A DNA stretch of 64,000 nucleotides from an uncultured bacterium (GCA_963745865.1 CAVUYZ010000003.1:467809-531808); one strand, 5' to 3'; positions 1-64,000 are shown, counted from the stretch's first letter. Program-made: numbers and translations. The notes: a model not told the origin generated them from the sequence alone.

Positions 1-474
1 GTGACGGCAGGGTGGGATCTACCCGGGAGGGTCGTCCCTGCGGACAACTGGCACTTGACACTCCGATTTGTCGGGAAGATGGACGATGTGTCGATCGATC
101 GCCTGCTCGCAGACCTCGATCAGGCCGAACTCGGTGGAAGCTTCGGTGTCACCCTGGCCACCGTCGGCACATTCCCGAATCCGGAGAAGGCGACCGTGCT
201 CTGGCTCGGCCTCCGACGAGGCATCGACCGCATGTCGGAACTGGCGGGGCGGATCGACGACGCAGTCGACCGAATCGGTTTTGGACGCGAGGAGCGGCCG
301 TTCGTTCCTCATCTCACGTTGTCGCGAATTCGCCCTCCGGTTCGGGTGAATCGGCTGGTCGATGAGATCGACGTTCCGCCGATGCGGTTCGATGTGCACG
401 AAGTGATCGTGTTCTCGTCGATCGATGGGGTGGATGGGCCGGTCTACGAGGAAATCGACACCGTTTCGGTGTGA
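1..474 (+). CDS. thpR: RNA 2',3'-cyclic phosphodiesterase (2H phosphoesterase); 5' end may lie outside the window
   Basis: Two HxT motifs (WHLTLRF, PHLTLSR); usual position upstream of recA. Confidence 0.9.
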   Translation: MTAGWDLPGRVVPADNWHLTLRFVGKMDDVSIDRLLADLDQAELGGSFGVTLATVGTFPNPEKATVLWLGLRRGIDRMSELAGRIDDAVDRIGFGREERPFVPHLTLSRIRPPVRVNRLVDEIDVPPMRFDVHEVIVFSSIDGVDGPVYEEIDTVSV

Positions 475-607
475 TTCTCGGGCATGGCGGCTCGGCCGAA
501 TCACCCGCTCTGCTACACCGCTCCGCCCAGATTCTGCTGTCGACTCGGACGCGAATGGCCGCAGTCGTTCGATGTTCGTGATTACGATTCAGCAACGGTC
601 CTTGGCA

Positions 608-623
608 TCGAACACATGTTCGT
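608..623. promoter_or_regulatory. LexA (SOS) box upstream of recA
   Basis: TCGAACACATGTTCGT matches the actinobacterial TCGAAC-N4-GTTCGA consensus. Confidence 0.85.
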
Positions 624-650
624 GTAGCGTCCTCGGAACACAGAAGCGAA

Positions 651-676
651 GTTCTGTCACACCCGACCCGTAGGTT
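651..676 (+). promoter_or_regulatory. PafBC/RecA-NDp-like DNA-damage promoter of recA
   Basis: TGTCAC-N10-TA-GGT-T, like the mycobacterial TGTCGG-N10-TA-N3-T motif; the same element recurs at 7597-7622. Confidence 0.7.
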
Positions 677-718
677 CTGTTCTACGAGCCGGAATCGCAG
701 GCCCGCACAGACGACAAC

Positions 719-752
719 GCATCCACAGCAACCAGGCATCCACAGCAACCAG
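719..752 (+). repeat. 17-bp perfect tandem repeat in the recA leader
   Basis: GCATCCACAGCAACCAG x2. Confidence 0.85.
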
Positions 753-780
753 CTGAGACAAGGTCAAGAGAGGTAGACCC

Positions 781-1878
781 GTGGCGAAACGACAGAACCA
801 GGATCCCGTGAACTACGTCGGGCGAGACCCGAAGGAGCGCAACAAGGCGCTCGACATGGCGATGTCGCAGATCGAGCGACAGTTCGGCAAGGGCTCCATC
901 ATGAAGATGGGCGACGCCGCGACTGTCAAAGCCGAAGTGATCTCAACCGGAGCGCTCGCAGTCGACCTTGCCCTCGGTGTCGGTGGGGTTCCTCGTGGCC
1001 GTGTCGTCGAGATCTTCGGGCCAGAGTCGTCGGGAAAGACCACGCTCTCGCTCCATATCGTCGCCGAGGCCCAGCGCAACGGTGGGATCGCCGCATTCAT
1101 CGACGCCGAGCATGCCCTCGACCCCATCTATGCCAGGGCACTCGGGGTGGATGTCGACGAGCTGTTGATCTCTCAGCCCGACACAGGGGAGCAGGCGCTC
1201 GAGATCGCCGACATGTTGATCCGCTCAGGAGCTCTCGATGTCGTCGTGATCGACTCGGTGGCTGCTCTGGTTCCTCGCGCTGAGATCGAAGGGGAGATGG
1301 GCGACACGCATGTCGGCCTCCAGGCCCGCTTGATGTCGCAGGCGCTGCGGAAGCTCACAGCCAACCTCCATCGATCAAAGACGACTGCGATCTTCATCAA
1401 CCAGCTTCGCGAGAAGATCGGCGTCATGTTCGGGTCGCCGGAAACGACTCCCGGTGGGCGCGCGTTGAAGTTCTACTCATCGGTCCGGATCGACATTCGC
1501 AGGATCGAGTCGCTCAAGGACGGCGGCGAGAACGTCGGTAACCGCTGTCGGGTCAAGATCGTCAAGAACAAGATGGCGCCACCGTTCCGTCAGGCCGAAT
1601 TCGACATCATGTTCGGTGAGGGCATCTCGCGGGAGGGAAGCCTCCTCGATGTGGCGGTCGATCTGGGCATCGTCCGCAAGAGCGGTGCCTGGTTCACGTT
1701 CGAGGACGAACAGCTGGGCCAGGGACGCGAGAACGCCAAACGGTTCCTGAAGGAGAGTCCGGAGGTTTCGATGCAGCTCCAGGCCCGGGTCTACGACGAG
1801 GCCGGTCTCAACGACTCCGTCGATGAGCCTGAGGAGGAATCCGAAGGATTGGAGAGCTCAGAGGTCGAGGAAGAGTGA
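781..1878 (+). CDS. recA: Recombinase RecA
   Basis: [10 protein letters not shown]-loop, [29 protein letters not shown]. Confidence 0.99.
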
Positions 1879-2045
1879 CGGTCGTGTCAGATCGTGAACT
1901 CGTGTTGTAGCATGAAGGACAAGGCACATAACACATTGAACAAAGCGTGACACCCAGATGATCGACGACCAGAGAAGGAACCACTGCAAACGGCCGGCAT
2001 GACGCCTGCCCGCTCGTGAACATCCAACTCTGATCCACGGTATGT

Positions 2046-2070
2046 GCCGAACCCCTTGGGGTTCGGCTTT
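2046..2070 (+). terminator. Intrinsic terminator/attenuator hairpin in the rny leader
   Basis: GCCGAACCCC-TT-GGGGTTCGGC followed by TTT. Confidence 0.65.
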
Positions 2071-2113
2071 GCCGTTTCTGAGGGTGATCGCGCACTGAAA
2101 GTGAGCAGACACG

Positions 2114-3655
2114 ATGGATCAACTTGGACCCATCGCCCTGGCGGTGGCGCTGGCGGTGGTCATTGCCGGAGGAGGCGGGTTCCTGATCGCGATGCGATCA
2201 ACGTCCCGCAATTCCTCCGGCGAGAGCGACTCCCAGGACGTGATTGCCGAGGCGAGACTCGAAGCGCAACGGATTCTCACGAGAGCAGAAGAGGAGGGTC
2301 GCGCTCGGGCCGACACCTACCGAGAACGGGAAGAAGCGGCGCTCGAGCACCGCAAAGTGGAGATCGACACGGTCGAGTCGCGCCTCGGTCAACGCGAAGA
2401 AACGCTGGAACAACGGGCATCGAACCTGGCATCGCGGGAGCAGCTGCTGCTCGATCGCGAGCGCGAGGTCACGTCTGTGCGACAGGAGACCGAGTCGTTG
2501 CGTGAGGAGGCCCGCCAGGATCTGGAGCGGATCGCCAGCATCGATGCCAAGGCTGCAAAAGAGCAGCTGCTGCAGGATGTCGAGGATGAAGCTCGACGCG
2601 ACGCCATGCTCCTTGTGCGAGATCTCGAGGTCAGGGCGCGCGAGGAAGCCGAAAAGCGCGCCCGGCGCATCCTGGCGACTGCGATCCAGCGTCTTGCGTC
2701 CGAGGTGGTGACCGAGACGACCGTCTCGGTCGTGCAACTCCCGAGTGATGACATGAAGGGGAGGATCATTGGCCGGGAGGGCAGGAACATCCGCGCCCTC
2801 GAAGCGGTAACCGGTGTCAACCTGATCGTCGATGACACGCCGGAAGCGGTGTCAGTCGCATCATTCGACCCGGTTCGTCGGGAGGTCGCCAGACTCACAC
2901 TCGAGCGCCTGGTCGCCGACGGCCGGATTCATCCCGCCTCGATCGAAGAAGCCTTCGAGAAGTCGCAGGCAGAGGTCGAACAGAGCGTTCGAGACGCGGG
3001 CGAGTGGGCATTGCTCGAAGTCGGCGTTTCGAGGATGAACCCCGAGCTCGTGACGCTGGTCGGGAGGCTCAAGTACCGCACGTCGTATGGGCAGAACGTG
3101 CTCAACCACTCGGTCGAGGCGGCACACATCGGTGCCATGTTGGCTGCCGAGATGGGTATCGAAGTCGCCACGGTCAAGCGAGCCTCGCTGCTCCACGACA
3201 TCGGCAAGGCGGTCACCCACGAGGTCGAGGGCTCGCACGCTCTGATCGGCGCGGAGATCGCCAGGCGATTCGGAGAGGATCCTGCGGTCGTCCACGGGAT
3301 CGAGGCCCACCACAACGAGGTCGAGCCCAGGACGCTGCTGGCGATCCTCGTGCAAGCAGCCGACGCAGTCAGCGCTGCCCGGCCGGGAGCCCGCCGGGAA
3401 GCCCTCGAGTCCTACGTCCGGCGGCTTGAGAAGCTGGAGGGCGTGGCCCTGGAGTTCGACGGTGTCGAGCGGGTGTTCGCAATGCAGGCTGGTCGAGAGG
3501 TGCGTGTCGTGGTCGATCCCGGGAGTGTCGACGACCTCGCCGCCGCCGATCTGTCGCGTCGCATCGCCCGGAAGCTGGAGGAGGATCTCCAGTACCCTGG
3601 TCAGATCCAGGTGACGGTCATCCGGGAGTTCCGGGCGACCGATTACGCACGCTGA
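2114..3655 (+). CDS. rny: Ribonuclease Y
   Basis: N-terminal TM helix, coiled coil, KH domain (KGRIIGREGRNIR), HD domain (LLHDIGK). Confidence 0.98.
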   Translation: MDQLGPIALAVALAVVIAGGGGFLIAMRSTSRNSSGESDSQDVIAEARLEAQRILTRAEEEGRARADTYREREEAALEHRKVEIDTVESRLGQREETLEQRASNLASREQLLLDREREVTSVRQETESLREEARQDLERIASIDAKAAKEQLLQDVEDEARRDAMLLVRDLEVRAREEAEKRARRILATAIQRLASEVVTETTVSVVQLPSDDMKGRIIGREGRNIRALEAVTGVNLIVDDTPEAVSVASFDPVRREVARLTLERLVADGRIHPASIEEAFEKSQAEVEQSVRDAGEWALLEVGVSRMNPELVTLVGRLKYRTSYGQNVLNHSVEAAHIGAMLAAEMGIEVATVKRASLLHDIGKAVTHEVEGSHALIGAEIARRFGEDPAVVHGIEAHHNEVEPRTLLAILVQAADAVSAARPGARREALESYVRRLEKLEGVALEFDGVERVFAMQAGREVRVVVDPGSVDDLAAADLSRRIARKLEEDLQYPGQIQVTVIREFRATDYAR

Positions 3656-3670
3656 CCTCAGAGCGAGCCT

Positions 3671-5056
3671 ATGACCGAAACACTGCTTCCCGCGCCGCGC
3701 CGCCGCGAGCGTCCATATCGCACCCCCACGAGGACGGGTCAGGAGTTCCTGATCCGAACGTTCGGGTGCCAGATGAACGAACACGACTCGGAGCGGATCG
3801 CCGGCTTGCTCGAGTCCGACGGGATGACCATGACCAACGACATGGGTCGGGCAGATGTGGTGTACATCAACACCTGCACCATCCGTGAGAACGCAGACAA
3901 CCGGCTCTACGGCACTCTGGGCCAACTGAAGGCCGTCAAGGACGTCAACCCGGAGATGAAGCTGGTCGTCGGCGGATGCGCCGCTCAGAAGGATCGGGAC
4001 TACGTCCGGGAGCGGGCCCCGTGGGTCGATGTGGTGATGGGCACTCACAATCTCGATCGGGTCCTGGATCTGCTGGACCACGCCGAACATTGGGGACCGA
4101 TCATCGAAGTGATGGACGAACTGCAGGCGATGCCGTCGTCGTTGCCCGTCAAACGCGAATTGCCGCATTCGGCGTGGATCACGATCCAGGTCGGGTGCAA
4201 CAACACCTGCACGTTCTGCATCGTTCCGAGCGTCCGGGGGCCCGAGATCAGCAGACGCCCGGGCGACATCCTCGACGAGGTCCGGAAGCTGGTCGACGAT
4301 GGCGTCGTCGAGTTCACGCTGCTCGGCCAGAATGTGGACACCTACGGACGCGACCTCGCCATCGACGGGAAACGGCGCCCAATCTTCGCAGACCTCCTGC
4401 GTCAGGTGGGCTCCATCCCTGGTGTGCAGCGGGTGCGGTTCACCTCACCGCATCCGAACGACTTCCGGGAGGAAGTCGCTCGTGCGATGGCCGAGACCGA
4501 GGCGGTCTGTCCCCAGCTCCACTTCCCGCTCCAGTCGGGGTCAGACAGGATCCTGCGAGCGATGCATCGGGGCTACACGACAGAGAAGTACCTGCGGCGC
4601 CTGGAGATGGCGCGTCGGCTGATCCCCGACCTCGCCGTGTCCACGGATGTGATCGTCGGGTTCCCCGGCGAGACCGAGGAAGACTTCCAAATGACGCTCG
4701 ACCTGGTGGAAGCGGCGAAGTTCGACTCGGCGTTCCTGTTCCTCTTCTCTCCTCGACCCGGGACGGCGGCAGCCGAGGACACCGATGCCTTCGTGCCGGA
4801 GGACATCGCCAAGGAGCGGTTCGCTCGTCTGCAGGAGGTCCAAGAAGCTGCATCGCTCGAGCGCAATCGCGCGCTGGTCGGCACCATTCAAGAAGTCATC
4901 AGCGAAGGTCAGTCGAAGAAGAACGTCTCGAGTGCGACGACGCGGGCACGCAACGGGAAGCTCGTCCACGTCGACGGGAGCTATCCCGCCGGCTCGGTCA
5001 TCAGCGTCGAGATTCAGCACGCCGGTCATCACCATTTGATCGGGGTCCCGGTCTGA
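3671..5056 (+). CDS. miaB: tRNA-2-methylthio-N6-isopentenyladenosine synthase
   Basis: TFGCQMNEHDSE, radical SAM CNNTCTFC, C-terminal TRAM domain. Confidence 0.98.
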   Translation: MTETLLPAPRRRERPYRTPTRTGQEFLIRTFGCQMNEHDSERIAGLLESDGMTMTNDMGRADVVYINTCTIRENADNRLYGTLGQLKAVKDVNPEMKLVVGGCAAQKDRDYVRERAPWVDVVMGTHNLDRVLDLLDHAEHWGPIIEVMDELQAMPSSLPVKRELPHSAWITIQVGCNNTCTFCIVPSVRGPEISRRPGDILDEVRKLVDDGVVEFTLLGQNVDTYGRDLAIDGKRRPIFADLLRQVGSIPGVQRVRFTSPHPNDFREEVARAMAETEAVCPQLHFPLQSGSDRILRAMHRGYTTEKYLRRLEMARRLIPDLAVSTDVIVGFPGETEEDFQMTLDLVEAAKFDSAFLFLFSPRPGTAAAEDTDAFVPEDIAKERFARLQEVQEAASLERNRALVGTIQEVISEGQSKKNVSSATTRARNGKLVHVDGSYPAGSVISVEIQHAGHHHLIGVPV

Positions 5057-5949
5057 AACTGCTCGCGATCGTCGGCCCAACGGCTGCGGGAAAGAGCGAG
5101 GTCGCTCTGCGGGTGGCCAAGCGCACGGGGGCGGCGATCCTGTCGGTCGATTCCATGCAGGTCTACCGGGAGATGGACATCGGAACCGCCAAGCCGACGC
5201 TGCGCGACCGGGAGGAGGTTCTCCACGGCATGATCGACATCGCCGACCCCGCCGACGATTTCACCGTCGCGCAGTTCCAGACGAGCGCACGGAGATTCGT
5301 CGAGACCACCGATCGGCCGATCGTGATCGTGGGCGGCAGCGGTTTGCACTTCCGGTCCGTCGTCGACCCCTTGTCGTTTCCCGAGCACGATCCGGTATTG
5401 CGCTCGGAGTTGGATGGACAGGATCCTGCGGTGATGGTTCATCGCCTGCTGGACATCGACCCTGCGGCAGGTGATGCCATCGACATCCAGAACCCTCGAC
5501 GGGTGGTTCGTGCGTTGGAGATCGCGCTCCTCACGGGAGAGACCCCGACCGCTCGGACTCAGTCAGCGGACTATGCCGCCGTCCAGGCCTACGAGGCGAA
5601 GCTCCCCTTCGTCGGGGTAGGACTCGATCCTGAGAACGCGATCGAAGGCCGGATCACCACGCGGACAGGGAACATGATCGAGTCCGGACTTGTCGGCGAG
5701 GTCGAGCGTCTGGCCGGGCGGCTCGGTCGAAATGCCGCCCAGGCCGTTGGGTACAAGGAGTTGTTGCCGGTCGTCGCCGGCCAGCGCGATCTGGAGTCGG
5801 CGATCTCCGACATCCACCGGGCGACGGTCGCCCTGGTGAAGCATCAACGAACGTTCTTCGGGCGGGATCCGAGGATCGATTGGATTGCCTCGCAGTCGAC
5901 CGTCGAGCAGGCGGTGTCGTATTGTCTCGATGTGTGGAGGCCCGAATGA
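5053..5949 (+). CDS. miaA: tRNA dimethylallyltransferase (probable CTG start overlapping the miaB stop)
   Basis: GPTAAGKS, DSMQVYREMDIGTAKP, VGGSGL, NPRRVVRALE; 3' part of ORF 3976..5949. Confidence 0.95.
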   Translation: MKLLAIVGPTAAGKSEVALRVAKRTGAAILSVDSMQVYREMDIGTAKPTLRDREEVLHGMIDIADPADDFTVAQFQTSARRFVETTDRPIVIVGGSGLHFRSVVDPLSFPEHDPVLRSELDGQDPAVMVHRLLDIDPAAGDAIDIQNPRRVVRALEIALLTGETPTARTQSADYAAVQAYEAKLPFVGVGLDPENAIEGRITTRTGNMIESGLVGEVERLAGRLGRNAAQAVGYKELLPVVAGQRDLESAISDIHRATVALVKHQRTFFGRDPRIDWIASQSTVEQAVSYCLDVWRPE

Positions 5950-6707
5950 TTCCTTTCACCAAGATGCATGGACTATCCAACGACTTCGTCGTGGTTGACG
6001 GCCCGGTAGACCACGATCCCGATCTCGTCCGGATGATGTGTGATCGGCGGACCGGGGTGGGCGCCGATGGTCTGCTGGCCGTCTCGGTCTCGGCTGAGAC
6101 CGGCAACGTCGTCATGCAGTATTGGAACGCCGACGGGTCTCCGGCCGAGATGTGTGGCAACGGCTTGCGATGCGTTGCCAGCTATGCGCGGAGCGCCGGA
6201 CTCGTTGGCGATGCCGCATTTGTCGTCGAGACGCCGGTGGGCCCGAGGTCGGTTGTTGTATTGGCGGATGACTCGGTCTCGGTCGACCTGGGCCCGGTGT
6301 CGGTGGGGGGATCGTTCGATCTGGCGGGCCGGTCCTGGACCAGCGTCGATGTCGGGAACCCCCACGTCGTCACGACAGTGTCCGATCCGAACGAGATTGC
6401 CGTCGATGAAGAAGGACCCAGGGTCGAGCGAGATGCGATGTTCCCGGCCGGTACCAATGTCGAATTCGTGCACGTCGGCGCTGATGTGATCGAGATGCGG
6501 GTGTGGGAGCGGGGTGTTGGTGAGACCCTGGCGTGTGGAACAGGGATGGTGGCGGTGGCCGCAGCCGCCCGTGCAGCGCACCCAACCCAGACTCGATGGT
6601 TGGTGCAGGTCCGGGGAGGTATCGGCGAGGTCCGGTTCGACGGCGATGCCGCCTGGTTGACCGGTCCGGTTGCCACTGTCTTCTCGGGGGAGTGGGAAGC
6701 TCAGTAG
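5946..6707 (+). CDS. dapF: Diaminopimelate epimerase
   Basis: FTKMHGLSNDF, EMCGNG, GNPH, ERGVGETLACGTG. Confidence 0.97.
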   Translation: MIPFTKMHGLSNDFVVVDGPVDHDPDLVRMMCDRRTGVGADGLLAVSVSAETGNVVMQYWNADGSPAEMCGNGLRCVASYARSAGLVGDAAFVVETPVGPRSVVVLADDSVSVDLGPVSVGGSFDLAGRSWTSVDVGNPHVVTTVSDPNEIAVDEEGPRVERDAMFPAGTNVEFVHVGADVIEMRVWERGVGETLACGTGMVAVAAAARAAHPTQTRWLVQVRGGIGEVRFDGDAAWLTGPVATVFSGEWEAQ

Positions 6708-7368
6708 ATCTTGCGGAGTACCGAGACGACCTTCCCGATGATCTCGACGCCGCCCGTGAACACCATCGGCTCGTAGGACGGATTCTCCGAGATGAGTTGG
6801 ACGGTGCCGTTCTCTCGCTTCAAGCGCTTGACGGTTGCTTCCTCGCCATCGATCAACGCGGCGATGATCTCACCGTCACGAGCATCCGGCTGACGTCGGA
6901 TCACCACGTAGTCCCCGTCGAGGATGCCGGCGTCGATCATCGAATCGCCGCGAACCTCCAGCATGAAGACGGGGTCGGAGCCGACGAGCTCTTCGGGGAG
7001 CGGCATCACTGTCTCGATGTCCTCGGCGGCGAGGATGGGGGAGCCGGCAGCAATGCGACCGACGAGCGGGACGTCTCTGAGCCGGTCGTCGCGTGAGCCG
7101 GTGCAGACGGGGTGAGGCTGCGGACGGACGACTCGTCGGTGAGGATCTCGATCGCCCGCGGTTTGCTCGGGTCACGTCGGATGTAGCCGGACTTGACCAG
7201 CGAAGACAGGTGGCTGTGGACCGTGGAGGGTGACGAGAGCCCGACTGCTTCGCAGATTTCTCGAACCGATGGCGGGTAGCCGCGGTCGTTGACGGTGTCG
7301 GTCAGGAAGTCGAGCACCTGTCGCTGACGGTCCGAGAGCGGGTCTCTTCCAGATGTGGTCGGGCTCAT
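6701..7368 (-). CDS. lexA: SOS repressor LexA, split by a frameshift near 7080-7130 (likely sequencing indel)
   Basis: HTH half ([26 protein letters not shown]) in one frame; [12 protein letters not shown] and peptidase S24 half (VRGDSM, EATVKR) in another; RBS GGAGGAG. Confidence 0.93.
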
Positions 7369-7415
7369 GGCTCCTCCTCGTGTCCGCAGAACCATACCGG
7401 TTCATACTTCGCGTT

Positions 7416-7479
7416 CCAAACATATGTTCGACTTGACGATCGAACACCTGTTCGGGTAGTGTACCGAACACATGTTCGA
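7416..7479. promoter_or_regulatory. Three LexA boxes spaced 24 bp apart in the divergent lexA/LysM promoter
   Basis: CCAAACATATGTTCGA (7416), TCGAACACCTGTTCGG (7440), CCGAACACATGTTCGA (7464), interleaved with TTGACG (7433) and TAGTGT (7457). Confidence 0.9.
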
Positions 7480-7596
7480 AGTCAACGACCGCCATGCTGG
7501 AGGCGGGCGTCGCCCACGACCGAGGAGAGAGCCGCAATGAGCACGCCTACGCAGCAACCGCCCACGCAGCAACCGTCCGGCTGTCACCAGCTCGCA

Positions 7597-7622
7597 GTTC
7601 TGTCACACCGCACCGATACGTT
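7597..7622 (+). promoter_or_regulatory. PafBC/RecA-NDp-like promoter upstream of the LysM gene
   Basis: GTTCTGTCAC-ACCGCACCGA-TA-CGT-T; first 13 bp identical to the recA element. Confidence 0.7.
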
Positions 7623-7673
7623 GATTTCCATCCGGCCATCGCCGGTGGAACCCGCCCACGAGGAGGAAGGTCG

Positions 7674-7952
7674 ATGTCGAAGCGCACTCAGATCCTGGCC
7701 ATCAGGTTCCTGATCCTTCTCCTCGCGCTGTCCTCGGCCTTTCTCCTCCTGGGCAACAGTGTGTCGGCTGATGAGCCAGTGGCCCTCACGGTCCATGTCG
7801 TACAGTCGGGCGACACGCTGTGGACGATCGCCTCCGATCTCGCCGCTCCCGATGAGGACGTCCGTGCCTCGATCTCGGAGTTGAAGCGTCTGAACGGACT
7901 CACGTCGTCGTCGTTGTCGGTGGGCCAGGTCCTGTCGGTGCCACTCGACTGA
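7674..7952 (+). CDS. LysM membrane protein, YneA/ChiZ-like SOS cell-division inhibitor
   Basis: TM helix plus LysM (VVQSGDTLWTIA); divergent from lexA; RBS AGGAGG. Confidence 0.85.
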   Translation: MSKRTQILAIRFLILLLALSSAFLLLGNSVSADEPVALTVHVVQSGDTLWTIASDLAAPDEDVRASISELKRLNGLTSSSLSVGQVLSVPLD

Positions 7953-7999
7953 TCGTCGGCCGCACGCAGGGGTGGCGGGAGCGGTAGCTATTGCTCGTC

Positions 8000-8461
8000 A
8001 TGCGATGCCCTGAGTGCGGCCATCAGTCGAGCCGCGTCATCGATTCGAGGCCCGCCGACGATGGCGCCTCGATTCGTCGGCGCCGCCAGTGTGAGACGTG
8101 TGAAGCACGATTCACGACGTACGAGCGGATGGAGTCGGTGAGAAAGGTCAGGAAGCGGTCGGGGGAGCTGCAGCCGTTCGATTCCTCCAAGCTCAGAGCC
8201 GGGCTCGAATCCGCATTGGCCGATCGGCCAGTCTCCCAACTCGGAATCGACGATCTCGTCGATTCCATCGAGCGGAGCGTGTTGTCCGGATCTGGCCCGA
8301 TCGAGTCGAGCGAGATCGGAACGCACGTGCTCCAGCGTCTCAAGGAGCTCGATACGGTCGCCTACCTCAGGTTCGCCTCGGTCTACGAGGACTTCGAAGG
8401 TGCCGCGGACTTCGAGCAGGCGCTCGCGGAGCTCGGTGACCGGGTCGAGGTCAGCGACTGA
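8000..8461 (+). CDS. nrdR: Transcriptional repressor NrdR
   Basis: MRCPEC, SIRRRRQC, RFTTYE, ATP cone, AYLRFASVY. Confidence 0.97.
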   Translation: MRCPECGHQSSRVIDSRPADDGASIRRRRQCETCEARFTTYERMESVRKVRKRSGELQPFDSSKLRAGLESALADRPVSQLGIDDLVDSIERSVLSGSGPIESSEIGTHVLQRLKELDTVAYLRFASVYEDFEGAADFEQALAELGDRVEVSD

Positions 8462-8470
8462 TCGAGCGGC

Positions 8471-9694
8471 TCAGTCGAGTTCGCCGAGGATCGTGGTCTG
8501 ATCGAGGGCGAACTGCTGGGCGACCGATGCGAGTGAGGTCTCGAGGCCATCGCCGAGGTCCGTGGCCTGTTGCTCGAGCTGTGCGATCAGCTCACCGGCG
8601 GCAACGGTGTCACTCGAACGCAACGCGTCGAGATAGTCGGCTTGCCAGGCGGGCAGCGAGTCAGTCAGGGCAGCGACCGCTGCCCGATGGTCGGCGATGC
8701 CAGGAGCGTCGGGCAGTGACGCCGACATCGACAGGAAGCGGCTGACCCAGGTGGCGGTCTGCTCTGCGACCCTGGCCAGGTCCGTATCAGTTGCTTCGAA
8801 CGGGAACGCAGGTCGGTTCAGCATCACCGAGACACTGGAGGCGTATGCGCTGACTCGCGACATGTCGCGTGACAGTTCGAGGGAACGATCGGATGTTGCG
8901 ATCAGCGATCGTCGCAGCTCGGCCTGGTCACCGTCGGCCGGGAGTTCTGCAGCGGCGGTGAAGGTCGAGCGGGATGCATCGTCCACGGCGCTGATCGTGC
9001 GGGCCAGCAGATCCGGATCGTCGATCGACCCGTCGCGGAGATCGTCGATCGACTGGCCGGCGTCGGTGAGCGATGTCGCCAGTTCCGTCGTGGCGGTGTC
9101 GACCTCGGCGAGGCGGGTCGCGAGCGTGGCGTCGCCGCGTCCTGTGAGAAACCAGCTGGCGGCTCCGATGACCGCAACGGCGATCACGATCAAGGTGCTG
9201 AAGAGGACTCTGCGGGCGACGACCTGCACATCTGTATCGATGGTCCCTGGTATCCACCCTTCGATGATGTCCGACGTCGATGACTGATCCGCCCACAACG
9301 TGGCGACGAGGTGGTTGGTCGGCACCAGGTCGACTGGCTCCGGACGCTCGGCCAAGGCCACAGCGCTCCTCGACGCAATCGGTTGCTCGGCGACCGCACG
9401 TGGCGCGGGATCTGCCAGCGCAGGCATCGCTGGGAGCCTCGGGATCGGTGCGGGAATCTCTTCGGTTCGCAAGTCGAGGGCAAAGAACTCGGGATGGGCT
9501 TCGACCGGGGGAGAGGGAGGCATCGGCGCTGGGATCGTTGGTCCCGATCGTCCGACTCGTCGTGATTTCAGCCGACGCCCGGACGAGGAACTGACGGTTG
9601 CCGGGTCGATGCGGTGGTCGAGGAGGCAACGTCCGTCGACGACCGTGACCTGGGCTTCGCAGCCGGTACAGTACGCGTGTGCCAAAATCTTCAT
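8471..9694 (-). CDS. Hypothetical membrane-anchored protein (N-terminal CxxC..CxxxH, Pro-rich linker, TM helix, helical C-terminus)
   Basis: Long ORF with normal codon style; YCTGC...RCLLDH; hydrophobic stretch VLFSTLIVIAVAVIGAASWFL. Confidence 0.7.
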   Translation of the reverse strand: MKILAHAYCTGCEAQVTVVDGRCLLDHRIDPATVSSSSGRRLKSRRVGRSGPTIPAPMPPSPPVEAHPEFFALDLRTEEIPAPIPRLPAMPALADPAPRAVAEQPIASRSAVALAERPEPVDLVPTNHLVATLWADQSSTSDIIEGWIPGTIDTDVQVVARRVLFSTLIVIAVAVIGAASWFLTGRGDATLATRLAEVDTATTELATSLTDAGQSIDDLRDGSIDDPDLLARTISAVDDASRSTFTAAAELPADGDQAELRRSLIATSDRSLELSRDMSRVSAYASSVSVMLNRPAFPFEATDTDLARVAEQTATWVSRFLSMSASLPDAPGIADHRAAVAALTDSLPAWQADYLDALRSSDTVAAGELIAQLEQQATDLGDGLETSLASVAQQFALDQTTILGELD

Positions 9695-9737
9695 CTCCGT
9701 GGTTGATCCGCCCGGATGCCCCACGAATTGTGCCGGT

Positions 9738-10166
9738 ATGAAGGTTACCTTCAAACGCCTCGATATGGAACTACCTCCACCCGAAAACGCCCGCAAGGGC
9801 GACGCCGGGTTCGATCTCAGAGCGGCGGCCGATGTCGACCTCGCTCCCGGTGAGCGGGCGGCGGTGCCGACCGGTCTCGCGATCGCGTTCCCGGAAGGCC
9901 ATGCGGCCTTCGTGCTTCCCCGGTCCGGGCTCGCTGTCCGATTCGGGCTGGGTCTGGTCAATTCACCGGGTCTGATCGACTCGGGATATCGGGGCGAGAT
10001 CAAGGTGCTCCTGATCAATCACGGGTCGGAGTCGGTACACCTCGAGCGAGGTGAGCGAATCGCTCAGATGATGTTTGTCGGACTGCCGCAGGTGTCCTGG
10101 TCGGAGGTCGACTCGCTGCCAGACAGCCACCGGGGAGAAGGGGGTTTTGGCTCTTCTGGCACCTGA
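9738..10166 (+). CDS. dut: dUTP pyrophosphatase
   Basis: GDAGFDL, PRSGLA, GLIDSGYRGEI, RGEGGFGSSG. Confidence 0.97.
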   Translation: MKVTFKRLDMELPPPENARKGDAGFDLRAAADVDLAPGERAAVPTGLAIAFPEGHAAFVLPRSGLAVRFGLGLVNSPGLIDSGYRGEIKVLLINHGSESVHLERGERIAQMMFVGLPQVSWSEVDSLPDSHRGEGGFGSSGT

Positions 10167-10213
10167 TCGAGGTTGGTGGACAACCTGGGCCTTCGGCTAA
10201 CATCCGGCCCCGT

Positions 10214-10289
10214 GCGGAAGTAGCTCAGTTGGTAGAGCGCAACCTTGCCAAGGTTGAGGTCGCGGGTTCGAATCCCGTCTTCCGCTCCA
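10214..10289 (+). tRNA. tRNA-Gly (GCC)
   Basis: Cloverleaf GCGGAAG...CTTCCGC-TCCA, anticodon loop TTGCCAA, GTTCGAA T loop. Confidence 0.97.
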
Positions 10290-10329
10290 AGGCCGGACTC
10301 GTCCGGTGCTTGGATCCGTCATGGATCAC

Positions 10330-10403
10330 GGCGACGTGGCCGAGTGGTTAGGCACGGGTCTGCAAAACCTGTTACCCCGGTTCAATTCCGGGCGTCGCCT
10401 CCA
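10330..10403 (+). tRNA. tRNA-Cys (GCA)
   Basis: GGCGACG...CGTCGCC-TCCA, anticodon loop CTGCAAA. Confidence 0.95.
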
Positions 10404-10415
10404 ATTCAACTTCCC

Positions 10416-10490
10416 GGGCCCTTAGCTCAGCGGGAGAGCGCTTCCCTGACACGGAAGAGGTCACTGGTTCAATCCCAGTAGGGCCCACCA
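10416..10490 (+). tRNA. tRNA-Val (GAC)
   Basis: GGGCCCT...AGGGCCC-ACCA, anticodon loop CTGACAC. Confidence 0.96.
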
Positions 10491-10524
10491 CCGAAAACCC
10501 CCCGTTCCCACTGGGGGTTTTCGG
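10491..10524 (+). terminator. Terminator hairpin after the tRNA cluster
   Basis: CCGAAAACCCCC...GGGGGTTTTCGG. Confidence 0.75.
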
Positions 10525-10542
10525 CTATCTGGCCGGGCGATG
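10497..10542 (+). repeat. 46-bp direct repeat, copy 1 (att-like)
   Basis: 43/46 identical to 13696-13741. Confidence 0.85.
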
Positions 10543-10660
10543 TGGGGGCAATTCCCGGTCAACCCCACAAGAACCCCACAGCCGCCTTCTCGATTGCTTA
10601 GTCGCAACCGGGCTACCCGAAGGCTCCACATCCGCTCCATCACCAATACCCAGGCTGGAC

Positions 10661-10810
10661 TCGTTCGAGTTGATGATGGAGGGCGTGCGGGTGCCGGTGA
10701 TCCAGCGGCAACTGGGGCATGCGTCGCTGGCGACGACGGACCGGTACCTGTCGCACCTGGCACCGAAGGATGTGGTAGAGGCGACGCAGCGTCGGGAGTG
10801 GACGCCCTGA
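10661..10810 (+). pseudogene. Tyrosine recombinase/integrase C-terminal remnant
   Basis: Manual translation: SFELMMEGVRVPVIQRQLGHASLATTDRYLSHLAPKDVVEA (box II LGH and catalytic Tyr). Confidence 0.85.
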
Positions 10811-11326
10811 CCGTCGGAAAGCCGTCACGCGGTGTCACGGGTGCCGGAGCATTGTTCGCGAATCTCAGCAGTCGTCGCAGAGCAAGGAAGCACAGTTGGT
10901 AGGAGTGCGTGACGTGCGTGACGCGGTCGCCCACTTCGAGGGAGTGGCCTTTTGGCTTCTTCGAGGTCGAGTGCGTGCGGGCGGGCCGCTCCACCATATA
11001 GCGAATCGGTCGTATCTCGACGCCGTGCTGGCGAGGTTTCCTGGAATCAGAAATCGAAACGGATCGCCTGGTCGAGCGGGGGGATGGGGCGTGCCGCCTC
11101 CGACCACATCCACAGGAAGCGTCGCTGAGCGAGCAGAGCCTCCATCCCACAGCCGGAGCGACGCGTGACCTAGGGCGGACTCACATGCACTAACTGCGGC
11201 CCAGGGGCATCGTGACATTCGACGTACGCCCGTTGTCTATAGACACAGACCCGCCAATCACCCATAGTGGTGGTGAGAGAGGGCAACCCTCTTCGGGTGC
11301 CTTAGCTACACGGGGGGAGGCTGTTC

Positions 11327-12667
11327 ATGCGTGCACGACTTTCTGTTCTTCTGGTCTCTGTGCTGGTTCTGTCGGTGGCGTCGTCGCCTGCCGGTGGAGT
11401 ATCGGGGTTTGGTGATGTCGATGCCGACAAGTACTTCACCGAGCCGGTGCAGTGGATGGTCGACAACTCCATTACCGGGGGTACTAGCCCCACCTGCTTC
11501 TCACCTGGTGACCCTGTGACTCGGGGTCAGGCAGCCGCCTTTTTGTGGCGTATGGAGGATTCCCCAACGGGGTCACCACCTCATACGTTCACTGATGTGA
11601 TCGCCGCCTGGCAACAAGTCCCGGTGTCATGGATGGTTGACAACGACATCACTACCGGTACCACCACTACGACCTATTCGCCTGACGATCCTGTTACTCG
11701 CGGTCAGGTTGCAGCCTTCCTGTGGCGTTTGGCAGGCTCACCTGTGGCTCCACCACCGACCCAGTTCACTGATGTGGTCAAATCGTGGCAGATAACACCG
11801 GTCGGCTGGATGGTGCAACAGGAGATCACGACAGGTACTTCAACGTCGGAGTTCTCACCTGAGGACATTGTCACTAGGGGGCAGGTAGCGACATTTCTCT
11901 ACCGGTACAAAGGTTCACCGGCAGTCGTAGTAGACCCCAACCATCCCGCCATTCCCGTCTGTTCAGCTCAGGTACCGGGACCGGCCACCACCGGCACGCT
12001 GAACATCCTCACAGACACCACCCTCATCCAAAACCACAACGGCGAGATCGATATTGGTGCCGACAATGTCATCTTGGACTGTGCCGGACACAGCGTGACT
12101 GGAAAAGGGTCGGGCACCGGAATCAACGTTGACGGTCGGACCGGCGTTACCGTCCGCAGATGCCATGTGTCGGGCTTCGAGCTTGGGGTCGTACTCAGCA
12201 GTTCGAGCTCCAACATCATCGATGGGAACTGGGTTCAAGAGAACGGCCTGCCAGGAGGACTCTCGATAGGAATCCTCCTGACGGGTTCGCCCGACAACAA
12301 GATCAGTAACAATGCGGTGACCGGCAACGGCGCCGACGGAATTGCTATCGGCTCGTCCTCGGACGGCAACACCATCAGCGACAACAACGTAACGGGTAAC
12401 GGGATACACGGGATTTCCTTGCAGAATGCCGACAACAACACCCTGATTGGCAACGAATCCCGTGACAACGAAGCCGTTGGGATTTGGGTGGCCAAGTCGC
12501 TCGGCAACACCGTGACCGAGAACTCGGCCACCGGGAACGGGCAGTTCGGAATAGATGACAGCTCGACCGGCGGGACCGGCGACGCCGGAACCGACAACAA
12601 CTACACCAACAACACATGCAGTGGAAACGGCCAAGGTAACTCTTTGCCCTACGGTCTCTGCTGGTAG
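11327..12667 (+). CDS. Secreted protein with three SLH-like domains and a right-handed parallel beta-helix (NosD-like) domain
   Basis: Signal peptide; three F(G/T)DV...SP.DxVTRGQxA repeats; Asn/Gly-rich N(T/K)IxxN repeats; visibly lower GC than its flanks. Confidence 0.85.
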   Translation: MRARLSVLLVSVLVLSVASSPAGGVSGFGDVDADKYFTEPVQWMVDNSITGGTSPTCFSPGDPVTRGQAAAFLWRMEDSPTGSPPHTFTDVIAAWQQVPVSWMVDNDITTGTTTTTYSPDDPVTRGQVAAFLWRLAGSPVAPPPTQFTDVVKSWQITPVGWMVQQEITTGTSTSEFSPEDIVTRGQVATFLYRYKGSPAVVVDPNHPAIPVCSAQVPGPATTGTLNILTDTTLIQNHNGEIDIGADNVILDCAGHSVTGKGSGTGINVDGRTGVTVRRCHVSGFELGVVLSSSSSNIIDGNWVQENGLPGGLSIGILLTGSPDNKISNNAVTGNGADGIAIGSSSDGNTISDNNVTGNGIHGISLQNADNNTLIGNESRDNEAVGIWVAKSLGNTVTENSATGNGQFGIDDSSTGGTGDAGTDNNYTNNTCSGNGQGNSLPYGLCW

Positions 12668-12984
12668 GGGTTATCCGACCGCAGGCCGAAGGACGACAGG
12701 CCGTACATGACCGGGATGCCGGTCGTGGAGCAGGCGGGGAGATGCGGCTACGGCGGGTCATATCGACCCGGCATCTACGGCTCTCAGATCTGGACCGTGA
12801 ACCCAAGTCAGTGGTTCGTCGCTTCGTACCAAGAGGACTCTGGCCAACCAGATGACACACCTATCGGCTTGATGCCGGCAGTGTCAACACCTTGGGCGCA
12901 ACTCGCCACTGTCGACCTATGCATCCGTGTGGCCCGGAGAGCCTTGGGTATGTTCAATGGAGGATCAACCGAAAGGACCATCAC

Positions 12985-13344
12985 GTGAACTTCGACGCTG
13001 TTCTTGAGATTGAGAAGTCGTTTTGGAGAAGCTCCGGCGACCAGGATTTCTATGAGTCGCACGTGGCCGACGACGGCAAATTCGTCCTGTCCATGGGCGT
13101 GATGGGAAAGCGTGAGGTGGTGGAAGCCATGGGTCGTGCCGAGCCCTGGGTGTCATTCGAGATTCTCGATCCATCACTGATTCCAATCGCTGAAGGTGTG
13201 ATCGGACTCGTCTACGCGGCGACCGGCCAGAGGGACGGAGACAGCGACGAATACCGGGCCAATATTCTCAGTGTCTACAAGAGAGCCAATGGAACGTGGC
13301 AGCTGGTCCTGCATCAACAAACTCCTCTGGGCTCTGAGTCTTGA
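12985..13344 (+). CDS. NTF2-like/DUF4440 protein
   Basis: C-terminal SVYKRANGTWQLVLHQQT; RBS GAAAGGA before GTG. Confidence 0.8.
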   Translation: MNFDAVLEIEKSFWRSSGDQDFYESHVADDGKFVLSMGVMGKREVVEAMGRAEPWVSFEILDPSLIPIAEGVIGLVYAATGQRDGDSDEYRANILSVYKRANGTWQLVLHQQTPLGSES

Positions 13345-13621
13345 CGTCTCTTCCGCAGCTTTGGTCGTCTCGAGGAACGCAAGTCGGCGTGTCGCTCATA
13401 TCGCCTACCACGCCGATGGCCCCACCGACCACCACGCCCCAGAGAGCCTCGCTCATATGCCGAGGATAGGAGCCAGCGACCCTGGGACGGGCACTCACTG
13501 CGGGATATCGGCACCTCGAGGATCGGCCTCGAAGCGAATTGGAAAACAGCACAATATGGCATCGCTCCAATTGGGGCGTGCAGTGCGACGAAAACCGGGC
13601 GATTCGGCGTCCGGCTCAATA

Positions 13622-13655
13622 GGAGAGGGGCCGCACCTGAGTGCGGCCCCTCTCC
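13622..13655. terminator. Perfect 15-bp inverted repeat (probable terminator)
   Basis: GGAGAGGGGCCGCAC-CTGA-GTGCGGCCCCTCTCC. Confidence 0.7.
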
Positions 13656-13695
13656 AGTGGTTGAGTTTCCCACACGAGAAACCCAACCTATCCAG

Positions 13696-13741
13696 ACCCC
13701 GCGTTCCCACTGGGGGTCATCGGCTATCTGGCCGGGCGATG
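13696..13741 (+). repeat. 46-bp direct repeat, copy 2 (att-like)
   Basis: 43/46 identical to 10497-10542. Confidence 0.85.
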
Positions 13742-13742
13742 C

Positions 13743-13970
13743 GTGTTGGAGCACTCGCCACCGACGCCAATGTCAGGAGCCGTCGAGCGCTTCAACGAGG
13801 GAGGTACGTGGATTGGTGACTGGACTGGCGAGATCACCTCAACCAGGAATCACATCATCGACGCCGTCCTCGTAGGCACCGGCGAGTACGAAGGACTCGA
13901 ATATGGGGTGCAGTGGGAAGGTGTGGAGTTTCCATGGACCATCACGGGAACGATTCGGGAATCCGGATAG
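13743..13970 (+). pseudogene. 3' fragment of a hypothetical gene
   Basis: Protein-like frame (NEGGTWIGDW...GTGEYEGL) starting right at the repeat junction, no RBS. Confidence 0.5.
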
Positions 13971-14158
13971 GAAGCCTCCCAGCTCCGGCAACTGGGGAGG
14001 CGTGGGGTTGACGAGGGCGCCGAGACGAGGCGTCTTCGAGGTCGGGATCGTCTGCCTCCACGGGGAGCCGGCCACCTGACCCGACCAGGTCGACCGTTAC
14101 GTTGATCGAAGAGCTCCGCCGATGGGGAATGGGTTCGCTACGTCAGGTGGGGTCGCCC

Positions 14159-14557
14159 TCAGTCGATGTCTGACGCCTCGACTTCGGCTGCGAGCCCGTC
14201 CAACTCTCCGAGCGACGGGCGGTGATTGAGCACCTTGAGGCCCGCGAGCAGTTCGGGGTGGCTGGTCGCCTGATCAGGGCGCACGACCACCCAGATCGGG
14301 ACGTCTTCGCGGAGGCTCTCTTTGTACTTCTCCAGAATCGATCGGTGCTGGGGGCGGTCGAGGTCGAGTTCGAACACCACTCCGTGCGCGTCTTCGGCGA
14401 TCGGGCATCCCTCACCTGAGAGGATCGGACACAGCGTGCCCGTGTCAGGGCCATGGCAGACCAGCACTTCATGCCCGAGATGTTCGAGGAAGTCGGCCTC
14501 GTCAGGGGGCCCTGACGCATCGAACAGGATCGGACTGCGTTTCTGCTCATCGGCCAT
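14159..14557 (-). CDS. Hypothetical protein with C-x8-C-x7-C motif
   Basis: RBS GAGAGGAG; LVCHGPDTGTLCPILSGEGCPI. Confidence 0.7.
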   Translation of the reverse strand: MADEQKRSPILFDASGPPDEADFLEHLGHEVLVCHGPDTGTLCPILSGEGCPIAEDAHGVVFELDLDRPQHRSILEKYKESLREDVPIWVVVRPDQATSHPELLAGLKVLNHRPSLGELDGLAAEVEASDID

Positions 14558-14726
14558 CCGAGAGCTCCTCTCATCGTTCTCTCCATCTCGACCCGCCGCG
14601 GCCCGTCGATACAAGGGCACTATGTCACTTTCCTGGCCTGTCGCTGTTTGTCCGAAGGTCGCAAAGCATGTCGTGCGACGGGGTGGGCTGCCTGCCACGG
14701 GAGGCGTCGCTGGGCGGCGGACCCGA

Positions 14727-15113
14727 TCAGAACATCGTGTTGTCGTTGGCGGATTCGGTCGGAACGGGCTGAAGCACATCCCAATGTTCGACGACCTTCC
14801 CGTTGTCGTCGAATCGGAAGATGTCGATCCCCGCGTACTCGTCATCCGGCCAGATCTGGTGGCAGTGGAGCACGACGAAGTCGCCGTCGGCGATCACTCG
14901 CTTGAACTCGACCCGTTTCCCCGGATACTCGGCCGCCATCCGTTCGAAATAGTCGATGAAGGCCTGTTTACCGTCCGCGACATGCGGATTGTGCTGGCGG
15001 TATTCGGACCCGGCAAAGCGTTCGATGGCTTCGGCGGGACGATTCTCGTTGAACATCAGGTCGTAGAACGCCACCGCGTTCGCCTTGTTTCGTTCGAGCG
15101 TTTCGTTGGTCAT
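14727..15113 (-). CDS. SnoaL-like/NTF2 family protein
   Basis: [37 protein letters not shown]. Confidence 0.9.
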
Positions 15114-15217
15114 AGGCCATGCAACGCCCTGAGGGAGCGTTGTATGCCGGCGCTCCCCGCCCCAGCTTCCTCACGGAACCGCGAGCGAGGCAATGGCCCT
15201 GTGTCTACTGTCAGGTC

Positions 15218-15901
15218 ATGGACATCGTTCTCATCGCCGGTCTGTGGTTGCCCCGCTCGATCTGGGCCGACGTTTCCGACGAGCTGGAACGGCTCGGGCA
15301 CCGCCCGATGGCCGTGTCCCTCCCTGGCGTAGATGATGCCGATACCGCTGCAACTCTTGCCGATCAGGTGGCCGCGGTACTGCAGGCTGTCGACCACGCT
15401 GAGCGGCCAATGGTGGTGGGCCATTCGGCCGCGTGCACCCTTGCGTGGATGGTCGCCGATCAGCGAGCAGAGGCCATAGATCAGGTCGTCCTGGTCGGCG
15501 GATTCCCGGCGTCCCATGGCGAGGCCTACGCCGACTTCTTCCCGGCGGTCGATGGGGCCATGGCCTTTCCCGGTTGGGAGCCGTTCGAGGGCGCGGACTC
15601 GTCCGACCTCGACCTGGCTGCGCGGGAGCGCATCGCCTCGCTGGCGGTTCCCGTCCCTGAGAGCGTCGCTCACGGGGTGGTGCAGTTGAGCGACGACCGC
15701 CGTTTCGAGTTGCCAGTCCTTCTCGTGTGCCCCGAATACGGCCCCGACCAGGCCAGGGCGTGGATCGCCGGCGGTGACGTCCCCGAGCTGAGTTGGGCCA
15801 CCCAGATCGCCTACGCCGACATCGACTCCGGGCATTGGCCGATGGTCACCCGGCCCGTCGAATTGGCGGGGATTCTCAACGCTGCGGCCCAGGGCGACTG
15901 A
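15218..15901 (+). CDS. Alpha/beta hydrolase
   Basis: VVGHSAA nucleophile elbow, SGHWPM. Confidence 0.88.
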   Translation: MDIVLIAGLWLPRSIWADVSDELERLGHRPMAVSLPGVDDADTAATLADQVAAVLQAVDHAERPMVVGHSAACTLAWMVADQRAEAIDQVVLVGGFPASHGEAYADFFPAVDGAMAFPGWEPFEGADSSDLDLAARERIASLAVPVPESVAHGVVQLSDDRRFELPVLLVCPEYGPDQARAWIAGGDVPELSWATQIAYADIDSGHWPMVTRPVELAGILNAAAQGD

Positions 15902-15904
15902 GTT

Positions 15905-16474
15905 GTGGTGGCCCACGCGATTCGCCAGCTCGACGCCTCGACCTGGGACCTCTTTGCGGAGCTGGTCGAACGAAACGGCGGGATCTTCGGCGGATGTTGG
16001 TGCATCGGGTATCACCCCGAGTGCGGCCAGAAAGGGATCAGTCATCGTGACGTGAAGGAGGACCGAGTCCGCACCGACCGTGCGCACGCTGCGCTCGTCC
16101 TCGACGAAGACGGCTCCGCTCAGGGATGGTGTCAGTACGGCAGTGCCGAGGAGCTGTCCAATATCAAGCACCGCCGCAAATACGACCTGGACCCGCCCCC
16201 GATTCCAGATTGGCGAATCACCTGTATCTACGTGGATAGGAAGCATCGCGGTCAGGGGATCGCTCGGGCTGCGTTGGAGGGTGCGCTCGACCAGATTGCC
16301 CAGCGAGGAGGCGGACTCGTGGAAGCCATTCCCGAGATGACTGATGGCCGCGAAGCACAGGGGCGGTTCTTGTTCAGCGCCACCCTCGAACTGTTCGAGC
16401 AGTACGGCTTTGCCCGTGTCCGTCAGGTCGGCAAGCATGCCTGGATCGTGAGCAGGTCGATCGACGCTCGCTGA
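15905..16474 (+). CDS. GNAT family acetyltransferase
   Basis: GCWC, GWCQYG, RKHRGQGIA motif A. Confidence 0.88.
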   Translation: MVAHAIRQLDASTWDLFAELVERNGGIFGGCWCIGYHPECGQKGISHRDVKEDRVRTDRAHAALVLDEDGSAQGWCQYGSAEELSNIKHRRKYDLDPPPIPDWRITCIYVDRKHRGQGIARAALEGALDQIAQRGGGLVEAIPEMTDGREAQGRFLFSATLELFEQYGFARVRQVGKHAWIVSRSIDAR

Positions 16475-16531
16475 CTCACCGTGGCGTGGAGCGGTAGGGT
16501 CAGGGACCTACGGCTGGGGGTGACGTCGACG

Positions 16532-17020
16532 ATGAAGTACCGCAGTGCGGTTCTCACACTGGTCGGATTGATGACGGTTCTGAGCTCGTCATGTGCGCAG
16601 CCGGCGGATGAGGATGCCTCCTACGAGTCGCAGGAAGACCTGATCGCGGCATTGGACGACGGTGGGTTCCCGTGCACCCGTGTCGACGTGCGAGTCCGGG
16701 ATCGGGAGGATCAGGTGCTGGTCGATTCATCGCAGCGACATCGAGGCGCAGACACCTGATGACAAGGTACGATCTGACGCTCGGATGGTCGAAAACGAGC
16801 AGTCCCTGAAGGCGCGTGGCATCGGGGGTTGGGCGACGTGTTGGTGGGATGGTGGCCGCTTGGACGCATTCACTCACGAGACCGAGCAGGATCGGCTGAT
16901 CGCTCTGATCACGGGGTTTCGGTTCGGATGCGCTCCCGGTCCAGGGCTCGAACCCCGCCTATGTCCGGGGCACCGATTGGGTCGTGTCATCGGGTGACTT
17001 TGCCACCGGGGTCGGGGTGA
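16532..17020 (+). pseudogene. Frameshifted putative lipoprotein
   Basis: MKYR...LSSSC lipobox; protein-like sequence continues in other frames. Confidence 0.45.
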
Positions 17021-17300
17021 TGGACGACGTCGCGCCGCGATCGGAGGTCGAGCCAACGAGACGACCTGCGCCGACCTCGCATCGTTCCTCGACGGTGTGG
17101 CTGCCGAGGGGCTGGCGCTCTCCCATTGACCGTTGCTGAATTGATGGACGGTCTCGGGGAGCGTTGAGCAGATCGGTCCGCGATCGGCCTCGGAACCGTC
17201 ACGTTTGCCCATGTGGCCACTAAGAGTGGCTTTTCCCTCGCTTAGCGCAGTCTTATCGGTCGATGGGGCAATGTGTTGCCAACCGAGTGAGGAGCGCAAC

Positions 17301-17564
17301 GTGGCCAGTATCTGGATCGACACCGACGAATGCATGGGAGCCGGAACCTGTGAACAAGTGGCCCCAATCTTGTTTGCAGCCCGCAGTGACGGGACATGGG
17401 CGGTCAAAGAGGACGCGCAGTTCTTCGGCTCGACGACAGTCTTCGACGGTGTCTCCGCTCCTGAGGGATACGAGGGCCGAGCCCGCCTCCCTGAGCATCT
17501 GATCGACCTGGCCATTGATGCCGCCGAGGAATGCCCCGGCGAATGCATCTACGTGGAGGTGTGA
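17301..17564 (+). CDS. Ferredoxin ([3Fe-4S] type)
   Basis: CMGAGTC...CP; RBS GAGGAG. Confidence 0.9.
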   Translation: MASIWIDTDECMGAGTCEQVAPILFAARSDGTWAVKEDAQFFGSTTVFDGVSAPEGYEGRARLPEHLIDLAIDAAEECPGECIYVEV

Positions 17565-17566
17565 GC

Positions 17567-18343
17567 ATGGCAACCGACGCTCCCCGCCGCCCGAAGAAGA
17601 AGAGTGCCTCGAGCCTGACGCTCTCGGTCATCCTCGGAATCGCGCTCGTCCCGATAGCCGCAGTTGCGGCGACCCTGCTCTCAGGCGAGGACGTGACGCC
17701 GGCCGAAGCGACCGAGACGACTGTCGCCGCACCCCAACCCAGCCCTTCCATCGCCGAGATCGCCTATGCGAACGTCGAAGCAACCGCTGAAGATCTCGCC
17801 TATGCCTGTGGCGAAGGCGGGCTGTGGCTGGTCGACGCAGAATCCAGTGGCGAAATCACCCCGCTTCAGCAGGCCGCGCTCGATGCTCTGAGAGGGATCT
17901 GCGAGGGCCAGGGGACACCACTCCCCGGCAAGGCTGCTCCGCCGCCGATCATCGAGACCCGGACGGTGCGAGTCACCGTGCCGCCCCCGCCACTTCCGCC
18001 GACCACGGCAGCTGATGTGCTCGTCGATGCCAGCGATACGGTCTCGGAGACCTCGCCATCGGAGGGCGACGATCATGCTTCGGAGGAGACGGTCGCGACG
18101 ACGGAAACGACCGCTTCGATGGGAAGCTACGACAAGTACGTGTCGGTGTACAACCAGGCCGTCGAAGAAATCGACCGTGCGGTGTCGGAGGGTGGATCGC
18201 TCGAGAAGATCTCAGAGGCTCGCAAGAAGCTCGAAGAAGCGCAGCGGGCCGCGGACGCCGGGAACTATGCGGACGCCACGACACAGGCATATGAGGCGAT
18301 CGGGAAGGCTCGAGAGGCGACCGGCGAGCGGGACGACGACTGA
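17567..18343 (+). CDS. Membrane-anchored hypothetical protein
   Basis: N-terminal TM helix, two Cys, Pro/Thr linker, helical C-terminal domain; in operon. Confidence 0.75.
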   Translation: MATDAPRRPKKKSASSLTLSVILGIALVPIAAVAATLLSGEDVTPAEATETTVAAPQPSPSIAEIAYANVEATAEDLAYACGEGGLWLVDAESSGEITPLQQAALDALRGICEGQGTPLPGKAAPPPIIETRTVRVTVPPPPLPPTTAADVLVDASDTVSETSPSEGDDHASEETVATTETTASMGSYDKYVSVYNQAVEEIDRAVSEGGSLEKISEARKKLEEAQRAADAGNYADATTQAYEAIGKAREATGERDDD

Positions 18344-18669
18344 TGGCGACCTCGCACACGTCGATCGTTGCCGGCCTGACTGTCGCGGCTTTCGGGTTGC
18401 TCCCACTCGGGCTGCTGATGGTCGAATCGCAGGCGCCGGATACCGAGGTGGTTGCTCCGACGACGACCACCTCGGTCGTGACCACCATCGTCGAGGTGGC
18501 GCCTCCCGAAGTCGAAGGCCTCGATCCCCGTCTCGGACGGGTTCTGTACGCCTCGGGTTCGGCGCAGGGAGTCCGCGCCGGCGAGTCCGACGAATTGCCC
18601 GATCCGATCGTGAAGGTGCTCGGGTACTACGACGTCACGCTGACCGTTGAGATCGGAGACCAGCCATGA
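18343..18669 (+). CDS. Small membrane-anchored hypothetical protein
   Basis: TM helix plus Thr-rich linker; coupled overlaps on both sides. Confidence 0.7.
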   Translation: MATSHTSIVAGLTVAAFGLLPLGLLMVESQAPDTEVVAPTTTTSVVTTIVEVAPPEVEGLDPRLGRVLYASGSAQGVRAGESDELPDPIVKVLGYYDVTLTVEIGDQP

Positions 18670-19133
18670 GTCGGATGCCGATGTCGAGAATCGCCCGGAT
18701 CGGGACATGGACGGGCGCGGCGCTTGCCTGGGGAACGACGGCAGTCTTCGTTCGGGTCGCATCGGCTGAGCCTGCCGAAACGGCTGCGACGGTGCCCCCT
18801 CCGACCGACGAGGTCGCGACTCAGGTCGGGCCCCTCGCCACGATGCCCGAGCCACCGAATGACGGGTTGGTGATCCTGAGGTTCACGCCGGTGACGGCGC
18901 CACCGCAGCAGATCATCGTCAAGACCCGATATGTGCAGGTCGAGGGGGCCGCGCCGGCGACGGCCAGCTCGGGGTCTGCCGCCCCGGCGAAGACGGCGTC
19001 GGCGAGTGGATCCACGGCAACGAGCGCCTCCGCCGCACCGACCGCGGCCGCGCCACCTCCTCCGCCGGCTGCGCCGACGGTCGTGGCCACCCCGACCACC
19101 CAACCGCCGGCCCCTGTGAGCTCCGGATCGTGA
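18666..19133 (+). CDS. Secreted Ala/Pro/Thr-rich protein ending in SSGS; candidate ApbE substrate
   Basis: Signal peptide (ASA-EP); low-complexity tether; ATGA-type overlaps with neighbours. Confidence 0.7.
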   Translation: MSRMPMSRIARIGTWTGAALAWGTTAVFVRVASAEPAETAATVPPPTDEVATQVGPLATMPEPPNDGLVILRFTPVTAPPQQIIVKTRYVQVEGAAPATASSGSAAPAKTASASGSTATSASAAPTAAAPPPPPAAPTVVATPTTQPPAPVSSGS

Positions 19134-19978
19134 TGCATGGCTCCTTTTCGGCCATGGGAACCACGGTAGAAGCGTGGTCATCGACCCAAGCCGACGTCGT
19201 TGCCACCCAGGAATGGTTCGCACTGGTCGAAGATCGATGCAGCCGCTTCATCGAATCGAGCGAGCTGAGCAGATTGAACCGGGATGAGCGAGACAGGGTT
19301 CCGCTCAGCTCGCTGCTGGCCGGAGCGCTAGAGCAGGCATCCAGAGCTCGCCGGATCACGGGAGGCCTGGTAGACGCCGGGCTCGGAGCGAACGTCATCT
19401 CCTGGGGGTACGACTCGACCTTCGAGGAGATCGTCGGACTCGATCGGGCACCGGAAACGGCCGGTGGCGGGGGAGAGTGGTGGATCGAAGGTCATGAGTT
19501 GGTGAGAGAGCCGGGAACGTTGATGGATCTCGGAGGAATCGGGAAAGGCTGGGCGTGTGACGTCGCGGTGGAACGAGGACTCGCCACGGTGATCAGTGCC
19601 GGCGGCGACATTCGTTCACACGACGAGGCCACATCCGTGCCGATCGTCGACCCCTGGGGCGAGACCGCCACGGTGGTCCACCTCGGGATCGGTGGTCTCG
19701 CAACCAGTTCGACGACCCGGCGCTCATGGCCGGTCGGCGGAGGGTCGGCTCACCACCTGATCGACCCGCGCACATCGGCTCCAGCGGTCTCTCCCATTCT
19801 CTCGGCCACGGTCGTCGCCGAGACAGCCGCCGACGCAGAGGCCGGGGCCAAGGCTGTCTTGATCCTCGGCGAGGAAGGGCTTGCCTGGGCTGAAGGGCAA
19901 TCGTGGATCAGGTCGGCGATCGTCGTCTGGGAGACAGGATCGGTGTTCGCGACGAACGGTGTGGAGGTGACCGCATGA
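19130..19978 (+). CDS. apbE: FAD:protein FMN transferase (ApbE family)
   Basis: AMGT, SRF..SELSRLN, DLGGIGKG, GGD, ATS, HHLIDPRT. Confidence 0.95.
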   Translation: MMHGSFSAMGTTVEAWSSTQADVVATQEWFALVEDRCSRFIESSELSRLNRDERDRVPLSSLLAGALEQASRARRITGGLVDAGLGANVISWGYDSTFEEIVGLDRAPETAGGGGEWWIEGHELVREPGTLMDLGGIGKGWACDVAVERGLATVISAGGDIRSHDEATSVPIVDPWGETATVVHLGIGGLATSSTTRRSWPVGGGSAHHLIDPRTSAPAVSPILSATVVAETAADAEAGAKAVLILGEEGLAWAEGQSWIRSAIVVWETGSVFATNGVEVTA

Positions 19979-20610
19979 GCGTGGAATGGATTCTCATTCG
20001 GGGTTCGGGTGTGGTGGCGTTCTCGATGCTCGCCGCTTCGACGATCTGGGGCCTGCTCTTGACGACCAAGGTCCTCGGTTCGTGGGCAAAGGCGAAGCCC
20101 GTCGCCTGGTTTCACGAGTCGCTCGCCGTCGGGGCAGTCCTCGCCACGCTGGTGCACATGTGGGCGCTGTCGATTCACGAGTACATCGAGTTCACCTGGT
20201 CCGACATCCTCATCCCGGGACGTGCCACATGGCGGCCGACGGCGGTCGCATTCGGAGTCGTCTCGATCTACGGGATGGCGCTGATCGCGGTGAGCTTCTA
20301 TTTCAAGCGGTTCATCGGGCAGCGAGCATGGCGGGCGATTCACTTCGGATCATTTGGAGTGTTCGTTGCGACTGTTCTCCATGGGGTCATGTCCGGCACC
20401 GACAGTGGCGAGCCGTGGATGGTGGGCCTCTATACGGGATCGGCTGTCGCGGTCGTCCTGCTGCTGGCGATTCGGTTCGCTCAAGCCGCAGGTGCCACGT
20501 CTTCGGGGCGGTCGGCTGCAGCAGCGAGGACGCCTCGGGAGTCTCGCGTGAGCTCCCAGGCCGAGGAGACCCTCACCGATAAGGTCAGTCGGCTGTCAAC
20601 GGGAGCTTGA
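19975..20610 (+). CDS. Ferric reductase-like (MsrQ-like) heme b membrane protein
   Basis: RGSG start, several TM helices, His ligands (WFHE, LVH, WRAIH, VLHG). Confidence 0.88.
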   Translation: MSVEWILIRGSGVVAFSMLAASTIWGLLLTTKVLGSWAKAKPVAWFHESLAVGAVLATLVHMWALSIHEYIEFTWSDILIPGRATWRPTAVAFGVVSIYGMALIAVSFYFKRFIGQRAWRAIHFGSFGVFVATVLHGVMSGTDSGEPWMVGLYTGSAVAVVLLLAIRFAQAAGATSSGRSAAAARTPRESRVSSQAEETLTDKVSRLSTGA

Positions 20611-21878
20611 CTGCGATCACGGCACCCCCGAACTTACGGCTGGTACCGACTCGGAGATCGCCTCCGCCTGCTTGGGCCGTCTTGCGGGCGATGTCGAGTC
20701 CGAGGCCAGACGATGACCCGCGAGACGTGCCGCGTTCGAGAACCTCGGCGTCGGGCAGGCCTGGACCACCATCTTCAATGGCGACGATGATGTCGCCGGA
20801 CCTTATCAACGACGTCACCCCGATTGGTGAGCCCTCGGGCGTGTGGGCGAAGACGTTGCCGAGTAGGGCGTCGAGCATGGCGGACGCGTCTTCTTGATCG
20901 AGGGCGACCGTTGCCGCTTCGCCGGTGAGGTTGGAGCTCAGCTGCCGACCTTGATCGTCTGCGAGGACGCTCCAGAATTCGATTCGTTCCCGCACGGTTG
21001 CCGCAAAATCGGTTCGGGCAACCGGCAGCCCAGCGGTCGAGCCGCGCCGTGCCTGGGCGATCACGAAGTCCACCGTCCGTTCCAGTGCAGCGAGGTCGTC
21101 GAGCAACCGTTCGCGGGTATCGCCGGGTACCAGAGCCTCGGCATCCAGTCGCAGACGCGGTCAGCGGAGTCCGGAGCCGGTGTGAGAGATCTGCGGCGGC
21201 CTCGCGCTCGAGCAGCAGTAGCCGATCGATCTGACCCGCCAACCGGTTGAACTCATGACCGACCGCTTTCACCTCCTCGGGGCCATCGGGCTCGACCCGC
21301 GCAGTGAGGTCGCCGGCCCCAAGGCGCGCGGCGGTCTCGGACAGTTGAGCCACGGGTTTGACAATGGTCCGTCCGATCCAGTCTGCGATCAGGACCGCGA
21401 TCAACACGAGGGTGATGCTCAAACCGCCAAGGGTCAACCACGAGCGGGATACGCCGATCCGTAGTTCGGAGTCCGGCACGAACACCCGAATGACCGATGT
21501 CGCCCCGTCTGCGCCGATCACCGGTATGTAGATGGCCCGACCTCCGTCGACCGGCGTCCTCGACCCGGAACCCGTTGTGGCGGATGACAGGTTCTCGGAC
21601 GCGGGTATCGGTGAGCCGACCACAGACCCATCCGGGCCGACGATCGAGATGTCGTATGGCGAACTCGCCGTCGGGATGAAGGCGTTGAGTGCGGTTTCGG
21701 TCGGCAACTCGGGCGCGGTCAAAGCCATGTACCGGGCGATGTTCTCTGCCTCGCGCTCGGCTCGCGCCATCGAACGGTCCGCTGCGACATCGCCAATGAG
21801 AATGGCCAGCGGGACCACGAACGCCAGGGTCACCATCGACGTAACCGCCGCAGCCTGGAGGATCAGACGGCGCCTCAT
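20585..21878 (-). CDS. HAMP sensor histidine kinase, frameshifted by one extra base near 21155
   Basis: H box ADLSHRLRTPLTA; removing one base gives LRLDAEAL into the HATPase (DGGPG, GLGLDI). Confidence 0.9.
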
Positions 21879-22561
21879 GAGGGTGGTGCTGACAGCCGAA
21901 CTCCGACGGACCGTTTGGTGTGGATGTATCGAGGCTCGGCAGCACTCTCTCCGAGCTTGCGCCGCAACCAGCTGAGGTGAACGTCGATGGTCTTGTCGGC
22001 TCCGCCGTACGGCTGGTTCCAGACTCCTGCGAGGAGTTCCCGCTTGCTCACATAGCGATCTTCTCGCTCAGCGAGGAACATCAACAAGTCGAACTCTTTG
22101 GTGGTCAAGTCGAGGGTCTTGTTCCCCAGCCTTGCCTCGCGGGTTCCTCCGTCGAGCGTCAGATCACCGACCGACGCGGTCGGGATCTCCTCGGGTTCGC
22201 CTCCTCGACGTCTGAGGACAGCGCGAATCCTGGCTTCCAACTGGTCGGCGGAATACGGCTTGACGACGTAGTCGTCTGCCCCGGCATCGAGGAGGCGGAT
22301 CACTTCGGCCTCGTCGTCGCGGGCGGTGGCGATGACCACGGCGACGTTACTGACGGACCGGATCATCTGCAGTGCGTCAGCTCCGTCGATGTCCGGAAGC
22401 CCAAGATCGAGGACGACGACGTCGAATCTCCCAGAAACGGCTGCCTCGACACCCGGCATTGCTCGCCGGGACGTCTCGACCTGGTGGCCGCGCTCGGCAA
22501 GACGGTCCGCAACCGCAGATCGAATTCGTTGATCGTCCTCGATGACGAGCACGGCTGCCAT
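21875..22561 (-). CDS. OmpR-family response regulator
   Basis: IEDD, LDLGLPDIDG, GADDYVVKP, winged helix DVHLSWLRRKLGE. Confidence 0.95.
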   Translation of the reverse strand: MAAVLVIEDDQRIRSAVADRLAERGHQVETSRRAMPGVEAAVSGRFDVVVLDLGLPDIDGADALQMIRSVSNVAVVIATARDDEAEVIRLLDAGADDYVVKPYSADQLEARIRAVLRRRGGEPEEIPTASVGDLTLDGGTREARLGNKTLDLTTKEFDLLMFLAEREDRYVSKRELLAGVWNQPYGGADKTIDVHLSWLRRKLGESAAEPRYIHTKRSVGVRLSAPPS

Positions 22562-22673
22562 GACCCGACGATACCGCCGGCCACGGACGTGGTGCCAACA
22601 CCCGCTCGGCCCTTTACCGCTCTTTAGCTCTGTCTTAACCCAAGGGTGGGCCGGAACCAGCCATGATCGTGGT

Positions 22674-23267
22674 GTGAACGTCAGATTCGGACTCGTGATG
22701 GCCTGGGTGGTTGCCACCCTTGCATCCATCGTGGTGGTGTTCGCGGCAGTCGGCAGCGTGCGGAGCGCAATCGCCGAGTCTCCCTCGGCGATGCAACTTC
22801 CACCCGTCGAGCAGGATGAGCAGGTGCCGGTCATTCCTCTTGCCGGCGCTACGTCAAGCAGTGACTTCGATGCCTCCGACGGTCCACCGGTGACCGGCGC
22901 CGCACTCGACACCGAGGAGCCGGTGCTTCCTGAAGCGGCGACCGAGACGACGGCCGCGATGTCGCCGAGCGAACCCACCACTATCGCCACCAGTACCACC
23001 GTTGCTGCTGCCCCTGAGACAACGTCGACGACCCAGCCACCGGCGCCGACGGTCGAGAGCTATGAGCTCGATGGGGGATGGGTGTCTCTGAGATCGACGG
23101 CGGAGGGGGTCTTTCTCGAGTCGGCCTCACCGAAGTCGGGATGGACCGTCGATGTCGAGACGACTGGCCCGAGTCAGGTGAAGCTCGAGTTCAAGGATGG
23201 CTCACACGAGATCCAGTTCTCTGCCGAATTCAGCGATGGAAGGGTGAAGATCGAAATCGACGATTGA
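22674..23267 (+). CDS. Secreted/membrane-anchored hypothetical protein divergent from the two-component system
   Basis: TM helix, Thr/Pro linker, beta-rich C-terminus (GGWV...SASPKSGW). Confidence 0.75.
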   Translation: MNVRFGLVMAWVVATLASIVVVFAAVGSVRSAIAESPSAMQLPPVEQDEQVPVIPLAGATSSSDFDASDGPPVTGAALDTEEPVLPEAATETTAAMSPSEPTTIATSTTVAAAPETTSTTQPPAPTVESYELDGGWVSLRSTAEGVFLESASPKSGWTVDVETTGPSQVKLEFKDGSHEIQFSAEFSDGRVKIEIDD

Positions 23268-23487
23268 GCTGATGCTCGCGACATGCCGGCTTCTGCTGTA
23301 AGTGTCTCACTCGAGCGTCGATGCGCCTTTCGGTGTCCGGCTGCACCTCCCAGCCCTGCCCACACCCCGCAGCCGGACACCGATTGACCTCACGAGATCC
23401 TCGGTTCCGCCGCGAGGCGGTGCCACCGTCGATTCGAACCGATGGGTCATTCGTCTCGCTGCGGGATGCGCCACTCAGCTCGTGGTA

Positions 23488-23682
23488 TCACTCGTCGGAG
23501 TCGGAGTCGGAGTCGGAGTCGGAGCGGCTGCGCTTTCCCGCCTGCCCGGTTGCTGCGCCGAGAGCAACGCCCACAGCGATCCAGACCGGACTCCCGGTTG
23601 CAGAGGAGAGCGCTGCGCCGATACCGGCGCCGATTGCGATGCGGGCTCCGGTGCTGATGTTTGCTCGTTTGTCGTCAGTCAT
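23488..23682 (-). CDS. Small glycine-zipper membrane protein with SD-repeat tail
   Basis: IAIGAGIGAAL, WIAVGVALGAA; TCCGAC hexamer repeats. Confidence 0.6.
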   Translation of the reverse strand: MTDDKRANISTGARIAIGAGIGAALSSATGSPVWIAVGVALGAATGQAGKRSRSDSDSDSDSDE

Positions 23683-23737
23683 CGTGCAACTGTAGGCCCG
23701 GCGGGATCGGCGCCAGCAGTTTGACTGCTGGCTCGCA

Positions 23738-23950
23738 TTAGCCCCCGAACATCCCCTTTAGCTTGTCGACTGCCCCGTCGGCGAGGTCGGCAACGCTGTC
23801 GGCGTTGCCGGCGATGAAGTCGTCGAGTTTGTCGGCGATCGGGTCAGGCAGCTTCTCTTTGATGAAATCGATGGCAGCGTTGGCGGCGTCGCGGGCCTTG
23901 TCGGCCGGAAGTCCGGTCTTTTCCTGGATGCGGTCGATCAGTTCGTCCAT
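23738..23950 (-). CDS. Small conserved helical hypothetical protein
   Basis: RBS AAGGAG; MDELIDRIQEKTGL...KLKGMFGG. Confidence 0.8.
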   Translation of the reverse strand: MDELIDRIQEKTGLPADKARDAANAAIDFIKEKLPDPIADKLDDFIAGNADSVADLADGAVDKLKGMFGG

Positions 23951-24003
23951 GGTGTCTCCTTCTCGTCTACCCCAACGGTAGGCGAGAGCCTCCTCGACGT
24001 TCG

Positions 24004-24366
24004 CTAGTCCCAGCCAAGTTCGTGGAGTCGGGCCTCGTCGAAGCCGAGGTGGTGCCCGATTTCGTGTAGGACAGTCCGCCGGATCTCTTCCCGCAGCTCG
24101 GGCTCAGGCAGGCCGAGCCGTAGATGAGGCCCGTGGAAGACGGTGATCTGGTCGGGCATCACCCCCCAGTAGTCCTCGCGCTCAGCCAGCGACACCCCTT
24201 CATAGATGCCGAGGAGGTGGCTGCCCGCCTCGGGGAGTTGGTCCTGATGAGGTTCGTGTTCGACGACGATGATGAGGTTCTCGAGCGAGTCGATCACCCA
24301 CTGGGGGAGTGACTCGATCACATCATCAACTGCTGACTCGAACGCCGTGCGGTCCATCGGGGACAT
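24004..24366 (-). CDS. Zincin-like metallopeptidase (DUF1025 type)
   Basis: LLGIYEGV, PDQITVF, HEIGHHLG. Confidence 0.9.
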   Translation of the reverse strand: MSPMDRTAFESAVDDVIESLPQWVIDSLENLIIVVEHEPHQDQLPEAGSHLLGIYEGVSLAEREDYWGVMPDQITVFHGPHLRLGLPEPELREEIRRTVLHEIGHHLGFDEARLHELGWD

Positions 24367-24419
24367 TGAACCACCGCCGGGCGCCAAACCGCGCGCTGCT
24401 ACCATCGCCCATCGACACC

Positions 24420-24491
24420 GGGCGCTTAGCTCAGCGGGAGAGCGCTGCCTTCACACGGCAGAGGTCACTGGTTCGATCCCAGTAGCGCCCA
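24420..24491 (+). tRNA. tRNA-Val (CAC)
   Basis: GGGCGCT...AGCGCCC-A, anticodon arm CTGCC-TTCACAC-GGCAG; CCA not encoded. Confidence 0.95.
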
Positions 24492-24497
24492 CCCTCA

Positions 24498-24524
24498 GAA
24501 TCCCTCGTAAACACAGGGGGATTC
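24498..24524 (+). terminator. Hairpin after tRNA-Val
   Basis: GAATCCCTC...GGGGGATTC. Confidence 0.6.
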
Positions 24525-24753
24525 GGCCTCTTGAGTCATTCTCCCATCCGGCTCGCCGGCTGGCCGCGGCCACACCAGGATCTCGAGAGGAGTGTCCGCG
24601 TCGGCGCAGGCGCTCCGACGGGGAGCGGTCGCGAGAGCGGCTTGCGGGGGCCGTCCCACAGAATCCCAGGCGAGGGCGGGTGAGCCGTGTTCGGGCGTGT
24701 CGGAGGAGTGCATCTTCCAGGCCGGTCTTCGTGTGACCCCGCGCCGTTCCCGA

Positions 24754-25779
24754 TCAGCCGAGTCTTCCTCGTGCGATCGCTGCGCCGTCCCCGAGCGCCC
24801 GGAGCTTGCCTCGGGCGGTGTCTCGGTCCAAGGGCACGAGCCCACAGTTCGTCGACGCAGTGATGCGCTCGGGCGGCACGTGGCGTGTGACTCGCTCGAG
24901 TGTTCTCGCAACGTCATCCGGTGTCTCGATCTGATCGGTCGCCACGTCGATGGCACCCACCTGGATGCCCTTGTCGCCCAGCAGCTCGAGGAGCTCCAAC
25001 GGGACATGGGAGTTGGCGACCTCGACCGAGACCTGGTCGATGGTCGACTCCGCCAGCACGGGGAACGTCTGTTCGTATTGACGCCATTCGGCACCGAGTG
25101 TGCCCTTCCAGTCGATGTTGGCCTCGATCCCGTACCCGTAGCAGATGTGGACGGCAGTCGTGCAGTCGAGCCCGCGAGCAGCGCGATCGAGCGCGGTCAC
25201 GCCCCAGCTCTCCACCTCGTCGAGGTAGACGTTGAACGCGGGCTCGTCGAACTGGATCATGCTTGCGCCGGCCGCGACGAGCTCGGTGGCCTCTTCGTTG
25301 AGGATCTCTGCAAACGCCATCGCCAGCTCGGAGCGATCTCCGTAGTACTCGTCGGCGAGCGTGTCGGCCATCGTCATCGGACCCGGGAGCTGGTACTTGA
25401 CCGGTCGATCGGTCTCGCTCACCAGGAACCGCACATCGTCGACGTAGACGGGCGCAGGCCGGGACACCGGACCGACCACGCGTGGGACCTGTGCGTCGTA
25501 CCGCCGGCGGATCTTCACCGTCGAGAGTCGACTCGAGTCGACCCCGTCCAACGCATCGATGAACGTCGTCACGAAGTGGCGCCGGGTCACCTCCCCGTCC
25601 GTGATGATGTCGATGCCGGCTGACTCCTGATCTCGAATCGCCAACCGGACGGCGTCCTGCTTCGCCTCGACGAGCGCTTCGCCTTCGAGCAGCCACGGAG
25701 CCCACAGCCGGCGAGGGGGAGCGAGCCATCCCGGCTTGGGAAGACTTCCGGAGATGGTTGTCGGCAGGAGAGTGGACAC
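24754..25779 (-). CDS. Short (single-barrel) cobalamin-independent methionine synthase-like protein
   Basis: GSLPKP, DIITDGE, IQFDEP, zinc ligands HICYGY and TNCG. Confidence 0.9.
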   Translation of the reverse strand: MSTLLPTTISGSLPKPGWLAPPRRLWAPWLLEGEALVEAKQDAVRLAIRDQESAGIDIITDGEVTRRHFVTTFIDALDGVDSSRLSTVKIRRRYDAQVPRVVGPVSRPAPVYVDDVRFLVSETDRPVKYQLPGPMTMADTLADEYYGDRSELAMAFAEILNEEATELVAAGASMIQFDEPAFNVYLDEVESWGVTALDRAARGLDCTTAVHICYGYGIEANIDWKGTLGAEWRQYEQTFPVLAESTIDQVSVEVANSHVPLELLELLGDKGIQVGAIDVATDQIETPDDVARTLERVTRHVPPERITASTNCGLVPLDRDTARGKLRALGDGAAIARGRLG

Positions 25780-25883
25780 GAAGAGACCTCCACGGGTTTC
25801 GAGCGAGCCTATCGTCCGTCCCGGTGGCGCTGTGCGATCGAGCGACCCCGTTGGAAGTCTCGACCATACGGCCCATTGATGTC

Positions 25884-25976
25884 GAGGTCGTCAGGGCGAA
25901 TGGTTCGCGGCTCCGATAAAGGTGGCTGTCTCGGGCCGAAGGCCAGTTCGATCCTGACCGCTGCACTCTTGACCTC
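25884..25976 (-). promoter_or_regulatory. Putative SAM-IV or SAM-I/IV-like riboswitch
   Basis: Minus strand GAGGTC-AAGAG-TGCAGCG...GAC-GACCTC (P1 pairing) upstream of the methionine synthase. Confidence 0.45.
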
Positions 25977-26020
25977 ACGATACGTGAAGGTATCTTCACG
26001 CATAGTGAAGAGTGCTTCGC
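25969..26020 (+). promoter_or_regulatory. TA operon promoter with two palindromic operators
   Basis: TTGACC-N16-TATCTT; GTGAAG-N4-CTTCAC (25984) and GTGAAG-N4-CTTCGC (26005). Confidence 0.6.
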
Positions 26021-26025
26021 GAAGC

Positions 26026-26586
26026 GTGAATGTAGACCGACTGCCGATCTTCCGATCCGAGGAGCAGGTTCGGATTCTCGTGGTGTTGTTCGTCATGGCT
26101 GGCGAGCCCGCCACCCTCACCGAGATTGCAGGTCGAGCCGGCGTCTCGATGGGGGTCACCCACAAGGAAGTCGAAGCGCTCGAGGCCGCAGGACTGGTCG
26201 TCTCCCACCGGCGTGGAAACGCCAGACTCGTCGAAGTCAACGAGTTGTCGCGGTTGGTGCCCGACCTTCGGTCGTTGCTCACGAAGGCGTTCGGACCGGT
26301 GCCGGCGATCGAGGATGCACTCGCCGACGTCTCGGAGATCGACGAGGCGTTCATCTTCGGTTCCCTCGCCCACCAAGTCGATGTCGAACCACCCAACGAC
26401 GTGGACCTGATGATCATCGGCCAACCCGCCCTCGACGAGGTGTACGAGGCGGTCGCTTCGGTGGAGGAACTGATCGGGCTCCCGGTCAACGTCATTGTCC
26501 GCACCCGCAGCGAATGGTCGAGTGACGAGTCCGGGTTCGCCCGGAAGGTCAAACACGGCGAGCAGATTGCATTGGCGCTCCGATGA
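26026..26586 (+). CDS. HTH plus minimal nucleotidyltransferase (MNT) antitoxin
   Basis: Winged HTH, then FGSLAH...NDVDL (GS..DxD). Confidence 0.88.
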   Translation: MNVDRLPIFRSEEQVRILVVLFVMAGEPATLTEIAGRAGVSMGVTHKEVEALEAAGLVVSHRRGNARLVEVNELSRLVPDLRSLLTKAFGPVPAIEDALADVSEIDEAFIFGSLAHQVDVEPPNDVDLMIIGQPALDEVYEAVASVEELIGLPVNVIVRTRSEWSSDESGFARKVKHGEQIALALR

Positions 26587-27011
26587 CGATCGACGAGATG
26601 ATCGAACAGCGCATGCTCGAAGCGGTCCCGGTCGACGAGGCAACAGCGGCGGATTGGCTCGCCGATGCCGGGCGCCACCTCGAAGCCGCCTCGACCATCC
26701 TCGACGTCGACCTCACCGGCGCATTCGCATTGAGCTACGACGCCGGCCGGAAGGCGTGCGCAGCGCTGCTGATTGCGTCCGGTTTTCGGGCTCGAGCCGT
26801 TCCGGGGAGGCATCGGGCGGTGATCGAAGCCGCTGCGGTGCTTCTCGACACGGAAGGTGACAAACGAGCGATCAAGCGATTGGATCGTATGCGACGAGAC
26901 CGCAACCAGGCCGAGTACGGGTCTAGATCGTTCGCCCGTACCGAGGTCGAGGCCGCCATCGAAGCGGCGACATCGGTCGTGGCGATTCTGCGGGATCGCA
27001 TCCGCAACTGA
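26583..27011 (+). CDS. HEPN domain protein (toxin partner)
   Basis: LSYDAGRKAC, H, RNQAEY; ATGA overlap with the MNT gene. Confidence 0.85.
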   Translation: MTIDEMIEQRMLEAVPVDEATAADWLADAGRHLEAASTILDVDLTGAFALSYDAGRKACAALLIASGFRARAVPGRHRAVIEAAAVLLDTEGDKRAIKRLDRMRRDRNQAEYGSRSFARTEVEAAIEAATSVVAILRDRIRN

Positions 27012-27099
27012 AGCAACCAGCATCGCACGAAGCGAAGGAACCGGTCATCGGCCTGTCGCCCCCGTGATGCCTGTCGCCATGACGGAGGATGCTGCTCGA

Positions 27100-27530
27100 C
27101 GGGAAACGAGGGATTGGCACCCGAGAACTCACGTGTCGCCTGCGAACTCGCCCTCGGCCTGCGAGCAGGCCGACCCGGCGCAGGCACCCGATGACTGCTT
27201 CGGAATGGCCGAGGGTCGCGGGGCCGGGTGAGGTTCGAGACTCCATGAGTGGGGCGGCCCACGGGTGCCTTCAGGGCTGCTCGTGCCGAAACGCAACGTT
27301 GTCGGAGTGCATCCAGACAGTCTTCGTCGGTCGAGGGTCGCTCGATCTCGGCGACGACTCGGTCGACCATCCCGTCGACGATCTCGTCTTTCGAAGGGAC
27401 GTGGCGGTAGATCGACATCGGTTTCGTGCCCATGGCCGTTGCGAGCTTACGGATGGTCAGGGCGTCGGTGCCGATCGCGTCGGCGAGCGTCACTGCGCTT
27501 TCCAGCACTCGGTCTCGGCTGAGCGACGGA
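27100..27530 (-). pseudogene. Degraded TetR-family regulator
   Basis: HTH ALTIRKLA..MGTKPMSIYRHVPSKDEI, then frameshifts and truncation. Confidence 0.75.
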
Positions 27531-27612
27531 TGTACCTTCTGCGGTTTCGTATCTGCACTGGGTCGTCAGCCGACGCAACCGCTGGGGTATCGGTCTCGAC
27601 AATGGGCGTTGG

Positions 27613-28272
27613 TCATGTTTGGTCGACCCGTCCGGTCTCGTAGGCCCAGATCACGATCTCCACCCGATTCCGGGCATCGAGTTTGGTCATCAACTTGGCG
27701 ATGTGGGTCTTGACCGTGCTGTTGCTGATGAAGAGGTCCTCAGCGATCTCGGCATTGGTCTTGCCTCGGGCGACCTCTGCGAGCACCTCCTCTTCACGTT
27801 CGGTGAGGGGATCGACCGGCTGCGGTGGAGCGGTGGAGCGCCCCGTGGCGGCGAACGCCTCCAGGAGTCTCGCGGTGATGTTCGGGGCGACGAGGGCGTC
27901 GCCGGAAGCGGCTGCCTCGAGCGCCTGCACCAACAGCTCCTGGTCGGCGTCCTTGAGCAGGAACCCGCGGGCTCCTGCCTTGAGCGCACCGTAGACGTAC
28001 TCGTCGCGATCGAAGGTCGTGATGATGACGACCGGGATGGGGTCGGCAACGTCCGGTCCGGCGAGCGCCTTGGTGGCTTCGATCCCGTTCATCTTCGGCA
28101 TGCTGATGTCGAGGAGGCACACATCGGGGCGCAACCGATGAGCGAGTTCGACCGCTTCCTGGCCGTCCGTCGCCTCGGCGACGACCTCGATGCCCGGCTG
28201 GGCATCGAGGATCATGGCCAGCCCGGTCCGTACGAGGTCCTGGTCGTCGGCGACGATCACGCGGAGCGTCAT
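27613..28272 (-). CDS. NarL/LuxR-family response regulator
   Basis: VADDQ, LLDISMP, GFLLKD, LTEREEEVL HTH. Confidence 0.95.
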   Translation of the reverse strand: MTLRVIVADDQDLVRTGLAMILDAQPGIEVVAEATDGQEAVELAHRLRPDVCLLDISMPKMNGIEATKALAGPDVADPIPVVIITTFDRDEYVYGALKAGARGFLLKDADQELLVQALEAAASGDALVAPNITARLLEAFAATGRSTAPPQPVDPLTEREEEVLAEVARGKTNAEIAEDLFISNSTVKTHIAKLMTKLDARNRVEIVIWAYETGRVDQT

Positions 28273-29414
28273 CCTGACCGTCCTCGTTTCGGCAGGACCG
28301 CCTTCACCGTCCATCCCCGCCCTCGGTTCGGTCCTGCATCGAGCGTGCCGCCGTGGAGCGACGCCCGCTCGCTCATCCCGACGAGTCCGTATCCGGCTGA
28401 CGACTTCGGGTCTGCGTAGGAGGCGTCTCCGTCGTCGGCGATCGTGACGACGATGTCCCGGTCGCCGCCCTCGACACGGACCATGATTCCGGTTGCTCGC
28501 CGGGCGTGGCGGCGGGCGTTGGTCGTGGCCTCCTGGGCGATCCGGAACACCGACGTCTGGATGGACGGGGCGACATCGTCGAGATCTCCTTCCATCTCCA
28601 GCTGGATGGGCGGGTGTCGGCCGTCACCGGTGAGAGCCTGGAGGTCGCTGAGACGCTTCTGAGGGCTGGGCTCGTCGTCGCCGCGTCGAAGCACCCCGAC
28701 GATGGTGCGCATCTCTGTGAGTGTGCGGCTCGCTTCGGTCTTGATGGTCTTCAGCGCCCGGGCCGATGCTTCGGGATCCGACACGGCGAGGGCCCAGCCG
28801 GCCTCGGCTTGGATCGCGATCGCCGACACGTGGTGTGCGACCGTGTCGTGCAGTTCCCTGGCGAGTTGTTCGCGTTCGAACGATTTCGCTTCCGCGATCG
28901 CCCGCTCCTGTGCTCGCTCGCGGAAACGGACGGCGGCGCCCAACGCCGAGGGGAACAGCAGGAAGGCGAATCCGGCCGCCGTGAGTGCGGCGCCCTCCGG
29001 GAAGAAGACCATGTTCGTCACGTGAGGCACGCTCATGATGCTCAGTCCGACGATCGCGTCGCGTCCTGATCCCCATCGGAACAGGGCGTAGGGGAAGACG
29101 ATCAGCAGCGCCATCGTGTACAAGCCGGGTGAATCCCGCCCGACTGCGATGGCCGCGATGTCGAGGCCGGCGATCACGCTCCAGGCCACGGCCACCGACA
29201 TCAGCGGATGGGTGCGTCTCCACAACAGGGCGACGATCGGCACCAGCTGTAGTGCCAAGGCGACCGGACGCCACACCAGCTCTTCTCGGGTGACACCTTC
29301 GATCAGTGCGAGAGCGACCAGGACTCCGACCAGCACCCAGTCCCTCCAAACGCGATGGGGCGGATTCGGTTCGCGGGGCTCGGCCCAGAGCGACCTGAGG
29401 GCGTCGATCAACAC
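28269..29414 (-). CDS. HisKA_3 sensor histidine kinase
   Basis: TM region, ARELHDTVAHH, QEATTNARRH, GYGLVGMSER. Confidence 0.93.
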   Translation of the reverse strand: MLIDALRSLWAEPREPNPPHRVWRDWVLVGVLVALALIEGVTREELVWRPVALALQLVPIVALLWRRTHPLMSVAVAWSVIAGLDIAAIAVGRDSPGLYTMALLIVFPYALFRWGSGRDAIVGLSIMSVPHVTNMVFFPEGAALTAAGFAFLLFPSALGAAVRFRERAQERAIAEAKSFEREQLARELHDTVAHHVSAIAIQAEAGWALAVSDPEASARALKTIKTEASRTLTEMRTIVGVLRRGDDEPSPQKRLSDLQALTGDGRHPPIQLEMEGDLDDVAPSIQTSVFRIAQEATTNARRHARRATGIMVRVEGGDRDIVVTIADDGDASYADPKSSAGYGLVGMSERASLHGGTLDAGPNRGRGWTVKAVLPKRGRSG

Positions 29415-29586
29415 GGGGGGCAGCGTAACCCGGGGTGGGCCGGCAGTCGTCGGCCGAAAGTACGAGACGCGAATCGACCGTGGGACGACTCGGGACTGCC
29501 CCTGAGCCTGATGTGCCGATCGGCGAGATGCGACATCGTGGAGCCAGCCCCTTGAACGAGGGGAAACGCAAGCGAAAGGCAATGTC

Positions 29587-30276
29587 ATGCAATCCATTCA
29601 GAAGATGGGCGGAATCGGCGCCCTGATCGCCGCCGGCACGTTCGTCGTCGGCCTCACCATGTTCGCCACCCTCCTCATGGACTTCGTGTCGACCACCGAC
29701 CCGTCGGCGGCGGTCGAGTTCATCGCCGACAACCAGCTGCCGCTGTATGTGTGGAACATCACGATCATGATCGTGTTCGGGATCGTCCTCGTTCCGCTCG
29801 TGCTGGCGATCGGAGATCGCCTCAGAGATGCGCACTCGCCGCTGGCGCGGGTCGCCTCGGTCTTCGGGCTCATCTGGTCGGGCGTGATCATCTCCACGGG
29901 GATGATCGTCAACATCGCCTATGCGACGGTCACCAGCCTCCAGGCCACCGACCCCGAAATGGCGTCGACGGTGTGGGCAGGCCTCGATGCCGTGACCAAC
30001 GGCCTCGGTGGAGGAAACGAGATCCTCGGCGGAGTGTGGGTGCTGGGAGTCAGCATCGTCGCCCTGCGTGAGCGGCTGTTCGCCCGCTGGATCAACCACC
30101 TCGGTGTGGTCATGGGCGTCGCCGGGCTCGTCACCGTCGTCCCGGCACTCGAGAACGTGGGTGCGGTCTTCGGCCTCGGCCTGATCGTCTGGTTCACCGC
30201 CCTCGGACGCACGCTGATCAAGGACGCACGCGGGTCGCTGAACGACCCACGCCCCGCTACTTCGCTCGGCGTCTGA
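29587..30276 (+). CDS. DUF4386-like membrane protein
   Basis: About six TM helices, LGGGNE motif; divergent from the two-component system. Confidence 0.8.
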   Translation: MQSIQKMGGIGALIAAGTFVVGLTMFATLLMDFVSTTDPSAAVEFIADNQLPLYVWNITIMIVFGIVLVPLVLAIGDRLRDAHSPLARVASVFGLIWSGVIISTGMIVNIAYATVTSLQATDPEMASTVWAGLDAVTNGLGGGNEILGGVWVLGVSIVALRERLFARWINHLGVVMGVAGLVTVVPALENVGAVFGLGLIVWFTALGRTLIKDARGSLNDPRPATSLGV

Positions 30277-30399
30277 TCCCCGGACAAGCAAGGAGACCCA
30301 ACATGACATCCACCGACATCCGAACGAACCGAGGCACACTGGACGGCCTCGTCAGCCATGCGTACTAGGTACGCAGCCCGGATAGAAGGAACCAAAACC

Positions 30400-30936
30400 G
30401 TGTCGAAGCAAACTCAGTCCCATCCTCCAGCGACCACGGACACCTCGGATGCCAGACGCCCAGAGGGAGCTCGTCGGCATGGTCGGGAGCGCCGCTCACT
30501 CTCTGAGTACGTCGAGCGACGAAACGGCGTCCCGCTCGGATCGCCCGGCTCGCTCCGCGAGATGCTCCGCCGTTCGTTGGGCGCCGACACCCTGGGTGGG
30601 TTCTGGCGACATTGGAATCCGATCTGGGGCTACTACCTCGGCAGGTACGTCAACTCGCCGCTCCGCAGGGTCATGCCGTCCGGCGTCTCTGTGGTTCTCA
30701 CGTTCATCGTCAGCGGCTTGATCCATGACCTCGCGATCTCGCTGGTCGCCGGTTCCCCGACATTCCTCTTCGCGCCATGGTTCGCCCTGGTCGGGTCGAT
30801 GGTCGTCATCGGTCGACGATTTGGGCTCCGGTACCCGTTTCGGGCGTGGTCGGTGCGGGCGAGCATCAACGTGGGTTTCGTCGGCGGTGCCTTCGGGATC
30901 GTGACGGTCGGCAGATGGCTGATCGGTCTCTCGTGA
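30400..30936 (+). CDS. MBOAT-like acyltransferase/membrane protein
   Basis: FWRHWNPIW, TFIVSGLIHD; RBS GAAGGA. Confidence 0.75.
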   Translation: MSKQTQSHPPATTDTSDARRPEGARRHGRERRSLSEYVERRNGVPLGSPGSLREMLRRSLGADTLGGFWRHWNPIWGYYLGRYVNSPLRRVMPSGVSVVLTFIVSGLIHDLAISLVAGSPTFLFAPWFALVGSMVVIGRRFGLRYPFRAWSVRASINVGFVGGAFGIVTVGRWLIGLS

Positions 30937-31087
30937 CCGACGACAGGGCCGGTCGCTGTCGGATTTCAAACAGGGTGCGCAGGAGCGGGTGCTCGCAATG
31001 GAAGCAACACCACTCAGGCGGCGCCGCTAGGCGCCCCGTGCACAACAAGGACGGACATGACAGAGATGGATCCACATCGGGGCCGTC

Positions 31088-31265
31088 TATGGCGTCCGGG
31101 GAAAACCCGAAGGTCATGCGCCCGATGTTCAAATCACTCTTGCCCGACAGCGGGGTGGTCGGAACGAACATCGCCGGCACGGTTGAAGCGGTGGGTTCAG
31201 ACGTGACCGACCTGAGCGAGGATGACGAGGTGTTCGGTTCATGCCAGGGAGCCTTCGCCGAGCCC
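31088..31265 (+). pseudogene. Fragment of an NAD(P)-dependent alcohol dehydrogenase/quinone oxidoreductase
   Basis: GTNIAGTVEAVGSDVT...DEVFGSCQGAFAE only. Confidence 0.7.
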
Positions 31266-31473
31266 TTGATCGGCTCCCGTTCGTGTCAGGTGCCGTCAGA
31301 GGTCCGGGTTCGCGTCGATGGACTCCATCGGGTGACAGCCTTATCCTCGCCTCGGTGACGAACCAGCGCCCGTCCCAATGGCCGATGTCCAACTCATGGC
31401 TAGACCTGGGTCGATCCTCTTCCCCGAACCTGCCCATAGCGGCACAATGCGCTGGCCGGGCTGACGACCGCGT

Positions 31474-32145
31474 TCATGCCGCTTGCGTCATCCAACCCGA
31501 GATGTGGCCTGACAGTTCGGCGTAGACATCCCCGTCTTGCCTTCCGGGTACCGAGAACCCGTGACTCGCCGATTCGACGGTCCGAAGCGTCGCCCGAGCA
31601 CCGATACTGTCGGTCACCTGCTGGATCTGACCGGCGTCTCCCAGAGCATCTGATGTACCTTGCACGAACAGCAATCGGGTAGTTCCAGCCGACAGGTGAG
31701 CAGCGTTCTCCATTGCTCCCTTCAAGGGGAATCCCAACATGATCACACCGCGCACATGAGGGATCGGCGTCTCCGAATTCGTCACCGAAGTCAAGAGTCC
31801 GCTCACTGAGTGACCACCAGCGAATAGCGGTAGATGAGGAACCGCTGTTGCAGCAGCTTCCACGGCGGCCCTGATAGTTGCGACAAGCACATCATCGGCG
31901 TCCGTGGGCAGATCCGAATACGGCACAAAGTCTTGGCGGTCTGAATACGGGTACTCGAAACGGAAGGTGGCTACCCCTGCAGACGTCAGCGCCTCGCTGA
32001 GGCCAGCCATGAACGGGACTCGCATGGTGGACCCCGACCCGTGACCGAGAACAAACAATGAATGTGCTCGCTCTGGACAATCCAGTATCGCTGAAACAAT
32101 GCCAATCTCAGGAGAAACGACGACCTCGATGAGCTCAGATCTCAA
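31474..32145 (-). CDS. Alpha/beta hydrolase (KANL3/Tex30-like)
   Basis: LGHGSG, GGHSVSG, QGTSD, HGF; lower GC. Confidence 0.85.
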   Translation of the reverse strand: MRSELIEVVVSPEIGIVSAILDCPERAHSLFVLGHGSGSTMRVPFMAGLSEALTSAGVATFRFEYPYSDRQDFVPYSDLPTDADDVLVATIRAAVEAAATAVPHLPLFAGGHSVSGLLTSVTNSETPIPHVRGVIMLGFPLKGAMENAAHLSAGTTRLLFVQGTSDALGDAGQIQQVTDSIGARATLRTVESASHGFSVPGRQDGDVYAELSGHISGWMTQAA

Positions 32146-32325
32146 ACCGGACCGCCTCTCAACAATGATGACCAGCTGTCTTTCCCTCCCGAGGTTAGGC
32201 ACACATGCCCGCCCAACCTGGTCACGTCCAGCGGCACGGGGCAAAGCTGTCACCCTCCGGACAAAAGCCCGCATGAACACTGACTTCCTGGCACCGGCCG
32301 ACACGGTCCGATACCTCGCTCTCGA

Positions 32326-32380
32326 TTGAGGGCCTCGTGGGATTTGCGGCCCGGGAGGTTCAAGTCCTCTCTCCGACACC
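32326..32380 (+). mobile_element. 3' half of tRNA-Leu(GAG): att-site relic
   Basis: TTGAGGG anticodon loop, long variable arm, GGAGG-TTCAAGT-CCTCT T arm, CTCCGAC-ACC acceptor strand; 5' half absent. Confidence 0.75.
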
Positions 32381-32649
32381 GAACAGGGGGGTGCAGCCCA
32401 CCGCTTCTCATTCCCGAATCGGTGGGGTTGTGTCGTTGGAGACTTCCCTGTTCGGGTGATGGGTATCCAACACGGACGCAGCGGTGCGAGTTGCCGGAGC
32501 GGGCGATCTTCTGGCGATCGAGGGCCTGTGCTCGGCTCGTCACGACGGCGCCTCGATTTCCCGACCGGCATGGGCTGGCTCCGAGTCGAATTGATCAGAT
32601 CCACCAAGATTGGGATTGGCTGGGCCGCCCAGTGGGTAGCACAGCGAAC

Positions 32650-35004
32650 ATGGCACAGTCACAGACAATCCGAGCCCGTCAGAGTCGAGGGATCGACGTC
32701 CAAGACATCGATCGATGGTGGCGGGCGGCCAACTATCTCTCGGCCGGCCAGATCTATCTTCGCGACAACCCTCTCCTCGCACGGCCCATCAGGCCAGGCG
32801 ACATCAAGCGCCGACTGCTCGGTCACTGGGGCACGAACCCGGGGATCAACCTGGTCTGGGCGCACGTCAACCGCATCATCATCGAGCGGGACGTGTCGAC
32901 GATCTTCATCTGCGGGCCTGGCCACGGGGGCCCGGCGGCGATCGCCAATCCCTGGCTGGAGGGCACCTACGGGGAGATCTATCCCGAGGTCGGCTGGAGC
33001 GTGGATGGCTTGCGACGGCTCTTCGAGCAATTCAGCTTCCCGGGCGGCGTGCCTTCCCACGCCGCCCCGGAGACGCCTGGCTCGATCCACGAAGGGGGAG
33101 AGCTGGGGTACAGCCTGGCCCATGCACAGGGCGCGTCCTTCGATGCCCCCGGCGACCTCGTCGTGGTGATGATCGGCGACGGTGAGGCGGAAACGGCCCC
33201 CCTAGCGGGAAGCTGGCCGGGCCACCGGTTTCTCACCCAAGACGATGGAGTCGTCCTGCCGGTACTCCATCTCAACGGGTACAAGATCGCCAATCCGACC
33301 GTCTTCGCCCGAATGCCCGAATCCGAGGTGCGTCAGTTCTTCGCCGGCCAGGGCTACGAGCCGTGGTTCGTGTCGGGCGACGAGCCGATGGCGGTCCACG
33401 AGGAGCTCATGGTCACTCTCGACGACATCGCCGACCGGTCGTTGGGCCCCGGACGGCGGAACCGGCCGGTGTTGGTGCTCCGAACTCCCAAGGGCTGGAC
33501 CGGTCCCGGCGTCATCGATGGAGTCCAGATCGAGGGGACGTTCCGCGCTCATCAGGTGCCGATCGGACACGATCTCGGGGACGATCGCCTGGCGGGCGAA
33601 CTCGATCGATGGATGCGCCGTTACCGCCCCGAGGAGCTCTTCGCCGAGGATGGAGTCCCGGCACAGGAGCTCGATCGGTTGCGGCCCGACCGAGACCGGC
33701 GAATGAGCGCCAACCCGCGAACCAACGCCGGACTCATCTCTCGACCGCTGGATCTGCCCGAACCCGGCCTTCACGCCGTCGACGTCCCGTCACCCGGACT
33801 GAGAAGCGCAATGAGGGCGCTCGGGCGATACCTCCGCGACGTCATTGAGGCGAACGGCGACCGATTTCGACTCTTCGGTCCGGACGAGGTCGAGAGCAAT
33901 CGACTCGACAGCGTCTTCGACGCGACGGGCCGTCGATGGCCGATGGACACCGAGGAGGACGACGCACATCTGTCACCTCGGGGCCGAGTGATGGAGGTGC
34001 TCTCGGAGCATCTCTGTCAGGGATGGCTCGAGGGGTACCTGCTCACCGGGCGGCACGGGGTGTTCACGTCGTACGAGGCGTTCATCCACATCGTGGACTC
34101 CATGTTCAACCAGCACGCCAAGTGGTTGGAGTCCTCGCGGCGGGTCGAATGGCGCGAGCCGGTGCCGTCTCTCAACTACGTCCTGAGCTCACACGTGTGG
34201 CGTCAGGACCACAACGGGTTCAGTCACCAGGATCCCGGGTTCCTCGACGTCGTTGCCAACAAGCGGCCCGACGTCGTGAGGATCTATCTGCCCCCGGACG
34301 CGAACACTCTGCTGGCGACGATGGACACCTGCTTGCGCAGTCGTGATCTGGTGAACCTCGTGATCGCCGGCAAGCAGCCTGAGCCGCAGTATCTCGACTC
34401 GTCGGAGGCGAGGAGGCACCTCGAGCGGGGGCTGTCGGTCTGGGACTGGGCAGGGTCGGAGACGGAGAAGTCGCCGGCCGAGGTCGTGTTCGCATCCGCG
34501 GGCGACGTCCCCACGAAGGAGGCGCTGGCGGCTGCCCGCCTCCTTGCAGGAGAAACCGACCTTTCCGTGCGAGTGGTCAACGTCGTGGATCTGTTCAGGC
34601 TCACGTCCCCCGCCAAGCACCCTCACGGGATGCCTGATGAGGACTACGACGAGGTCTTCCCCTCCGACGTCCCGACCATCTTCGCCTTCCACGGATACCC
34701 CTGGCTCATCCACCGACTCACCCATCATCGCCACAACCAGTCGCGCGTGCACGTTCATGGTTACGACGAAGAGGGGACGACGACCACGCCGTTCGACATG
34801 CTGGTCAGGAACAGACTCGACAGGTTCCATCTCGTATTGAACGCCCTCGACCGGATGTCCCGAGCGCGTCAAGAGCGCCTGACGGAGACCCGTGATCTGT
34901 GTCTGGCTCGCCTCGAGGCCCACGCCACCCACATCCGCGCCACCGGCGAGGACCTTCCCGACATCGACGACGCCGCGGTGTCGAGGCACGGTTTCGGGAG
35001 CTGA
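32650..35004 (+). CDS. xfp: Phosphoketolase (XFP family)
   Basis: LLGHWGT, HEGGELGY, GDGEAET, SEHLCQGWLEGY, RQDHNGFSHQ. Confidence 0.97.
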   Translation: MAQSQTIRARQSRGIDVQDIDRWWRAANYLSAGQIYLRDNPLLARPIRPGDIKRRLLGHWGTNPGINLVWAHVNRIIIERDVSTIFICGPGHGGPAAIANPWLEGTYGEIYPEVGWSVDGLRRLFEQFSFPGGVPSHAAPETPGSIHEGGELGYSLAHAQGASFDAPGDLVVVMIGDGEAETAPLAGSWPGHRFLTQDDGVVLPVLHLNGYKIANPTVFARMPESEVRQFFAGQGYEPWFVSGDEPMAVHEELMVTLDDIADRSLGPGRRNRPVLVLRTPKGWTGPGVIDGVQIEGTFRAHQVPIGHDLGDDRLAGELDRWMRRYRPEELFAEDGVPAQELDRLRPDRDRRMSANPRTNAGLISRPLDLPEPGLHAVDVPSPGLRSAMRALGRYLRDVIEANGDRFRLFGPDEVESNRLDSVFDATGRRWPMDTEEDDAHLSPRGRVMEVLSEHLCQGWLEGYLLTGRHGVFTSYEAFIHIVDSMFNQHAKWLESSRRVEWREPVPSLNYVLSSHVWRQDHNGFSHQDPGFLDVVANKRPDVVRIYLPPDANTLLATMDTCLRSRDLVNLVIAGKQPEPQYLDSSEARRHLERGLSVWDWAGSETEKSPAEVVFASAGDVPTKEALAAARLLAGETDLSVRVVNVVDLFRLTSPAKHPHGMPDEDYDEVFPSDVPTIFAFHGYPWLIHRLTHHRHNQSRVHVHGYDEEGTTTTPFDMLVRNRLDRFHLVLNALDRMSRARQERLTETRDLCLARLEAHATHIRATGEDLPDIDDAAVSRHGFGS

Positions 35005-35373
35005 GGCTTGGGAGTCGATCGTTTGTGGCACTCCCTCTCGAGTATCGATGATGGCACCGAGCCCAGGAGACGACGATGACCGTTCGCGGTGGCAGCGACG
35101 AAGTCCGCCGCCAACTCCCGATGGGGGAGCGGGTCAGACAGGAATCGGCACGAGAATGGTGACGAACAAAGTCGTCAAGCAGCAAAGGAGAAGGCCGACA
35201 AGCAGGGCCGAGCGGTCAGAGGCCTGCAAGGGACAATCGAAGACCGCTGACGGCAGTCTTGTCTCGTCCGATCGCGGGTGTCCTTCGTTCTCGGCGGTGG
35301 GCCAATCCGGTGTGGACAGTCGGGACCGACACCCCACCCGGGACGGCCGAGGTCCGGTCGGCGACGTGAGACG

Positions 35374-36435
35374 GTGACGACGGTGAGCGGGACAGACGCC
35401 ATCGATCTCGACGGCGTCGATTCAGGAGACCATCCGGCGATCGCCGCAGCGGCCGGTCTGACGTACGTGGTTGGCGACGCTTCGGGGTTCCGCCGCATAC
35501 GGAGGGGCAAGGGCTTCTCGTACGTGAACGCCGATGGAGAGGTCGTCGGAGAGAAGACTCGGGCCCACATCGAGTCGATGGCTATCCCGCCGGCGTGGAA
35601 CGACGTCTGGATCTCTCGGGACGAGGATGCTCATCTGCAGGTCGTAGGGTACGACGAGGCCGGGCGAAAGCAGTACATCTACCACCCGAGATGGGAGGCG
35701 GCGCGGGACCAGGTGAAGTTCGATCGACTCGGATCGTTCGCGAGAGGGTTGCTCGACTTCCGAAAGCGGGTCGATCACGACCTGCGCCGTGGGGGACTCG
35801 ATCGCGAGAAGGTGGTGGCGCTCGCCGCCTCGGTCCTGGACCGAACCCTCATTCGCGTCGGCAACCGCCGATATGCCGAAGAGAACGAGACGTATGGTCT
35901 CACCACGCTGACCAACGGGCACGTGGAGGTTGCCAACGATCGAGTCCGCTTCGACTTTTCGGCAAAGGGAGGGGCGCAGCGACAGTCAGCAGTGGAGGAT
36001 CGGCGACTCGCCCGACTCATTTCACAGTGTCGTGACATCCCCGGCGAGACGCTCTTCACCTACCCGATCGACGACTCCATCAGGTCCGTGAGCTCGAGCG
36101 ACGTCAATGACTACGTGTCAGGCATCATCGGAGAGGGCGTGACCGCGAAAGACTTTCGCGTCTGGGGGGCAACCACGACCGTGGCTCGTCTGCTGGCATC
36201 GAGGGGGACGAACGGAGACACGGACTCGGGTGCCCCGCTGTTGGAGGCGATCGACGCCGCCGCGGAGAGAATCGGGAACACGAGAGCGGTTTGCCGGACG
36301 TCGTATGTCCACCCGACGGTCGTCGATGCGTTCGAGGACGGGGCGCTGACGACCGCATGGAAACGCTCCCGGACCGGCCGCTGGCTGGACCGGGCGGAGT
36401 CCACCGTGCGATACCTCCTGACCGAGGGGAGTTGA
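35374..36435 (+). CDS. DNA topoisomerase IB (bacterial, poxvirus-like)
   Basis: IPPAW, GRKQYIYH, IRVGN..Y, AKGG, AKDFR, GNT..VCR.SYVHP. Confidence 0.95.
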   Translation: MTTVSGTDAIDLDGVDSGDHPAIAAAAGLTYVVGDASGFRRIRRGKGFSYVNADGEVVGEKTRAHIESMAIPPAWNDVWISRDEDAHLQVVGYDEAGRKQYIYHPRWEAARDQVKFDRLGSFARGLLDFRKRVDHDLRRGGLDREKVVALAASVLDRTLIRVGNRRYAEENETYGLTTLTNGHVEVANDRVRFDFSAKGGAQRQSAVEDRRLARLISQCRDIPGETLFTYPIDDSIRSVSSSDVNDYVSGIIGEGVTAKDFRVWGATTTVARLLASRGTNGDTDSGAPLLEAIDAAAERIGNTRAVCRTSYVHPTVVDAFEDGALTTAWKRSRTGRWLDRAESTVRYLLTEGS

Positions 36436-36464
36436 CCGAAGCGAGGCTCCGGCCTCCCGCCCGA

Positions 36465-36490
36465 GTTTGGAACCGCCTCGGGCAGGGTAT
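36465..36490 (+). promoter_or_regulatory. SigF/SigB-type stress promoter
   Basis: GTTT-N16-GGGTAT, 9 bp before the ATG. Confidence 0.6.
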
Positions 36491-36499
36491 TCGGTCGAC

Positions 36500-36949
36500 A
36501 TGGACCGAATCGAGCAACGCGACCCACACGGATTCATGTCCGATCTCGCCGAGACTTCGTTCCTTCACGAATCGGAAGCAGCGGACCTCGCACGTGACTT
36601 CGTGGAGACGCTCGCAGAGTTCGTCGATCGCGACGTCTGGAACGCCGTCGCCTCGGTCGTGCCCGTCGACATCTCGATCGACTGGGACGAGATCGACGAT
36701 CGAGCCGAGTCCACTGTCGAGGAGTTCCTCCTGGCGATGTCGGCTGAGGAGGACGTGGAGACGGGACGCTCTGCCGACCACGCGAGAGCCGTGGCCGAGA
36801 CCGTCGAGCGCTATGCAGGCCCCGACGAACTAGACAGGATCGGACGAATGCGCAACGAGGGCATCCTCTCGCTGTTCGAAACCACGAGGGGGCAGTTGAC
36901 GTCGCCCGAGGCTCCGACCCGGGGCGTCCAGCAGCGAACCGACCCCTGA
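36500..36949 (+). CDS. DUF2267-like protein
   Basis: Acidic helical protein with VETLAE...EEFL...HARAV pattern. Confidence 0.7.
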   Translation: MDRIEQRDPHGFMSDLAETSFLHESEAADLARDFVETLAEFVDRDVWNAVASVVPVDISIDWDEIDDRAESTVEEFLLAMSAEEDVETGRSADHARAVAETVERYAGPDELDRIGRMRNEGILSLFETTRGQLTSPEAPTRGVQQRTDP

Positions 36950-37312
36950 TCGGAAGGGGGTTCCGGTCAGCGGATCTCCAACAAGAGCCAGTGCGGTGAT
37001 CGCTCGTCGGCGGGATTGTCGAACTTCGAGCTTTGATGGTGGGGGCGACTTGACCGCTGCTGGGATGGTTGGTTCGGTCATGGGAGCCGTGATCGCTGTT
37101 TTCGTTTGCCGTCGGATCGGCTCCAGGATGCCCCCCATAGGTTGTACGGGGGTGGGTGTGTTTCGATGGCTTCGTGTGCCTCCCCGCACCGCTGGTTCGT
37201 GACGGCTCCGGGGGAGTTTGAGTGTCGAGTGACACGGCCAAAATCCCGATGTCTTGGGGGCGATATACATTCATTGGTTCCGAGCTTGAAGCGAATGCCA
37301 GGGACTGGGCGT

Positions 37313-37705
37313 ATGAACTTGAGATCTGACGAGGATGCTCTGATCCACCGGCACCCTGGGGTGTCTGTGTCTCATCATCGTCGAGGGAGATATGAGGTGA
37401 TCGAGGTGTCCGGCGAGATCGATATCGCGAATGTGGACGAGTTCCGCACTGCGATCTCAGATCTCATCGAGGCTGGCCACAGCGAGCTGGTGATCGACCT
37501 GTCGGATGTGGACTTTATCGGTGGTGAAGGCCTTCTGGCACTCTCAGATGAGTACGACCACGTTCACCGATACGGCAGCAGCTTTCGTGTTCTTGTACCG
37601 CAGCCGCACATCCGTAGGTTGTTCTCGATCACCGGGCTCGACAGCAAGCTGGGGGTCTGTGGGTCCTTCGACGAGCTCCAACTGGGAGCGGAAGGGGAGT
37701 TGTGA
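37313..37705 (+). CDS. STAS domain/anti-sigma factor antagonist (non-canonical phosphosite)
   Basis: VSGEIDI, LVIDLSDVDFIGGEGL, RLFSITGL. Confidence 0.85.
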   Translation: MNLRSDEDALIHRHPGVSVSHHRRGRYEVIEVSGEIDIANVDEFRTAISDLIEAGHSELVIDLSDVDFIGGEGLLALSDEYDHVHRYGSSFRVLVPQPHIRRLFSITGLDSKLGVCGSFDELQLGAEGEL

Positions 37706-37987
37706 AGGCGAACCGGAGACGGTGGTCGGAAGAGGCTTGTTGATCTGCAGCAATCCAATCGACACAAACACCCCCCGTGCGGTGGCGGCGACCATCGAGC
37801 ACAGCTTGCGTTTTCTGATCTCAATGTGTCGCCGCTCACTTCCCTGGGTGTCGTCGGTCACTCAACGACACCTGTTGTGTGCCAATGCCGTAGATTGGGG
37901 TGAGTTGTCGCAGTCACCAGTGAGGAACCTCCTCAGCCCGATCGGTTGATCGAGCCTGGTCATACACGCCGGCTCGTGAGGCTGTTG

Positions 37988-38689
37988 ATGCAAACGTCCC
38001 TTTCACCGCACCTGTTGTGGATCGCGCGGGAGTTCGGAAACCCCGAATATCTCCCCCTGTCTGTCGACGATCTCACGGCGCTCGGAGGAGCAACCACACT
38101 CACGTCGTTCGGATCCGGTGCCCGCATGTTTCGAGCCGACGCCCCCGCGGACGCCTGCTACTTGATCCGTTCGGGTTCGGTTCGTATCGTCAGGAATGGA
38201 AGCAATGGAAGGAATGGAAGGCCGCCCATCCTCCTTGCATATCTGCACTCCGGCCAGATGGTCGGCGACTACACAATGCTGCGAGGGGAGGCCCATTCCT
38301 CCGACGCCATCGCACACACCCCTGTATCGGCGATCGAACTGCCGCGGGAGGCCACCATGTCGGCTCTGGCGGCAAACCCTCGGATCGCATTGCGCTGGCT
38401 CTTGGCGGCGATGGAGCAAGTAGAAGCCGCGCATGGACGGATGACGATGCTCCTGCAGAGAAACGCCCGTGCCAAAGTCGCCGCCTTTCTCCTCTCGTCC
38501 AACGGTTCTCAAGACGGCGAAGGCCTCATCGCGATCAGCCATGAAGGTCTGGCCGAGATGGTCGGTGTTGAGCGGGCCACCGTCTCCAGGGCGATATCGT
38601 CTCTCCGAGACTCCAGGCTCATACAAACCACCCGAGGAACCATCCGCCTCCTCGACCACGACGGACTCAACCGCATCGCAACCTTGTGA
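37988..38689 (+). CDS. Crp/Fnr family transcriptional regulator
   Basis: cNMP-like domain (YLIRSGSV, GQMVGD) plus HTH SHEGLAEMVGVERATVSR. Confidence 0.88.
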   Translation: MQTSLSPHLLWIAREFGNPEYLPLSVDDLTALGGATTLTSFGSGARMFRADAPADACYLIRSGSVRIVRNGSNGRNGRPPILLAYLHSGQMVGDYTMLRGEAHSSDAIAHTPVSAIELPREATMSALAANPRIALRWLLAAMEQVEAAHGRMTMLLQRNARAKVAAFLLSSNGSQDGEGLIAISHEGLAEMVGVERATVSRAISSLRDSRLIQTTRGTIRLLDHDGLNRIATL

Positions 38690-39203
38690 AGCGCATGGCG
38701 GGCACGGCCACGTGAATCCCGCCGGGTAGGCCAGTCGGTGCCGCAGCAGCCAACAACTACGTCGACGCCATGGGCAACCGGCGGAGTCCTGAGTGGCCGA
38801 GGCTCTTGGCTGCCAGGACGTCGCTGCTCCCACGAATCGAGGTGAGTGTGGTTCCGCTCGCAGCGAGTGTTGCTGCGCATCGTTCCTGTTGTCGGCGACG
38901 GCTCTGTCGAGGCGGCGAACAGCGGCGAGGAGGTAGCGGGCGATCACTCTCTGCGCGGTCCCAACGCCGTCGTCTGGTCGGATCTTGGCGAGCAATGTGG
39001 CGGCGATCCTGGCGATGAGATGCCGCACCCCGAGACGCTATCTCGGGTCTCCATCGCGACTGCCTCAAATGAACGGACCCCCAACCGGAACGCAGAATGA
39101 GTGTCGGGTGACACCAACCCGTCGGAACCCGTCCAACACCGCGCATAACTTTTGGAGGGCTATGCAGAACAGCTCTTCGCTACTTGACATCTACCCGGCG
39201 GGA

Positions 39204-39515
39204 ATGCTGATCTCCATCGAAATCGACCTCGAATCGGACGTCATCGGCGTGATCCTTCGCGGGGAACTAGACATGTGTACCGGCCGTCGCGTACTGAGCG
39301 TATTGGAACCGTTCACCCGGAAGTGTCAGCCTTCGCTACGCATCGATCTCACCCAGGTCTCGTTCATAGACTCGGCTGGCGCCTCTGCGATCGTTGAGTT
39401 GGCCGACTCGATCGCCCGAGAGGACGGTTACCTCGAGATCGACCGTTGCTCCGATCAGGTCGAGTACATCTTCGCAATGCTTGGGATCCCGGTGCCGGGG
39501 GTATTGCGGGACTGA
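39204..39515 (+). CDS. STAS domain/anti-sigma factor antagonist
   Basis: LRGELDM, IDLTQVSFIDSAG; alternative start at 39162. Confidence 0.85.
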   Translation: MLISIEIDLESDVIGVILRGELDMCTGRRVLSVLEPFTRKCQPSLRIDLTQVSFIDSAGASAIVELADSIAREDGYLEIDRCSDQVEYIFAMLGIPVPGVLRD

Positions 39516-39534
39516 CAACAAGGGGGATTACAGC

Positions 39535-39840
39535 ATGTTGGCAAGCGAGATCTATGTCGAAGCGCAGGTCCAATACCGGCCAGAGTCACAACACATGACG
39601 ATCTCGTTCTCGGGGAGTGCGCACACAGGGATGCCACCATTCTCGAACGAGTTGATGAACCTCGCTCGGGGGGCACTGCGGGTGACCTTCGATCTCAGGG
39701 GCCTCCGTCTGGCGAACCCAAAGAGGACAGTCGAAGCGATCCTGGCTGCGCTTGGCACCGACGAGTCTGACCCGAACACCGAGATCCTCACCTCCGATCC
39801 CGTCGACAACGCCTTGCGGGGCGCGTACTATGCCGGCTGA
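39535..39840 (+). CDS. Hypothetical protein, degenerate STAS-like
   Basis: RBS AGGGGG; ISFSG...VTFDLRGL. Confidence 0.55.
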   Translation: MLASEIYVEAQVQYRPESQHMTISFSGSAHTGMPPFSNELMNLARGALRVTFDLRGLRLANPKRTVEAILAALGTDESDPNTEILTSDPVDNALRGAYYAG

Positions 39841-40132
39841 GTTCGAGCCCTTCACCCACCACCTCGTCGGGGCAGTCCACGTGTTGACCGTGTTCCGCGA
39901 CGACCGTGAGTTGATCCGGCACATACTCGAGCAGGAGCGATCCGTCTGCTCGGCCAAGCGCGTTATCGTCGATCTGGGCCGAATCTGTACCGCATCGGGC
40001 AGGCACCTAGATGTGATCCGGGCGATGGATTGGAACCGGGACCTCATGGTGAGGCTCACCGCCGACCGACCTCCCATCTCCCTCGAATGCCTTGGCGAGG
40101 GTGCCCGTACGATGGCAACCGGCGCGAGTTGA
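39830..40132 (+). CDS. Hypothetical protein, degenerate STAS-like
   Basis: Overlaps the previous gene; RVIVDLGRI. Confidence 0.5.
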   Translation: MPAEFEPFTHHLVGAVHVLTVFRDDRELIRHILEQERSVCSAKRVIVDLGRICTASGRHLDVIRAMDWNRDLMVRLTADRPPISLECLGEGARTMATGAS

Positions 40133-40344
40133 ACGCCACCACGACATTTGGGAGGGATTGGGCGCCGTTCCTCGAGCCAAGTGTGAAGGTGCTAGCTAGA
40201 GGGGCCAGGTGTGAACGGGGTTCTGGTCCTTCTTGTTGGTGGAGTCCGTCGCTTTCGCCCGATACGTTCCGACGATGGAGCTACGCGACACTGACCGCCA
40301 CATCCAGGCGATCGCTCGCCGGCACGGGACGCGGTCCAGTCGCT

Positions 40345-41028
40345 TCATCCCCAGGTGATTGTCGACAGAACCTCATTGACCTCGGCGGCCCAGGTCTCGA
40401 AGAATCCCTCGCTTGCCTCGGTGACGATGACGACTGTCTCGCCGTTGACGTCGACCACCCAGAGCCGATTCGGCATTTCCTCCGCCACTACCCAACCATC
40501 TCCTGAAGTTAGGAGGGTGGAGCAGGGACCGATTCCGAAGCCGCACAGTTCCTCGGGAGTGTCGCTCAGCCGCACATCGACGACGTAGCCGGGGGCAGAG
40601 CCAAGTTCGATCGGTGTTGGTTCCGTGGTGACGATGTCGCTGTTGGAAGCCAATGCTTCGAGCCACCCGTCAACCGAGTCGGGGCCTTCCGTGGAGAACG
40701 CTACAAACGACGAACCGGCCTTGAACACGAACATGATCGAACCGTGATCTTCTTCGCGCCAGTTGGGCGGTGTCGCGAGGGTGAACGGCGGGTCCCAGTC
40801 AGCCTCGAATACCGTCTCCGCGGGCTCGCTGGTCGTGGTGGTGGCCGCAGTGGTGGTTGTCGTTTCGGCCGCTGCGGTTGTCTGGGGCGCTGCGGTCGCA
40901 GCCGTTGTCGTGGTGCCCGGTGCATCCGTGGCAGTCGTGGTGTCGTCTGTTCCGTCGCCGCCCGCCGAGCATGCCGCGATGAACAAGATCGTTGCTGAGA
41001 CCATTACGAGAGAGCGTGGACGACCCAT
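40345..41028 (-). CDS. Thr-rich lipoprotein
   Basis: Lipobox IAAC, Thr/Ala linker; RBS AAGGAG. Confidence 0.8.
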   Translation of the reverse strand: MGRPRSLVMVSATILFIAACSAGGDGTDDTTTATDAPGTTTTAATAAPQTTAAAETTTTTAATTTTSEPAETVFEADWDPPFTLATPPNWREEDHGSIMFVFKAGSSFVAFSTEGPDSVDGWLEALASNSDIVTTEPTPIELGSAPGYVVDVRLSDTPEELCGFGIGPCSTLLTSGDGWVVAEEMPNRLWVVDVNGETVVIVTEASEGFFETWAAEVNEVLSTITWG

Positions 41029-41646
41029 TGATTCTCCTTGTGTGGAGTGGAAATCGGTCTCATTCGGTGACCCGTTGCGATATCCCGGAGACGCCAAGCG
41101 CCGACACCTTGTTGACGGTACACCTACTGGCTACGCCTGGGGCGTTCTGCGCTGCCGCCCGGAGGCTGAGCACCAACGGAATACCCCCCAGCCCCTTCGC
41201 GCCCGAGGCGTCGAAGGAGGCGAACGCAGATACGGAGAGACTCCCTACTCCTCCCCGCGATCTCACATCCGCAACCTTCACGCGCGACGACGCATGGTCG
41301 GTTGTCGCTGGGTGCGCTCGGGGATGTGTGGAGATTGATGGGGGCGTTCCTCGATCGAATGGGATGTGAGCGTGTAGGAGGGGACGTCTCGCACCCATCG
41401 CACCTGGTCGAGTGTGGGCGAGTTTCTGGGCTGGCGATGGGGGTGTCGAGGATGACCTTCTCACCGCAGATCCCGTCGGTCTTATCGGGCCCGGTGTAGC
41501 TGCGACACCCAAATCACCTCTTCCCAGTTGGAGAAGCGATAGCGCGTTTGTCCACTTCCTTCATCGGGTAGCGCCCCATAGGGAAACCAACGAGGTCAGC
41601 CCACGAGCGCTGGGATGAAGGAAGCTCGCGATACTTCTGATTCTGG

Positions 41647-41692
41647 CAAACGTGGCTGCAGCTTTGGTTCAAACGTGGCTGCAGCTTTGGTT
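41647..41692 (+). repeat. 23-bp perfect tandem repeat
   Basis: CAAACGTGGCTGCAGCTTTGGTT x2. Confidence 0.9.
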
Positions 41693-41774
41693 TACGAGAC
41701 TTGGTGGATGCTGGGCGTGGCATTTGGCTAGTGCAGCCTTCGCCGAACGGTTACGAGTACAGGAGCTGCCCAAG

Positions 41775-42653
41775 ATGACGCGCATGCGGCCACCTAAAGG
41801 AGTCAAGGGGATTCGCCGCCCATTCCCGACTTCCTACGAACGGTTTGTGGGGAGGATCAGAGTTCCACTGGTCTGGGTCTGGGTCGTCTTGATCGTGGTC
41901 GACTCCTTCTTCGCAGACATACCCGGGTGGGCCACCCTCGGCGCGACGATCTTGGTATTCGCTTTCTATTTCGTGGAGGGGACACCCAAGGCGAAGGTGA
42001 GGACGATTCGTTCACCTGTCGTGGGGCGATGGGAAGCTGTCAATAGTCCAGCAAGTCGGGTCCCTAGCCACGGGCTGCACGCTTACGGGCAAACCTATGC
42101 AATAGACCTCACCTATCACCCCGCTGATGGGCACCGACCCGAATCGGGTGGGGTCTGGCCGTTGGCGCATCCTCCTGAGGAGTACCCCGCATTCGGTCAA
42201 CCTGTCTTCGCCCCGATCGACGGGACTGTGGTCAGCATTCGCGAGACTGCACGTGATCATCTGAGCCGGACATCATGGGTCGGCATGTTGTACCTCGTTG
42301 TAGAGGCCGGTGTGCGTGAACTCCTGGGAACGGGGAGGATCCTCGGCAATCACATCGTCATCGACAGCGGCGACGGGACGTACGTGCTGGTTGCCCACCT
42401 CCGGCAACATTCGTCACGAGTTCGCGAGGGGGAAGGTGTGACAAGAGGCCAGCCATTGGCAGAGTGCGGCAACTCGGGAAACAGCACCGAACCCCATATA
42501 CATCTCCAGATGATGGACCACCCGAACCCGTATCTGGCATGCGGCCTTCCACTCCAGTTCGAATCCGAGACCCTCGAAGCCGATCGCGCCGGAGTGCCTG
42601 GCAACGGTGAAGCCATGGTCAGCCTATCGATGTGCCGGTCGAAGCCGTTCTAG
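41775..42653 (+). CDS. M23 family metallopeptidase with N-terminal TM helices
   Basis: SHG...YAIDL, GNHIVI, AHL, CGNSGNSTEPHIH. Confidence 0.9.
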   Translation: MTRMRPPKGVKGIRRPFPTSYERFVGRIRVPLVWVWVVLIVVDSFFADIPGWATLGATILVFAFYFVEGTPKAKVRTIRSPVVGRWEAVNSPASRVPSHGLHAYGQTYAIDLTYHPADGHRPESGGVWPLAHPPEEYPAFGQPVFAPIDGTVVSIRETARDHLSRTSWVGMLYLVVEAGVRELLGTGRILGNHIVIDSGDGTYVLVAHLRQHSSRVREGEGVTRGQPLAECGNSGNSTEPHIHLQMMDHPNPYLACGLPLQFESETLEADRAGVPGNGEAMVSLSMCRSKPF

Positions 42654-43386
42654 TGGCGCTCCAGCCGAACGGTGACGCCAAAGAGACAAAAGTCGCGACT
42701 CCCGCGTTCGGCTGGTCGCAATACGCCGCCCGCTGCACTCTCATCAATGACAGCGCCAGCGTGCAAAGTTCGGCCGATGCGTGCGAACGGACCAGATTGG
42801 CCGGCCCGATCAACCCCCGAATCGTCAGTCGGAGGATGTTGCCGCGAGCAGAATCGACATGATCCCGGGACGTTCGCTGCTGACGTTCAGGTGTTGCTCC
42901 CCGCCTGTTCTCGCATCCTATGCGGAGGGTGTCGAGCTCGGCGTTGTCCCCTGCAGCTTCTTCTCGGCGATCAACCACGGCACGCGGGTCGGATCGGTCC
43001 AGAGCGTCGCGCGAGATGCCATGGACCCGACTCGGAGCGGGTGTGGCGGAGATAGCGGGGCGCTCGGCGGGCCGACCGGGATTCGATTGCCGGACTCAGT
43101 GTCGGCTGGGGAGGCGATTGTAGGTGGAGGACCTCGTTGTGCGAGACGGTGGCGACCAGAAGTCGAACGGCCTCGAATAGCCGATGCTCGCATGTCGTTC
43201 GGCGCGCGGGCAGAGGTCAGGATGCGGTCAGGTCGTGCGGGATTCGCCGGTGTAGGCCACCCCAGCCTGAACACTGCCCACAACACACCGGTCACGGCGG
43301 TCCCGATCAACGCCAAACCGAAATCTCTTCAGTGGTGCGTTCGTCGTGTTGGCCGGTCTGAGATGACGCGCTGCTGGCGCGACGCG

Positions 43387-45234
43387 TCACGCGTAACCGT
43401 ACGCCTCAGCCCGCTCGTCGAGGACTGCGGTGACCTTGGTGCGCAGCTCGTCGAAGAACTCGGGGGTGTTGAAGTATGGGAGCTTGCTCGCGGGGGCAGG
43501 CTGGTGGGCCTCTGCAGGGAGCGCATAGTCATCTACCTCGTAGCCGACCCGGCGCTCGAGCGCGTAGCCGCGCACCCAGGTGCGGTCGACCGCCGCCCGC
43601 AGTTCGTCGGCGGTCACCTCGAGCCCGGCAGCGATGCCGAGCGCCTCGGCGATGAGCACCGGGTCGAGCGCGGCGAACTTGCACATCCCGGTCATATCGT
43701 CCAGCAACGTCATCGGACCACGGTTGGTGATGGCATCCACCCAGTAGTCCATCCCGGTCTCCCGTTCGAGGATCACCAGGATGAACGTCTTCATCGACAT
43801 GTGCCCGCCTGCCAGCGCCCACGGATACCCCGGATTGGAATGCGGGACGTACGCCGGGAACTCGACACCCTTCGACTGCATGGCGAAGTCGAGCGACCCC
43901 GTGCGCATAGCAAACCGGAGCGTGCCTTCACCCACCTCGGGCAGGCGGCCCTCGGCCACGCCGTGGATCGCTGCGACGATGGCGTCGTAGTCACCGTACG
44001 AGAGCCCGTCTACGAATTGGTTGTCGGGGTTGCGCAGGTTCCACTCCATGATGTGGCCGAGGCTCACTCCCAGCGAGATCGAATCCATCGCCAACTCGTC
44101 GACCAACGCCACGAGGTCCAGCGCCTGGTCGACGTCGTACAGGCCCAGATTCGATGACAAGAGGGTGAACGGTTCGTAGTCGACCTTGGTGCGGAACGGC
44201 CCGGCCTCACCGTCGACCTCGTCGTAGATGTTCTTGTGGCACTTGATCCCACACAGGTAGCAACTCTCCGCTTTGATCTCGTATGGGCCCCGCTCCACTG
44301 CTTTGCGGGTCAGTGCAACACCCCGATCGGTTCCGGTCGGGTTGAAGTTGTACTCCGGCAGCACGCCGTTCTCGTGTTGGAGCGGCACCTGCCGCCACGT
44401 GCCGCCTGCGCCGTCGTCTCGGTACGGCCAACTTCCCTTGCCGAGGTTGGCCTCCCTGTTGATGTCCTTGAGACCGCGCGAGCTGATCTTCGGGTTGGGC
44501 CCGTCCGCGGCGATCGCGTACAGGTTCTTGGAGGCGAGCACCCCGCCATATCCGCCGCGGCCGCAATAGCGGGCTTTCGGATCGCCGGTCTTCAACTGGT
44601 TCTCTGTGGAGAGGGCGATCGAGGCGTAGCGGACGTTCTCGTAGTTCTGTGCCGCAGGTCCGATCACGGCGAAGTGGGCGTCCGGATACTGCTCGTGGAG
44701 TGTCAAGATCCGCTTGTTGACGTGCAGTTCTCCCAGTCCGGAGGCGTCGAGGAATTCGAAGTTGGCGGGACCGTCCGGGCCCTCCGGGTCGTCCGACTGG
44801 GTCAGATGGATCATCCTGGGCGAGGAGGCCCGTCCGGTGAACACCACCTCGTCGATCCCCAGGCCGCGCAGCTTGGTACCGAACTTGCCGCTTCCAGCGC
44901 TCCACATCAGCCCGGGTTTCCCGCTGCGTGACATCTTGAGCGGCGAATAGCCATGGAAATACGTGCGCAGACCCGTCATGACGCGGGTTCCGCTGAGCAG
45001 ACCCAGGTTCATGACGATCGGTGCAGCCGGGTCGTAGGCGTCGTCGACCTCGACCCCGGAGAGGAGCTTGGTGGCTCGGGCGATCCCACCCAGCACGTCC
45101 TCGAGGTCCTCGCATTGGACCCTCTCGAACCGCACCGTCTCGGTGGTGAGGTCCACGTGGTATCGGTTCACCGAGAAGGCGGTTGGCGGGTGCAAATCAG
45201 ACTCCGTCGCCTTGTTCTCGGTATCTACCGGCAT
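43387..45234 (-). CDS. Aldehyde ferredoxin oxidoreductase family (tungsten/bis-pyranopterin) enzyme
   Basis: SAGSGKFG..L, IGPA, CGRGGYGGVLASKNLYAI, CYLCGIKC, DYE, DSISLG, GMCKF. Confidence 0.92.
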   Translation of the reverse strand: MPVDTENKATESDLHPPTAFSVNRYHVDLTTETVRFERVQCEDLEDVLGGIARATKLLSGVEVDDAYDPAAPIVMNLGLLSGTRVMTGLRTYFHGYSPLKMSRSGKPGLMWSAGSGKFGTKLRGLGIDEVVFTGRASSPRMIHLTQSDDPEGPDGPANFEFLDASGLGELHVNKRILTLHEQYPDAHFAVIGPAAQNYENVRYASIALSTENQLKTGDPKARYCGRGGYGGVLASKNLYAIAADGPNPKISSRGLKDINREANLGKGSWPYRDDGAGGTWRQVPLQHENGVLPEYNFNPTGTDRGVALTRKAVERGPYEIKAESCYLCGIKCHKNIYDEVDGEAGPFRTKVDYEPFTLLSSNLGLYDVDQALDLVALVDELAMDSISLGVSLGHIMEWNLRNPDNQFVDGLSYGDYDAIVAAIHGVAEGRLPEVGEGTLRFAMRTGSLDFAMQSKGVEFPAYVPHSNPGYPWALAGGHMSMKTFILVILERETGMDYWVDAITNRGPMTLLDDMTGMCKFAALDPVLIAEALGIAAGLEVTADELRAAVDRTWVRGYALERRVGYEVDDYALPAEAHQPAPASKLPYFNTPEFFDELRTKVTAVLDERAEAYGYA

Positions 45235-45321
45235 ACCCGACTACCTCCGTTGGACTGCTGAAAGACTGTAATGGAACGGGTGTGCGCCAGACTTCCCAGC
45301 CGTGCAACGTCCCGACCACCC

Positions 45322-47253
45322 TCAGTCGGTGAAGCCGGCATCGGTGAGCCGCCGGCGTGCCGCTGGGTCATCGAGGAGCCGGCGCAGGGTCGTCACTGCC
45401 GGGCGGTCCCAGCGGTCCTCGCGCACGGCCACGTCGTATCGCTCGTCCGCCACGAATCGGAACTCGAGTCCAGCATTGATGGCGATGGTGTCCAGAGTCA
45501 TCCCCCAGTCGGCCCGCCCCTGCTCGACGGAGGCCGCCACTGCATGGTGGGTTCTCGCCTGATGCAGATAGCCGTCGGGGCGGGCCCCGGCCAGCATGCG
45601 ATCGATGAGGATGCGGGTGCCGCTTCCCGGGTTGCGATTGATCATCCGCCGCTCACAGAGTTCGGCCATGAAGGCCTGCTCGTCGTCGACCATGTCGGCC
45701 AGCGGGTCGTCGGAGCGGAAGACGATTCCCTGGCGGCGGCCGTAGCCGTGGATCAGGCGGACGCCGTCGGGCAGGAAAGGCGTGTTGTACTGCCCGGTTT
45801 CCTCGTCGAGGAGGTGGACGCCGGCGACATCGCCTTCTCCCCGGGCTACCGCCGCCAGCCCGGCTGTCGAACCCACCGGAATCGATTTCACCCGGAACCC
45901 CTCGGCCGCCACGAGACCGAGCAAGTCGTCGAGGCCGATGCAGTGACTGCCGATGGCCACCAGGTCTGCGGGGCGCAGATCCGGGTCGATCAGCCGAACC
46001 TCGACCTCGGTTCCTTCCTCCAGGTATTCGTGGTTGGAGGGGATGCGGATGAAGCCATCGGCCCGGGCGAAGGCGGTGACGCTCCCGGAACCCGCCCCCA
46101 GCGGATACGCAACCAGGCCCGTGTCGCCCTCCACGAGGTCCACCAACGTGTATTCGGCGCGACCCGGGACGGAGGTGATCCGCATCGGCGCCGCGGCCCG
46201 CACCGTGCGGATGTCTCCGGCGGACAGCCCGGCCAGCCGGCGAAGCAGCGGGGCTACGAACTCGTGGAACGTGAACACCGCCGACGTCGGGAACCCCGGC
46301 AGAACCACGACCGGCGTACCGTCGATCACGGCCAGCAGGATCGGTTTGCCCGGCTTGAGCGCCACCCCGTGGACCACCACGCCCGGCGAGTCGGGAAAGC
46401 GTTCCGCCAGGCGCGTGACCATGGTGGCGTTGATGTCGCCGTCGCCCTTCGAGGTTCCGCCAGAGAGCAACACCACGTCGACGTCGTCGGGGCCAGAGAC
46501 GAGCGGGGCGACGGCGGCATCGAGCAACCGCTCGTCGTCAGAGACGACTCCGCACGCGACCGGCTCGCAGCCCAATTCGGCAACCGAGTCGAGAAGCATC
46601 CGCTGATTCGAGTCGTACACCTGACCGGTGGCGAGCGACCGGCCCGGGGGGACGATCTCGTCGCCGGTCGACACCACAGCGACCCGGGGTCGGACTATCG
46701 CCTCTACGCGGTCCACGCCAACCGAGGCCAGGACGGTCGTCTCCCGGGCAGTGAGTCGCCTGCCGCGGCGCATCACCACCTCGCCTCGGCCGATATCGGA
46801 ACCGGCGAAGGTGATGTTGCCGCCCGGGACGGCGGGCTTCGACACCCGGATACCGTCGGGGTGAGGTTCGGTGTTCTCGACCATCACCACCGCGTCGGCG
46901 CCGCGTGGAACGACGCCGCCTGTGGCGATCGGCACTGCGGTGCCAGGCGCCACCTCGAACCCTGCCGGTGGAGCGTGACCGGCAGCCAGCGAAACATCGG
47001 CGAGTGCCAACACCACTGGCTCCAACTCCTCTGCCCCGAAGGTGTCCGAAGCTCTCACGGCGAAGCCGTCCATGTTGGAACGATCGAAGGCGGGCACATC
47101 CACCTCGGCGGTGACATCGGCAGCCAGCACACGATGCAGGGCCACATCGAGCATCACGTTCTCGGTGCGCGGCTCCAGGTGGGCGCACGCCTCGTCGAAC
47201 CGGCGGTGGGCCTCGCCCTCGTCGATGACATCCAGGAACTGTCTCTGTTTCAC
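45322..47253 (-). CDS. moeA: Molybdopterin biosynthesis protein: MoeA fused to a PBP domain
   Basis: FDRSNMDGFAV, STGDE, SGGTSKG, KPGKP, LPGFP; C-terminal GSH..GS..GL, NRNPGSGTR. Confidence 0.93.
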   Translation of the reverse strand: MKQRQFLDVIDEGEAHRRFDEACAHLEPRTENVMLDVALHRVLAADVTAEVDVPAFDRSNMDGFAVRASDTFGAEELEPVVLALADVSLAAGHAPPAGFEVAPGTAVPIATGGVVPRGADAVVMVENTEPHPDGIRVSKPAVPGGNITFAGSDIGRGEVVMRRGRRLTARETTVLASVGVDRVEAIVRPRVAVVSTGDEIVPPGRSLATGQVYDSNQRMLLDSVAELGCEPVACGVVSDDERLLDAAVAPLVSGPDDVDVVLLSGGTSKGDGDINATMVTRLAERFPDSPGVVVHGVALKPGKPILLAVIDGTPVVVLPGFPTSAVFTFHEFVAPLLRRLAGLSAGDIRTVRAAAPMRITSVPGRAEYTLVDLVEGDTGLVAYPLGAGSGSVTAFARADGFIRIPSNHEYLEEGTEVEVRLIDPDLRPADLVAIGSHCIGLDDLLGLVAAEGFRVKSIPVGSTAGLAAVARGEGDVAGVHLLDEETGQYNTPFLPDGVRLIHGYGRRQGIVFRSDDPLADMVDDEQAFMAELCERRMINRNPGSGTRILIDRMLAGARPDGYLHQARTHHAVAASVEQGRADWGMTLDTIAINAGLEFRFVADERYDVAVREDRWDRPAVTTLRRLLDDPAARRRLTDAGFTD

Positions 47254-48767
47254 GGGAAGGCTCCGGCGTCGTACAAGTGGACCTCGATCTCAGTCCCTTC
47301 CGGGTATCCCTCGAGACCCGACGGAATGATCACGAACCCGGTCGCTCGGGTCACCGACGACAGGACCGACGCACCCGACACGGCCAGCGGTTCGACCATC
47401 CCGCCGCGCACCACCACTCGGGCATAGTCGGTGCGCCCGATCTGAGAGACCAGTCGGGTGCGGAGCGGCAGCCGCACCACCCGATACGGCCAGGCGGGTG
47501 ACAATCCGCCCAGAGTGCGGATCACCGGGCCGGCGAAGAAGTCGTAGGCCACCAGACACGACACCGGGTTGCCGGGTAGAACCAGCACCGGCTTGCCACC
47601 GATGCGTCCCACTCCGCTGGGCGACGAGGGACGCATTGCCACCCCGTGCACCGCCAACTCGCCCAGCTCCGCCACCAGCAGCGGAACCCGATCCTCGGTA
47701 CCCACCGAGGCGGCGCCAGCGGTGACGATCACATCGGCGCCCGATGCGGCCAGTGCCTCCCGCATTCGGTCGGCGTCGTCGGGGAGGCGAACGACCTCCG
47801 GAATGCCGCCGTCGCGAACGGTCAGCGCCGACAGCATGGGCGAGTTGGAGTCGACGATCTTCGACCCCGATGGCGTGCTGCCCGGCGCCAGTAGTTCGTC
47901 GCCGGAGACGACGATCCGCACTCGCGGCCGTCGATACACCAGTACCGGGTCCTGCCCGATCGACGACATCAACCCCACGTCCTGGGGAAGCAGGTGGCGA
48001 CCCTTGGTAAGCACGGTGGTGGCCGGGTCGATGTCCTCGCCGACCCGGCCGACGTTGCGACCCGGCGCCACCCCGGCTCGCACGGCAAGCTTCCCGTCGA
48101 CTTCGTCGGCGTCCTCGGCCCGCACCACGGCGTCGGCGCCGTCGGGAACAGGCGCCCCAGTCATGATGCGGACGGCCCGGCCCGCTCCCACCGATGCCTC
48201 TGATCCGGCTCCCGGCATCGACTGACCGGAGATCGCCAGCAGCACGGGGTCGTAGGTCGAGGCGCCGTAGGTTTCGTCCGCACGAACGGCATACCCGTCC
48301 ATCGTGGCGCGCCGGAATGACGGCACCGCCACCTCGCTCACCACGTCGGAGGCAAGCACCCGCCCGGCAGACTCGGTGACGGATACGGCCTCCGGCTCGA
48401 GCGGCCCGACGCCGTCCAGAGCGGCGGACAGTGCCTGGTCGACGGTGGACCGCTCACGAAAGCCGCGCATCCGCACGTCGTCCGAGCCACCAGCTATCGC
48501 CACGATCACGTCGATCTCGTCACCCGGTGTCACGGGGGTGGTGTCCAGCTCATCCGCCGGCACCTCGGTCTCCCGACTGAACAGGTGCAGGTGCCCGTGC
48601 AGCCGGCCGTCGTCGGTGAACAGGCGAATGCGGGTGCGGGGGTGAGCTGCGACGAGCGCGTCGAGCACCTCGCCCACGGTGGAGCCGTCGAGCTCGACGG
48701 CTTCCTGATCCTCTGTATACCGGCGCAGTGCTTCGGGGAGGCGAACCGTCACCACGAGTCGCGCCAC
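47250..48767 (-). CDS. moeA: MoaD/ThiS-like domain fused to MoeA
   Basis: Ubiquitin-like N-terminus ending AIAGG, in frame with ATMDGYAV, IMTGAPVP, SGDEL, LPGNP. Confidence 0.9.
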   Translation of the reverse strand: MARLVVTVRLPEALRRYTEDQEAVELDGSTVGEVLDALVAAHPRTRIRLFTDDGRLHGHLHLFSRETEVPADELDTTPVTPGDEIDVIVAIAGGSDDVRMRGFRERSTVDQALSAALDGVGPLEPEAVSVTESAGRVLASDVVSEVAVPSFRRATMDGYAVRADETYGASTYDPVLLAISGQSMPGAGSEASVGAGRAVRIMTGAPVPDGADAVVRAEDADEVDGKLAVRAGVAPGRNVGRVGEDIDPATTVLTKGRHLLPQDVGLMSSIGQDPVLVYRRPRVRIVVSGDELLAPGSTPSGSKIVDSNSPMLSALTVRDGGIPEVVRLPDDADRMREALAASGADVIVTAGAASVGTEDRVPLLVAELGELAVHGVAMRPSSPSGVGRIGGKPVLVLPGNPVSCLVAYDFFAGPVIRTLGGLSPAWPYRVVRLPLRTRLVSQIGRTDYARVVVRGGMVEPLAVSGASVLSSVTRATGFVIIPSGLEGYPEGTEIEVHLYDAGAFP

Positions 48768-49336
48768 ACCCGACCGGTTTGGCGATGGAATCGGGCAGCG
48801 ACTGCGCTACCGGTGCGCCACAGACCCCAACCCACGAGTCCACCGGCGGCGCCGAAAACGACGTGGTTGACCAGCGCGGCCGACAGGCCGTACAGCTCTA
48901 CGTTGCGCACGATGCCGGAGAACCAGACATTGGCGAGCACGAAGGCGAACTTTGCCACGTGGACGAGGACGCCGGCCGTCGTCGCTCCGAACAGCCCGCT
49001 GGCCGTCAGTCGGCGCACCCCGGGGAGATCCAACAGCGACCCAACGGCTCCATACAGCGCCAGGTTGTAGCCGAGCGAGTGACCGAGCCCGACGGGGACC
49101 GACCACAGACCCATCGAGACACCGGCAAGGGCGGCCATACCGGGGCGGCGATTGGCGAGCCGCCCGGAGATCAACACTGCGATCCACCCCATGCCGGCGT
49201 GACCGGGGATGCCCAGGTGGAAGTCGAGGTACTTCTTGGCGAGCGCACCCACCAGCCCGATCGCAACGGCCAGACCCAGGTCGCGAATCAGGCTTCGCCT
49301 ACCGGCGGTTGCCCTTGTCGGGGCGTACGTCTGCAT
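48749..49336 (-). CDS. ECF transporter S-component-like membrane protein
   Basis: About 195 aa, about six TM helices, LGIPGH motif; overlaps both neighbours. Confidence 0.65.
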   Translation of the reverse strand: MQTYAPTRATAGRRSLIRDLGLAVAIGLVGALAKKYLDFHLGIPGHAGMGWIAVLISGRLANRRPGMAALAGVSMGLWSVPVGLGHSLGYNLALYGAVGSLLDLPGVRRLTASGLFGATTAGVLVHVAKFAFVLANVWFSGIVRNVELYGLSAALVNHVVFGAAGGLVGWGLWRTGSAVAARFHRQTGRVWRDSW

Positions 49337-50036
49337 TGACCCAGGCTCCTTCCACGTGTCGAGCGGCGAAAACCGGCCGACCGTGAAGCAGGCGTGGCCG
49401 AACCCAATCACCGACATCGATGATAACTCCGCCGTCCAGGCCGGCTCCGGTGGCTACGTCGACCACCTGCCAAATGGCGGTGCGGTCAACCAGGTCGGCA
49501 ACGGTGATCGGGCCGGACACGTCGCGGATCCCGGGCAACCCCACGAACCGTCCGTCGTTGCCATCGGCGCGCAGAGCCGCCCCGCCCAAGGCACCGATCA
49601 TCCCGTCCTCGGTGCCATCCAGCCCAACCAGAGGGATGCCGGCGTCCGCGGCGAGCCGGACCGCCTCGGATCGGGTGACCAGGCCGCGCTGGGCGGCCCG
49701 GGCAAATGTCAACACTGCGTCGGGAACAGTTTCGTTCATGACGGCCACCCCAGGATCTGAACCAGGGATGGACTCGCGCGTGACGACGGCGGACACCGTA
49801 TCCAGGAGCTCGTACGGTGTCAGCGCGGTGGCAAAGACGATTGCTGCCGACGAGTTGCGCGATGTCTTGGGTACGCCCGGCCCTTCGTAGAATTGGTGTC
49901 TGGTGACTCCGAGGCTTTTGGCCACGTCGGCGAGCTCGTCGGTCATGCGACGGGCGAGCCCGCCCGTCCCGCCGATGCCGGGCATGTCGGTGTCGTCGAT
50001 GCCGACGACGCGTAGCTCACGGGATGCGGATTTCAC
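49299..50036 (-). CDS. Stand-alone TiaS N-terminal-like (GIDDTD) domain protein
   Basis: GIDDTD..GGTG, TRHQ, PKTSRNS, SDPG, GMIGAL; no OB or Zn-ribbon domain. Confidence 0.75.
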   Translation of the reverse strand: MKSASRELRVVGIDDTDMPGIGGTGGLARRMTDELADVAKSLGVTRHQFYEGPGVPKTSRNSSAAIVFATALTPYELLDTVSAVVTRESIPGSDPGVAVMNETVPDAVLTFARAAQRGLVTRSEAVRLAADAGIPLVGLDGTEDGMIGALGGAALRADGNDGRFVGLPGIRDVSGPITVADLVDRTAIWQVVDVATGAGLDGGVIIDVGDWVRPRLLHGRPVFAARHVEGAWVNADVRPDKGNRR

Positions 50037-50475
50037 CGACGTCCCGTACCCACCGCTCGCGCGCCAGAGTCTCCGCGGCAAGCTTGAGTGTCCCACGGTT
50101 GGTGACGTCGAGGATCCAGTTCTCGTCGGCTTCCGCCGCGGTGATGTCCAAACCAACCTCGAAGGTGCGTCCCTCACCCATGCCGATCACCTCGGCGGTC
50201 TGCCAGTCTTCCACCCCTGAGGCCGCGAGCACGTCGAGTAGACGGGGGCCGGTCTGCGTGTCGCCGTCGATGTTCAATTCAGCGAACGAGACTGACTCCT
50301 CGAGGGCGGTAAGCGTCCAGTCGGCAGCCAGCGCATCGCCGACGATCACTCGCAGCACGACGTCTTCCGCCGGAGGGTCGAGGGCGGGGGATTCATCTGC
50401 CGAACCGCCGCCACCGCATGCCCCGATCAGGGCCAGGGCGGCCATCAGCGCGCCCCGACGCGTGACTCTCGGCAT
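50017..50475 (-). CDS. Lipoprotein with a sulfite-oxidase-like molybdopterin-binding fold
   Basis: TRR plus lipobox LIGAC; GPRLLDVLAASGV and WVRDVGEI; RBS GAGGAGG. Confidence 0.65.
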   Translation of the reverse strand: MPRVTRRGALMAALALIGACGGGGSADESPALDPPAEDVVLRVIVGDALAADWTLTALEESVSFAELNIDGDTQTGPRLLDVLAASGVEDWQTAEVIGMGEGRTFEVGLDITAAEADENWILDVTNRGTLKLAAETLARERWVRDVGEIRIP

Positions 50476-50654
50476 GGCGACCTCCTCGGGATTCGACAGC
50501 CGATGACGATACCGTGCCGGCCGCGCCGGGTCCGGACCGCCCCTACGCGCTGGTTCGGTCGACCGAGCGTGCTCCGCAAATGCGCTCGTCCTGATGGATT
50601 CCCACGACCAGCGACGGCCACTGCGATCGTCTCATCGAACAGCGAGGTGTTCCA

Positions 50655-51773
50655 TCAACCAGTCATTGCGGCTTCTTGTCTGGATACGAGATGGTCGACC
50701 ACGTGTCCGGCGTCGATCGGCATGCCCGATAGCGTCTCCGACCAGAGCGCATGCAGGAAGAACAAGCCGCAGAAGTAGAGACCGGGTTGGTCGGCCACGA
50801 TGCCCCGTTGATGGACGGGTGATCCCCGATCGTCGAACACCGACAGGTCGATCCAGCCGAGTCCGGCTCGGAAGCCCGTGCACCAGACGACGTTGGCGAC
50901 GTCGAGCACGGTTCCGTCGGCGAGGACAGGGAGGCCGTCCTTGACGCCCATCACACGCTCGACTCGGCGAACGCCAGCGGACTCGAGATCGGCCGGTTTC
51001 ACCCGCACGATTGGTGCCCCACCGCCGTGTCCCAACAGCTTGGAGCGAACTCTGCGACCGATCGGCGTGCTGGTGTTCAGTATCCGGACCGCGCCGAAGC
51101 GGATGAGGCGAACACCGACATTGCGACCGAGCCAGGGCTCGATTCGGAATGGAATGACGACCGAAGGGTCTCCCGAGAGGTAGGTCGGGCGGGTCTTGGA
51201 GAGTTCGAGTCCGATGTCGGCGCCCGAGTTTCCGAACCCGACGACGAGGACCGGACCTTCAGCGAGCTGGGACGGGCGCTGATACTGGCTCGAGTGCATC
51301 TGGATGATGTCGGGGTCGAGGTCGGGTGCGAAGTCGGGCACGTACGGCACCTGGTAATCGGACATGGCGACAACCACGTTCGCTGATCGCAGGACTCCGA
51401 CTCCCGCGGTCTCCGCAACATAGGTGTCGCCGTCGAAGCTGAGGCGCGTCACCCTGCAATTGGAACGCACGGGGAGGTCATTCTCCTCTGCATAGCTCTC
51501 GAGGTATGCCGCGAGCTCGTCCTTGGTGATGTATTGGTCGCCCTTGGCGGGGAACGTCTTGCCGGGGAGGCCGTTGTACCTCGCAGGTGTGAACAGGAGG
51601 AGCGAGTCCCACCGCTTGCGCCAGGCGTCGCCGACGCGTTCGCTGGCGTCGAGGATCACGAAGTCGACCTTGCGTTTCGCAAGTTCGTATCCGACGGTCA
51701 GTCCGGTTTGGCCGCCTCCGATGACGATCGTGTCGGCGTATGTCGTTGTGGGTTCACGCTGTTCTCGGGTCAC
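50655..51773 (-). CDS. Flavin-containing monooxygenase-like FAD/NAD(P) oxidoreductase
   Basis: IGGGQTG, WRKRWDSL, HSSQY, VGFGNSG, WCTGF. Confidence 0.9.
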   Translation of the reverse strand: MTREQREPTTTYADTIVIGGGQTGLTVGYELAKRKVDFVILDASERVGDAWRKRWDSLLLFTPARYNGLPGKTFPAKGDQYITKDELAAYLESYAEENDLPVRSNCRVTRLSFDGDTYVAETAGVGVLRSANVVVAMSDYQVPYVPDFAPDLDPDIIQMHSSQYQRPSQLAEGPVLVVGFGNSGADIGLELSKTRPTYLSGDPSVVIPFRIEPWLGRNVGVRLIRFGAVRILNTSTPIGRRVRSKLLGHGGGAPIVRVKPADLESAGVRRVERVMGVKDGLPVLADGTVLDVANVVWCTGFRAGLGWIDLSVFDDRGSPVHQRGIVADQPGLYFCGLFFLHALWSETLSGMPIDAGHVVDHLVSRQEAAMTG

Positions 51774-51863
51774 TGTGGATCCTCTCGTCGGGGTTCCGAC
51801 AACGTATGACAGACAGCTCATCCCCGCATCGCCACTACTACCCAACCTGTGATACGGCTGACG

Positions 51864-51879
51864 TGGGTGGTTCTACCCA
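51864..51879. promoter_or_regulatory. Palindrome, probable operator of the adjacent LuxR regulator
   Basis: TGGGT-GGTTCT-ACCCA between the luxR and oxidoreductase genes. Confidence 0.4.
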
Positions 51880-51884
51880 GCGGC

Positions 51885-53531
51885 TCAGGCGAGTCCTTGC
51901 CTGATTGCAAAGGCAGTGGCCGCCGACCGGGAGGACACGCCGAGTTTCGTGAAGATGTTCGACACATGGCGATCGACTGTGCGTTCACTCAGGACCAGGT
52001 CGGTCGCGATGGAGCGGTTGGTGGCGCCCGAGGTCAACATCCGGAGCACCTCGACCTCGCGATCGGTGAGCCCAGCAGGCCACTCAGATGGGGACGGTCC
52101 GAGGAGTTCCTCGACGATGCGGACGTCTGGTGCCGCCCCGAGATCGACGAAGATCACCCGGGCTGCATCCAGTTCCCGGTTCGCGGACTCGAGGTTGCCC
52201 TGGGCCCGCAGAGCGCGGCCCAGGTCGAGCCTGGTGCGCGCCAGTTCGTACGGAATCGAGAGGTCCTGCCAGATGGTCTTGGCTCGCTTCAGGTGGCCGA
52301 CGGCCTGGGTCAGGCGGTTCTCCGTCAACGCCACCCGGGCTTCGGCATGCGCCGCCCACGCAATGTGGGCGTCGGTGCGCGTCGTTTCCGCAACGGTTGT
52401 GAGTTGCTCGGAAGCACGCTTGGCCTCCGGGAGCCGACGTGTTGCGACGGCCAACTCGACGTAGGCGGGGAGCAATTGGACATTGGCGAACAGGTCGACC
52501 GATTCGGCGAGCGACTCAGCGAGTGCGGTGAACGCTTCCTCCGAAGTCCCTTGTGCGAATTGGAGCAAAGCCATTCCTGGCATCGGATCGCCCCCGTTGA
52601 GGCTCACCTGGCGGAAGGCGCCAGTTGCTGCGTCGAGTTCGCCGCGCATCCGGTGGATTTCGCCGAGTTGATAGTTGGCCCGAGCGGCGATGCCGAACCG
52701 CGCCCCGAGCTCACCCACTCGCCTGGCCTCCTCGGCCGCCTCGGTCCACGCTCCCTGCAAGCGGAGGATCTCGGATCGGTGCGCCAGGCATTGATCGTTG
52801 AATGCGACCAGGTCGGGCTGTTCGCCGCACCAGTCGGTCAGCGAGCGGGTCCACTCCGCAGCCCGACTGATCGCGTGAGTCTCGTAACAGCCTTCGAGAA
52901 CGCTGCAATAGACGATGCCTGTGACCATCGCCGAGAGCCGAGAACCAGTCACCGAGATCATGATCTCATCGAGCAGCCGCAGTCCCTCGTCCGTCCTCGA
53001 AAGCCGGAGCAGGGCTCTGCCCTGGGCTTGCCCCGCCAGTGCCGTGAGGTCTGGATCGTCGAAGTGTCGACCGATGTCGGCCGCTCGAGCGCCCTCCGAC
53101 ACGACATGTTCGAACTCGCCTGCACCCGCGTGACGAAGGATCCGCGGCATCAGCAGGTAGCCGCGCTCGACGCAGTCCTCGGGAGCGCTGAGCAGGAGCC
53201 GCTCGGAAAGCTCGACCCACCCACTTGCCTGGGGGATCTTTCCCCTGCTCGCCAGGTTGATCGCAAGCCACAGAGCGGTCCTCGTCGCCAGGAGAACCTC
53301 ACCCTGCTCGAGATACGCGTGATAGGACCGTTCCTGGGTATCGAGCATCTCCGAGACGTTCCCCAGCATGTACGCGGTGGTCGCGAACAGTGCCAGATCG
53401 GCCGCCTCGAGCGGAGCTGCCTCGTCAGCGGCGGCAAAACACCGGTGAGCGTCGGTCCATGCTCGGTCGAGATAGTGGAGCCTGGCTCGATCCAGAAGAT
53501 CCGCCAGAGAGGAATCGTCATCGAATGCCAC
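51885..53531 (-). CDS. TPR-containing LuxR-family transcriptional regulator
   Basis: C-terminal LTDREVEVL...TVDRHVSNIFTKLGV. Confidence 0.92.
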   Translation of the reverse strand: MAFDDDSSLADLLDRARLHYLDRAWTDAHRCFAAADEAAPLEAADLALFATTAYMLGNVSEMLDTQERSYHAYLEQGEVLLATRTALWLAINLASRGKIPQASGWVELSERLLLSAPEDCVERGYLLMPRILRHAGAGEFEHVVSEGARAADIGRHFDDPDLTALAGQAQGRALLRLSRTDEGLRLLDEIMISVTGSRLSAMVTGIVYCSVLEGCYETHAISRAAEWTRSLTDWCGEQPDLVAFNDQCLAHRSEILRLQGAWTEAAEEARRVGELGARFGIAARANYQLGEIHRMRGELDAATGAFRQVSLNGGDPMPGMALLQFAQGTSEEAFTALAESLAESVDLFANVQLLPAYVELAVATRRLPEAKRASEQLTTVAETTRTDAHIAWAAHAEARVALTENRLTQAVGHLKRAKTIWQDLSIPYELARTRLDLGRALRAQGNLESANRELDAARVIFVDLGAAPDVRIVEELLGPSPSEWPAGLTDREVEVLRMLTSGATNRSIATDLVLSERTVDRHVSNIFTKLGVSSRSAATAFAIRQGLA

Positions 53532-53688
53532 GGATTCACGCTACTCCGCCGAGGACAGGCCATCCCGACTCGGCGTGGACCCGTCTGATTCGCCATGACG
53601 GACCGACTGAGCGGGCGCCGGTGTGTCACCCGAATCAGCTTGGAGATCGTCTGTTGGTTGCAAGGTATGCGTCTAGACAGAGTGGTCC

Positions 53689-54297
53689 GTGACGGCTCAG
53701 CAGGAATCAGGAGGATGGTTGGTGACACACCCCGTTGGCGCGGGTGCTGTGCTTGGGCTCGCATGGGGTCTTGTGATGCGGGGGTGGATGCGCTTCATCT
53801 CGTCCGACCCCGAGTTCAGCTGGAGCGGGACGTTCTTCATCCTGGCTGCCACGACGCTCGCTGGGACCGTTCTCGGGCTGGCGAGACTGCGGCAGCAGCG
53901 TGGCGGTCAGGGGTGGTGGCGCCTTTCACTGCTCGTCCTCTTGGGACTCGGGGCGGGCGGTGCGGTGATGTGGCCAACGGTGATCGGATGGGGCATTGCT
54001 TTCGGGCGCCGACGGCCGTGGACGGTCGTTGTGCCATTTGGAGTCGCTGGAGCAGCTATTCAGGTTCCGATTGTCCGCGAGTCGATCCTCGAGGATTGGC
54101 TACGCGGATCCGCTGCGGCCGCCGTGGCGGTGGGGGTGTACAGCGTGATGCTGGTGATCGAGGCGTGGGCGTTTTCGGTGGTCTTCTCCCGAAGTGCACC
54201 TGGGGTGACGACGCCATGGTGGAAGCGCGCCGTGATTGCGATCCCAATGGCTGCGATGTCCGGCTTTGCGGCGTTGGCCGTCGGGATCGGTGGATGA
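53689..54297 (+). CDS. Hypothetical membrane protein
   Basis: Several TM helices; MRGWMRFIS..PEFSW. Confidence 0.75.
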   Translation: MTAQQESGGWLVTHPVGAGAVLGLAWGLVMRGWMRFISSDPEFSWSGTFFILAATTLAGTVLGLARLRQQRGGQGWWRLSLLVLLGLGAGGAVMWPTVIGWGIAFGRRRPWTVVVPFGVAGAAIQVPIVRESILEDWLRGSAAAAVAVGVYSVMLVIEAWAFSVVFSRSAPGVTTPWWKRAVIAIPMAAMSGFAALAVGIGG

Positions 54298-54394
54298 GGG
54301 TGCGGGGAGCCGAGCCCGGCCTCATGCCGCTCCCGTGCCCTCGGGTGAGTGACGAATCGCCGGCGCTTCCCTCAGTTATGCCGTCTGGCGCGGC

Positions 54395-54751
54395 TCACTT
54401 CTGTGTTCCCTTCGGGTCGAATGTCCCGATCCACTCGTGTGCCTTCCTGAACCACGAGACGATCTCGTCGGCGTCACTCAGGAGATCGTCGGGAACCGAG
54501 ACGTAGCCTCTCATGACGCGCCCATACTGAGTGACCGGTCCACTGTCGTACGTGGCAAGGAATTCATCGGCGAGTCCATCCGGCAGGCGCAGCGCCATCG
54601 TTCCGTCGGCGTCGAGGAAACTGAACATGTGGCCGTTGTGCGACGTGTAGGGATTCTTGGCTCCCTTGACGATGTCGCCTGCCGTATCGACGACGGCGGC
54701 ATACCTGGTCAGTGCGTCGGAGGGCCCTCGATAGTCCGATCCACCGGGCAT
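54395..54751 (-). CDS. TfoX-like protein
   Basis: NGHMF, YGRVMRGYV.VP; RBS GAAAGGAG. Confidence 0.75.
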   Translation of the reverse strand: MPGGSDYRGPSDALTRYAAVVDTAGDIVKGAKNPYTSHNGHMFSFLDADGTMALRLPDGLADEFLATYDSGPVTQYGRVMRGYVSVPDDLLSDADEIVSWFRKAHEWIGTFDPKGTQK

Positions 54752-55033
54752 GGAATGCTCCTTTCGAGAGGCGCTCTCGAACATAGCATTTCGGCCGAGG
54801 CGCGCCCTGTGGGCACATGGGGGGGCGGCGGGGGAGTGCCTTACCTCAGTGGCCGGAGGACGGCCTCACACGCCAATATCGAAGATTCTCGGTCGGATCT
54901 GTCGAGATCGAAGGGGACCATCGGCACGTCAGGAACGGTCTTTCTGTCACTCGCGGGTAGCCCGAACCGAGTGAGAATGACAGTGGCGATCAACCGCGCC
55001 CACATCCAACCGACTCTCTCCGACAGGACTCAC

Positions 55034-55177
55034 ATGTCAGTCTTCCACACCACCAGAACCGTCCTCATCGCCGACGGGATGTCGCTCAACCTCAAGCCGT
55101 GGGAAGAGGTCGTGAGCTCGTTCCGGGTACCCGGTGGCATCCAAGTGACGATCCGGGATCGGCGCGCAGCGAACTGA
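55034..55177 (+). CDS. Small hypothetical protein (alternative start 54977)
   Basis: AGGA RBS; MSVFHTTRTVLIADG... Confidence 0.4.
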   Translation: MSVFHTTRTVLIADGMSLNLKPWEEVVSSFRVPGGIQVTIRDRRAAN

Positions 55178-55245
55178 ACATCGACCGACAACCGAGATTC
55201 GATTCGACCGGTGCCGGGGTTCAACAGCGCGTCCGAGCGGCGTTC

Positions 55246-56445
55246 TCAGCCGCGACCGAGTTTGGCTGGTTGAGGCACTCGGAAGAGCAAGGCGGTGGCG
55301 ACGATCGCCAGGGCCGCTCCTGTACCGAACGCGGCTGACGCCCCAACCGTCGCGTAGATGAGTCCGAACAGGATGCTCGCGGGAAGCGCAGCGAGTCCGA
55401 TCGCTCCGTGATAGAGGCCGAATGCTCCGCCCCGAGCTTCCTCCGGTGCGATCTCCGCCACCCAGGCGCGTTCTACCGGTTCGGTGAGCCCGAAGTAGAT
55501 CCCGTACCCGAGAAACAGGGCAACGAGCGTCGGTCCACTCGAGACCACGCCGAATCCGAGATAGATGCCGGCATATACGATCCATCCACCCGCCACCAGG
55601 TTCCGTCTCCCGAGCCGATCCGACAGTTGGCCACCGTAGAGATTGGCGACCATCTTGACGGCACTGTGCAACGACCACAGCACTGCGATCCATCCCACGG
55701 CGAATCCGGCATCGCTCAACCTGAGCAGGAGGAACGCATCGGTGCTGTTTCCCAGAGTGAAGACAACAACGGCGAGGAGGAGTCGTCTGAACGGACTCCC
55801 CATCGAGGACCACCAGTCACTCAACGCGGGCGGCTGGGACGTTGGCGGGCCTGTTCGCTCCTGCTCCGAGACGCCGAGCACCAGCACGATGATCACCAGG
55901 ACGGCGGGAATTACCGCGAGCAGGAAGATCCGGCGCAGTGTGAATCCGGGGATCAGCAGCAGGCCGGACGCGACCAGAGGTCCCGCCACTGCCCCGGCAT
56001 GGTCCATCGCCCGGTGGACGCCGTACGCTGCTCCGCGCCGCTCGACAGGGGTGACGTCGGCGATGAGAGCATCTCTGGGTGACGTTCTCAGGCCCTTGCC
56101 GATACGGTCCCCGAACCTGAGGGCTACCACGATCGGCCAGCTCGCTGCCAGCCCGATCAGGGGCCTCAATGCACCCGACAGTCCGTATCCCACAACGACC
56201 AGGGGTTTGCGGCGACGTGCCCGATCGGTCCACCAGCCCGACGCGATCTTGAGCACGGCCGCGGTCGACTCTGCGACTCCTTCGATTGTGCCGAGTGCGA
56301 TTGCCCCGGCTCCGAGTGACTCGACGAGGAACACCGGAAGCAACGGATAGATCATCTCGCTGGAGAGGTCCGTCAAAAAGCTCACCACGCCGAGGGCGAT
56401 CACGGTCCGCGGTAGTCCGCGAAAGAACCGGGTCGAAGTGTTCAC
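55246..56445 (-). CDS. MFS transporter
   Basis: DLSSEMIYPLLP, DRIGKGLRTSPRDALI, about 12 TM helices. Confidence 0.93.
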   Translation of the reverse strand: MNTSTRFFRGLPRTVIALGVVSFLTDLSSEMIYPLLPVFLVESLGAGAIALGTIEGVAESTAAVLKIASGWWTDRARRRKPLVVVGYGLSGALRPLIGLAASWPIVVALRFGDRIGKGLRTSPRDALIADVTPVERRGAAYGVHRAMDHAGAVAGPLVASGLLLIPGFTLRRIFLLAVIPAVLVIIVLVLGVSEQERTGPPTSQPPALSDWWSSMGSPFRRLLLAVVVFTLGNSTDAFLLLRLSDAGFAVGWIAVLWSLHSAVKMVANLYGGQLSDRLGRRNLVAGGWIVYAGIYLGFGVVSSGPTLVALFLGYGIYFGLTEPVERAWVAEIAPEEARGGAFGLYHGAIGLAALPASILFGLIYATVGASAAFGTGAALAIVATALLFRVPQPAKLGRG

Positions 56446-56804
56446 AGCCGCATGCTGGCAGATCGAAGGGCGAGACTTGCCTCACCGAATGATCAGATGA
56501 GGGAACGCGTTGTCGAACAGGTCGGTCGGATGTCCACAGCGCTCGGCGTCAGTCTGCCTCGATTCGCTCCTTGAAGAGACCCAGGGCGGTGGTCGCCCCC
56601 TCCATGAGCTTCAGACGAACGGACGGGAACACGTCTCGGCCAACCTTGGGGCCGGTTGGTCGCTCGATCAGTGATCATCGGAATTGCGCGAGCCCGCTGG
56701 TGTGCGGCACATGCGTAGACGCTGGAGGACCCCGAGGAATGAGGCCCGGGTGAGCTTGTCGTCATCTCGCTGGACAGCGCCGGACGGTTTGGGTTAGGTT
56801 GTAC

Positions 56805-56818
56805 TTCAATATGTTGAA
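56805..56818. promoter_or_regulatory. Palindromic operator upstream of the XRE regulator/ABC operon
   Basis: TTCAA-TATG-TTGAA in an AT-rich patch. Confidence 0.55.
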
Positions 56819-56854
56819 CAGATTCATCACTAAAGCTTCACGCGACGCAAGTCG

Positions 56855-57448
56855 ATGACCGACGACGCACCCACCGGCGAGCCGGTGCCAGATGATCCGG
56901 CCGCACGGCTCGGAGCGGCGATCAAGACGGCGCGCTCGGGTCGCTTCACGGTGCACGAACTTGCGAACCACGCCGGCATTTCCGCTGGATTGCTCAGCCA
57001 GATCGAACGCGGAATGGGAAACCCCTCGTACAAGACGCTCCACAAGCTCTCTCGGGCCTTGGACATTCGCATCGGTGAGCTCGTCGAAGCGTCTGGCACC
57101 GAGTCAGGTCCTGTTCGGGTTGTCAGAGAGACCGAGAGGACTCGACTCCAATTCGGATCGGAAGGGCTGGTGTATGAGCTCCTGACGCCGAATCTGAGGG
57201 GACGGCTCGAGGTCTTGCAGACATGGATTCCAGCCGGGTTCTCCAATGAGGAGAGTCCCTTCCAGCATGCCGGTGAAGAGTGCGTGCTCGTAGTCGAGGG
57301 GGAGTTGACCGTCGATGTCGACGGTCAACAGGACCGACTCTCAGAAGGCGATGCCATCACCATCGATCCGACCCATCCCCACTGGTGGCTGAACCACACG
57401 GACGCTCCCGCCCGGATCGTCGGAGCGGTCACGCCACCCACGTTTTGA
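56855..57448 (+). CDS. XRE-family regulator with cupin domain
   Basis: LSQIERGMGNPS HTH; HAGEE cupin. Confidence 0.92.
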   Translation: MTDDAPTGEPVPDDPAARLGAAIKTARSGRFTVHELANHAGISAGLLSQIERGMGNPSYKTLHKLSRALDIRIGELVEASGTESGPVRVVRETERTRLQFGSEGLVYELLTPNLRGRLEVLQTWIPAGFSNEESPFQHAGEECVLVVEGELTVDVDGQQDRLSEGDAITIDPTHPHWWLNHTDAPARIVGAVTPPTF

Positions 57449-57479
57449 ATCGACAGTCGACCAAGAGAGGAACAACGAC

Positions 57480-59165
57480 ATGAGACATCCGAGAGCTCGC
57501 TTCTGGCGAATCGTCGCAGTCATCGCGGCACTCGCCTTGATTCTCGCCGCCTGCGACAGCGGCGAATCGGTGGACGTGGAGGACGGCACAACGACGACCG
57601 CCGCACCTTCCGCCGACGCCACGACCACGACGTCAGGCGACACCGCTACTACTGATGACACCGGGGCGGAGGACACCGGAGGTGGCGTCCTCATTGCCGC
57701 ACAGGGAGCCGAACCCGACCGGTTGGATCCGCATCTGACCTCGGCATACGCCAGCTTCCAGGTGCTCGAGAACGTCTACGACACACTCGTCCAGCCGGGC
57801 CCCGACCTCCAGATGGAGCCCGCGCTGGCCGAGAGCTGGGAGATCTCCGACGACAATCTGACCTGGACATTCACGCTGCGTGACGACGTCGTGTTCCACA
57901 ATGGACGCGCCTTCACTGCAGACGACGTCGTCTATTCCTACAACCGCATCATGGATCCCGATGTCGGGGCTGCGAATTCGTTCCGATTTGGTTCAGTCGA
58001 GTCCGTCGAGGCAATCGACGACACCACCGTCCAGATCACGTTGAGCCGACCAACACCCAACCTCCTCGTCAACATCGGTGGCTTCAAGGGGATGGCGATC
58101 GTCCCCCAGGAGATCGTCGAGGACGGCACCATCGACACTGCACCCGTCGGAACGGGGCCCTTCCGATTCGTCTCGTCCTCGCCCGACCAGGGGATCGTGC
58201 TCGAGCGCAACCCCGACTACTGGCGCTCGGATGAGGGCCTGCCCTATCTCGATGGAATCAGGTTCGTGCAGATTCCCGACGCCACGGTCAAGCTCACCAA
58301 CCTCCAGACTGGCGAGGTCGACTGGGTCGACAGCGTCCCCCCGCAGCGATTGGCCGAACTGGAGGGTGACGACACTGTCGAGCTCCAGCGGGTCCCCGGC
58401 GGTGACTACCACTACTTCGCCCTGAATCAGGCGAGAGAGCCATTCGACAACCCAGATGTCCGTCGGGCGATCGCCATGGCGATCAACAGAGACGAGATCG
58501 CCGAAGCAGCACAATTCGGCGCCGCAACGGCCAACCAGACCGCGATACCCGCAGGCAACTTCTGGTATCACGATTACAGCCCGTTCGGTGTCGCAGCCGT
58601 CGACGAAGCGACTCAGCTCCTGGCCGACGCGGGGGTGAGCGACCTCACCATCGAGTTCCTGGTGAGCAGCGACTTCCCCGAGACCGTCACCCAGGCTCAG
58701 GTGATTGCGGCCCAACTCGCCCAGATCGGGGTGACCGTCGAGATCGCCGATGTCGATTTCGGAACCTGGTTGGACCGCGAAGGCAACGGCGAGTTCGATG
58801 CATTCATGCTGAGTTGGATCGGAAACATCGATCCGGATGACTTCTACTACGCGCAGCACCACTCAGGCGGGAACTTCAACTTCCAGGGCTACGCCAATCC
58901 GGAGGTCGACTCACTGCTCGACGCCGCCCGTGTCGAGACCGACCAGGACGCCAGGAAGGCGCTGTACGACCAGGCGGCAGAGATGATCGTCGATGACGCC
59001 TCCTACATCTACCTCTACAACCCCGAGAACATTCAGGCGTGGGGGCCACAAGTCGAAGGATTCGCGGTTCGCGGCGACAACGCCGATCCGATTCGAGGAA
59101 ACGAGGCTGAACCGGTGAGATCCCGGGATGATGAGGCGGTCATCGCGGGGGCAACCCCGCGATGA
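57480..59165 (+). CDS. Peptide/nickel ABC transporter substrate-binding lipoprotein (true stop probably 59118; extra base near 59083)
   Basis: LAAC lipobox, LDP, LAESW, GTGPF; family 5 SBP. Confidence 0.93.
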   Translation: MRHPRARFWRIVAVIAALALILAACDSGESVDVEDGTTTTAAPSADATTTTSGDTATTDDTGAEDTGGGVLIAAQGAEPDRLDPHLTSAYASFQVLENVYDTLVQPGPDLQMEPALAESWEISDDNLTWTFTLRDDVVFHNGRAFTADDVVYSYNRIMDPDVGAANSFRFGSVESVEAIDDTTVQITLSRPTPNLLVNIGGFKGMAIVPQEIVEDGTIDTAPVGTGPFRFVSSSPDQGIVLERNPDYWRSDEGLPYLDGIRFVQIPDATVKLTNLQTGEVDWVDSVPPQRLAELEGDDTVELQRVPGGDYHYFALNQAREPFDNPDVRRAIAMAINRDEIAEAAQFGAATANQTAIPAGNFWYHDYSPFGVAAVDEATQLLADAGVSDLTIEFLVSSDFPETVTQAQVIAAQLAQIGVTVEIADVDFGTWLDREGNGEFDAFMLSWIGNIDPDDFYYAQHHSGGNFNFQGYANPEVDSLLDAARVETDQDARKALYDQAAEMIVDDASYIYLYNPENIQAWGPQVEGFAVRGDNADPIRGNEAEPVRSRDDEAVIAGATPR

Positions 59166-60106
59166 CCGGCTTCCTCGTGAGACGGGTGGGGCAGATGCTG
59201 CTCGCATTGCTCGGCGTCTCCATCATCGTCTTTGCCCTGATCCACCTGGTGCCAGGCGATCCGGTGCGGATTGCCCTCGGAACGCGCTTCGACCCCGACA
59301 TCTACCAGACGTTGCGAGTTCGGAACGGCCTCGATCAGCCACTGGTCACCCAATACCTCACATGGCTGGGTAACGCCGTCACCGGCGACCTCGGCGTCAG
59401 TTTCCGGTCGGGACGGCCGGTCTCGGCGATGGTGCTCGAACGCCTGCCGGCGACGCTGACACTCGCTGGTTCAGCTCTCGTCGTGGCATTGATCGTGGCG
59501 ATTCCGCTCGGAATCCTCGCCGCCGTGCGTCAGGGGTCCGCGCTCGACTACATCTCGACCACCGCAAGTCAGATCGGAGTATCGGTGCCGGACTTCTGGG
59601 CCGGGATCATGTACATCCTGCTGTTCTCCTTGACCCTGGGTTGGCTACCTCCGTCGGGATACACACCGTTCGGCGAGGATCCGCTGGAATGGCTGGCACA
59701 TCTGGTGCTGCCTGCCCTCTCCGTCGGCCTGGTCTCGGGATCGATCATCTTCCGCTTTGTGCGATCGTCTGTCCTCGAGGCACTCAACCAGGACTATGTC
59801 CGCACGGCCCGCGCCAAAGGTCTGTCCCGGTGGCGGGTCATCCGCGATCACGTTCTCCCGAACGCCTGGATACCGATCGTGACCGTCGTCGGTCTCCAGC
59901 TCGGATTCCTCCTCGGCGGTGTCATCGTCGTCGAAGTCATCTTTGCCTGGCCGGGCATCGGACGCCTCGCCTTGCTTGCGGTCCAAGACCGCGACTTCAC
60001 GGTCCTCCAGGGTGCCGTGCTCTACGTGGCCTTCATGTTTCTCCTCATCAACCTGCTCGTCGACGTCGTTTACGGCTGGCTCGACCCGAGGATCAGATAT
60101 GACTGA
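59162..60106 (+). CDS. ABC transporter permease (DppB/OppB type)
   Basis: PGDP, GDLGVS, DYVRTARAKGL. Confidence 0.95.
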   Translation: MTGFLVRRVGQMLLALLGVSIIVFALIHLVPGDPVRIALGTRFDPDIYQTLRVRNGLDQPLVTQYLTWLGNAVTGDLGVSFRSGRPVSAMVLERLPATLTLAGSALVVALIVAIPLGILAAVRQGSALDYISTTASQIGVSVPDFWAGIMYILLFSLTLGWLPPSGYTPFGEDPLEWLAHLVLPALSVGLVSGSIIFRFVRSSVLEALNQDYVRTARAKGLSRWRVIRDHVLPNAWIPIVTVVGLQLGFLLGGVIVVEVIFAWPGIGRLALLAVQDRDFTVLQGAVLYVAFMFLLINLLVDVVYGWLDPRIRYD

Positions 60107-61010
60107 TCTCCACCGGCACGACGCCGGTGAGCCCCAGGTCGAGCATCGGTCCCGTCTGCGCGCTACCGCCGAGACGGTGCTCCTGAATCGCCTCGCTGTC
60201 GTCGGGCTCGTCGTTCTGGCGATACTCGTGGTGGTTGCCCTGTTCGCGCCATTGATCGCTCCGTTCGACATCAACGACATCAGCATTCCCGATCGGTTCT
60301 CCGGGCCGTCCTGGGACCACCTGTTCGGGACCGACGAGCTCGGGCGTGACATCTTCAGCCGCGTGGTGATCGCTTCCCGGGTCTCGTTGCGAGTCGGTTT
60401 CATCGCGGTGGGGATTGCCCTCGTCGTCGGTGTGCCGATCGGACTGGTGTCCGGGTACTACGGCGGTGCCATCGATTCATTCCTCATGCGGGTGATGGAC
60501 GTGCTGTTCTCGTTTCCTGCGATCTTGCTCGCAATCGCGATCCTCGCGGTGCTGGGGCCCGGCGTGGGCAATGCGATGGTCGCGATCGGCATCGTCTACA
60601 CGCCGATCTTTGCGCGCATCACCCGCGGGTCGGTGCTGGGGATCAAGAACCAGGTCTTCGTGACGGCGGCCCGGTCACTCGGGTCGACCAACGGACGGAT
60701 TCTCAGAGCCCATGTGCTCCCGAACGTCGTCGCGCCGATCATCGTGCAGACGTCGTTGAGTCTCGCCTTCGCCATCCTGTCGGAGGCCGCACTCTCGTTC
60801 CTCGGACTCGGCGTCCAGCCGCCCGACCCCGCCTGGGGCCGGATGCTCGCCGACGGCAGGAGCTTCTTTCAAGACGCTCCCTGGATGGCGATCTTCCCGG
60901 GCCTCGCGATCCTTCTCACGGTCATGTCGTTCAACTTTGTCGGCGACGGCCTCCGCGATGCGCTCGACCCACAACAACGGTCGGTCATCGAGTCACGGGG
61001 GTCGGCGTGA
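60099..61010 (+). CDS. ABC transporter permease (DppC/OppC type)
   Basis: FGTDELGRD, EAALSFLGLG, GDGLRDALDP. Confidence 0.95.
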   Translation: MTDLHRHDAGEPQVEHRSRLRATAETVLLNRLAVVGLVVLAILVVVALFAPLIAPFDINDISIPDRFSGPSWDHLFGTDELGRDIFSRVVIASRVSLRVGFIAVGIALVVGVPIGLVSGYYGGAIDSFLMRVMDVLFSFPAILLAIAILAVLGPGVGNAMVAIGIVYTPIFARITRGSVLGIKNQVFVTAARSLGSTNGRILRAHVLPNVVAPIIVQTSLSLAFAILSEAALSFLGLGVQPPDPAWGRMLADGRSFFQDAPWMAIFPGLAILLTVMSFNFVGDGLRDALDPQQRSVIESRGSA

Positions 61011-61990
61011 CCGAGCATCTCCTCGAGGTCGAAGACCTGACCGTTCGGTTCGGCACCCGAACCGGAACAGCGGAAGTCGTGAACGGCCTCAGCTACCACG
61101 TCGACGCTGGCGAAACGGTGGCCCTCGTGGGCGAATCCGGCTCGGGCAAGTCGGTCTCGTCCCTGGCGCTCCTTCAACTCCTCGCCAGCCCGCCGGCGCG
61201 GATCGGCGGATCGGCGAGATTCGACGGGGGAGACCTCCTCGCCATGACAGAACGGCAGATCCGCGACGTCAGAGGCAACCGGATCGCCATGATCTTTCAG
61301 GACCCGATGACGTCGCTCAACCCTGTCAGGACCGTGGGCCAACAACTCATCGAGCCCATCGAGTTGCACACAGACCTCAGGGGCGACGACGCCAGAACGC
61401 GAGCGATCGAACTGCTCGAGTTGGTGGGGATTCCGTCCGCCGAGAAGCGGGTGGACGAGTACCCCCATCAGTTCTCGGGCGGGATGCGCCAGCGCGTGAT
61501 GATCGCAATGGGCATCTCGTGTCAACCCGACTTGCTGGTCGCCGACGAAGCCACCACCGCGCTCGACGTGACGACGCAGGCTCAGATCATCGAAGAATTG
61601 AACGAACTGCAAATCCGATTTGGGATGGGGCTGATCTGGATCACCCATGACCTCGGAGTCGTAGCGGGTATCGCCGACAGGGTCGTGGTGCTGTACGGAG
61701 GGAGGATCATGGAGGAGGCGTCGGTCGATGACCTGTTCGATGAGCGGCGTCACCCCTACACCCGGGCTTTGATCGCAAGCCTTCCGCGCCCCGGCTCGGA
61801 ACGCCCGCACCGACTGACGGCTATCGCCGGCCTGCCTCCTGATCCGCTGAAGATGCCGCAGGGATGCCCGTTCGCTCCGAGATGCTCGTTCGCGGTCGAT
61901 CGGTGTCATGAGGAGAGACCGGAGCTGCGGTCTCCGGCGGCCGGACACCGGGTGGCGTGCCATTTCGATCCGAAGGATCTGTATGAGTGA
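61007..61990 (+). CDS. ABC transporter ATP-binding protein (DppD type)
   Basis: [17 protein letters not shown]-terminal CPF..RC..C..CH. Confidence 0.95.
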
Positions 61991-63002
61991 ACCGCTGCTG
62001 CAGGTCGAGGGCCTCCAAGTCCACTTCCCGGTTTACGGAACCGGGGTGCGACGACGTCGTGTCGGGTCCGTCAAAGCGGTGGACGGTGTGGATCTCACCG
62101 TCCACCGTGGCGAGACGCTGGGTCTCGTCGGGGAGTCAGGCTGTGGAAAGACCACCACAGGGATGGCGATCCTGCGGTTGGTCGAGCCGACCGGAGGCTC
62201 GGTGACGTTCGACGGGATCGCGGTACGCGAGCTCGACACGGGCGACCTTCGGAGACTCCGCCGACGGATGGCGATGATCTTCCAGGATCCGTTCGCGTCC
62301 CTCGATCCTCGCATGTCTGTGAGCGACATCGTCGGAGAGCCCCTGGACATTCACGGACTCCACCAGGGAGGCGTCTCCCGTCGCCGTCGAGTGAGCGAAC
62401 TGCTCGAGTTGGTCGGGCTCAACCCCGATCATCAGAACCGCTTCCCCCATGAGTTCTCTGGCGGTCAGCGGCAACGGATCGGGATCGCCCGGGCCCTGGC
62501 AACCGAACCCGACTTCATCGTCTGCGACGAGCCCATCGCGGCACTCGATGTCTCGATCCAGGCACAAGTCATGAACCTCTTGGAAGATCTCCAGGACGAG
62601 TTCGGGCTGACGTATCTGTTCATCGCCCACGACCTCGCAGCCGTTCAACACTTCTCGGATCGAGTCGCAGTGATGTATCTCGGTCGAGCCGTCGAGCTCG
62701 CGGATCGCATCTCCCTGTACGAGGACCCGAAACACCCATACACCCAGGCACTTCTCTCAGCGGTTCCTGTTCCGGACCCAAAGATCGAACGACAACGCAC
62801 GAGGATCTTGTTACAGGGGGATGTGCCCTCTCCGCTCGATCCGCCCTCGGGATGCAACTTCCGGACGCGATGTCGATTCGCTTTCGAGCCGTGCCCGGTG
62901 GATGATCCCGAGCTCGCGCGCTGTCGACGAGCGCCTCGTCGCGTGTCATCTCCACGACGACCGATACAGCGCTTGATCGCGACCTACGCTCGCCCCACAT
63001 GA
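61983..63002 (+). CDS. ABC transporter ATP-binding protein (DppF type; true stop probably 62976, extra base near 62915)
   Basis: [16 protein letters not shown]; the VACHL terminus lies in a shifted frame. Confidence 0.93.
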
Positions 63003-63907
63003 CCTACTCGGTGATAGCCCACGACCCCGAGTCCGGTGCCTACGGTGTCGGGGTCCAATCCCATTGGTTCAACGTCGGTCGAACCGCCCCGTGGGTTCGT
63101 TTCGGTATCGGCGCCATCGCGACCCAGGCGATGACGGACCCGTCCTACGGCTGGCGAGGTCTGGACATCATGGCTGCCGGCGTTGATGCCCCCACCGCAC
63201 TCAGGGTCTTGATGGACATGGACACGGATAGTGACCGCCGGCAGGTCGGGTTCATCGACGCCCACGGCAGGGTCGCCGTGCACACTGGCGCACGTTGCCT
63301 CCGTCACGCCGACCATTCCGTGGGTGAGGGATGGGCAGTTCTTGGGAACCTGCTCGCGAACGAAGACGTGATACCGCGAATGGCTGAGGCGTTCGAGAAT
63401 GCTGAGGGCACCCTGGCAGAGAGAATGGTTGCCAGCCTCGAGGCCGCCGAGCTCGCGGGAGGCGATGTTCGGGGCCGCCAGTCGGCGGCCATCAAGATCG
63501 CTCCCGGCTCCCTCGAGCTCGCCCACGGGGACGAGCCGGGGGTGGAGATCCTCATCGCCGACCATCCTCACCCGGTGATGGAATTGCGCCGCCTCATAGA
63601 AGTCGACCGGTCGTACCGCTTTCTGCGCCAGGGCAACTCGGCCATCGAGGATGGACGCGTCGATGAGGGGCTCGAGTTGCTCGAGCACGCAGCGAATCTG
63701 CGTCATGGGGGAGAGGTCGACTTCTGGAGTGCGATCGGGTTGGCTCGTTCGGGGCGCACCTCCGAGGCAGGCGAGATGCTGGAGCGAGTATTTCGCAAAC
63801 TGCCGAACTTCCGGCTGGTGCTGGAACGGCTGATCGAGGTCGAGCCGGCACTCGAGCTCCTCTATCAGCACCGTCCGGATCTGTCCGCTGGGGTCGAATC
63901 GCCCTAG
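62999..63907 (+). CDS. DUF1028 (Ntn-hydrolase-like) protein with a TPR-like tail
   Basis: MTYSVIA.D, GAIATQA, AGGD.RGRQSAA, DHPHP. Confidence 0.88.
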
Positions 63908-64000
63908 ACGGAGTGCGCCGCGACGACGGCCGGGGCCATGGCCTCGATGGCGGCGACCCGGCGATCGAGGGGCGTAGGGGCGAGATCGATCCGAACCTCG
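63904..64000 (-). CDS. 3' end of a gene running off the window
   Basis: [31 protein letters not shown] converges on the DUF1028 stop. Confidence 0.55.
   Translation of the reverse strand, partial: EVRIDLAPTPLDRRVAAIEAMAPAVVAAHSV

Follow-up and report, generated by a model that had tools for sequence, protein, structure and literature searches.

Organization of the locus

Six genes occupy the minus strand between positions 43387 and 50475 of the window, by which we mean the whole 64,000-nucleotide stretch of DNA from an uncultured bacterium that was analyzed here. In the direction of transcription, they encode a lipoprotein (50017..50475; 152 aa), a “GIDDTD” protein that resembles the kinase domain of TiaS (49299..50036; 245 aa), a membrane protein (48749..49336; 195 aa), a MoaD(ThiS)-MoeA fusion (47250..48767; 505 aa), a MoeA-PBP_like protein (45322..47253; 643 aa), and a divergent oxidoreductase of the AOR family (43387..45234; 615 aa). 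The first five genes overlap successively by 20, 38, 19, and 4 nt; a spacer of 87 nt (45235..45321), with GGAGG upstream of the AOR start, separates them from the sixth. The initial annotation of this DNA had described just such an arrangement, and the open reading frames and coordinates bear it out. It had also remarked on the lack of moaA, moaC, moaE, and mogA and of Tup, Wtp, and Mod genes, which is true of the window but not of the genome. A scan of the window for RF01055 riboswitches returned none at the gathering score, nor were there any at E ≤ 1 in 50300-50900; the lack of a riboswitch at this operon is an observation that sits poorly with tungstate as its substrate.

Is this arrangement accidental? 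Searches with tblastn indicate that it is not: the first three genes (hereafter, the trio) recur with MoeA genes in L007-L011, L013-L015, L017, L018, L021, L022, L025, L027, and L028 (where the lipoprotein gene lies beyond the contig end), and with a stand-alone MoaD gene and an AOR gene in L019 and L020. Six loci (L023, L024, L026, L029, L032, and L033) carry the trio with no MoeA or AOR gene nearby.

The MoeA pair and the AOR enzyme

All four domains of the MoaD-MoeA fusion (ThiS, MoeA_N, MoCF_biosynth, and MoeA_C) scored above their Pfam cut-offs. Its MoaD part ends in AIAGG (residues 91-95) directly before the MoeA part, and its matches to SAMP1/MoaD-type NCBIfam models fell below cut-off. 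The second MoeA protein comprises MoeA_N, MoCF_biosynth, MoeA_C, and PBP_like (PF12727) and matches NCBIfam PRK14498 with 698 bits (cut-off 534); it is a putative metal insertase with an oxyanion-binding domain.

The oxidoreductase contains AFOR_N and AFOR_C above the Pfam cut-offs (116 and 134 bits), a CxxCxxxC motif for a [4Fe-4S] cluster at residues 325-332, and a further Cys at 518. Its best relative in the PDB is 1aor (E 7e-24). The protein belongs to a divergent clade that reached no NCBIfam equivalog model; on these domain matches it is a member of the AOR family, and “tungsten-type” applies to it by family assignment. Its gene is the only one of its kind found in the genome (one tblastn and one Pfam match).

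The proteins of the trio

No Pfam or NCBIfam model matched the membrane protein. Its AF2 model (pLDDT 92.6) has six to seven helices in residues 16-194, and its top match in Foldseek was 5edl. In a wide structure search with VIA-align, ranks 1-13 were all solved S-components, from 5edl (Z 16.3) to 3p5n (Z 8.9). By its predicted fold, then, the protein is an S-component of the ECF type. It has an invariant P-G-H in loop 1, and G83, F161, G162, and G165 are also conserved. The initial annotation had already taken this protein of about six transmembrane segments for an ECF S-component; the structure search and the EcfAA'-EcfT neighbors found in other phyla uphold that assignment.

The GIDDTD protein, whose GTG start is also used by database cluster P0001, matched Pfam TiaS_TCKD below cut-off (E 0.0018); in NCBIfam, it matched methanogenesis marker protein 11 (mmp11, 1.6e-12) and TiaS (9.5e-7), both far below their cut-offs. 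Its AF2 model (pLDDT 90.2) retrieved the TiaS structures 5xob, 3amu, and 3amt in Foldseek (E ~1e-9, 152 columns, rmsd 2.8). A profile search of the PDB returned 3u02 (E 9.7e-11), with IDDTD, PxVPxKTxxN, PG, and GxIGxLAA blocks aligned. Judged by profile and model, this stand-alone protein is homologous to the kinase (TCKD) domain of TiaS and is probably an ATP-using enzyme; the homology implied by the earlier label, “TiaS-like ATPase,” was correct. We considered and rejected the possibility that it is TiaS itself: it is short and has no tRNA-binding domains, and its bacterial host and transporter context also speak against TiaS. At E ≤ 0.001, the family counts 1165 cluster representatives. After TiaS, the best fold matches to the model were pterin pyrophosphokinases (HPPK, E ~3e-3), which, like the lipoprotein fold described next, count against tungstate as the substrate.

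The lipoprotein has a signal peptide with LIGAC. Its lipobox Cys20, at least 90% conserved, is the sole Cys and the sole conserved Cys; the mature domain contains none. The protein had no Pfam (E ≤ 0.1) or NCBIfam match, and a profile search of the PDB returned nothing relevant. The fold was judged on P0277, a homologue 63% identical to the window protein: the Atlas model of P0277 aligned to PF00174 clusters with a TM of 0.68-0.70 over 113-115 residues, and one match reached the structure service's bar for naming the PF00174 family. Alignment of the lipoprotein to PF00174 by hhalign gave a probability of 3.7%. The modeled fold resembles the Oxidored_molyb Moco-binding domain of the sulfite-oxidase family, in keeping with the capture of pterin cofactor that had been proposed for this protein. 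In 24 of 52 genome loci, the gene for this putative extracytoplasmic receptor precedes the TCKD-like gene.

Neighbors of the module in other genomes

The S-component and TCKD-like genes adjoin each other in 76 of the 103 loci long enough to judge. In an order-level sample of 121 genomes, the carriers of one gene are also those of the other: 9 genomes, with the two genes side by side. EcfAA' and EcfT are encoded next to the S-component in L034, L036, L037, L043, L046-L049, L054, L058, and many metagenome loci, and operons that combine a TonB receptor, EcfAA', EcfT, the TCKD-like protein, and the S-component occur in Desulfobacteraceae, Poribacteria, Myxococcota, Spirochaetes, and others. EcfT turned up in 35 of 131 loci and TonB receptors in 33 of them. 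The Acidimicrobiia are different: no ECF module was found near the operon in the 11 carrier genomes checked (10 plus the window's own), an observation that also weighs against tungstate import. Each of the 11 has one CbiQ, located away from the operon. A genome-wide search for ecfAA'T, suggested by the initial annotation, yielded in the window genome the CbiQO of a cbiM-cbiQ-cbiO cluster on another contig (a context established for this copy only) and no other ECF module; that CbiQ is its only EcfT.

The TCKD-like gene is found downstream of metal importers of three classes: ECF, TupABC, and FecCD/Peripla_BP_2. It lies inside a tupA-X-tupB-tupC operon in L040, and it follows FecCD/Peripla_BP_2 importers in L117, L125, and L127, where the order FecCD-ABC-Peripla_BP_2-TCKD recurs. 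The Peripla_BP_2 binding protein best matches siderophore and haem binders in NCBIfam, although none of these matches reached its cut-off. Four of five genomes tested carry the TCKD-like gene with no S-component homologue at all. In Acidimicrobiia, it forms a compact cluster with MoaD and MoeA genes.

TupA-like genes stand in or next to the operon in L015, L037, L040, L058, L069, L073, and L118; TupA is their sole NCBIfam match, at 97-251 bits, below the cut-off of 400. HTH + PBP_like regulators adjoin the module in L037, L040, L041, and L055, where Pfam identifies them, and in L043, where the assignment comes from a phmmer label. In L107 and L118, UMP-kinase-like AA_kinase genes have tupBC and the TCKD-like gene as neighbors. 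One locus contains both tupABC and the S-component module in L118 and in L015/G124; a second importer for one ion within a single operon would be unparsimonious. None of the loci examined showed genes for chelator biosynthesis.

Of 35 carrier genomes, 32 have at least one AOR gene and as many as 18. In the order-level sample, 7 of 9 carriers have one, compared with 12 of 112 non-carriers; the corresponding Fisher p of 2e-5 overstates the association because these genomes are kin. TupB-like genes occur in 5 of the 9 carriers, so the module and TupB are not distributed in complementary fashion. A TupA-like gene was not found in 15 of 36 carriers, among them G147, with 18 AOR genes, and the window genome (searched by tblastn and NF041772); all 15 possess the S-component. 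We counted this, as the lack of another obvious route for tungsten in many carriers, in favor of a tungsten function. Three observations point the other way from tungstate: the 3 of 35 carriers with no AOR gene, the TupB-like genes just mentioned, and a Dehalococcoidia subgroup of the TCKD-like family with unrelated neighbors and no Mo/W gene among them.

Tungsten-type riboswitches

RF01055 aptamers lie next to the module in 4 of 52 loci scanned: two each in L058 and L125 and one each in L130 and L107. All six lack the P3 hairpin, which, in the available portions of two reports, is given as the signature of tungsten-cofactor sensing (PMC2408646; PMC11725836). In L130, the aptamer is directly upstream of the lipoprotein, TCKD-like, and S-component genes, after which come genes on the opposite strand. 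Tandem aptamers precede a TonB receptor and ExbB in L125, and a phosphate-type porin is downstream of the aptamer in L107.

The module's link to tungsten is thus strong, founded on riboswitches, Tup and regulator neighbors, and co-occurrence with AOR. The protein families of the module are found together with tungsten enzymes in Actinomycetota, Chloroflexota, Desulfobacterota, Myxococcota, Spirochaetes, Poribacteria, and others.

Pterin synthesis

The initial annotation interpreted the locus as a salvage system in a cell that does not make its own pterin. That premise fails. Outside the window, the genome contains moaA, moaE, a mogA/moaB-type gene, and modAB; ModAB could already supply tungstate, a point against the tungsten reading given below. 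MoaC was not found in this assembly, which is 81% complete, but all five genus-mates have it, as do 19 genomes in a set of 21 and 34 of 35 carriers of the TCKD-like gene. Of the two associations anticipated for the trio, enrichment near Mo/W genes was evident across phyla, whereas absence of moaC was not.

A proposed route for tungsten

From the gene anatomy and folds, and from the co-occurrence, regulation, and tungsten-linked neighbors observed in other lineages, we infer a substrate for the module, a chemistry for the TCKD-like protein, and an order of hand-over. We give roughly even odds (a probability of about 0.5) to the following reading: all six genes belong to a single operon, whose products take up tungsten and assemble the tungsten-pyranopterin cofactor used by the AOR enzyme. 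The lipoprotein would serve as the extracytoplasmic receptor. The S-component would move the substrate, most likely tungstate, free or complexed, across the membrane; in the window's lineage it might act on its own or through CbiQO, the one ECF module found in the genome. An ATP-dependent cytosolic step by the TCKD-like protein (activation, trapping, or hand-over of the metal) would follow, and MoaD-MoeA and MoeA-PBP_like would then put the metal into molybdopterin made by the cell itself. It speaks against this reading that the usual cargo of ECF S-components, TonB receptors, and FecCD importers is a bulky organic ligand rather than a free oxyanion.

That preference for organic cargo, vitamins or chelates, is one reason to weigh a second, doubtful reading, in which what the lipoprotein and S-component capture is a pyranopterin from outside the cell (Moco/Wco, MPT, cPMP, or a dephospho form), the TCKD-like protein traps or re-activates it with ATP, and the MoeA pair loads tungsten. 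The Oxidored_molyb-like fold modeled for the lipoprotein and the affinity of the TCKD-like model to HPPK fit such a role. The pairing of an S-component with a kinase recalls metabolic trapping, known for vitamin uptake, and control by a tungsten-cofactor riboswitch would suit an importer of cofactor no less than one of metal. The co-residence of the module and tupABC in one L118 operon would be easier to explain if their substrates differed. Against this, the carriers are pterin prototrophs, as the window genome's moaA, moaE, and mogA and the MoaC counts indicate, and the lipoprotein has neither a Mo-ligand Cys nor Pfam or hhalign support for PF00174. The tupABC context in L040, the FecCD contexts, and the genomes with no S-component argue against a pterin-specific role for the TCKD-like protein. 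Pyranopterins are, moreover, very oxygen-labile, and the window's lineage presumably has a marine-type aerobic gene set. It is rather improbable that the trio is the first bacterial system to capture, import, and re-activate external pyranopterin cofactor or precursor, with riboswitches that shut it off when cofactor is plentiful. In a variant, the TCKD-like enzyme would activate tungstate with ATP to yield a tungsten-specific MoeA substrate in molybdate-rich water.

The independence of the TCKD-like gene from the S-component in four of five genomes, and its tight packing with MoaD and MoeA genes in Acidimicrobiia, are what one would expect if the enzyme acted on an endogenous intermediate of the tungsten cofactor (for example, in tungsten-specific adenylylation or bis-pyranopterin formation) and the S-component imported another ion (Fe, Mg, or another) for Fe-S-rich enzymes. 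In keeping with this, the authors of a study on Eubacterium limosum, in its available portion, read riboswitch-controlled ABC systems as iron importers (PMC11725836). We regard this division of labor as distinctly unlikely: S-component and TCKD-like genes co-occur strictly in the order-level sample (9 of 9), the stand-alone riboswitch unit of L130 argues for a joint function, and MogA/MoaB is already present in the window genome.

Improbable, too, is a route in which TonB receptors, FecCD-type importers, and the S-component bring in chelator-bound tungsten or molybdenum, the TCKD-like protein releases or processes the complex in the cytosol, and TupABC of the same loci takes free tungstate. 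It would account for two importers per locus, and the receptor and ExbB under tandem aptamers in L125, the FecCD gene order, and the siderophore- and haem-binder matches (below cut-off though they are) speak for it. The E. limosum report, as far as it was available, places “Fe ABC-type” transporters behind tungsten-cofactor riboswitches, one of them induced by tungsten limitation (PMC11725836). The loci examined, however, offered no chelator biosynthesis genes, those of Acidimicrobiia have the small lipoprotein only, and our literature searches turned up no tungsten-specific chelator importer. Finally, that the three genes are chance neighbors unrelated to Mo/W genes, as the six loci lacking MoeA and AOR and the Dehalococcoidia subgroup might suggest, is very hard to credit given the recurrent Mo/W neighbors in several phyla, the riboswitches in four loci, and AOR in 32 of 35 carriers.

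Most waters contain far less tungsten than molybdate. Its selective acquisition by cells and its loading into AOR-type enzymes are only partly understood for tungsten, with TupABC, WtpABC, and paired MoeA proteins as the known parts. The module, of which we found no description in print, adds three uncharacterized families (an S-component with no Pfam model, a stand-alone TiaS-kinase-like protein, and a lipoprotein that is shaped like a Moco-binding domain and whose mature part has no Cys) and points to an undescribed route of tungsten-cofactor supply. Each family is a defined target, whether toward a new tungsten importer and activation step or toward a cofactor salvage route. The outcome would improve the annotation of anaerobic aromatic and aldehyde metabolism, and “iron” ABC systems behind tungsten riboswitches may merit a second look.

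Comparison with known systems

The TCKD-like protein shares the N-terminal kinase domain and its motif blocks with TiaS, the tRNA-Ile2 agmatidine synthetase. It differs in scoring 27.7 bits against a cut-off of 600 for NF040849, in covering only model positions 5-148 of 422, and in having, within its 245 residues, no ferredoxin-like (FLD), OB, or zinc-ribbon tRNA-binding parts. Methanogenesis marker protein 11 (TIGR03280), a family on which we found no paper in the literature, is its best NCBIfam match, but at 47 bits against a cut-off of 256 and limited to the C-terminal half of the model (positions 132-280). The lipoprotein is likened to the PF00174 Moco-binding domain by the predicted fold of its homologue; it is exported, smaller (~120 vs. 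~170 residues), and lacks sequence-level support, and the invariant Mo-ligand Cys of the PF00174 relatives has no counterpart in it, its one Cys being that of the lipobox.

The E. limosum regulon (WOR1, TupABC, two “Fe ABC-type” transporters, and FocA) likewise places P3-less RF01055 aptamers before importers and tungsten enzymes, although the available portion of that report describes no ECF S-component or TCKD-like gene (PMC11725836).

To the ECF S-components (YkoE, ThiT, FolT, BioY, and RibU), the likeness is one of fold, greatest for YkoE (5edl), and the metal-type S-components NikM and CbiM share that fold (Z 8.6-10.2). In many loci of other lineages, the S-component of the module is encoded in an operon with fused EcfAA' and EcfT. 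Unlike the ECF S-components named, it has a TCKD-like cytosolic protein as its obligate partner and is tied to tungsten-type riboswitches; monoderm-type loci add a lipoprotein to it, and diderm loci a TonB receptor and sometimes TupA; the window's lineage, in addition, has no dedicated ECF module nearby. With respect to TupABC, WtpABC, and ModABC, the module is a different class of transporter, and the window lacks TupA, TupB, and TupC. Nonetheless, it shares with these systems a physiological context, neighbors, HTH-PBP_like regulators, and a riboswitch class, and TupA-like genes stand in common operons with it.

Organization and conservation of the operon

The six genes lie on the minus strand as the initial annotation had described them, and its coordinates, overlaps and gap all proved correct. 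A lipoprotein gene (50017-50475) leads into that of a 245-aa protein beginning ...VVGIDDTD (49299-50036; here termed TCKD-like), followed by those for a 195-aa membrane protein (48749-49336), MoaD-MoeA (47250-48767) and MoeA-PBP_like (45322-47253). Consecutive genes overlap by 20, 38, 19 and 4 nt; after 87 nt, a gene of the tungsten-family aldehyde oxidoreductases (AOR; 43387-45234) completes the series. Pfam and NCBIfam recognized these last three (MoeA and ThiS/MoaD in MoaD-MoeA), and the three upstream genes, our "trio" or module, had no above-threshold match in either collection. The MoaD-like domain ends in ...AIAGG (residues 91-95) and abuts MoeA directly, so that only cleavage would free its Gly-Gly end; two related loci, L019 and L020, have the MoaD-like gene on its own. 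A scan for promoters and terminators gave nothing above the shuffled expectation. A third MoCF_biosynth match, just upstream of the window (C3:466500), is CinA, not MoeA. The window also holds three clustered tRNA genes (10214-10487) and one more at 24420-24491.

How is this arrangement conserved? The comparison covered 52 species genomes that carry a TCKD-like gene and, together with metagenome contigs, 131 loci, in which gene labels were taken from homology. Among the 52 genome loci, the trio recurs with MoeA genes in 15 of Acidimicrobiia type and with a stand-alone MoaD and an AOR gene in two more; in another six (L023, L024, L026, L029, L032 and L033) it has no Mo/W neighbours. FMO-like and LuxR-like genes upstream of the operon (50655-53531) were unmatched in all 52 loci and are thus not part of the unit. 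Across the 131 loci, the gene for the membrane protein (an S-component; see below) adjoins the TCKD-like gene in 76 of the 103 of sufficient length, and EcfT, TonB receptors and the lipoprotein appear in 35, 33 and 27 loci, respectively. Within 121 genomes of the window's order, the TCKD-like and S-component genes occur in the identical nine genomes, adjacent to each other.

In many Acidimicrobiia relatives, the lipoprotein gene is immediately preceded, on its own strand, by a second AOR gene of canonical type (a ~650-aa ORF in L013, L014, L015, L018, L021, L022 and L025; L027 by tblastn only). Its AFOR_C match (Pfam) reaches E ~1e-110 in matching genomes, compared with ~1e-39 for the type found in the window, where this second copy is absent.

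A stand-alone kinase domain and an ECF S-component

The TCKD-like protein is a stand-alone homologue of the TiaS kinase domain (TCKD). Its AF2 model (pLDDT 90.2) matched TiaS structures in Foldseek at E ~1e-9 (152 columns, rmsd 2.8), with pterin pyrophosphokinases (HPPK) next at E ~3e-3. The family profile matched TiaS 3u02 at E 9.7e-11, aligning the IDDTD, PxVPxKTxxN, PG and GxIGxLAA blocks. It is not, however, a TiaS, since the tRNA-binding two-thirds is missing and its 27.7 bits fall short of the cut-off, 600. At E <= 0.001 the family counts 1165 representatives of 50%-identity clusters, of which 277 remain at E <= 1e-30. NCBI records label two members, P0092 and P0114, "ABC transporter substrate-binding protein", a name that looks mistaken for a protein with a kinase-domain fold and without a signal peptide. 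A longer homologue, P0387 (428 aa; TCKD-like part 209-422), was considered as an S-component fusion and rejected (hhalign probability 0.2%). A Dehalococcoidia subgroup at 36-38% identity (L042, L044, L050, L052, L053 from Dehalococcoides mccartyi, L056 and L057) has a Zincin_1 gene upstream and neither an S-component nor a Mo/W neighbour; TupA-like, MoaC and AOR genes are present in its genomes.

The best NCBIfam match of the TCKD-like protein, far below cut-off, was to the C-terminal half of methanogenesis marker protein 11 (mmp11); conversely, TIGR03280 (mmp11) matched the window at 49299-50177, its C-terminal half being homologous to the TCKD-like family. Methanogens use W/Mo formylmethanofuran dehydrogenases. 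This fact and the homology together lead us to speculate that mmp11 may also work in Mo/W handling.

The membrane protein belongs to a family for which neither Pfam nor NCBIfam offers a model and which databases name "hypothetical"; the predicted structure of the protein identifies it as an ECF S-component. When the AF2 model (pLDDT 92.6, built on 28 homologues) was searched against 48,161 representative PDB chains, ranks 1-13 were solved S-components only: YkoE (5edl) was best at Z 16.3, 4hzu_S and ThiT followed at Z 13.2, and FolT, PanT, BioY, RibU and NikM fell at Z 10-12.6, with CbiM and CbrT at ranks 15 and 16. Foldseek again placed 5edl on top. Gene order in distant loci supports the assignment independently: by Pfam and homology labels, it runs TonB-dependent receptor, fused EcfAA', EcfT (CbiQ), TCKD-like, S-component. 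Thus, both proposals made from the sequence, a TiaS-like ATP enzyme and an S-component of about six transmembrane segments, were borne out.

In the window's lineage, no ECF module lies close to the operon: the 11 Acidimicrobiia carriers that were checked have one CbiQ each, placed elsewhere. The S-component would have to borrow CbiQO or act alone. A complex prediction for the S-component and the TCKD-like protein scored 0.01, which is uninformative either way.

The lipoprotein

By sequence, the lipoprotein has no family in Pfam or NCBIfam, and a profile search of the PDB yielded chance-level rows only. The ESM Atlas model of P0277, a homologue 63% identical to it, matched clusters of Oxidored_molyb (PF00174) with TM 0.68-0.70 over 113-115 residues, and its feature scores against ~140-aa PF00174-bearing clusters were 0.90-0.91; the window's own protein scored 0.82-0.84, no more than a lead. 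An hhalign comparison with a PF00174 alignment made from relatives gave a probability of only 3.7%. The mature lipoprotein is cysteine-free, and the Mo-ligand Cys of PF00174 is therefore absent. From the model of P0277, we describe the predicted fold as Moco-binding-domain-like; the protein is not assigned to PF00174, as the fold match lacks sequence support and the ligand Cys is missing.

The module is linked to tungsten

Does the module belong to Mo/W metabolism, as had been proposed? Independent evidence from riboswitches, TupA-like genes, regulators and AOR genes upheld this link. Fifty-two related loci were scanned for riboswitches (26/52 genome loci and 26/80 metagenome loci). Moco/Tuco aptamers (RF01055) flank the module in four and were found neither in the other 48 nor in the window's own leader. 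In L058, tandem aptamers precede TupA-like, TonB receptor, EcfAA', EcfT, TCKD and S-component genes; in L130, one aptamer lies immediately 5' of the lipoprotein-TCKD-S-component genes, with opposite-strand genes after them; in L125, tandem aptamers separate the TCKD-like gene from a TonB receptor with ExbB; and in L107, an ABC ATPase and a phosphate-type porin follow the aptamer. All six aptamers lack the P3 hairpin. According to Regulski et al., P3-less representatives track tungsten-cofactor metabolism in 17/19 organisms (PMC2408646), and Schut et al. likewise apply the P3-less criterion in E. limosum (PMC11725836). Fluoride, TPP and cobalamin riboswitches in the flanks of L031 (14526-14587) and L023 (5050-5146, 15214-15286) are probably unrelated to the module, being on the opposite strand and several kb away.

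TupA-like genes lie in or adjoin the operon in L015, L037, L040, L058, L069, L073 and L118; their sole NCBIfam match, TupA, scores 97-251 bits, under the cut-off of 400. Regulators with HTH and PBP_like domains, the architecture of the tungstate-responsive regulator TunR, adjoin in L037, L040, L041 and L055 (Pfam) and in L043 (phmmer label). In a separate locus with ModA, ModB and an ABC ATPase (L060; G000:C2:~260.4-263.7 kb), the long ORF preceding ModA has matches to an HTH motif and to a PBP_like domain of MoeA type, suggesting that a regulator of this type may stand next to modABC. Genes for UMP-kinase-like AA_kinases adjoin tupBC and the TCKD-like gene in L107 (4735-5544, minus strand) and L118 (4684-5526). 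The ATP-dependent Mo/W storage protein has this fold, and these kinases may be related to it.

AOR-family genes occur in 32 of 35 carrier genomes, in up to 18 copies. In the order sample, 7/9 carriers have one versus 12/112 non-carriers (Fisher p = 2e-5, overstated since the genomes are kin); this tally and the 19/21 tally for MoaC below include the unpublished genomes G015 and/or G028.

What does the module handle?

We consider a module for tungsten acquisition and hand-over the best reading, at a probability of roughly one half. Three observations favour tungstate as the substrate of the S-component: no TupA-like gene was found in 15 of 36 carriers, which all have the S-component and among which are this genome and another that has 18 AOR genes; TupA-like genes without tupBC stand inside ECF operons (L058, L037 and L069); and the L107 aptamer precedes an anion porin.

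The initial annotation had instead envisaged capture of external pterin cofactor by an organism without de novo synthesis. A bulky ligand, whether pterin or metal chelate, would suit the substrates usually carried by S-components, TonB receptors and FecCD importers, as well as the lipoprotein's predicted Moco-binding-domain-like fold, and the module and tupABC share one locus in L118 and in L015/G124. A complementary distribution of the module and Tup was not seen. The premise, however, was not supported. Elsewhere in this genome are MoaA (TIGR02666, 390 bits versus a cut-off of 284), MoaE, a MogA/MoaB-type gene, and ModA and ModB, both above cut-off, with cbiM-cbiQ-cbiO as the only ECF module. 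No MoaC turned up in this assembly, which is 81% complete, but the gene is present in 5/5 genomes of the genus, 19/21 of a further tally and 34/35 carriers, so carriers make their own molybdopterin. Salvage is unnecessary for carriers, though possible as a supplement, and we regard pterin salvage as unlikely.

The settings of the TCKD-like gene also bear on this question. In L040, where a GntR-PBP_like regulator precedes it, it separates tupA from tupB-tupC; it follows FecCD permease, ABC ATPase and Peripla_BP_2 genes in L117 (1085-4819), L125 (232-3989) and L127 (2942-6699); and it stands in ECF operons. Partial versions of the FecCD arrangement were seen in L055, L092, L121 and L124, and that of L125 adjoins the tandem P3-less riboswitches and the TonB receptor with ExbB. 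In four of five genomes without an adjacent S-component, no S-component homologue was found anywhere, and all four have a TupA-like gene. What these settings share is thus an importer, belonging to one of three ABC classes, in a tungsten context. This speaks for a cytosolic step that acts on imported metal or else on a cofactor intermediate made by the cell, and against a kinase dedicated to imported pterin. We think a role in endogenous assembly, with another ion imported, improbable, and uptake of a metal chelate about equally so.

Comparison with known systems

The searchable literature yielded no paper on tungsten import by an ECF-type transporter, a part for TCKD-like proteins in Mo/W metabolism, TonB with Moco riboswitches, bacterial Moco uptake or mmp11, and the module itself was not found described. 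Kinase-driven vitamin trapping is known. The closest published item is the tungsten-riboswitch regulon of E. limosum with its "Fe ABC-type" importers, one of which is reportedly induced under tungsten limitation (PMC11725836). It is these systems, located behind tungsten riboswitches, that the FecCD-ABC-Peripla_BP_2-TCKD architecture resembles.
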